From positions 1-29,547 of the IMG/VR virus record IMGVR_UViG_3300032277_000056: 29,547 nt of DNA. One strand, 5' to 3'. Below, piece by piece: positions 1-29,547 of the stretch. Under the pieces are notes generated by a model. It was not told where the DNA came from and did no database searches. It worked only from the letters and a program-made list of their open reading frames with translations. Source of the DNA: a virus (lineage: Duplodnaviria > Caudoviricetes). A program made the translations under genes and the position numbers. Position 1 is the stretch's first letter. Each line of letters begins with the position of its first letter.

Positions 1-89
1 TCTGGACACTCCAATGCACTATCGCTGTAAATCGTAGAGGCGTGGTAAACTCTATCACCCATACTAAACTTAACTTCCAATACTGCCAT
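1..89 (-). CDS. Hypothetical phage protein, N-terminal part only (runs off the window)
   Basis: ATG at 89 after AGAGGA RBS; reads MAVLEVKFSMGDRVYHASTIYSDSALECP... with no stop before position 1; promoter upstream. Confidence 0.65.
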   Translation of the reverse strand, partial: MAVLEVKFSMGDRVYHASTIYSDSALECP

Positions 90-119
90 AATTTCCTCCT
101 GTGTTATATGATAGTAAGT

Positions 120-148
120 ATCTTACATAAGTAATGCACTTACGTCAA
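120..148 (-). promoter_or_regulatory. Sigma70-type promoter TTGACG-17-TAAGAT overlapped by palindromes
   Basis: -35 at 148-143, -10 at 125-120; palindromes TAAGT-N5-ACTTA (128-142) and GTAAG-N3-CTTAC (114-126). Confidence 0.6.
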
Positions 149-170
149 CAACTAATCTTCATTTTTTTTA

Positions 171-464
171 TTACTCCGTGTTTTTTTCAACTATGTCTTG
201 TATCGCATGTAATACATCTGCTGTATGCTGCTGAATAATAAACATAATATTATCGGGTATCTTCCCATATTTCATAGACACCAGCTCACCGTTAAAATTT
301 AATTCCCTACCGAGGGCTATTATAACCCTACAAGATGGCGGTGGAAACTCTCCACGCTCTATTTTTGACATGTACGTTGCTGATACTCCAATTCTCAAAG
401 CTAACTGTCTAAGGCTTATATCAGTCTTTAGCCTAGTAAATCGCAAAAATTCTCCAAACTCCAT
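171..464 (-). CDS. XRE-family HTH transcriptional regulator
   Basis: FGEFLRFTRLKTDISLRQLALRIGVSATYMSKIERG HTH signature; ATG at 464 follows AGAGGA RBS (ORF track starts at 518). Confidence 0.85.
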   Translation of the reverse strand: MEFGEFLRFTRLKTDISLRQLALRIGVSATYMSKIERGEFPPPSCRVIIALGRELNFNGELVSMKYGKIPDNIMFIIQQHTADVLHAIQDIVEKNTE

Positions 465-507
465 TTTGTTTCCTCTATGTGTGTTAATTCTTGTTTCCAT
501 TGTGATA

Positions 508-708
508 TTAATAATCAATACATTGCTTTAAAATATTAGCCATTGCCTCACAGTGACTTACTACTTGCGGTATATGTTCTGGTTCAAACATTCCACACGT
601 CTGACCATCCTTTAATCTGCATAACATCATAGCTATTTCACTTGTTGTCATTTCATTTAGTAAACAACATCTGTCTAATGCTTGTCTGTCCTCATCACTT
701 AAATGCAT
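508..708 (-). CDS. Hypothetical protein
   Basis: 66-aa ORF with GGAGG RBS, in operon orientation. Confidence 0.6.
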   Translation of the reverse strand: MHLSDEDRQALDRCCLLNEMTTSEIAMMLCRLKDGQTCGMFEPEHIPQVVSHCEAMANILKQCIDY

Positions 709-844
709 CTTTTACACCCTCCCCATATTCTTCAATCAATTGTTTTTCCGCTATTATCTTTGCAGATTCCTCTGATAAGCCACCGTCAAACATGCAAATA
801 GCTATTCTTTCGTTGTAGTCGTGTATTATCTGCTCTTTATCCAT
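695..844 (-). CDS. Small phage protein (49 aa), not in the ORF track
   Basis: MDKEQIIHDYNERIAICMFDGGLSEESAKIIAEKQLIEEYGEGVKDAFK; TAATG overlap with the upstream gene; ER.AI..DGGL motif seen in small phage proteins. Confidence 0.75.
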   Translation of the reverse strand: MDKEQIIHDYNERIAICMFDGGLSEESAKIIAEKQLIEEYGEGVKDAFK

Positions 845-1158
845 TACACCCACGCTATACCATGTTTTACAAAGTTTTTAAAGTTAGCCAGCGTCTTTGG
901 TGTGTTGCCTAACCCTATATCAAAACTACGCTCTTCCTCTAGTTGTGCATAGTCTTGTAGTTGTTTATAAGTTGCATCATACCGCAAAGCTTCAACAATA
1001 CGGTCTAAGCTGTACCAATCATCATTGACGTGGAAAACACCACCAACCTCATCTGCAACCCAGAATGTATAAGGGTCTTCACTATAATGTTTTTTTGCAA
1101 ACTCATTAACAAGATTTTGTGTTGCTAATTCCCATTGTTTTAATTTATCCACTACCAA
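844..1158 (-). CDS. Hypothetical phage protein
   Basis: 104-aa ORF overlapping the helicase stop. Confidence 0.75.
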   Translation of the reverse strand: MVVDKLKQWELATQNLVNEFAKKHYSEDPYTFWVADEVGGVFHVNDDWYSLDRIVEALRYDATYKQLQDYAQLEEERSFDIGLGNTPKTLANFKNFVKHGIAWV

Positions 1159-2549
1159 GCCTCATATGTTTTTTTATTAATATCATATGTTAGTTTTATT
1201 TCGCCAACTTTACCTATCTTGTCATGGTATCTTGACTTTGCAGTTTTAAAAATAGTGCTGCCTGTTGTATCTCTATGTATCACACAACCCAAATCGGGCT
1301 TATTAAACCAATGTGCGGAATCTGATATATCATACAAAGTTGGTATTTTAAAATTGCCATCTGCATCTTTTTGTTGTTTTGCAGGGTGTGCCACAACCAT
1401 AATATGAACACTCCTTACCTTTGCTAATCTTTTTAATTGAACTATTGCATATGCTACATACTGTGTAAGTGACTCATTAACTGCCTGTTGATGTTCTAAA
1501 TCATTCCAAGGGTCTAGTATCACTATTTTACAACCCATTTTATCAACTGCATAATTAACTTTATCAATAAACCAATCTAAATGTATTTGCTGTGTAGGGT
1601 CTAATAATTGGCTTTCGCTTGGCATAATAAACGCAAATCTATCCTCAATAAATCTGTAGGCTTGGCTTTCATCACCTAACCCCTTTCCCATATACCACTT
1701 AATTAAACTAGGTACTTGGTCTTCTTGCGGGTCTTGCTCAAAACTTGCAAACGCCACCTTTAAATTAGGATTGTTTACTAAAGTAGTGCAAAGTAAATCA
1801 TTTAAAAAGCTCGTCTTTCCCATTGAGGGTATGCCAGTAAATACTGAAAAATCACCCTCCCTAAACTTAAATAAATGACTTGTAACATGCCCTGTTTCAT
1901 AAATCCGTCTTGGCTGTTGCTTTGGTAATTCGCTTAATTTAAAAACACCGTCTTGGTCTAATACTCTTGCAGTAGTCAAGGATTTCTTTACACCTGCTTC
2001 CCCGTATTTAACATACGTTTCATTTATGTCCTTACATCCCTTCGGGTACTTAATTTCGTGACATTTACCACGCCCAATTTTTGACGCTAAATCCTCTAGT
2101 AAGTTGCGTCCATTTTTATCGCTGTCTACTGCTAGTATTATTTTTTCATGATTGCGTAACTTTGGAATCATACCCTCAAGATACTGGTATTTTTTACCCT
2201 CTCCGCCTTGCTGCTCGTTAGGTGCGCCCTCTGGAACTGATAGCGTCCTTGGATAGCCTGCTTGTATAAATGTTAAGCAATCAAGCTCTCCCTCACAGAT
2301 TATCAAAGGCTCATCTTTCCATTTCTCATTGTCTAAACAATCAATATTGTAAAATATCTTTTCTCCATCCTTGTCTTGAAAAAACTTCTTTTCATTTAAA
2401 CAACGGTGCTTTTTATTAACAACCTCACCCTCTCGGTGGTATGGTATTTCTATCCATGTTTCGTTGTCTTGGGAGTACTCTTTTACGCCCTTGTCGAACA
2501 ACAACCCTAGTTCTAATTTTCTTTCCTTCGCAAACTCTGCTAGTTTCAT
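1152..2549 (-). CDS. Twinkle/T7 gp4-like TOPRIM primase + SF4 (DnaB-like) helicase, lacking the N-terminal zinc finger
   Basis: TOPRIM motifs IICEGELD, ILAVDSDKNG, KDINE; Walker A TGIPSMGKTS; Walker B IVILDPWN; VVAHP and YDISDSAHW helicase motifs; AGGAGG RBS. Confidence 0.92.
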   Translation of the reverse strand: MKLAEFAKERKLELGLLFDKGVKEYSQDNETWIEIPYHREGEVVNKKHRCLNEKKFFQDKDGEKIFYNIDCLDNEKWKDEPLIICEGELDCLTFIQAGYPRTLSVPEGAPNEQQGGEGKKYQYLEGMIPKLRNHEKIILAVDSDKNGRNLLEDLASKIGRGKCHEIKYPKGCKDINETYVKYGEAGVKKSLTTARVLDQDGVFKLSELPKQQPRRIYETGHVTSHLFKFREGDFSVFTGIPSMGKTSFLNDLLCTTLVNNPNLKVAFASFEQDPQEDQVPSLIKWYMGKGLGDESQAYRFIEDRFAFIMPSESQLLDPTQQIHLDWFIDKVNYAVDKMGCKIVILDPWNDLEHQQAVNESLTQYVAYAIVQLKRLAKVRSVHIMVVAHPAKQQKDADGNFKIPTLYDISDSAHWFNKPDLGCVIHRDTTGSTIFKTAKSRYHDKIGKVGEIKLTYDINKKTYEAW

Positions 2550-2730
2550 AATCCCCTCCTACCTGTATTTTTCCATGCTCTCCACAGTGAAAACAATTGT
2601 AAATTATATAATTATCCTCTCGCTTCACTCCGAAGCATTTAGCCTTTTTTTTCTTACGGTGTGGTGAACATACTGGACATGGTTGCATATATTCACCTGT
2701 TAATCTCCAAAAATCTTTTACTGTTATCAT
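2425..2730 (-). CDS. Stand-alone primase zinc-binding domain
   Basis: CPVCSPHRKKK..C...YNCFHCG Cys4 ribbon typical of T7/Twinkle primase N-termini; last ~40 codons overlap the helicase gene out of frame. Confidence 0.8.
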   Translation of the reverse strand: MITVKDFWRLTGEYMQPCPVCSPHRKKKKAKCFGVKREDNYIIYNCFHCGEHGKIQVGGDYETSRVCEGKKIRTRVVVRQGRKRVLPRQRNMDRNTIPPRG

Positions 2731-3341
2731 CCGAACATCCCCGAATATTCACCAAGCTCTTTCTTTGGTTTAGCATTTGTGTGCCATTCACTTTCCCAAC
2801 CATTGCTATTTAACCACGTTGATAAATGTTGTTTATGATACCACTCGTTAGCCTCGCAATAGATTTTATATCTTGCGTGTCCTTCAATAATAGACTCGTA
2901 TGTTGTGTCCTTTATTTTTTCCCAAGCTTTTTTTGCTCTTTGTTTATCTCCTATCTTTCCATACAAACTCCAAAAAGACTCAAAATCACCTATGTATGTC
3001 TCTTTACTATATGCCTCTGCCTCTGTCTCTACCATAGCGACTTGCTTGCGCCCTGCTAGCGCTCCGCTATCATCAATTAAATAACCCTTATCTATCAACT
3101 CTTTAAGGTTAACATCTCCTTTAATTCCTATCTGGTTTTTAATAAAATTCTTATCAGCGGGTATCTTGTTATCCATCTGGCTTGCAAGTAACCAAATAAG
3201 CATCAAGTGCAACTTGCTAGCATCTTGCAAGCATTGAAATTCATAGTCTCTTAATAAGTCACGACTAAGCTTTATCCAAGGTGGATTACGGTCTTTATAA
3301 TGTTGGAATTTTTCCCAATCTTTTACTTTTAGATAATTCAT
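2727..3341 (-). CDS. Phage replication initiator / replisome organiser
   Basis: N-terminal KDWEKFQHYKDRNPPWIKL, ETEAEA linker, C-terminal FESFWSLY..K..K..AKKAW...HLSTWLN domain; directly upstream of primase/helicase; ATG at 3341 with GGGGT RBS. Confidence 0.8.
   Translation of the reverse strand: MNYLKVKDWEKFQHYKDRNPPWIKLSRDLLRDYEFQCLQDASKLHLMLIWLLASQMDNKIPADKNFIKNQIGIKGDVNLKELIDKGYLIDDSGALAGRKQVAMVETEAEAYSKETYIGDFESFWSLYGKIGDKQRAKKAWEKIKDTTYESIIEGHARYKIYCEANEWYHKQHLSTWLNSNGWESEWHTNAKPKKELGEYSGMFG
3012..3075. repeat. Iteron-like 11-bp phased repeats plus a hexamer repeat inside the initiator gene (candidate origin)
   Basis: tgcttgcgccc (3043-3053), tgctagcgctc (3054-3064), cgctatcatca (3065-3075); adjacent tgcctc/tgcctc/tgtctc (3012-3029). 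Confidence 0.45.
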
Positions 3342-3377
3342 ATTTACCCCATACACTAGGTTATACACTTTAAAAGT

Positions 3378-3440
3378 TGGCGGGTGGTGTGTATGTGGGA
3401 CCACCCTTTTCATATCTAGGAGCTACCCAGATACTAGCCA
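3378..3440 (-). ncRNA. Structured three-way-junction leader RNA upstream of the initiator (c4-antisense-like architecture)
   Basis: UGGC/GCCA closing stem; hairpin UAUCUGGG-UAGCU-CCUAGAUA; hairpin GGGUGGU-CCCACAUACAC-ACCACCC. Confidence 0.65.
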
Positions 3441-3454
3441 TTCATTTACCTTGT

Positions 3455-3483
3455 AATTTATCATATTAATGTTCAATTTGCAA
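3455..3483 (-). promoter_or_regulatory. Promoter TTGCAA-17-TAAATT with extended -10 TG
   Basis: -35 at 3483-3478, -10 at 3460-3455, just upstream of the structured leader. Confidence 0.6.
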
Positions 3484-3588
3484 GGTTGGTATGCAATTTT
3501 CGCATATAACATAATCCTCTATATTTGAAAATTCGTCTTCATCTGTGTCAATTTTTGCATCACACTGCTCGCATATAGCTATACTCAT
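3466..3588 (-). CDS. 40-aa CxxC...CxxC zinc-finger microprotein, not in the ORF track
   Basis: MSIAICEQCDAKIDTDEDEFSNIEDYVICENCIPTLQIEH; AAGGAG RBS. Confidence 0.75.
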   Translation of the reverse strand: MSIAICEQCDAKIDTDEDEFSNIEDYVICENCIPTLQIEH

Positions 3589-3599
3589 ATCTAACTCCT

Positions 3600-3950
3600 T
3601 TAACTTGCCAAAGCTGTTATAATATCCAATGCAGCCTTTCTCTTTGCAGGGTTTTTTATGTTCTTGAACTTCCTTGATAATTCCATCATCATGCGATTAT
3701 TAGAATCATCATTTACTAGCGGGTCTTCAAGTAGGTAGCTTATCTTAGCACCTAAAGCATGAGCAATGAGTTGCAGCCTACTAGATGCTATTGCGTTGTC
3801 ACCGTCCTCATACTTTTTAAGCTGCTGATGCGTCACATCTATTTTATTTGCTAGTTGTTGGCGTGATAAACCTTTTGCCACACGTAGCTCTTTTATCTTA
3901 CGTGCTGTGTTGTTTCTTAAATCGTCTATTGTTTTATTGTGTCTTGGCAT
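3600..3950 (-). CDS. XRE-family HTH regulator, alphaproteobacterial type
   Basis: IKELRVAKGLSRQQLANKIDVTHQQLKKYEDGDNAIASSRL matches the 'TFQQVQKYEKG.NR..ASRL' subfamily. Confidence 0.88.
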   Translation of the reverse strand: MPRHNKTIDDLRNNTARKIKELRVAKGLSRQQLANKIDVTHQQLKKYEDGDNAIASSRLQLIAHALGAKISYLLEDPLVNDDSNNRMMMELSRKFKNIKNPAKRKAALDIITALAS

Positions 3951-4818
3951 TGTAGTTCTCCTTTCTAATGTATTCTACACCATTAATTGTTATTATATCC
4001 TGCTCTATTGCTTCATGCTCTCGCTTTTCCTCTACGCAATCACAAGGGTTAAATCCAAATATCTCCTCAAATACTATTGGGTCGAAGTTTGGTAATTTAA
4101 ACGTTTTATCCCTATCTTCTTTATCGGCTTTTTCCCAAGCTTCGATATATGCAGCTTTTAAACTAGGATAGAATTTTAAATAACCACCAGTTGTTACATA
4201 TGACGGGTAAGCCTCTTTTTCTTTATCAGTCATACTGCTATCCTCAACCCACTGCGTTAAGTCAACGTATATCCAATTAGGCTTATCAGCTTTATCCCAA
4301 TCTTCACGTTTTGCAATCTTGTTAAATATTAATACATCAACGGGAGTTACAGTGTTACAATAGCCAGTGTTACTGTGGCCAGTGTTCCAGTCGCCAGTGT
4401 TCCAGTGGCCAGTGTTCCTGTTGCCAGTGTTCCAGTCGCCAGTGTTCCTGTTGCCAGTGTTCCAGTCGCCAGTGTTCCTGTTGCCAGTGTTCCAGTCGCC
4501 AGTGTTACTGTGGCCAGTGTTCCTGTGGCCAGTGTTCCAGTCGCCAGTGTTCCAGTGGCCAGTGTTCCTGTTGCCAGTGTTACTGTGGCCAGTGTTACTG
4601 TGGCCAGTGTTACTGTGGCCAGTGTTACAATAGCCAGTGTTCCTGTTGCCAGTGTTCCAGTCGCCAGTGTTCCTGTGGCCAGTGTTACTGTTGCCAGTGT
4701 TCCTGTTGCCAGTGTTCCTGTTGCCAGTGTTCCAGTCGCCAGTGTTCCTGTTGCCTGTGTTACTGTGGCCAGTGTTCCAGTCGCCAGTGTTACTGTGGCC
4801 TGTGTTATTATCAACCAT
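3934..4818 (-). CDS. Pentapeptide (NTGxx)30 repeat protein with phage C-terminal domain
   Basis: 30 NTG[HDNY][SWRC] units, then FNK...TTGGYLK...LPNFD..VFEEIFG; AAGGAG RBS. Confidence 0.88.
   Translation of the reverse strand: MVDNNTGHSNTGDWNTGHSNTGNRNTGDWNTGNRNTGNRNTGNSNTGHRNTGDWNTGNRNTGYCNTGHSNTGHSNTGHSNTGNRNTGHWNTGDWNTGHRNTGHSNTGDWNTGNRNTGDWNTGNRNTGDWNTGNRNTGHWNTGDWNTGHSNTGYCNTVTPVDVLIFNKIAKREDWDKADKPNWIYVDLTQWVEDSSMTDKEKEAYPSYVTTGGYLKFYPSLKAAYIEAWEKADKEDRDKTFKLPNFDPIVFEEIFGFNPCDCVEEKREHEAIEQDIITINGVEYIRKENYNAKTQ
4351..4806 (-). repeat. Coding 15-bp tandem repeat, 30 copies
   Basis: Unit AAC-ACT-GGC-NAY-WGK read directly from the sequence. Confidence 0.97.
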
Positions 4819-4848
4819 TTTTTTCTCCTTTTTATTAGTTGAAATGGT

Positions 4849-4877
4849 AGTTTAGTTATTTAATTTGTAAGTGTCAA
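4849..4877 (-). promoter_or_regulatory. Leftward sigma70 promoter TTGACA-17-TAAACT
   Basis: -35 at 4877-4872, -10 at 4854-4849. Confidence 0.75.
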
Positions 4878-4908
4878 TAGTAATCTGCAACTTTTTCTAC
4901 AGTAACAC

Positions 4909-4937
4909 TTGACAAGTAAACGCAACTTAGTTACACT
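4909..4937 (+). promoter_or_regulatory. Rightward sigma70 promoter TTGACA-17-TACACT
   Basis: -35 at 4909-4914, -10 at 4932-4937. Confidence 0.75.
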
Positions 4938-4943
4938 GCACTT

Positions 4944-5123
4944 ATGAACAATACAGAAAAATCAACACTTTGTAGATTTAGGAAAAAGCATAATCTATGC
5001 AGGGTTTGGCTGCCTAAAGATGATATAGCATTTATAACTGATATGTATTTGTTAAACCGTAAAGATGTGATTGATAAAGACCTTGAGAAGTATTTAAAAG
5101 AACAAAAGAGGGTAAGTAAATGA
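4944..5123 (+). CDS. 59-aa basic protein, probably leaderless; not in the ORF track
   Basis: [59 protein letters not shown]; ATG 7 nt after the -10 box; ATGA overlap with the next gene. Confidence 0.65.
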   Translation: MNNTEKSTLCRFRKKHNLCRVWLPKDDIAFITDMYLLNRKDVIDKDLEKYLKEQKRVSK

Positions 5124-5470
5124 ACTATTATTATGATGTGATAGAGGTCGCAAAGCTTGCAAATATATGGCATGGTATTAACTTCATAAGTAGAGACGGT
5201 AAAGTCCTTAAATCCACAATGGATATAGAACTTGATGCTATAAGTGGTGAATATCCTGAAAAGTTTTACATACACCCTGACAGCCTAGATATATTTAAGC
5301 CTCAAGCGGGGGATTTGGTTCAAGATAAGTACAAGGAATTTCAATATGTGTACCAAGACCATAAAGGGGTTGGTATAGATACCAATTTGGGAACTGCAAG
5401 CCCAGAAGGTTGCGATATAATCCAACGACAAGGTAAACATTTTTTCATGCCAATAAAGGAGGGCGTATAA
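5120..5470 (+). CDS. Hypothetical phage protein
   Basis: 116-aa ORF; TAATG overlap with ssb. Confidence 0.75.
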
Positions 5471-5892
5471 TGTCAATAAATAAAGTAATTTTATTAGGGA
5501 ATTTAGGGAAAGACCCAGAAACAAGAAGTATGTCAAATGGTAAACAAGTTGCGTCATTTTCACTAGCTACGAGCGAATCTTGGAAAGATAAATCAGGAGA
5601 GCGTAAAACTAAAAATGAGTGGCATAATATAGTTATCTTCAGTGAAGGCTTAATTAAGGTTTGCCAGTATCTTAAAAAAGGCTCTAAGGTTTATCTTGAG
5701 GGGCAATTACAAACTCGTAAGTGGCAAGATAAAAGCGGTAATGATAAATACACTACTGAAATAGTACTGCAAGGATTTAACAGTGCTATGGTTTTACTTG
5801 ATAAGAAAGAGTCAAATGGAGCTACTGCACAATCCTATTCAAGTCGTGACAATACACAGGTTGAAGAGCTGGACGATTCCATTCCTTTTTAG
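5470..5892 (+). CDS. ssb: Single-stranded DNA-binding protein
   Basis: [15 protein letters not shown]...[18 protein letters not shown]...EIVLQGFNS; acidic tail LDDSIPF. Confidence 0.97.
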
Positions 5893-5894
5893 TG

Positions 5895-5922
5895 TTTACA
5901 TTATCCCAACCACCAGTATAAT
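5895..5922 (+). promoter_or_regulatory. Promoter TTTACA-16-TATAAT downstream of ssb, with no ORF behind it
   Basis: -35 at 5895-5900, -10 at 5917-5922. Confidence 0.5.
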
Positions 5923-5924
5923 AG

Positions 5925-5990
5925 GGTTCTATTAAGTTTAACAAAACTTGGTAATCCAAATATTAGAGCCTCCATTAGGGGGCTTTTTTT
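5925..5990 (+). ncRNA. Candidate ~65-nt small RNA
   Basis: Lies between the promoter and terminator; GGUUCUA/UAGAGCC and AAGUUU/AAACUU stems. Confidence 0.45.
5966..5990 (+). terminator. Intrinsic terminator
   Basis: AGCCTCC-ATTA-GGGGGCT followed by a T run. Confidence 0.8.
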
Positions 5991-6384
5991 ATTCTCTCAT
6001 CATGCAAAATAAATAATCATCTGGCTGTGGTAGCTCAATATCAAACCTTCTTGCTAAGAGGTCTATTTTATTTAGATACTCTGCAAACTCTTTTACTGTT
6101 AGCGTTGTTGTGCTTATTGGTCTACTTCTTACCTGTCCTTTGCGGTTAGTCCATGACTCCTCACCTATAAAGGCATATTTTAATTCAACGTGCATCTGGT
6201 CTTTTGTATAGCCGAAATGTTCCGACAAATATGGAATCCAAAGCCACATTAGTCGGTTTTGACTTAAGCGCCTTTTATTCTTACGCTCTTGTATAACAAC
6301 TTCCCATTTATCACCCTCATCAAGTGAGTCTATAAACTTCTTACAGTTATCTTTGCGTTGGCTGTCTGTTATGTTAAATATCAT
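5989..6384 (-). CDS. NinB-like recombination protein
   Basis: VVIQERKNKRRLSQNRLMWLW...GYTKDQMHVELK...STTTLTVKEFAEYLNKI...LPQP, NinB/YbcN-like pattern. Confidence 0.8.
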   Translation of the reverse strand: MIFNITDSQRKDNCKKFIDSLDEGDKWEVVIQERKNKRRLSQNRLMWLWIPYLSEHFGYTKDQMHVELKYAFIGEESWTNRKGQVRSRPISTTTLTVKEFAEYLNKIDLLARRFDIELPQPDDYLFCMMRE

Positions 6385-6414
6385 AGCTTACCTTTATTTA
6401 GGTTATAATACACC

Positions 6415-6792
6415 CCCGTAGAAACCCCTGCATACCACAGAACTACGGATAGGGCGTAACTGTTTAACTATGTGTTTATCGAGCAACCGTTTCTATTATC
6501 AGGTGGTTCAATCCTGCCCCGCCTTAGTTACAACGCCACTAAGAGGCTACAATAATTGCAGTTCGTAAAGCTCGTTTATTCCCTAGCTCGTTACAGCGTT
6601 GGGAGGTTCGGGGGTAATAACCCACATAGCACAAGTTAATTAGACTGAAACTTAAAACAGTGAAGGGCACATGGTTATTCTTGAATTTTATGCAACGGTG
6701 TGTTACAAAGGGTTTAGAATATTGTATCGGACTGCCCTTACAGACGATACTCTGGGCTAGCAAGCACCTAACTTGACTAGCCCTTTTTTTTT
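6415..6792 (+). ncRNA. Candidate large structured non-coding RNA (~375 nt), class unrecognised
   Basis: TATAAT at 6404-6409, many local and long-range helices with G-U pairs on the + strand, strong terminator, no credible ORF. Confidence 0.7.
6754..6792 (+). terminator. Intrinsic terminator oriented against the surrounding operon
   Basis: GGGCTAGCAAG-cacctaa-CTTGaCTAGCCC followed by T9. Confidence 0.88.
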
Positions 6793-6853
6793 ACCACTAT
6801 TCTTGCAAAGCTTCAAGTCTATCTTTTAAGTAGTCTTAGGTAGAAGTGGAACA

Positions 6854-7177
6854 TTATTTACACTCACACTCACCACGTTTATCTTTATTCAAAGGCAACC
6901 ATAAACTAGCTATCTTAACACTATGGTCGTCACGCTCAAAGTCTTGTGCTTTAAAATCCTCCCTAACCCTTCGTACAACCCTAGGTGAAGGGAATTTGCC
7001 ATTCTTAGTTATACTCATGTGCAACTCCCAACCTCTTTGAGTGTCAACTATATCTGATATTACAGTTATTCCGCTATTGTGTCTAAATGCCATATGTGGC
7101 GTAGATAACGTTGCAACTTGTTTATCCATATAATGCCAACCTCTCCCATTTTTTGGTTTTGCTAATTTATTTATCAT
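6854..7177 (-). CDS. Hypothetical phage protein
   Basis: ATG at 7177 with GGAGGA RBS; WELHMSIT...FPS motif. Confidence 0.7.
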   Translation of the reverse strand: MINKLAKPKNGRGWHYMDKQVATLSTPHMAFRHNSGITVISDIVDTQRGWELHMSITKNGKFPSPRVVRRVREDFKAQDFERDDHSVKIASLWLPLNKDKRGECECK

Positions 7178-7452
7178 AATTCCTCCAATTGTTGTTTTGT
7201 CCATTTAATCATATTATCTTGAGAGGTATATTTAGCCTCCCAAGTTTTAACACCTACCTGGTGTATGCCGTACCGCCCTGTATGATGGTTGAGGCATATA
7301 CTCATTACACGCTCATCACTGGCTTTCTTAGCCATACCCTTGATAGTTTGATTACCTATCTCATGGTGTCCAACAGCTTGGTTGGAGCATTCATGCCTAT
7401 ACTCAGGTATGTTGTGCCAGATGTAGCAGCCTATTTGCTGGTATTTATTCAT
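7174..7452 (-). CDS. Ref/DUF968-like HNH zinc nuclease
   Basis: IGC...GHH...GMAKKASD..VMSICLNHHTG.YGIHQ.G.KTWEAKY.SQ. Confidence 0.75.
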   Translation of the reverse strand: MNKYQQIGCYIWHNIPEYRHECSNQAVGHHEIGNQTIKGMAKKASDERVMSICLNHHTGRYGIHQVGVKTWEAKYTSQDNMIKWTKQQLEEL

Positions 7453-7492
7453 GCCACACCTTTTAGTATGCCTTTCTCTTCTGGTGTTATCA

Positions 7493-7738
7493 TTATTTAC
7501 CCCCTAGAGTTAAACCTTTTTCTCTCATAGCCACCTCTAATTCCACCATATGCTTTAAATGGTTATCAGTCATATCAACCAACGTTTCAAAAATCTCTTG
7601 CATTATATCATCATCCACATCATCAAGGGCGTTATCAATTCCGCCCCTTCCATGTAGTTCATTCATTATATCACCAACAATCCGTTTACATGTAAAGTCG
7701 CTTTTAGTGTGCGTTGATATTAATTCATAAATACTCAT
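7493..7738 (-). CDS. Hypothetical protein
   Basis: 81-aa ORF with AGGAG RBS. Confidence 0.7.
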   Translation of the reverse strand: MSIYELISTHTKSDFTCKRIVGDIMNELHGRGGIDNALDDVDDDIMQEIFETLVDMTDNHLKHMVELEVAMREKGLTLGGK

Positions 7739-8112
7739 CGTTTATTCTCCTATTATATTTATAACTGCGGTTTGTAGTTTGTTACGCATTAACGCATCTT
7801 TCATTATCTCACTAAAAGACTTATCAATAAGACCGTCACATTTAGATAAAAAAAGTCCTGCTAACTTTCTATCTAAATGAAGCTTTAGTGCCTCTGCAAA
7901 CCCCTCTGAGCGAGTGCAGTCTTCTATAGCTTCTTTAATTTTTAACTTTATCATACTAGTATTATCTTCAATTACTGCTGCCACAATATCATCTAGCGGG
8001 CTTTTGTAGCCTTTAAGTTTATCATTACATTTTGATAAAATAGCATCGACTAGTATTTTTTCTAAATCTCCTGACTTTATTATTATATTTTCCATCGTTT
8101 ATTCTCCTATTA
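7736..8112. repeat. 20-bp direct repeats (7736-7755, 8093-8112) flanking one gene
   Basis: catcgtttattctcctatta occurs twice, identical. Confidence 0.9.
7742..8095 (-). CDS. Hypothetical protein
   Basis: 117-aa ORF with AGGAG RBS. Confidence 0.75.
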   Translation of the reverse strand: MENIIIKSGDLEKILVDAILSKCNDKLKGYKSPLDDIVAAVIEDNTSMIKLKIKEAIEDCTRSEGFAEALKLHLDRKLAGLFLSKCDGLIDKSFSEIMKDALMRNKLQTAVINIIGE

Positions 8113-8983
8113 GTTGGTTAAGGTTATCTCTTAGCTCTATAGCTGCTTGTATAGTTAAGCTGAAACGCTGCCCTTCTATTGAAATTGCTATCTTTGTTTC
8201 GTCTTTACCACTAGCAAGGTCAACAGCTTTGTGCGTAGCTTTAACAACTTTTTGCACTGGTTGTTTTACTTCTTCTTTTTCACGCTCGATGCGCTCACGC
8301 TCCTGTTGCTTTCCAAGCTCTATTAATTCCTCTTCACGCCTCTTTTTTTCAGCCTCCTCTTTAGCTTTGCGTAATTCTTCTAATTCTTTTTGGTCTGCAT
8401 CATACTGCTTACGTTTTTCAATAAGCTCTTTAATAGATGTCACTGTGTCTTTAATTAATTTAACAGCAACATCATTAAACTCTTCCCACGTGCCATCATC
8501 TTTTGCGGATATTTCCTCTAATGATGATTCCATATCTTCAATGGGTGCGGTTTGCCAGTTAACTTGGAAAAACTCTCCTGTTTCACGTATCTTACCAATT
8601 GCATAATTATGATTAGCTACACGTGATTTTTCAGCATCTTCCCAGTCTGTTAAAGGCTTTCTTACCTTATCTTGAAGCTCTTGCAGGTCTGCTACTGCCG
8701 CATTTCCTATAGTATTAGTTGCTTTTACTTGTTTATTAAGTTCTGCGTTAGCCTCTTTACGAAGTTTATCAATGGCTGTTTTGCTAGATGCTAACTTTGC
8801 TGCATAAGAGCGTATTGTATCTCTCACTTTTTTCTTATTTATATCACCCTCTAACGTGTCGATAAATGCATTAGCTTTTTCTCCTACACCCGCAACAACA
8901 TTTATCACCTCTAACGTATCTTTATCATCTTTGTTAAAGAAAATTGCAGTTGTTAGAACTTCTTGCTTAATTAAATCAGTCAT
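8099..8983 (-). CDS. Coiled-coil phage early protein (family often loosely annotated as TolA-like)
   Basis: IRSYAAKLASSKTAIDK...VRKPLTDWEDAEKSRV plus E/K/R-rich coil. Confidence 0.75.
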   Translation of the reverse strand: MTDLIKQEVLTTAIFFNKDDKDTLEVINVVAGVGEKANAFIDTLEGDINKKKVRDTIRSYAAKLASSKTAIDKLRKEANAELNKQVKATNTIGNAAVADLQELQDKVRKPLTDWEDAEKSRVANHNYAIGKIRETGEFFQVNWQTAPIEDMESSLEEISAKDDGTWEEFNDVAVKLIKDTVTSIKELIEKRKQYDADQKELEELRKAKEEAEKKRREEELIELGKQQERERIEREKEEVKQPVQKVVKATHKAVDLASGKDETKIAISIEGQRFSLTIQAAIELRDNLNQLIGE

Positions 8984-9043
8984 TTTATTTACTCCAAATT
9001 ATTGTTAAATTAATTATATCGTGTCTGTCTATGTAGTTAGCCA

Positions 9044-9262
9044 TTAGTTACCACTCCCCATTGGTTGCCATATACATCCATCACATGAACATTGTGCAAA
9101 TAGTGCGAATATAAGAACGTAACAAATCACTTGTAAGAAACTAGTTGTTATATCCCATATTGTAAATATTACAGGGCTTTTCTCAAAAGCTGCCTTACGT
9201 GCTTCAATCTTAGCAAGCCCAGATAATTGTTCCTCTTGTGAATCTTCTGTTAAATCCGCCAT
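9044..9262 (-). CDS. Small membrane protein
   Basis: GGGGAG RBS; hydrophobic FLQVICYVLIFALFA segment. Confidence 0.65.
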   Translation of the reverse strand: MADLTEDSQEEQLSGLAKIEARKAAFEKSPVIFTIWDITTSFLQVICYVLIFALFAQCSCDGCIWQPMGSGN

Positions 9263-9263
9263 A

Positions 9264-9875
9264 TTACTCCCCCTTCCATTTTTCAGCTTGTGTTTGCATA
9301 TCTTGCACTAGCTGGTTATATAGTTTCATATTAAGCCCTTTAAGCTCTGCACGTGCTTCTTTACCCGCAGCCCAATCCTCTTTAAATTGCTCACCAGTCT
9401 TTGCATCTAATAGCTTGGCATTTTGCTCTGCATAGATAGTATCAGCCCTCTTTAAATCCTCTTGCGCTTGCTTCTTTGCTCTTGCATCAGATTCTTGCTT
9501 ATGCTCATTACTGTCATGGTCCTTAGTATCATCAATAGCAAATAAACCATTTAAAGCGTACTTACGAGCATAACTAGAAGCTGAACCTGTTATTTGTGCT
9601 TCATCCATCCCTTTCTTAGTTAAAGCCTCCCTAGCGTAACCACAAGCCTGTAGGGCTTCTGTTGCATCAGCTATAATAGCAGTTGCTTTAATATAATAAC
9701 GCTCACCGACTAAAACCATCTCATCAGAAAGTGATATTGTTACACCCTCTGGCAGTATCGGCTTCACCGCTGTTAGTATGTCCTCGCAACTCCTGTAATT
9801 GTAATTCCCGAAGCTGTTTTTTTGCCCCTTTGGTGCTTTCAACTCTTTTTGTATCTCGTGTAATTTTAATCTCAT
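9264..9875 (-). CDS. erf: Erf-family single-strand annealing protein
   Basis: LKAPKGQKNSFGNYNYRSCEDIL...GMDEAQITGSASSYARKYALNGLFAIDD; ATG at 9875 follows GGAG RBS (alternative start 9890). Confidence 0.92.
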   Translation of the reverse strand: MRLKLHEIQKELKAPKGQKNSFGNYNYRSCEDILTAVKPILPEGVTISLSDEMVLVGERYYIKATAIIADATEALQACGYAREALTKKGMDEAQITGSASSYARKYALNGLFAIDDTKDHDSNEHKQESDARAKKQAQEDLKRADTIYAEQNAKLLDAKTGEQFKEDWAAGKEARAELKGLNMKLYNQLVQDMQTQAEKWKGE

Positions 9876-9936
9876 TGTATTCTTCTCCATAAAAATGTTG
9901 TTCTGTTATTTGGTTATAGTTCATTGGTCTTGCTCC

Positions 9937-10212
9937 TTAATAAAAACCACCATACTCATATATAATTTCATCACCCTTTTTAATAACTAAGCGATTCCAA
10001 GACTCAGAAGGTAATCCGACTTTTTGCTTATCATTATTTCCCACTGCATGCCTATATATATCATCGGCATCCCCTCCATAATCAGCATGTATAGTAACTC
10101 CAGCAGGGGCAGAGCCAATATAAGAAAAAACATACTTATAATAACTGGTGAAAGTTAAATCAATCTCACCATACCTTTCTAAAACATCTTCATCTGTTAG
10201 CATTTCACTCAT
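9937..10212 (-). CDS. Hypothetical protein
   Basis: 91-aa ORF with AAGGAG RBS. Confidence 0.7.
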   Translation of the reverse strand: MSEMLTDEDVLERYGEIDLTFTSYYKYVFSYIGSAPAGVTIHADYGGDADDIYRHAVGNNDKQKVGLPSESWNRLVIKKGDEIIYEYGGFY

Positions 10213-10227
10213 AAAAATCTCCTTCCT

Positions 10228-10419
10228 TTACTTCTTGTTATTAAGTTCATTATAAGCACGTATTATCTTATTAAGGTGGTTAACACCTGTATTTCTATTG
10301 GGTGTTAATAACTGTGCTATATTGCCGCTGGTTAACTCCAACTTCTTAGCAATAGCAGTTTGTGTAACATCAGACGCTGCTATCTCGCCCTTTATTTTTC
10401 TTATACTTATCTCTTCCAT
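10228..10419 (-). CDS. Small Cro/XRE-like HTH regulator
   Basis: VTQTAIAKKLELTSGNIAQLL HTH; first gene after a divergent promoter. Confidence 0.75.
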   Translation of the reverse strand: MEEISIRKIKGEIAASDVTQTAIAKKLELTSGNIAQLLTPNRNTGVNHLNKIIRAYNELNNKK

Positions 10420-10449
10420 ACATTAACCTTTTATTAAGTTGTGTCCTTT

Positions 10450-10478
10450 AGTATATAGCGTATCTTTTTAAGTGTCAA
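10450..10478 (-). promoter_or_regulatory. Leftward promoter TTGACA-17-TATACT
   Basis: -35 at 10478-10473, -10 at 10455-10450. Confidence 0.8.
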
Positions 10479-10511
10479 ATACATTTATTTAGTTTTTATT
10501 GAATAAAGCTG

Positions 10512-10540
10512 TTGACATAGGTGTTGCTTTGTTTTACAGT
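10512..10540 (+). promoter_or_regulatory. Rightward promoter TTGACA-17-TACAGT
   Basis: -35 at 10512-10517, -10 at 10535-10540. Confidence 0.7.
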
Positions 10541-10567
10541 GGTATTACCAACAAATAGGAGAAAATT

Positions 10568-10855
10568 ATGTACTACTTAGATTTAACAGGCGATTATTTT
10601 GATGCTGATACTTTAAAGGGGCTTATCAAAGAAGCTTCCGAGTTTTACGCTGACAGGACGTACGAGCCAGATTTTACAATAGTTGATTTGCATGAAGATG
10701 ATAAGTCTATAGCTGATGAGCGTTTTGATGTGTTTTTAAGTGAGTTAGAAGCTGCTATTGAAGATGCTATCAATGAATATGAGCCAGAAGAAGAAGGCTG
10801 TGAATATGAGTCTTTAACTGGTCATGAAATGGGCGTATGCCAAGGGAGGGTGTAA
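10568..10855 (+). CDS. Highly acidic small early protein
   Basis: AGGAG RBS; D/E-rich, 95 aa. Confidence 0.75.
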   Translation: MYYLDLTGDYFDADTLKGLIKEASEFYADRTYEPDFTIVDLHEDDKSIADERFDVFLSELEAAIEDAINEYEPEEEGCEYESLTGHEMGVCQGRV

Positions 10856-11184
10856 TGGAAAGTTATGATGCTATTTACCAAGCGGTAAGAAGTAGAATAT
10901 CTAATGGCGATATTGGTGGGGCTGTTGCGGAGGCTATACGTGATATAAATATAGCCCATTACTTCGAGCAGGCTTCTCAAGAGTGGGTGATTGCAGCGTC
11001 TGAACAACAAAGACCGAGCGTTCTATTTAAGCCTAAAGTTTATATAGATGGCGACCAATGGTGTGCTTTATATGGCGAGAATCTTATAGATGGCGCATGT
11101 GGTTTTGGTGACTCACCTGCAAAGGCGTTATATGAGTTTGATATAGCGTTTAACGCATCTAATCTAAAGAAAGAGGGAGAATAG
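10855..11184 (+). CDS. Hypothetical phage protein
   Basis: TAATG overlap at 10855; DGDQWCALYGENL.DG..GFGDSP motif. Confidence 0.75.
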   Translation: MESYDAIYQAVRSRISNGDIGGAVAEAIRDINIAHYFEQASQEWVIAASEQQRPSVLFKPKVYIDGDQWCALYGENLIDGACGFGDSPAKALYEFDIAFNASNLKKEGE

Positions 11185-11186
11185 TA

Positions 11187-11378
11187 ATGTCAAAACATGA
11201 AGAGCTACACGATGCGTATACAGAATACAATAATAATCAAAGTGAGTTGTTAAGGCAGTTCAACAAAGACTATGACGCATTGAAAGAAGCGCAAGAGGCT
11301 AGGGTAAAGGCTATAAACGCTAAGTACGTAGAAGATTTAGGTAAGATGGTTGATAACGCATATAAGGAGGCGAAGTAA
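11187..11378 (+). CDS. Hypothetical coiled-coil protein
   Basis: GGGAG RBS; operon packing. Confidence 0.7.
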   Translation: MSKHEELHDAYTEYNNNQSELLRQFNKDYDALKEAQEARVKAINAKYVEDLGKMVDNAYKEAK

Positions 11379-11617
11379 TGAATAATTTCATGAAGTTTAA
11401 AACTAAACCAATACAGGTCAATAAAGTAGGTGAGTCACATAGTGCTTGTGCTTCAATTATACCCGCTAAGAACCTCACTACATTAGAAAAGAATATATTA
11501 GAAACTAGGACTAAGATAGCTATAGAGCGTATTGCAAAGGAGGAGGGAAGGAAGATTGTTGAGGCTCAAGTTGTACGCCAGAATCGTATGGCTGGTTATG
11601 GTGAGAGGTTAAACTAA
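11378..11617 (+). CDS. Hypothetical protein
   Basis: AAGGAGG RBS; TAATG overlaps at both ends. Confidence 0.7.
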   Translation: MNNFMKFKTKPIQVNKVGESHSACASIIPAKNLTTLEKNILETRTKIAIERIAKEEGRKIVEAQVVRQNRMAGYGERLN

Positions 11618-11940
11618 TGGATATAAAAAAGTTAATAGAGGTGATGGCAGAAGCTAGACTTAAACAATCTCAAAGAGGCGGTAAAGGCAGGGCTTTAAGT
11701 TGGGAGGAGTTTAAAGAAAAGTTCCCTGATTTATCTAAAACAATATTAGATGAGCAAGGTGCAGCCTTTAAAGCTCTATTTAAGGAACTGCCAGAACTCA
11801 AGCGAAGTTATAGCGTAGTGGACATTCCAGAAGGTGAAGCATATATGCCATCTGTTGAATATCCTTGTAAAGCTAATCACGACCTTAAAGGGGCGTTTAA
11901 CTACTACAACCAACTTAAACAATGGGGTAATGATGAGTAA
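11617..11940 (+). CDS. Hypothetical protein
   Basis: GAGG RBS; operon packing. Confidence 0.7.
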   Translation: MDIKKLIEVMAEARLKQSQRGGKGRALSWEEFKEKFPDLSKTILDEQGAAFKALFKELPELKRSYSVVDIPEGEAYMPSVEYPCKANHDLKGAFNYYNQLKQWGNDE

Positions 11941-12247
11941 ACTAGACAAGATAAAAAAGGCTTTGGAGGATGCGGTCAAAGATAAAAAAGGGATGTATTG
12001 GGAGACGGCGACACAAGCCCTCAAGGACTTAGAGGAGCTTCGGGAGGAGATGGAAGGTTTAGGTTTAAGGAGTCATGCGTCAACAGGTCAGAACTCCTTT
12101 GTAACTAGATTACAAGATTCACTTAAAGAGCCAAGGGGTGGTAAATGCTCCGTTTCGCCTCGTGATTTAAACGACATTTTACATCATTTCATACGTTTAG
12201 ATGATGAAGCTAGGAATAACCACCTAAAGGAGGTAGATAGATGTTAA
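11930..12247 (+). CDS. Hypothetical protein
   Basis: Start at 11930 or 11933 after GGGGT (ORF track start 11834 overlaps the previous gene heavily). Confidence 0.65.
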   Translation: MMSKLDKIKKALEDAVKDKKGMYWETATQALKDLEELREEMEGLGLRSHASTGQNSFVTRLQDSLKEPRGGKCSVSPRDLNDILHHFIRLDDEARNNHLKEVDRC

Positions 12248-12675
12248 AATATATATGGAATTTATTACCATTTGATATGTCTAATTCTATTACGATGGAC
12301 TTAGAAAAATCAGGTATTAACACCCCCAAAGACAAAGAGGACCAAATGACACAGGAACTAATAAAGGAAGCTGAGTCTATAAAGCATACCCACAACACAA
12401 TAAAGGAGCAAAAACCTTTAGGTAACGGTAAAGCACTGTGGACGGTTCATAGTGACTATATTGAAAATCTTGAGAACATCAAAGAAAAGCTCACAGAAGC
12501 CCTGAAAGAGCAACAACAGGTGATGGATAGTGAGAAGTTGGTGGAAAAATTTAGGGATTCAATAAGGGAGCGAAGCGGAGGGCATAACCTAAAAAATTTG
12601 AATGGTGATTATTTATGGCAAACCAAAGAGCCAATTAATCTAACTGAACTAGCTAACATAGTATTGAATAAATAA
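12241..12675 (+). CDS. Hypothetical protein (possible second start at 12346)
   Basis: AAGGAGGT RBS at 12241; AGAGGA RBS before the internal ATG at 12346. Confidence 0.65.
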   Translation: MLKYIWNLLPFDMSNSITMDLEKSGINTPKDKEDQMTQELIKEAESIKHTHNTIKEQKPLGNGKALWTVHSDYIENLENIKEKLTEALKEQQQVMDSEKLVEKFRDSIRERSGGHNLKNLNGDYLWQTKEPINLTELANIVLNK

Positions 12676-12740
12676 AAACAATAAGGGGCGGTATCAAAAC
12701 TTAGCTTTTGTGCAACAAGCCGTCCCACCAAGGAGGAATT

Positions 12741-13283
12741 ATGAGAACTATTAACAGTGAAGAAATACAAAGACGAAGGAAGGAAAAAGGCTGGTCATGT
12801 AGAGATTTGGCTAGGCGTGTTAAGATATTCGATTCTACTTTATATGGGATTGAAAAGGGGCAATACAAAACCTCTAAATTCTTAAGCAGAATAGCTGAAG
12901 CGTTAGACTGTAAACTAAAGGATATAACTTTAGATACAAACCCATTTGGCACTTGTTTAAAAGATGGTTGTAACATTGAGTTAACATCACCTATGCAAAA
13001 ACGTTGTGAAAAACATGCACTTGAATCACAGCGTAAGAATGCTCGTACAAACTCACAAAACAGCCGTAAGAAGACAGTTGTAATGGTGGAAAAGCCTATA
13101 CCAGATTTCAAGAATGAAACGGTTGAATTAAAAGAGGTTGTTGATACTGGCGTTATACCAGTTGAAGCAATTGCCAACCAAGCTAAGGAATATGAAGGTA
13201 AAATGCCTACTTTTAAAGCGAAGGGTGCGCCTAAGTACAAAAGAGAATATAATGGTTTTTATGATTGCAGCGTAGGGGGGTAA
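12741..13283 (+). CDS. XRE-HTH protein with Cys-containing extension
   Basis: IQRRRKEKGWSCRDLARRVKIFDSTLYGIEKG; C....C...C..H cluster; AAGGAGG RBS before ATG 12741. Confidence 0.8.
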   Translation: MRTINSEEIQRRRKEKGWSCRDLARRVKIFDSTLYGIEKGQYKTSKFLSRIAEALDCKLKDITLDTNPFGTCLKDGCNIELTSPMQKRCEKHALESQRKNARTNSQNSRKKTVVMVEKPIPDFKNETVELKEVVDTGVIPVEAIANQAKEYEGKMPTFKAKGAPKYKREYNGFYDCSVGG

Positions 13284-13284
13284 T

Positions 13285-13401
13285 ATGCACTTAATAGGAT
13301 ATACAATAACTTTAACAATCGGAATCTATGCAGGGTGGTATTTAAAAAGCTGCTCTATGGTATGGATTGATAATATAATGGCAAAAAAGAGGGGGTTATG
13401 A
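13285..13401 (+). CDS. 38-aa membrane microprotein, not in the ORF track
   Basis: MHLIGYTITLTIGIYAGWYLKSCSMVWIDNIMAKKRGL; ATGA overlap with the next gene. Confidence 0.55.
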   Translation: MHLIGYTITLTIGIYAGWYLKSCSMVWIDNIMAKKRGL

Positions 13402-13793
13402 CCGAAGCAATTTTACAGAAAAATGTAACAAAGTGTTTAAACCAAACCCTACAAAATAACGTCTTTTGGACTAGCGTAGAAGTGTCAAATGGTCGTGGTG
13501 GTAAGTATGGCGCTATAAATCAAAAAGCATTAGCTCGCAGAGGGGTTAAATCTGGCTTTCCAGATGTATTCTTGCTTTGGTTAGATGATGGGCTTAAAGC
13601 GTTATTTATAGAGCTTAAATGGAAGAATAACGGCTTGCAAGAAACGCAAATAAAGTGCCACGCTGATATTGTTGAAAAATTACATGCTCCTGTTGTTGTA
13701 TGTCGTTCTGTATATGATGTTATTGAGGCTTTAGAAGTTTATAATGTACCAACAAGAATAAAAGAGTTAGAAAGTGAAAAACATACGAGCTAG
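13398..13793 (+). CDS. VRR-NUC domain (PD-(D/E)xK) nuclease
   Basis: MTE..LQ...GVKSGFPD...LFIELK...Q...VVVCRS. Confidence 0.88.
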   Translation: MTEAILQKNVTKCLNQTLQNNVFWTSVEVSNGRGGKYGAINQKALARRGVKSGFPDVFLLWLDDGLKALFIELKWKNNGLQETQIKCHADIVEKLHAPVVVCRSVYDVIEALEVYNVPTRIKELESEKHTS

Positions 13794-14241
13794 AACTAAA
13801 TTACTTCCTCAATTTAAGTTTGTTCCAATTAAGATTTTAGATGAACCTGCTGTTATTACAATTAATGGTAAAATTGTTAGCATGGGTAAGAAAGGTATAA
13901 TAAACGGAAAACATGTGCGTGTATGTTGTGCATCAGAAAAGCAAATGAATTTTTTTATAGATTTTCAAAAGAATTTAGGACACCCTTTGCAGTATTGGGG
14001 AGTTTATAAGGACGGTTTTTATTTTATATACTCAAAACATGGTAAATTCACGCATAAAGGAACAGCTCAACAACGGCACAAAAATAGAAAGATTAGCGAT
14101 TCTTTAAGATTAAAAAAACTATATGATGATACGGAAAATGCAGTCTTTACTGGTACAAGTAGGTCAGGAGATATAAGATTTCACAAGCCACTTGTTAAAC
14201 TAAAGAAAAAAGAAGAAGAGTGGGAAATGTATAAAGAATAA
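13774..14241 (+). CDS. Hypothetical basic protein
   Basis: 155-aa ORF, GTG start. Confidence 0.6.
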   Translation: MKNIRARTKLLPQFKFVPIKILDEPAVITINGKIVSMGKKGIINGKHVRVCCASEKQMNFFIDFQKNLGHPLQYWGVYKDGFYFIYSKHGKFTHKGTAQQRHKNRKISDSLRLKKLYDDTENAVFTGTSRSGDIRFHKPLVKLKKKEEEWEMYKE

Positions 14242-14260
14242 AGGGTGCATAAAGCACCCT
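14228..14260 (-). terminator. Intrinsic terminator for leftward transcription
   Basis: AGGGTGC-N5-GCACCCT; T-rich tail (TTATTCTTT) only on the minus strand. Confidence 0.6.
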
Positions 14261-14289
14261 CTATAACCAATAATCAGGGAGAAACTATT

Positions 14290-14538
14290 ATGACTAATAA
14301 TTTACAAAACAATGATAACACAAGTTTACCTAAATGGCAAATTGAGCTAAAAGAGAAGGGAGTTATGTTTTTTGAGTACGCCCCATCTAATGAAGTACTT
14401 ATGCAGATTGATAATCTACTTGCAGAGAAAAAGATAAAATGCGTAGCCCTGCAAAACCATGATTTCTGTGGAATGAAGATAGAATGGCTAGGTGATTTTA
14501 ACGAATTACCATCAATGCATAATCAAGAAACACCATAA
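14290..14538 (+). CDS. Hypothetical protein
   Basis: ATG at 14290 after GGGAG. Confidence 0.6.
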   Translation: MTNNLQNNDNTSLPKWQIELKEKGVMFFEYAPSNEVLMQIDNLLAEKKIKCVALQNHDFCGMKIEWLGDFNELPSMHNQETP

Positions 14539-14564
14539 AAAATTGCATATACAATGAGGGAATT

Positions 14565-14708
14565 ATGATATTACAGATATATAGTATTTGCATAACAATC
14601 GCATTAGCATGCTTTGCCGTTAAGTGGGTGATGGCTATTGTTGAAGTTAACCAACTACGTAAAGAAAAGCATGACTTACAAATGAAGCTGTGGGATTCTA
14701 AGCCTTAG
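14565..14708 (+). CDS. 47-aa single-TM protein, not in the ORF track
   Basis: MILQIYSICITIALACFAVKWVMAIVEVNQLRKEKHDLQMKLWDSKP; GAGGGG RBS. Confidence 0.6.
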   Translation: MILQIYSICITIALACFAVKWVMAIVEVNQLRKEKHDLQMKLWDSKP

Positions 14709-14901
14709 CCTTTACAGCATTTATAATAACATCAAACACCATGCTAGCTAATGCCACATATGGAATAGCGGGAGGTATGAAGCCCATTATAGTTAATGTA
14801 ATAGCTTTGTAGCCTTCCCATGTTTCGGGCTTTTGTAGCTCTTCTTCGTTAGCTTTTAGAAATTGTTCTAATGCTTGGCATAGTTCTTGGTTATCACTCA
14901 T
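14698..14901 (-). CDS. Small hydrophobic lysis-module protein (holin-like?)
   Basis: Follows the endolysin; hydrophobic C-terminal half. Confidence 0.5.
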   Translation of the reverse strand: MSDNQELCQALEQFLKANEEELQKPETWEGYKAITLTIMGFIPPAIPYVALASMVFDVIINAVKAKA

Positions 14902-14902
14902 A

Positions 14903-15274
14903 TTAATCTCCTTCTATTTCATAATGGGGCATATCTTTAAACGAGTGCCAATCACCACCCCATGTTATGTTAACGCCATATTTAAAGGCTACAGCTTTTA
15001 TAACCCCTGCCAACTCGGCAAATCGTTCTGTATCTTCCCAATCTATCGGATATGGCGCAAGGTCAACTGCTAATGATGGTTTGAAGTTATGTTTTGACGC
15101 ACCAAACACCGCCTTAGTAGAACCTTTTTTATATAATTCATTCTGCCTCTCTTCACCTCTATGCCCCTCTAAAACTGTAAAATCAGTTATTCTTATTGCC
15201 TCATTGCATATAGCTTGAAGTTTATCATGGCAAGTCGCTAGTCTTTCTTTAGATTTATTACTAAATTTAGGCAT
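14903..15274 (-). CDS. Endolysin, peptidase M15 (L-Ala-D-Glu peptidase type)
   Basis: DFTVLEGHR..ERQ..LY...SKHN..PSLAVDLAP...WGGDW.SFKDMPHYE; start at MPKFS. Confidence 0.93.
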   Translation of the reverse strand: MPKFSNKSKERLATCHDKLQAICNEAIRITDFTVLEGHRGEERQNELYKKGSTKAVFGASKHNFKPSLAVDLAPYPIDWEDTERFAELAGVIKAVAFKYGVNITWGGDWHSFKDMPHYEIEGD

Positions 15275-15732
15275 TATAATATCTCCATCAACTCTTTTAT
15301 AAGAGGCTTTAAATCTACATCTGCTGATATTAATGAGGCAACAATAAGACCACCCCATACTATTAATTTCTTTATTACTTTTAAATTCTGTCCTGATATA
15401 AGTTGTAAGTCTTTAATCTCGCTTACGTCCTCCCTAGTGGCTTTTTGGTCTAGTTTAATATTATCAATGTTCTTCTCTAATATTTGTATCTTCCCAGCGT
15501 GGTTGTTTATGTGGTTAGCGTGGTTATGCGACTTCTTGCGCTGCCCTTCCATCTCATGATGTAACTCTCGGCTACTTTCTTTTAGAACTGATACATCGCC
15601 ATGAATATCTAAAACAGTCTGCCTAACTGTGATTATATCATCAACTTTAGCCTCTAAGACAGCTACATGCGTAGTGTTTCTATCTACCTTTTCATTTAAA
15701 CTTTGTATTACTGCGTCTATTTTATCAGGCAT
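15274..15732 (-). CDS. Coiled-coil protein with C-terminal TM helix (holin/hemolysin-like position)
   Basis: Heptad-rich N-terminus, LIVWGGLIVASLI TM segment, directly before the endolysin. Confidence 0.6.
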   Translation of the reverse strand: MPDKIDAVIQSLNEKVDRNTTHVAVLEAKVDDIITVRQTVLDIHGDVSVLKESSRELHHEMEGQRKKSHNHANHINNHAGKIQILEKNIDNIKLDQKATREDVSEIKDLQLISGQNLKVIKKLIVWGGLIVASLISADVDLKPLIKELMEIL

Positions 15733-16366
15733 TTAAAAACACCTCGATTTTATTATTTAAGTCGGTAAGCTCTTTAATCTCGTCCCATGAATGATAAAAA
15801 CTACCTAATTTTACACCGAGTAGAGCCTCATTTTGAACTGTCGCTGTCTGCCCTATGGCTGTTAAACTATCGGCAATAGAGTTATTACTAGCATTACCAG
15901 CGTATGGTATTATCTTATCACGAATACTGTTAATAAGCAAAACCTTACCAGTATAAGTAAAATCTTCAGGTGCGTTATATGTTCCAGATACTGAAACAAC
16001 CTTACTAAAGTTTAATCTATTAACCAACCGCAAAGCCATCATACCACCATTGGAAATACCTATTAAAGCACCATTGCTATAATTTAATCCATATAGCGCC
16101 ATAAGTGCGTTAATAAGGCTCTCTAAGTGGTCTAAATCCTTTTGGGTGTTATCAGCGTCCCACAACCTATTATCATTCACAGCAGCACTTAAACTAAATA
16201 TATAACTATTAGGAAATAATGTGTGTATGTCGGAAGTTAGCCGAAAATCAAACGGATTACCATAACCACCATGCAATAACACTTTCCATGTACCATCTGG
16301 ATTTGTAGGCTCGTCAATTGAGTTATCCCGTGTTTCTACGCCATCATGTGATTGATATATAGGCAT
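15725..16366 (-). CDS. Alpha/beta-hydrolase esterase (PHB depolymerase/LpqC-like)
   Basis: LLHGG oxyanion loop, GISNGG nucleophile elbow, DKIIPY Asp, HSW His. Confidence 0.8.
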   Translation of the reverse strand: MPIYQSHDGVETRDNSIDEPTNPDGTWKVLLHGGYGNPFDFRLTSDIHTLFPNSYIFSLSAAVNDNRLWDADNTQKDLDHLESLINALMALYGLNYSNGALIGISNGGMMALRLVNRLNFSKVVSVSGTYNAPEDFTYTGKVLLINSIRDKIIPYAGNASNNSIADSLTAIGQTATVQNEALLGVKLGSFYHSWDEIKELTDLNNKIEVFLNA

Positions 16367-17283
16367 TATGCAAGCGTCACTCCCCATTTATTAGCTAAGT
16401 ATTGATTTATTGTCGTTATTTCACCTGTTGATAAATTCCTATCGTATATTATAATCTCTGCAATACTTCCGTTTAATGGAAATGCCCCACTTCCTGCCGT
16501 TCCTATAAAGAAATCATCAATTGTTGCAGAACTAGTGGCGCTTGTGTTTGTAACCTCTGTACCGCCATCAACTGATATACCTTGCGTTGTTCCATCTCTT
16601 CGCATAGCTGCTATATTCAAATCGGTATTTGTAGCACCCGCAAAAGTAACCGAACCACCACCACCCGACTTATTAGTAAATAACTGCGAACCTGCAACAT
16701 TACTATAAGTCTGAAAGTATTCATTTGTCACACCAGAGGCTGCACCAATAGTTGAATCTAATGAGCCGTCCTCACTAGCTCTCTTTGAAACTACAAATAA
16801 AGTATTATCCCCATTAGGTATAGTGTATAAAGCACTTGGTAAAAATAACCTATCAGTAGTGAAATCTATTATATTTAAACCGTTTTCAGTGGAGTCGCCT
16901 GTACGTGGCGTTCCGAAGTCTGTAGTAGCATCGTAACCGTTGCCTGATTTATCAGCCCATAAAGTTACGTTTTGCGTTGTGGCTGTGATTGTGGAAGTAT
17001 CAGAAGCATCTAACCTAAGCTCTTGATTTGGTAAAGCATGGCCAACTGTATAAACACTATTCCAATTATACACACCTAGTGAATCTGCGTACTCTTGCTT
17101 TAGTCCGTCTAAATCTGGATTAGTTGAGTTTAATGCACTTTGCAGCCATAGTATTAACCTACCGTTAAACTCGCCTGTAGCTATGCTGTAAAAATCAAAT
17201 AAAGAATGCCAGTCCCCATTATAATCATAGGTTGTACCTGTAACAGTTCTTATACTTGCTTGTAAATCACCTTGATTTGTCAT
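16366..17283 (-). CDS. LamG/concanavalin-like virion or tail protein
   Basis: LDASD.STIT...WADKSGNG...GSIAEIIIYDRNLS..EI..INQYLANKWG. Confidence 0.82.
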   Translation of the reverse strand: MTNQGDLQASIRTVTGTTYDYNGDWHSLFDFYSIATGEFNGRLILWLQSALNSTNPDLDGLKQEYADSLGVYNWNSVYTVGHALPNQELRLDASDTSTITATTQNVTLWADKSGNGYDATTDFGTPRTGDSTENGLNIIDFTTDRLFLPSALYTIPNGDNTLFVVSKRASEDGSLDSTIGAASGVTNEYFQTYSNVAGSQLFTNKSGGGGSVTFAGATNTDLNIAAMRRDGTTQGISVDGGTEVTNTSATSSATIDDFFIGTAGSGAFPLNGSIAEIIIYDRNLSTGEITTINQYLANKWGVTLA

Positions 17284-17335
17284 AGTTATCCTACACACTA
17301 TTAATGTTTAAATTTCTACCTATTCTTTTAACCAT

Positions 17336-18523
17336 TTAATTCTCCTTAAATAAGACATCTTGCAAACTTGTTACACTAACACTCGCATTTGTTGACCTTA
17401 CCAGATATTTAATATCCGTTTTCTCAGCAACAGGGAATTTTAAAGTCTGAGGCAAATGAAAGCCACTTTGATATATTAAAAAGCTACCACCTGAAACTGT
17501 AGCCCTATCCGCACCGAACGGTATTAACTGCACTTTAATTTCAACATCATCATTCTTAGGCGCAAATAAACTAAACCCACCCGCTAAAGCCGTTATTCCC
17601 GCTGGTATCGAAAGAAACGAAGAAAAACTCCTGCTATTACCTACATTCATTAATAAACGTGTTGCACCACCACCAGCCACCCTCAGTGTTATAATTCCTA
17701 GATTAGTCTTATTTGAACCCGCTGTTATTGCTATAATATTATTAGTTCTAAAGGCTGTTCCGGTTAAAGCTACTGGCGTTGTGCCGTTCATTGTTACAAC
17801 TTGGGATTGTTGCACATAACTATCGTCAAGGTAATTAACAGCAACAGTTCTAACTCCCGTTCCTAACGCTGTATCATTGGCATTACTACTTACTAATTCC
17901 CAAGATTCCGCTGCCGTTGGGAAGTCAGTTATACCGCCTTGGTCAGATAAATCCTCAAATGTTGTACCTACTGACGAGTTAGTAGCTTGAACGTTTATCG
18001 TAGAGTAACCAGGTACATTGCCTAATGCTACTTGTGTGAAAAAATCTGAGCTTAATAACTGCCCATCATTTATTATAACATTCTCATAACTTCCCGCATT
18101 ATTTTTACCCGCTATTACAGATTTAACTAATGCAGCAGGCGTTGAATCAGTTGGTGCAATTGCTAACGGTGTGACTGTATGTTTATCAGAACTACCGAAA
18201 GTAGTTTTAACCTCTAAGTTAACATCTGTAACCTCACTGCCTGTATTATTAGTAAGTATTAATCTTACGTATCTTTGACGTACAGGGTAATTAGCATTAA
18301 AAAATGTACTTGCGGTATATGTGAAACTTGTACTTACAACAGAATCTTCAATATTTGACTTTGTTTGAGTTTCTAATGTTAATCCACTTGCTGAGGCTAT
18401 CCAAGATAGTTGGTATTTGTCAGCAGTAGCCATATCTACAAAGCTAGTGTCTATAGCAGCACCATCCGCCAATGTTGCCGTTTGACTAAAATTAAATCCT
18501 GCTAAACTTGGTTTATCACTCAT
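17336..18523 (-). CDS. Putative virion/tail-associated beta-rich protein
   Basis: T/S/G-rich; SSNANDT..GTG.RTV...YLD...MNGTTPVA motif common in marine phage structural genes. Confidence 0.65.
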   Translation of the reverse strand: MSDKPSLAGFNFSQTATLADGAAIDTSFVDMATADKYQLSWIASASGLTLETQTKSNIEDSVVSTSFTYTASTFFNANYPVRQRYVRLILTNNTGSEVTDVNLEVKTTFGSSDKHTVTPLAIAPTDSTPAALVKSVIAGKNNAGSYENVIINDGQLLSSDFFTQVALGNVPGYSTINVQATNSSVGTTFEDLSDQGGITDFPTAAESWELVSSNANDTALGTGVRTVAVNYLDDSYVQQSQVVTMNGTTPVALTGTAFRTNNIIAITAGSNKTNLGIITLRVAGGGATRLLMNVGNSRSFSSFLSIPAGITALAGGFSLFAPKNDDVEIKVQLIPFGADRATVSGGSFLIYQSGFHLPQTLKFPVAEKTDIKYLVRSTNASVSVTSLQDVLFKEN

Positions 18524-19680
18524 TAAGCCCTCAAATACCAGTAAACACCGATTGATTTTTGTAATACGCTAGTTGGATTACCACTGAAAGAACCTCCAGA
18601 GTGATTATGTGCGCTTCCAGAGCCTACACTACTAAATGTATAACTATCAAAAACAATACCTGTGGCCCCCGGTGTTGCGGTGTTCGTAGTTCCTATATAT
18701 CTAGGGTCTGAACCGTTTGGAGGTATGCTACCTGAATCCCATGATACTGCACCACCTACTATATCCGCTGTAAATGAAGTCGGCAAGTTAGCCTCTGTAA
18801 GTGATGTTCCTCCAGTAGTTCCAACCGACCCACTACTAGCAACCGTAGTAGCTCCTGCCACATCACCAACCGTTGTTATTGAACCGCTACTAGATACACC
18901 TAATGCAACCCTATCTTGAAAGTCTGGCGTTGTAATAGCTTTATCTGCGTCCCAGTCAGCCTGTGCTGAAGCTCCACGCCCTCCTGCTACGGCGGCTTGA
19001 CCGTCTGCGTAATTATCCCATAAGTATTTATAATGGAACTCGTATTGTGTGCCTGTTATATCACCATTGGTTGTTTTAGATAATGATTGGCTATCCAATG
19101 GAACTTCATTTGCAAATGCTGTAGAGTGTGCCCCTGATACAATTACAGGCTTTTCAGTGGGGTTTATTACTTGAAAGTTTGTACCGTCATATATGATTGT
19201 ATAAAGCCTTCCTGCTACAAGCTCGTTAGCCTGCATAGCAACCGCACCCGATTTTACCAAAGAAGCCGCACCAACCGCATTAAAGTTAATTGTTGATGCT
19301 CCTGTGTTTGTAGCATTTATGTTAATTAAAAACCTTTGGCCTGCTGTATAAGCTGTAATAGCTGGCGTTATAGATGCAACATAAGTGTCAGCACTTCCTG
19401 TTGTTACTACGTAAATGCCACCACCATCTTGGAATTGCCCCATTGCTAAATAATTATCCCTAGCTGTGGCATTACCAACACCTGTATGCTTTTGCGAGTT
19501 CATCGGTAAGTCACCCGTTGGTGAGTTCTGCCCGTCCTTCGTTAAACAATTATTAATACCGTTTGTAAAGTCAGTATCGTTAGTATCATGCCTATCTGCA
19601 CGAATCTTAATACCATTTGCTGCATCTACTACCCAACTATATGTTTTGGTAAATACACCACTTCCCGACCATCCTGCCAT
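18523..19680 (-). CDS. Tail fibre protein with tail-collar-like domain
   Basis: N-terminal SWVVDAANGIKIRADRHD anchor; NTGASTIN...YDGTNFQ; PDFQDRVALG collar-like segment. Confidence 0.8.
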   Translation of the reverse strand: MAGWSGSGVFTKTYSWVVDAANGIKIRADRHDTNDTDFTNGINNCLTKDGQNSPTGDLPMNSQKHTGVGNATARDNYLAMGQFQDGGGIYVVTTGSADTYVASITPAITAYTAGQRFLININATNTGASTINFNAVGAASLVKSGAVAMQANELVAGRLYTIIYDGTNFQVINPTEKPVIVSGAHSTAFANEVPLDSQSLSKTTNGDITGTQYEFHYKYLWDNYADGQAAVAGGRGASAQADWDADKAITTPDFQDRVALGVSSSGSITTVGDVAGATTVASSGSVGTTGGTSLTEANLPTSFTADIVGGAVSWDSGSIPPNGSDPRYIGTTNTATPGATGIVFDSYTFSSVGSGSAHNHSGGSFSGNPTSVLQKSIGVYWYLRA

Positions 19681-19769
19681 TATTCAACACTCCATGTTGC
19701 TTTTTTTTCTTGTTTAGGCTCTATTAATGCCATTATTGTTATAAATATTAATATGTTTAATAATATCAT
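19680..19769 (-). CDS. 29-aa hydrophobic micropeptide
   Basis: MILLNILIFITIMALIEPKQEKKATWSVE; ATGA overlap upstream, TAATG overlap downstream, GGAGG RBS. Confidence 0.6.
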   Translation of the reverse strand: MILLNILIFITIMALIEPKQEKKATWSVE

Positions 19770-21748
19770 TCATCCCCTCCCATAGCTTGCCCCATATATG
19801 AACCAACTATCCCTATGTATTGTGAAATGTCATCCTTTATCGCTGGATTATTTATTGCAGTTTCTTCCATACGCTTTAAGAAAGTTCTAAATGTTCCCCT
19901 ATTAATTGGCTGGTCTGATGCCTTAGCTAAAGTCTTAACAAAATCTTCATTCGTTAAAAGCCTAGCACTTAAATTAGCACCAACACCTGTAGTCACCGCC
20001 GTAGCAGGGTCAGCCGCTCCTAAAGCTATTAATCCAATATTACCTAAATTATCGGCAGTACGACTAGTATTAACAAACTCTTGCGAATCTCTTAATGTCT
20101 TACTTACATCAACTAAAGTGTCTAATGATTTACGATATTGCGCACCCTGCTTACCAAAGAGAACTGAACGCCCTTCTGGTGTTAGCCTATTGTAATCTGA
20201 CACAAACCTTGAGACACTAAAATCGCCTGTTGGACTTCTTCCTAGTTGCTGTACAACCGCATCCCTTACAAGCTCCCTATCGCCTTTAGGTATAGCATTC
20301 AATATCTTACTAGCTTTTACATCACCAACTTTAGAAGATGTTTTTAACTGGTTAAAGATTTGCCCTGCGTCTGCTTTTTCTGATATGTACTTTTTAAGGT
20401 TGGATTCTATTTTTGTAATACCCTCTGAGTAAAAGTTATTAGCATTGTCAAACGCTTTCAGTGCATTAGCACCCTTTGACTCCGCAACCCCCCGCATATC
20501 TTCACTTAATGAAGCGTATAACTGCTTAGCAAGTGCATTATCTTTTCCTGTAAATGTGTTTTCCTTTATTTGCTTACCAACCTCTGTCCTATAAGCACTT
20601 AACGCATTATAAGGCAATACACCTTCAACCGCATCTTGATTGATATCTGATAACAATTTAAAAGCTGGACTACTTTGCATTCTTCCTTGTAGCTGCGCTT
20701 GCTCTGGGAATTTCTGTAACTCTCTTTTAAATAAGTCCGTTGCATTACTCACACTTGCAGCATCATCAGGCTTTATAAACCTATCTAACCTTTTATATAG
20801 CTTATCGGAGGTATTCTGAAACTTATTTACAAAGCCCCTTACTCCTGCTTGTATTCTTTCCCCTGCTTGCTGACCTGTTATTTCACCTTGCTGCCTTGCT
20901 AACTTTGTAACGCCTCTTTCTATCCCTTGTAATGTATTATCTACATTATTAGTAATTACTGAGGTAGAGCCTAAAGTTCCATTTAATATACTTCCCAAAC
21001 GCTTTATAGTTGGGCTATCAGTCACTGCCAACAATGAGGGCTTTACGCCTGATTCCGTAAAGTTCTTTACAACAACTGGGTTAACTTTAAATAACGACTC
21101 TGCAATTGTTTTGACTGGTTGTGATACACCATCAGCAAATTGCGTTACTTTCTTTGCAATAAATGGTGTAGCTTTTTCAAACACTTTTGCACCAACAGGA
21201 GCTAGTACAGCACCAGTTACAGCATCTTTTAATATACCCTCTGTTGTTTCTGCCTCACTTAATCCGCCAGCCTCAACCGCGCCTGTTGCAGCCAATGCTG
21301 TCGGAGTAGCTGCTCTTCCTATATTCGCACCCCTAGCCAAAGCTTGCGCTCCTTTAAAAACACCACCGCCAACAGGTAAACTCGCTGCCACCTCTGTAAC
21401 GCCAGCCGTTATTGGCATTTCCTCTTTTAACTGTCCTCTTCGTGCTGCTAAATCTTTTGCGCCCTCTTCGGTCAACTCAGATAATGTCTTATCATCAACT
21501 CCCATCGCCTTAGCAAAGAGCGCGCCACCCAAAGCAATAGCTGGGTCTGCAAATCCTAAAGTAGCACCCCTTGTTGCGACCTCTGTTAATGCCTGCCCAG
21601 TTTCTAATGGTGCTTGTGCTGCTTCCAAAGGCTCTTTTGGGGTAAATTGGCTGCTTGCAAACTCTTGCACCTGCTCAGGTGTAGTGCCTTCCGGTACTTC
21701 AAAACGCCCTATCCTTCCATCTGGTAGTTGTACTTTTGCTATTGGCAT
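19766..21748 (-). CDS. Internal virion / DNA ejection protein (large)
   Basis: MPIAKVQLPDGR..RFEVPEGTTPEQ start; A/G-rich helical; position after the nozzle. Confidence 0.75.
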   Translation of the reverse strand: MPIAKVQLPDGRIGRFEVPEGTTPEQVQEFASSQFTPKEPLEAAQAPLETGQALTEVATRGATLGFADPAIALGGALFAKAMGVDDKTLSELTEEGAKDLAARRGQLKEEMPITAGVTEVAASLPVGGGVFKGAQALARGANIGRAATPTALAATGAVEAGGLSEAETTEGILKDAVTGAVLAPVGAKVFEKATPFIAKKVTQFADGVSQPVKTIAESLFKVNPVVVKNFTESGVKPSLLAVTDSPTIKRLGSILNGTLGSTSVITNNVDNTLQGIERGVTKLARQQGEITGQQAGERIQAGVRGFVNKFQNTSDKLYKRLDRFIKPDDAASVSNATDLFKRELQKFPEQAQLQGRMQSSPAFKLLSDINQDAVEGVLPYNALSAYRTEVGKQIKENTFTGKDNALAKQLYASLSEDMRGVAESKGANALKAFDNANNFYSEGITKIESNLKKYISEKADAGQIFNQLKTSSKVGDVKASKILNAIPKGDRELVRDAVVQQLGRSPTGDFSVSRFVSDYNRLTPEGRSVLFGKQGAQYRKSLDTLVDVSKTLRDSQEFVNTSRTADNLGNIGLIALGAADPATAVTTGVGANLSARLLTNEDFVKTLAKASDQPINRGTFRTFLKRMEETAINNPAIKDDISQYIGIVGSYMGQAMGGDE

Positions 21749-22836
21749 TACTCAAAACCTAAAAATTTTATTTCACCTGTTGGCTTTTCTGCTCCCACTG
21801 GTTTATTAGTTTTTCTTTGTCTCTCTAAGCCTTTTTGTATTATTGTTTTATACTCAAGTGCAGCCGCTTTAAATTCATCTTCTGTTTGCGATAAACTCAT
21901 CCTAGTTTGTGCAGCTTCAGCTTTATTACTTTCTGTATCTGATATTGAACCACCGCCTTTTAATTGCTGCCTAGCCTCTAAGAAAGCCCCACCTTTTAAC
22001 TGTTTTAATCTTTCTGAAAATGATGCGGCATCCGTACCCGCAGTAAAACCACCACCAGGCTTATCAATATTTCCTGCATCTGAAAACGGCAGTTTTTGCA
22101 AACCAAAACCAACCGCTGCACTGAGACCTGGATGTTCTAATAAATCATCAACTAGCTGTATTGTATTTTCTGCTTGTGCTTCCGCAGCAACTAACGCCTC
22201 TTCCTTCTTAATTTTGGCGTCTTCTGCTTTTTTTGTCTTTTCGTCTATTATACCTTGAGCCTTTTGCTCTTCTAATTGTAACTTTCTCTGGTCAATATCA
22301 GCTTTTCTTGCACGCTCTCTTGCGTTTATTTCATCTAATACAGCCTGCCTTTCTTGGTTTATAGCCCTCTCTTCTCTTTTTTCCGCACGACCTATTTCTG
22401 CCTGATCCGCTTTAAACGCTTGTTGCCTATCTAGTAAACCACTCTCAAACGCTCGCTCTTCTTCTTTCGTTATTCTTTTTTGCTCCGCTTCCGCTTTTGC
22501 TAAAGCTTGCTCTGTCTTTCCACGCTCTGCCCCCACTTCTTGTAATGTCTTAGCACCAAAGAAGGCTGCTATTCCCCTTGCTAGTGGATGTGCGTTTCTA
22601 TCATTTGCTTGTTGCAATAAGCTTTTTGCTAATGCTTCCCTTGTAGCTAACTCTGGCAATGGTACAGCACCCGACACTTTCTTAGGCTGTGTTTTTAAAG
22701 CTTGTATTAAACCTCTATTCTCATCTTCAACAATATCAGGTTGTGCTATTGCTTGTTGAGGTTGATTTAATGCTTGTTGTTGCTGCCCTTGTTGTTTAGC
22801 TAAAAACTCACTAAGGAAGTTTCTTTCTCTAGTCAT
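21748..22836 (-). CDS. Internal virion / DNA ejection protein (P22 gp20-like position)
   Basis: Q/E/A-rich coil; C-terminal FLEARQQLKGGGSISDTE..KAE.A motif. Confidence 0.75.
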   Translation of the reverse strand: MTRERNFLSEFLAKQQGQQQQALNQPQQAIAQPDIVEDENRGLIQALKTQPKKVSGAVPLPELATREALAKSLLQQANDRNAHPLARGIAAFFGAKTLQEVGAERGKTEQALAKAEAEQKRITKEEERAFESGLLDRQQAFKADQAEIGRAEKREERAINQERQAVLDEINARERARKADIDQRKLQLEEQKAQGIIDEKTKKAEDAKIKKEEALVAAEAQAENTIQLVDDLLEHPGLSAAVGFGLQKLPFSDAGNIDKPGGGFTAGTDAASFSERLKQLKGGAFLEARQQLKGGGSISDTESNKAEAAQTRMSLSQTEDEFKAAALEYKTIIQKGLERQRKTNKPVGAEKPTGEIKFLGFE

Positions 22837-23935
22837 TAACAACCTCCATCTCTAAACCTAACTTGTTATAATAAACACCATAATAACCATTACCCATAAC
22901 AGTTACTGCCTCTGGAGTTATTTCCATTACATCTTGAGCCATTACACCTCTATATCGTGTGTCATCGCCTTTATAGTTAAAGTCATATAACTTATAGCCG
23001 TTTTTATTACCAACCTGTTTGATGTTTTCTTTTAATCTATAATCTGAGCCTGCCGCTGCAGCTTGGCCAGCTGAACTTACTATATCTCCTATAAACTGAA
23101 GATTAGCCTGCCGCTGCCCCTCTTGGAAATTAGCAGTGCCTAATTGATTAGCAAATCCTTGATTAATTATACTAGCCACATCAACTGTTGGTGCATTGAA
23201 TGGCTGGAAAGGAGCGGCAAAGCCACCCAATGCCCCTATTTCCCCGAACTGCTGCGCACGTTGTTGCTGTTCAAGATTTGATAATGCTAGTTGTTCGTTC
23301 ACTTCCTGACCACGTAACGCTGCTGTTAAACTAGCTAATCTATTTTGTTCTACTCTACCAGCTTCAATCGCTCCAAATGCTAAATCTTGCTGCCTATCTC
23401 CAACACTCTGGTCAAATCTAGTTAATTCTTTTTGTGCCGCTTCACTTGATAATGGGATGCCTCTATCTGCTAAAGTTTGGATTAAATCTCTTCTTTCTTG
23501 CTCTATAATAGGGTCTAGCCTTCTTTGCCCCGCCTCAAAAGTTTCTTTCTCTATTCTTAACGCATCATCCGCAAAATCACCCAATAAAGGTGTTTGCAAT
23601 CCTGACTCAATATCACTTGCTGTTCTAAATTCACCTAAATCTTGCCCTGTTAACTGCCCTAATAAATCAAGAGCTATACCCTCTGAGCCTTCCCTAAATG
23701 CCTTCTGGAAGTCTGATTCAGTTATCTTTACACCCTCTGCACCTTCACGTGGTATAAACTCACCACCTTCGCCAATAGTTCCAAACTCTAAAGTGCCTTG
23801 TGGTGTTATTTGAAATAACTGTGTTGCTTGTTTTTGCTGTTCAATTGTTGAACCAACATTAGGCGCTTGTGGTGCATCCGTACCACCGAAAAGGTCATCT
23901 ACTATACCACTTACAGGGCTGAAAACATCACCCAT
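22829..23935 (-). CDS. Putative ejection protein with C-terminal peptidase S74 chaperone domain
   Basis: SDYRLKENIK...YDFNYK...GVMAQDV...PEAV...YYGVYY. Confidence 0.8.
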   Translation of the reverse strand: MGDVFSPVSGIVDDLFGGTDAPQAPNVGSTIEQQKQATQLFQITPQGTLEFGTIGEGGEFIPREGAEGVKITESDFQKAFREGSEGIALDLLGQLTGQDLGEFRTASDIESGLQTPLLGDFADDALRIEKETFEAGQRRLDPIIEQERRDLIQTLADRGIPLSSEAAQKELTRFDQSVGDRQQDLAFGAIEAGRVEQNRLASLTAALRGQEVNEQLALSNLEQQQRAQQFGEIGALGGFAAPFQPFNAPTVDVASIINQGFANQLGTANFQEGQRQANLQFIGDIVSSAGQAAAAGSDYRLKENIKQVGNKNGYKLYDFNYKGDDTRYRGVMAQDVMEITPEAVTVMGNGYYGVYYNKLGLEMEVVND

Positions 23936-24393
23936 CTACTAACCTCCCAATCTTCCCTTAATATGGAAAATTGCATTATATTTTCAATTCCTGCTGGCTT
24001 TCTTAGAATTCCTTCAAGGGTAAAACCAGCTACTTTTAGCAGTCTTACCGCTTGGCGATTGCTCGAATGAGTCACTGCGGTGAGCCTATTATAACACGAA
24101 TCTTTGAAAAATAAAGATAAAATTAGCCTTATAGTTCTAAGTGGCTTCCAATCCGCCTCAAAAGAAGCTATAGACACGCTTGCTTCTAGTTCTTTAATAT
24201 TATGCTGCTTATGCTCTAAGTAAGAATTAAAGGCCCACGCAACAACCGGCTTATTATTATCTATGACGCCATAACAGCGCAACTTCGTATAATCAATAGT
24301 ACCTGGCAAAGCTTTATTAAGAAGCTCTCCCCAATACTGATTCGTATCTATATCATTCTCTGTACTTCTAATGATAGATTTGTTCCTAACCAT
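23911..24393 (-). CDS. GNAT-fold (RimJ/RimL-like) protein in the tail module
   Basis: RLTAVTHSSNRQAVRLLKVAGFTLEGILRK...FSILRED. Confidence 0.8.
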   Translation of the reverse strand: MVRNKSIIRSTENDIDTNQYWGELLNKALPGTIDYTKLRCYGVIDNNKPVVAWAFNSYLEHKQHNIKELEASVSIASFEADWKPLRTIRLILSLFFKDSCYNRLTAVTHSSNRQAVRLLKVAGFTLEGILRKPAGIENIMQFSILREDWEVSRWVMFSAL

Positions 24394-25877
24394 TTAAACT
24401 GCGCCCCTCTTATACTAAATTGTATTACAGTTGATAATGCACGCCCTGAGCCTGCCGCACTGAATTTAACATTCCTAGCAGCCGAAGCGCCCGCCCATTG
24501 TGCCTCGTCCCATGTTGCAGTGTCCCAATCTGGGCCTATAGGCTCACTCGTTGCTGTATTTGTAACAGATTTATCAATATAATCGTATCCAATCTCCGCA
24601 CCTAATGTAGATGAACCATCAAACAAATAAGTTATTGTTAAGTTTCTCACATTTTTAATATTTGATATACCAACTGTAGAATATGCTTGTTGAGCGATAC
24701 AGTTTATATTGCTTCCATTGTCATCAAAACCATCATCACCCTTATAAACAACACCATCACCGCCAAAATATAAGCCATTATTAAAGCTTGAAAAAACAGT
24801 TGCGTCCCAACCATCAAAAAAACTAGGTGCTTGTGTTTGGAATACCGATATGTATTGAAAATAATTACTATCATCAACCACAGGTACATTAACAATTAAC
24901 CACCCCTTATTATTGTAAATTGATAATTGCCAATCGTTATTTGAACCATACACATTAAATGCCTCTCGAATCGCACCACTTAATTTTGATGGTTTCAAAA
25001 GCACTGCTCCTGACTCACTAGAGGCGTTTATAGTATCACTTAGAGCTATAACATCTTGCCTAGTTAACACAATAATATCACCTGCAAACTCTATTGCTGA
25101 ACGTTTATTAATCGGAGCTGGTATAAAGTACCTACCAACTAAAGCCCAATCCGCAGCTGTGCCAGGGTCACTACCTTGGTAAACAATAACCTCTCCAGTG
25201 TCTAATATAAAGCAAGCATAATCATCTGGCCCACTTCCACCATCTCTTGATATAGATTTCATTATTAATAAGTTACCACCAGTTTTTGAAACTTGATTTA
25301 GTGGAAATTTAGTAAAAGCACCTTGAATGGCGTTAGTTGCACCATAATAAAAATTACCTGTATCACTGTCCCATACATACATTCTAGATTTATGAACATT
25401 AATTGCATCTACATTTGATGGACCGTCTGTGTTTAAATCACCAGAATAAACAGCGTCTATTGAAGTCGTGCCGTTGTATATTTGCGGTGTATCTGCTCCA
25501 TTTACCAAAACCATAGAGCCTGATAATTGCCCGCTTTCAAAATCTGTATTAGTAAAACCCGTCTTGACACTAGTTGCCGTTCCGCCACCAGTTCCAAGTG
25601 AATATAAAACCGTACCAGCGCCAACAACTAACTGTAATGTAGTAGTGGCCTTATACTCTGATAAATGGTTGACCGTTCCAGTCATTCCAGTTCCAAAACT
25701 TGTATAACCCTTTCTTGATATAATACCGTCTGGCTCTGATATTACATTTTTAAACTGCACAGCATCTTGCAAAGGCATAGCAGAGCGTGACTCTCTTGTA
25801 TTTAATCCACCGCTCGGCACTGGTATTTCTACTTGTCTTGCTGTTCCCCCTAATTGCTGTACAACTGCTTCTCTCAT
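24348..25877 (-). CDS. Tail nozzle / packaged-DNA stabilisation protein (P22 gp10-like role)
   Basis: PVPSGGLNTR start, beta-propeller-like composition, WD.A.WD.A.W near the C-terminus, synteny. Confidence 0.8.
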   Translation of the reverse strand: MREAVVQQLGGTARQVEIPVPSGGLNTRESRSAMPLQDAVQFKNVISEPDGIISRKGYTSFGTGMTGTVNHLSEYKATTTLQLVVGAGTVLYSLGTGGGTATSVKTGFTNTDFESGQLSGSMVLVNGADTPQIYNGTTSIDAVYSGDLNTDGPSNVDAINVHKSRMYVWDSDTGNFYYGATNAIQGAFTKFPLNQVSKTGGNLLIMKSISRDGGSGPDDYACFILDTGEVIVYQGSDPGTAADWALVGRYFIPAPINKRSAIEFAGDIIVLTRQDVIALSDTINASSESGAVLLKPSKLSGAIREAFNVYGSNNDWQLSIYNNKGWLIVNVPVVDDSNYFQYISVFQTQAPSFFDGWDATVFSSFNNGLYFGGDGVVYKGDDGFDDNGSNINCIAQQAYSTVGISNIKNVRNLTITYLFDGSSTLGAEIGYDYIDKSVTNTATSEPIGPDWDTATWDEAQWAGASAARNVKFSAAGSGRALSTVIQFSIRGAQFKWLGTNLSLEVQRMI

Positions 25878-26581
25878 TGTCCAATCCCCGTATCTGGTAA
25901 GTTAGGATTTCTAGTGTTAATATTATACTTAGGCCCAATAATTCTACTTGGCGTTTCAGCTGCCATTAAATCCTCTCTAGCATCTTCAAACTCCTTAAGC
26001 TCAACAGCTGCTGGCAATCCATCTCCTGCTTTAAGTTCGTATTTTAAACCTAATTCCATTAAGAACTCAGGGAATTTTACTAGGTCACTATCCTCTGTAA
26101 AAGCTGATTTACTTGTTGCCCCTGTTGAATCTGTTATCCATTGATTAGAAATATAATTAAATACAATTGTACTTCCGCTCTCATCAGGCGTTATTAAAAT
26201 ATTATTAGCTTGCTCCCTGTAATAGCGAATAATACCAACATTAGTAACAACTGAGCTTTTTAACACTTGCCATTCTTGTGGTGTTACTAAACCCATCTTG
26301 CGATAATTCGTTCTATCCCAATCGGTATCGTTTATATACCTTAGGAAATCATCATCTGTAAAAACATCGGAACGAGCATAAGAACCCGTCCCATCTGTTA
26401 CAAAAGTTTCTTCTTTTTGCAGTACTTGCCAGTCGTGCATAGCATAAAGCTTTTTACCCACCTTATTAAGTAATGCTAAAGCCTTCTTAACGTATTTATC
26501 ATCATTCCCCACTACTGTTTGAGGCTCTTCTCCTAGTAGTGTTTCGTTTGTTACGTTTTGTATTATTGTTAGTAGGCTCAT
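25874..26581 (-). CDS. Head-tail adaptor protein
   Basis: MSLLTIIQ...WQVLQKE...YISNQW...FTEDSD...N.PDTG; synteny. Confidence 0.78.
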   Translation of the reverse strand: MSLLTIIQNVTNETLLGEEPQTVVGNDDKYVKKALALLNKVGKKLYAMHDWQVLQKEETFVTDGTGSYARSDVFTDDDFLRYINDTDWDRTNYRKMGLVTPQEWQVLKSSVVTNVGIIRYYREQANNILITPDESGSTIVFNYISNQWITDSTGATSKSAFTEDSDLVKFPEFLMELGLKYELKAGDGLPAAVELKEFEDAREDLMAAETPSRIIGPKYNINTRNPNLPDTGIGQ

Positions 26582-27101
26582 TTTCGCCCTCCAATTCTAA
26601 TTGTTTATTACCTTCTAGTAACTCAATCTTCTTTTCAAGTGCCTTAATAGTTTTTTCTAATTCTGAGGCGTAGCTTTCGCCTTTTATAAACTTCTCGGCT
26701 CTTTTTACTAAATCCCTACCTTCATATAAATTCTTTATAGCCTTCTCATGCAAACCAGCTAACTGCTCTATAGTTTCCACCTTTATAGCCCGTAAAGTAG
26801 AAGTTTGACCTGGTGTTATGCCTGGCAACATCTCAAGCGGTATTCCATTTTGCTTTGTTTCTTCACGATTTAAATAGTTATCATAATGAAACTTAAATCT
26901 TTCCCTATCCTTATCAGTCATAGGCCTTTCTGTTACTTGGTTTCTTTGGCCTGGTGCCATAATTGACACATATTCTATATCATCAAAAACTTGTTTATTC
27001 TCTTGCTCACTTTTAAACTTATTTAATTTCGCCTTCTTAAAAATCTTAACAGCTAACAACTTGTCGTGCTGCTCGTTCCAATCTCTCTTTCCATTATACA
27101 T
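26502..27101 (-). CDS. Conserved phage protein between capsid and adaptor
   Basis: VFDDIEYVSI..PG...GIPLE..P...VETIEQLA motif. Confidence 0.75.
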   Translation of the reverse strand: MYNGKRDWNEQHDKLLAVKIFKKAKLNKFKSEQENKQVFDDIEYVSIMAPGQRNQVTERPMTDKDRERFKFHYDNYLNREETKQNGIPLEMLPGITPGQTSTLRAIKVETIEQLAGLHEKAIKNLYEGRDLVKRAEKFIKGESYASELEKTIKALEKKIELLEGNKQLELEGENEPTNNNTKRNKRNTTRRRASNSSGE

Positions 27102-27116
27102 AATCCGCTCCTATTA

Positions 27117-27151
27117 TTAAAGTAAGGGCAGGGACAAAACGCCCCCACCCC
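27117..27151 (-). terminator. Terminator/attenuator after the capsid and decoration genes
   Basis: GGGTGGGGGC-GTTTT-GTCCCTGCCC followed by TTACTTT. Confidence 0.7.
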
Positions 27152-27157
27152 ATTAGT

Positions 27158-27619
27158 TTAGTGTGGGAAATGACACATAATTATATTTGCACTTGCATCT
27201 ATAGCAGTTGCACATATTGAGTCAGTTACCAACGCTGTTACGTCTAGCGTACCATCCGCTGCACCCGTAGGTGTTAGAGGGTCGCCATCAGCACCAGCTG
27301 TTAAAGCTATAGTTAGTGTTGCAAGTCCTGAAACTTGAACCCAACCATAAGTGCCATCAGTCAACGCTGCTTGTAATACACCAGCACCAACCTCATCACT
27401 ATCTGATAAATCAGAAGTAACAATAGTACCAGTTGCATCACCAACGGCAACAGTTGCATAGTAAGCAACCTCACCAGCTACAGCAGCCACAGCCGCAGTT
27501 GCAGCCTCATACTTTACGTATTTGTAAACTTTACCTGTGTCTTGTTGTGCAAGCTCGCCAAGTTTAAAAGCTGGGCTTGAATCAATAACAGTTAAATCTA
27601 CACCTATTTGATATCCCAT
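27158..27619 (-). CDS. Capsid decoration/cement protein
   Basis: FKLGE....GKVYKYVK...YGWVQVSG; directly after the capsid gene; AGGAGG RBS. Confidence 0.75.
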   Translation of the reverse strand: MGYQIGVDLTVIDSSPAFKLGELAQQDTGKVYKYVKYEAATAAVAAVAGEVAYYATVAVGDATGTIVTSDLSDSDEVGAGVLQAALTDGTYGWVQVSGLATLTIALTAGADGDPLTPTGAADGTLDVTALVTDSICATAIDASANIIMCHFPH

Positions 27620-27654
27620 GATATCCTCCTATTAATTAATTAATTAGTCTTACC

Positions 27655-28632
27655 TTAGTCCTTTAAAACTCCTTGCAAACTACGGTTTGAACAAGTCAAG
27701 TTACCCATAAATAGTATAGGCATAACCATAGCGTCCTGATTAATTGGCTTATCCATTTCACCCGGTGCAAAATTAGCTTGCTCATGGATATCAAAGAATA
27801 AATAATCAGTGTTCAAGAAATACATGTGATTAGCTGGTATATCGTTATCCAGGATAACTGGTACACCTAAGTAATCCAATGCTGCAAAACCACTAGAAGC
27901 CATCCTAGCAACAGAACCCTCACTAACGTTAATACGTTGAATAGTTTGAAGAGCTTGCTGATAGAAGTTGTAATAGTTTTGGTCACAAACAATAAGGTTA
28001 GGCTTATCAGTTCCACGAGTTAACTGATTATAAACCGTATTCATGTACTTAATGATGTTAGAAGCTGAAGCAGCTGCGCCACCATCTGTAGTCGCATCAT
28101 AAGCAATGTTTCTCCAGAAAGTTTGCACAGAAGCGTCAATACCGCCAACCGTTCCAGTTGTAGGGTCATCAGCAACAATTAGCTGTAGTCCACCAATCTG
28201 TTTACCAGCACTACCTGTACCATCAGAATATAAGCCAGTGTTAATATTATTAGCCATAGTCATCATAGCAACTTTAGTTCTTGAAGTCACTAGGTCTATA
28301 ATTTGCGACTCTCCGCTGTTTTGTCTGCGTTCAAGCCCTGAAATAGTTATATTTACGGCTGCTTGTTTCCAGTCATAGTTAGCTGAAGTTAGCGTATCAC
28401 TTGCAGAAACATCTAAAGTTTCATAACCAGTATAATATTGGAATGTAGAGTTTTCTGCATACGCCAATTGACGCTGTATAGACTCACCACCTGATTTTAA
28501 CTGAACACCACCTTTATCTTTTAATGCAGTTAGTAGTGCATTTTTATCGGTAACATTATCCGCAAAATCCCCTTGAAAATCTCTCAATGTACTTGAAAGA
28601 ATTTCAGTAAAAGTACTATTTGGAATAACCAT
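27655..28632 (-). CDS. Major capsid protein
   Basis: ADNVT..NALL..LK...SGGESI...YDWKQAA...YSDGT...PANHMYFLNT.YL...GNLTCSNRSLQGVL. Confidence 0.92.
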   Translation of the reverse strand: MVIPNSTFTEILSSTLRDFQGDFADNVTDKNALLTALKDKGGVQLKSGGESIQRQLAYAENSTFQYYTGYETLDVSASDTLTSANYDWKQAAVNITISGLERRQNSGESQIIDLVTSRTKVAMMTMANNINTGLYSDGTGSAGKQIGGLQLIVADDPTTGTVGGIDASVQTFWRNIAYDATTDGGAAASASNIIKYMNTVYNQLTRGTDKPNLIVCDQNYYNFYQQALQTIQRINVSEGSVARMASSGFAALDYLGVPVILDNDIPANHMYFLNTDYLFFDIHEQANFAPGEMDKPINQDAMVMPILFMGNLTCSNRSLQGVLKD

Positions 28633-28660
28633 TTTTAATCCTCCGCTTTAAGCTGAGATA

Positions 28661-29545
28661 TTAAGAACTAGCTTTATGCTCCCGCAACTTCTCCTTGAAC
28701 CTATCTTCAAAGCTCATTTTTCTAGGAGGCTGGGTTGCTACCTTTTTATTAGTTACACCTCTTGCTGCTTTTTTAGCTTGCGCCACTGCCTTCTTATCAG
28801 CTTCCATATCCTGCCTTGACTGCGCCTTTTGCTTTTCTTCTAAAGCCAACTCTCGCACAGTTGGAGTCATGTTATAAGCCTCTTCAAGCGTTTTCGCTTT
28901 TCCTTTTTGCAACAATATACCCATCTCATCTTTTACTTCTTTAAAAAGAGGGTATTTAGGCTCACCACTATCATCAATTGCAAATTCAAAGTCCTTAATC
29001 TGCTTAGCAATATATGCATCTTCACTTGCTGCTGATTTTGTTTCGCTTTGCGTCTTGTTGTTTTTTAGGTCTGCTATTTCTTTTCGCATCTCAGCGATTG
29101 TTTTATCATAATCAACAATACTATCATCATCGTTAGTATTGCCAGTAATTAAGCTAGGGTCGACTTTATAAGCCTCCATTAGCTTCTTTATAGTATCAGC
29201 TGGATTTGTTATTAGACTTTGCTCAACATTTAATAACCTTCTAACATAAGTAGGCTCGTCAATGCCACGCTGTCTTAACGCTTCCTTAGCTCTCGTATCA
29301 AATACATCATCCCATATACTCACCTTCTTAGCGTATTCAGCACGCTCACCAGCTTTCTTGTGATAATCCTTTCGTAAGTTCTCATACCTTTCAATAAAAG
29401 CTTCCGCAGCTTCTTTTGTATCTGGATTCTCTAAGGCATCTTCGAACTTCTTTTTTTCTGATGCTGTCCATTCTTTAGGTATTAACTTAAACTCTTCTTC
29501 TTGCTCTTGAGGCTCTTCTTCTTTTACCTCTTCAGTAGCCTCTTC
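28661..29545 (-). CDS. Scaffolding protein, 5'-truncated by the window
   Basis: The frame stays open from the track's GTG at 29323 to the window end (EEATEEVKEEEPQEQEEEFKLIPKEWTASEKKKF...); acidic coil upstream of the capsid gene. Confidence 0.82.
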   Translation of the reverse strand, partial: EEATEEVKEEEPQEQEEEFKLIPKEWTASEKKKFEDALENPDTKEAAEAFIERYENLRKDYHKKAGERAEYAKKVSIWDDVFDTRAKEALRQRGIDEPTYVRRLLNVEQSLITNPADTIKKLMEAYKVDPSLITGNTNDDDSIVDYDKTIAEMRKEIADLKNNKTQSETKSAASEDAYIAKQIKDFEFAIDDSGEPKYPLFKEVKDEMGILLQKGKAKTLEEAYNMTPTVRELALEEKQKAQSRQDMEADKKAVAQAKKAARGVTNKKVATQPPRKMSFEDRFKEKLREHKASS

Positions 29546-29547
29546 AA

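What the first reader, a model, noticed from the sequence alone, without database searches (positions are those of the whole stretch)
6404..6792. Large structured non-coding RNA candidate transcribed against the recombination operon
Seen: the largest gap between credible genes (6385-6853) in a tightly packed genome, with TATAAT at 6404-6409 (no good -35) and a strong terminator plus T9 on the + strand, while both neighbours are on the minus strand. Helices found by eye: CCGUAG/CUACGG (6416/6443); long-range CUAUGUG/CACAUAG (6468/6623) extended by UUAA/UUAA; CGAGC/GCUCG (6480/6570); AACCGUUU/AGGUGGUU (6485/6501); CUGC/GCAG enclosing GCCUUAGU/ACUAAGaGGC (6521/6538); GCACAU/GUGUGU (6667/6698); GUAUCG/CGAUAC (6724/6745). 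Two pseudoknot or alternative pairings involve hairpin loops: CAACGC (6531) with GCGUUG (6596), and UGCCCUU (6733) with AAGGGCA (6663). G-U pairs favour the + strand. I could not match it to tRNA, tmRNA, RNase P or intron cores. Inference: a possibly undescribed phage ncRNA (ribozyme, protein decoy or scaffold). This is the best candidate for a new system in the window.
Basis: partly seen in the sequence, partly recalled or inferred. Interest (0 to 1): 0.82.

Follow-up and report, generated by a model that had tools for sequence, protein, structure and literature searches.

The report
New pseudoknotted RNA gene in phage
A gene-free stretch of about 370 bases in an uncultured phage keeps its 3' pseudoknot and hairpins through paired base changes in related phages and matches no Rfam family, so it likely encodes a new kind of folded non-coding RNA, predicted to act by binding a partner rather than as an enzyme, though neither its expression nor its job has been shown.

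Summary
The gap (6385-6853) likely holds a structured non-coding RNA gene on the + strand, about 6416-6792. Folding energy alone is unremarkable (z -1.4). The evidence comes from contigs in public runs. One related phage keeps the element at about 95% while both flanking genes are replaced. The overlapping 74-aa ORF is not conserved as protein. A second homologue keeps both ends but has 669 letters in place of 233, implying a form of about 800 nt. A complete close relative lacks the element, so it is accessory. There is no Rfam, ARAGORN, GTDB, IMG/VR or INPHARED match, and expression was not shown. It most likely works as a trans-acting scaffold or decoy, like the ornate phage RNAs ROOL and GOLLD, but it is not a member of either family. 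The scan has noted RNAs of this general type on other genomes, none alike in sequence. Only three sequence types support the model.

The parts
6416..6792 (+). Structured non-coding RNA gene, about 370 nt. The start is inferred from the -10 hexamer, the end from the U tract.
   Evidence: Kept at about 95% in run X9 record 13 (25 other letters in 522) while both flanking genes are replaced. Ends kept in X21 record 1. No Rfam or ARAGORN hit.
6404..6409 (+). -10 hexamer TATAAT with no recognisable -35 (putative promoter), next to the likely ribosome-binding site of ninB on the other strand
   Evidence: Sequence. No change listed in X9 or X11. The X21 similarity begins at 6391. Weak alone: 62 such hexamers in the window, and not listed by the scanner.
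6416..6448 (+). 5' stem-loop P1 (6416-6421/6443-6448) with inner stem 6428-6430/6438-6440 and a 6-nt bulge at 6422-6427
   Evidence: Folds locally. The only X9 change (6436) is in the loop. The segment is kept in the long X21 form. No covariation seen.
6422..6427 (+). Bulge predicted to pair at long range with 6710-6715 (6 Watson-Crick pairs); untested
   Evidence: Duplex -8.1 kcal/mol against +0.4 for the local alternative. X21 changes 6712 and 6713, but its 5' differences were not listed, so compensation could not be checked.
6449..6661 (+). Middle domain, fold unresolved (two competing models); replaced by 669 other letters in the X21 homologue
Evidence: 5 listed substitutions and a 1-nt insertion in X9. 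Joint 6447-6681.
6663..6739 (+). H-type pseudoknot helix: 6663-6669(6670) with 6733(6732)-6739
   Evidence: Three compensatory double changes (6664/6738, 6665/6737, 6666/6736), plus a double change at 6670/6732 that adds an eighth pair, in X9 and X11.
6676..6721 (+). Hairpin inserted in loop 1 of the pseudoknot
   Evidence: X9 changes at 6685 and 6693 turn mismatches into pairs, and X21 makes 6685/6712 U-A. The register of the middle part was chosen after seeing the variants. X21 changes at 6713 and 6716 are not shown to be compensated.
6724..6750 (+). Hairpin 6724-6729/6745-6750 whose loop forms the pseudoknot
   Evidence: Compensatory change 6727/6747 in X9, X11 and X21.
6754..6792 (+). Terminal hairpin plus U9: predicted intrinsic terminator
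   Evidence: Pairing probability 1.0. Stem unchanged in X9, where the U run shortens to six. In X21 the match ends at 6783 and the tail has fewer U.
6539..6763 (-). 74-aa ORF overlapping the RNA: rejected as a gene
   Evidence: 14 of 16 changed codons are non-synonymous in X9, plus a 1-nt insertion near its end. No PHROG or Pfam hit.
5989..6384 (-). ninB (context, not linked to the RNA)
   Evidence: phrog_72 E 2e-26. All but its first 47 bases are replaced in X9 and X11. Present without the RNA in G001.
6854..7204 (-). 116-aa gene of unknown function (context, not linked to the RNA)
   Evidence: 3 homologues among 6 candidates. Most of it (6860-7177) is replaced by 402 other letters beside the RNA in X9 record 13. 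Absent at this site in G001.

Best explanation
The gap holds a roughly 370-base non-coding element whose 3' pseudoknot and hairpins are kept by compensating base changes in related phages; it is likely transcribed from its own promoter to its own terminator, and is predicted to act in trans as a folded scaffold or decoy that binds a host protein or copies of itself rather than as a ribozyme or antisense RNA. Shown: selection on base pairing in the 3' domain; no coding constraint; inheritance independent of both neighbours; absence from a complete close relative; a longer form with the same ends. Inferred: + strand transcription by host RNA polymerase during infection; a 5'-3' long-range pairing (6422-6427 with 6710-6715) that would lock the two conserved ends into a core carrying an exchangeable middle domain; and an accessory role in the phage-host conflict, like other swappable cargo of the early region. 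The binding partner is unknown.
For: Four compensatory double changes among 75 pairs named before the variants were seen. Expected 0.09 with random placement (0 of 200000 trials reached 4) and 0.18 when the 14 clustered changes are reshuffled within 6660-6750 (p 1.5e-5). All 14 of 14 X9 substitutions in 6660-6750 keep a pair, create one, or fall in a loop. 33 of 33 model pairs hold on the + strand against 29 of 33 if read on the - strand. The element is more conserved than the adjacent coding piece on the same contig: 25/522 against 13/123, p 0.02. Both flanking genes are replaced in X9. The X21 match begins at the promoter and ends at the terminal hairpin. Upstream + strand transcripts have their own terminator at 5965-5986, so a + strand terminator at 6754-6792 implies a local transcript (inference). 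G001 (36.1 kb, 100% complete, 75% nucleotide identity over 10.7 kb of the structural genes) has ninB abutting the upstream gene and no trace of the element. No match of 12 or more letters, on either strand, to the rest of the window. The recalled hammerhead, pistol, RNase P, T-loop and SRP motifs are absent from the region, and the group I motif occurs only outside the RNA. ROOL and GOLLD are phage RNAs with pseudoknots and a variable linker that form RNA-only cages (passages of 10.1101/2024.12.08.627333).
Against: Only three sequence types are available, and the covariation rests essentially on one pairwise comparison, because X9 and X21 share most 3' changes. With positions fixed, random letters keep all four pairs in 4% of trials. 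Whole-region folding z is only -1.4. The promoter has no -35 element and TATAAT is common in this genome. The middle domain shows no covariation and one uncompensated mismatch (6534/6598). X21 changes at 6713 and 6716 break modelled pairs unless their partners changed in unlisted positions. At about 370 nt it is shorter than ROOL (581 nt average, PMC5737381) and GOLLD (many over 800 nt), and there is no tRNA in the window. No direct evidence bears on the binding partner or on multimer formation.
Confidence: 0.5

Rival explanations
1. Antisense or transcription-interference regulator. The + strand transcript and its promoter, which lies beside the ninB ribosome-binding site, damp the leftward recombination operon, and the fold only stabilises the RNA.
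For: It runs against the operon. The promoter and ninB start region show no listed change in X9, and X21 has the same layout with another minus-strand ORF start upstream.
Against: The RNA overlaps no coding sequence or ribosome-binding site. A pseudoknot kept by triple compensation is not needed for antisense pairing. The operon is intact without the element in G001.
Confidence: 0.12
2. A new ribozyme (self-cleaving or processing) built on the pseudoknotted core.
For: Size and pseudoknots. PMC5737381 (passage) notes that large complex bacterial RNAs are especially likely to have unusual biochemistry. The 5' and middle parts are highly conserved, with 6 changes in 244 bases.
Against: No Rfam ribozyme or intron model matches even at E 10. 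The recalled core motifs are absent. The group-I-like GACU at 6643-6646 is changed in X9. No substrate or exon context is apparent.
Confidence: 0.1
3. RNA ends of a non-autonomous mobile element (IS200/IS605-type guide scaffold or intron relic), whose intact form carries an ORF in the middle.
For: Patchy presence among close phages. The ends are conserved around a middle that is 436 letters longer in X21, enough for a small nuclease.
Against: No HEARO or intron match in Rfam. It ends in a terminator, not a variable guide. It is single copy in the window. It sits at the same position of the operon in X9, so it does not look transposed. None of the ORFs I scanned is a transposase (13, 11 window ORFs; not all ORFs were scanned).
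Confidence: 0.1
4. Cis-acting leader on the minus-strand mRNA (riboswitch-like or antitermination element, like HK022 put, recalled) controlling the downstream gene.
For: It lies directly upstream of ninB on the operon's strand, and of another ORF in X21. The covarying pairs are Watson-Crick and so do not fix the strand. The minus strand folds slightly better (z -1.9).
Against: G-U pairs fit the + strand: 33 against 29 of 33 pairs. The U tract and -10 hexamer are on the + strand. The downstream gene differs between homologues.
Confidence: 0.08
5. RNA antitoxin (type III-like) for the neighbouring 116-aa protein, taken as a RelE/barnase-fold nuclease.
For: Pseudoknotted RNA next to a small protein whose best feature match is a PBECR2 cluster, score 0.91 (a lead only).
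Against: The RNA is kept where most of that gene is replaced. It has no tandem repeats of the ToxI kind (longest internal repeat 8 letters). No Pfam or PHROG support for the protein. The Atlas model is poor (pLDDT 0.36).
Confidence: 0.04
6. No RNA function: a small protein gene (6539-6763, minus strand) or a neutral spacer with a terminator.
For: The 74-codon frame has no new stop in X9, and the folding z-score is weak.
Against: 14 of 16 changed codons are non-synonymous and there is a 1-nt insertion. Covariation p about 1e-5.
Confidence: 0.04

Closest known systems
ROOL RNA (Rumen-Originating, Ornate, Large; PMC5737381 passages; cryo-EM in 10.1101/2024.12.08.627333 passages)
   Same: Stand-alone large RNA of phages or prophages, with pseudoknots and unknown function; non-essential. 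[quoted passage not shown]
   Different: No Rfam match even at E 10. About 370 nt against a 581-nt average. One pseudoknot shown here against three pseudoknots and six junctions. No tRNA nearby. Multimer formation untested.
[quoted passage not shown]
   Same: Phage RNA with a modular build and a variable internal segment. The X21 form (about 800 nt) is of GOLLD size, and GOLLD has marine members.
   Different: No Rfam match. The part shared by all three sequence types is only about 57 + 103 nt. In GOLLD the 3' region is the conserved one, whereas here the 3' domain varies most in sequence between the window and X9 (14/91 against 6/244). No tRNA island.
Phage antisense RNAs made against early operons (lambda OOP, P22 sar; recalled)
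   Same: Own promoter and terminator, transcribed against an operon.
   Different: Those are short and overlap their target's coding or initiation region. This one is about 370 nt, lies wholly between genes and conserves a tertiary fold.
Candidate structured RNAs of viruses and phages (PMC10690425 passages and part of the supplements)
   Same: Intergenic, covarying phage RNA of unknown function.
   Different: Those are 29-151 nt. Six motifs from this RNA were not found in the supplementary files that could be searched, but two zip files and three large files, which may hold the alignments, could not be read.

Membership tests
ROOL | Match to the Rfam covariance model | tested here: not met
   No hit at gathering threshold or up to E 10.
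ROOL | [quoted passage not shown] | tested here: not met
   About 370 nt; one pseudoknot supported, one predicted. Feature from a PMC5737381 passage.
ROOL / GOLLD | Often near tRNA islands in phages or prophages | tested here: not met
   0 tRNA genes in the 29.5-kb window. Relatives suggest a genome near 36 kb, so part is missing.
ROOL / GOLLD | Forms RNA-only homo-multimeric cages | not testable with these tools
   Needs mass photometry or cryo-EM.
GOLLD | Match to the Rfam model (conserved 3' region) | tested here: not met
   The 669-letter middle of the X21 form could not be scanned.
Large ornate phage ncRNA (working class) | Covariation-supported structure with a pseudoknot | tested here: met
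   3' domain only.
Large ornate phage ncRNA (working class) | Non-coding | tested here: met
   14 of 16 changed codons non-synonymous, plus a 1-nt insertion.
Large ornate phage ncRNA (working class) | Expressed as an abundant independent transcript | tested here: inconclusive
   Promoter and terminator signals only; no usable RNA data.
tRNA / tmRNA | Acceptor stem and T-arm found by ARAGORN or Rfam | tested here: not met
   The T-loop-like GGUUC at 6505-6509 loses its C in X9.
RNase P RNA | Conserved regions flanking the P4 pseudoknot; Rfam match | tested here: not met
   The recalled motifs are not found on either strand.
Group I / group II intron | P7 guanosine site or domain 5; Rfam match | tested here: not met
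   The group I motif occurs only at 6836 on the minus strand, outside the RNA. A loose domain-5 pattern matched once per strand and carries no weight.
Small self-cleaving ribozymes (hammerhead, twister, pistol, HDV-like) | Catalytic core and topology; Rfam match | tested here: not met
   Cleavage itself is not testable here.
Type III toxin-antitoxin RNA | Tandem pseudoknot repeats co-inherited with a toxin gene | tested here: not met
   No repeat longer than 8 letters inside the RNA; neighbour gene swapped.

The most novel reading that the evidence does not exclude
This is the founding member of a new class of modular phage RNA. The 5' stem-loop and the 3' pseudoknot domain lock together through a bulge-to-internal-loop pairing to form a compact core. 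The core carries an exchangeable cargo domain (233 letters here, 669 in another phage) that is swapped between phages like an accessory gene and used to sequester a host defence or gene-expression factor, or to build an RNA-only assembly.
Probability: 0.2. Interest if true: 0.85.

Novelty: new variant of a known kind. Interest (0 to 1): 0.62.

Why it matters
Large folded RNAs of bacteria and phages are rare, and the functions of ROOL and GOLLD are still open. This one is small enough to transcribe and probe directly. It has natural short and long forms with shared ends, and a natural minus control in a complete close relative that lacks it. That makes it a practical handle on what such phage RNAs do and on which part is core and which is cargo. 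Its weak folding score and its absence from IMG/VR and GTDB pattern scans show that this kind of RNA escapes standard screens.

Tried and rejected
Homologue searches with no true hit. blastn against INPHARED phages with the whole gap and against plasmids with the 3' part: no match at E 1. IMG/VR patterns: 0 loci (the pattern spanned positions later seen to vary), 67 loci, 11 loci, 0 loci. GTDB patterns: 0 loci, 34 loci. The single metagenome scan gave 5 loci: L229, identical to the window, and 4 chance matches. None of these loci extended beyond the seed by blastn. The nhmmer run printed nothing and was repeated, again with no hit; the loci were checked only with the model.

A single-sequence covariance model of the 3' domain was run on 79, 73 and 11 sources, a selection of the 294 loci held that left out most near-duplicates. 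It found only the window; the best other E-value was 0.33. Whole records of 15 related phages: 0 real matches; only 3 of the 15 are at least 90% complete, and G014 had two short chance matches. The 80 Erf loci and 62 + 3 ninB loci gave nothing.

Expression: no RNA holder listed. X24 is only guessed to be RNA, its two 151-letter pieces have depth 2, and one starts upstream of the promoter, so it is no evidence either way. I laid 8 of the 24 listed runs: X15 gave no laid record, X22 and X8 do not cover the RNA, and X6 and X21 record 2 are identical to the window over it.

Readings rejected: tRNA or permuted-tRNA mimic, tmRNA, RNase P, group I intron and twister-like (resemblances recalled from memory; no model match, and key positions vary). 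In-window trans antisense targets: none of 12 or more letters.

Literature: five searches showed no paper describing this RNA. The library lacks most subscription papers, and the unreadable supplements of PMC10690425 may bear on novelty. Earlier scan notes: no sequence look-alike and none for this genome.

Full report
Context. The window is most of the genome of an uncultured phage. It encodes a major head protein (phrog_9953), a primase-helicase, SSB, NinB and an Erf-like annealing protein. The closest named capsid relative is a Bradyrhizobium phage at 47%, and the five genome hits of the primase-helicase are all alphaproteobacterial records at 31-48%. An alphaproteobacterial host is therefore a weak inference; the four capsid hits in genomes are mixed. 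The best holders of the DNA are microbial-mat metagenomes. The finding lies between ninB (5989-6384, minus) and a 116-aa gene (6854-7204, minus). At 469 nt it is the largest of the 49 gaps between the 50 genes I listed; the next is 186 nt.

The observation. All 9 of 9 helix pairs checked are at the stated places. On the single sequence the case is weak. The + strand folds at z -1.39 (10 of 100 shuffles as good) and the - strand at z -1.88. Perfect helices of 6 bp or more with 3 or more G-C pairs number 9 against 5.1+-2.2 in shuffles. Within the gap, only the 120-nt windows over the 3' hairpins reach z below -2.5 on the + strand. TATAAT occurs 62 times in the window, and the consensus scanner listed neither this promoter nor this terminator, although the terminal hairpin folds with probability 1.0 and is followed by U9. 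Rfam gives nothing at gathering level and only sub-threshold matches up to E 10. ARAGORN gives nothing.

Homologues. Pattern and BLAST searches of IMG/VR, GTDB, JGI metagenomes, INPHARED and PLSDB found no homologue beyond an identical copy. The evidence came from contigs of public runs, of which I laid 8 of the 24 listed. Run X9 (estuary) has a 20.5-kb contig that matches 6338-6859 with 25 other letters and one gap. On that contig 5990-6338 (most of ninB) is replaced by 601 letters and 6859-7178 (most of the 116-aa gene) by 402 letters. X11 (seawater) and X24 carry the same type in pieces. The neighbouring coding piece 7178-7300 differs at 13 of 123 letters, more than the element (p 0.02). 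Run X21 (marine) has a 1387-nt contig that matches 6391-6447 and 6681-6783 in order on one strand, with 669 letters in place of 233. Its similarity thus starts at the promoter and stops at the end of the terminal hairpin, implying a form of about 800 nt. The tool warns that joints at low likeness can come from other organisms, and I could not read the 669 letters. By contrast the complete relative G001 (36,126 bases; 75% nucleotide identity over 10.7 kb; capsid 91%) has the homologue of the 7174-7452 gene running straight into ninB, and no match to the element by BLAST, nhmmer or covariance model. The element is therefore accessory and not tied to either neighbour.

Covariation. Of the 20 listed X9 substitutions in 6416-6783, eight form four compensatory double changes. 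These are 6664/6738 (A-U to G-C), 6665/6737 and 6666/6736 (G-C to A-U) in the pseudoknot, and 6727/6747 (U-A to A-U) in the hairpin whose loop forms it. Random placement gives 0.09 on average, and 0 of 200000 trials reached four. Keeping the 14 clustered changes within 6660-6750 gives p 1.5e-5. Keeping positions and randomising only letters gives p 0.04. A fifth double change, 6670/6732, adds an eighth pair to the pseudoknot. In my refined 3' model all 14 changes keep a pair, create one, or lie in loops, and 33 of 33 pairs hold on the + strand against 29 if the minus strand were the RNA; the register of one stem was chosen after seeing the variants. X21 shares the 6727/6747 change, turns 6685/6712 into U-A, and has a third state of the pseudoknot's 3' strand whose partner is not covered. 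The tool seems not to list differences near the ends of a piece (my inference from the tables), so 11 of the 24 X21 differences are unseen. The comparison is essentially one pair of lineages. The overlapping 74-aa ORF has 14 of 16 changed codons non-synonymous and a 1-nt insertion, so it is not under coding selection.

Anatomy. In order on the + strand: a -10 hexamer (6404-6409); a 5' stem-loop (6416-6448) with a 6-nt bulge; a middle domain (6449-6661) whose fold is unresolved; an H-type pseudoknot (6663-6670 with 6732-6739; stem 6724-6729/6745-6750) with a 46-nt hairpin inserted in its first loop; and a terminal hairpin with a U tract (6754-6792). The 5' bulge (6422-6427) is perfectly complementary to 6710-6715, with a duplex of -8.1 kcal/mol against +0.4 for the local partner. 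These two segments lie in the two pieces that X21 keeps. I predict that they lock the ends into a core around an exchangeable middle; this is untested, and the X21 contig can confirm or refute it.

How it most likely works. Shown: selection on RNA-type pairing, no coding role, and independent, accessory inheritance. Inferred: transcription from its own promoter, because upstream + strand transcripts have a terminator at 5965-5986 and the G-U pairs, -10 hexamer and U tract all lie on the + strand. For function I commit to a trans-acting scaffold or decoy that binds a host protein or copies of itself (0.5). It has no antisense match of 12 or more letters elsewhere in the window, and none of the recalled catalytic cores lies within it. 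It does not match any Rfam ribozyme, intron or guide RNA, and it behaves like swappable early-region cargo. Rivals: antisense or interference control of the operon (0.12), a new ribozyme (0.10), ends of a mobile element (0.10), a minus-strand leader (0.08), an antitoxin for the 116-aa neighbour (0.04; a PBECR2 lead at 0.91, but the gene is not co-inherited), and no RNA function (0.04). That the element is a real structured RNA gene of some kind I put at about 0.85.

Comparison with known RNAs. It most resembles ROOL and GOLLD in kind: phage RNAs of unknown function with pseudoknots and a variable linker that form RNA-only cages (passages of 10.1101/2024.12.08.627333; passages of PMC5737381). 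It is not a member of either: there is no model match, it is smaller, and no tRNAs are nearby. The viral candidate catalogue PMC10690425 holds motifs of 29-151 nt (passages). Six motifs from this RNA were absent from the supplementary files searched, but five files could not be read. Five literature searches showed no description of it (listings and abstract starts only, apart from the three papers named). Earlier notes of this scan describe several unrelated large phage RNAs, among them a modular marine one of about 740 bases that could be akin to the X21 form. Look-ups by sequence found no look-alike, and I did not check those notes.

Verdict. Most likely a real, apparently undescribed structured phage RNA gene: a new family within the known kind of large ornate phage RNAs. 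It rests on strong but shallow covariation, with expression and function unproven. Interest 0.62.

Noticed in passing
window 5895-5990 (+): A near-consensus promoter (11 of 12 matches) points at the terminator between ssb and ninB, defining a possible RNA of about 60 nt with two hairpins (5925-5995: z -4.3, 0 of 200 shuffles). 5900-5990 is identical in X9 and X11 although ninB beside it is replaced. It may be a small RNA or only a shared terminator cassette.
   Followed up: partly
run X21 record 1 (matches window 6391-6447 and 6681-6783): A homologue with 669 letters in place of 233 between the conserved ends; contents unknown (extra RNA domains, tRNA or an ORF).
   Followed up: no
window 6854-7204 (-): Rare 116-aa protein (3 homologues among 6 candidates) with a weak feature match to PBECR2/MuF_C nuclease-like clusters (0.91) and no Pfam or PHROG hit. 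It sits in a slot where X9 has another gene and G001 has none.
   Followed up: partly
window 3934-4818 (-): Protein built of tandem five-residue Asn-Thr-Gly repeats (phrog_14105, unknown function); also present in G001 but at another position and orientation relative to ninB.
   Followed up: no
window 6527, 6590, 6702 (+): The hexamer GTTACA occurs three times within the RNA (14 times on the + strand of the whole window), and AGCTCGTT twice, 16 bases apart. Possibly repeated binding sites or chance.
   Followed up: no
L161 / G001: The complete relative has ssb on the same strand as erf and ninB, whereas in the window ssb faces them, so the early region has been rearranged between close relatives. 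G001 also carries two DNA methylases and a helicase.
   Followed up: no
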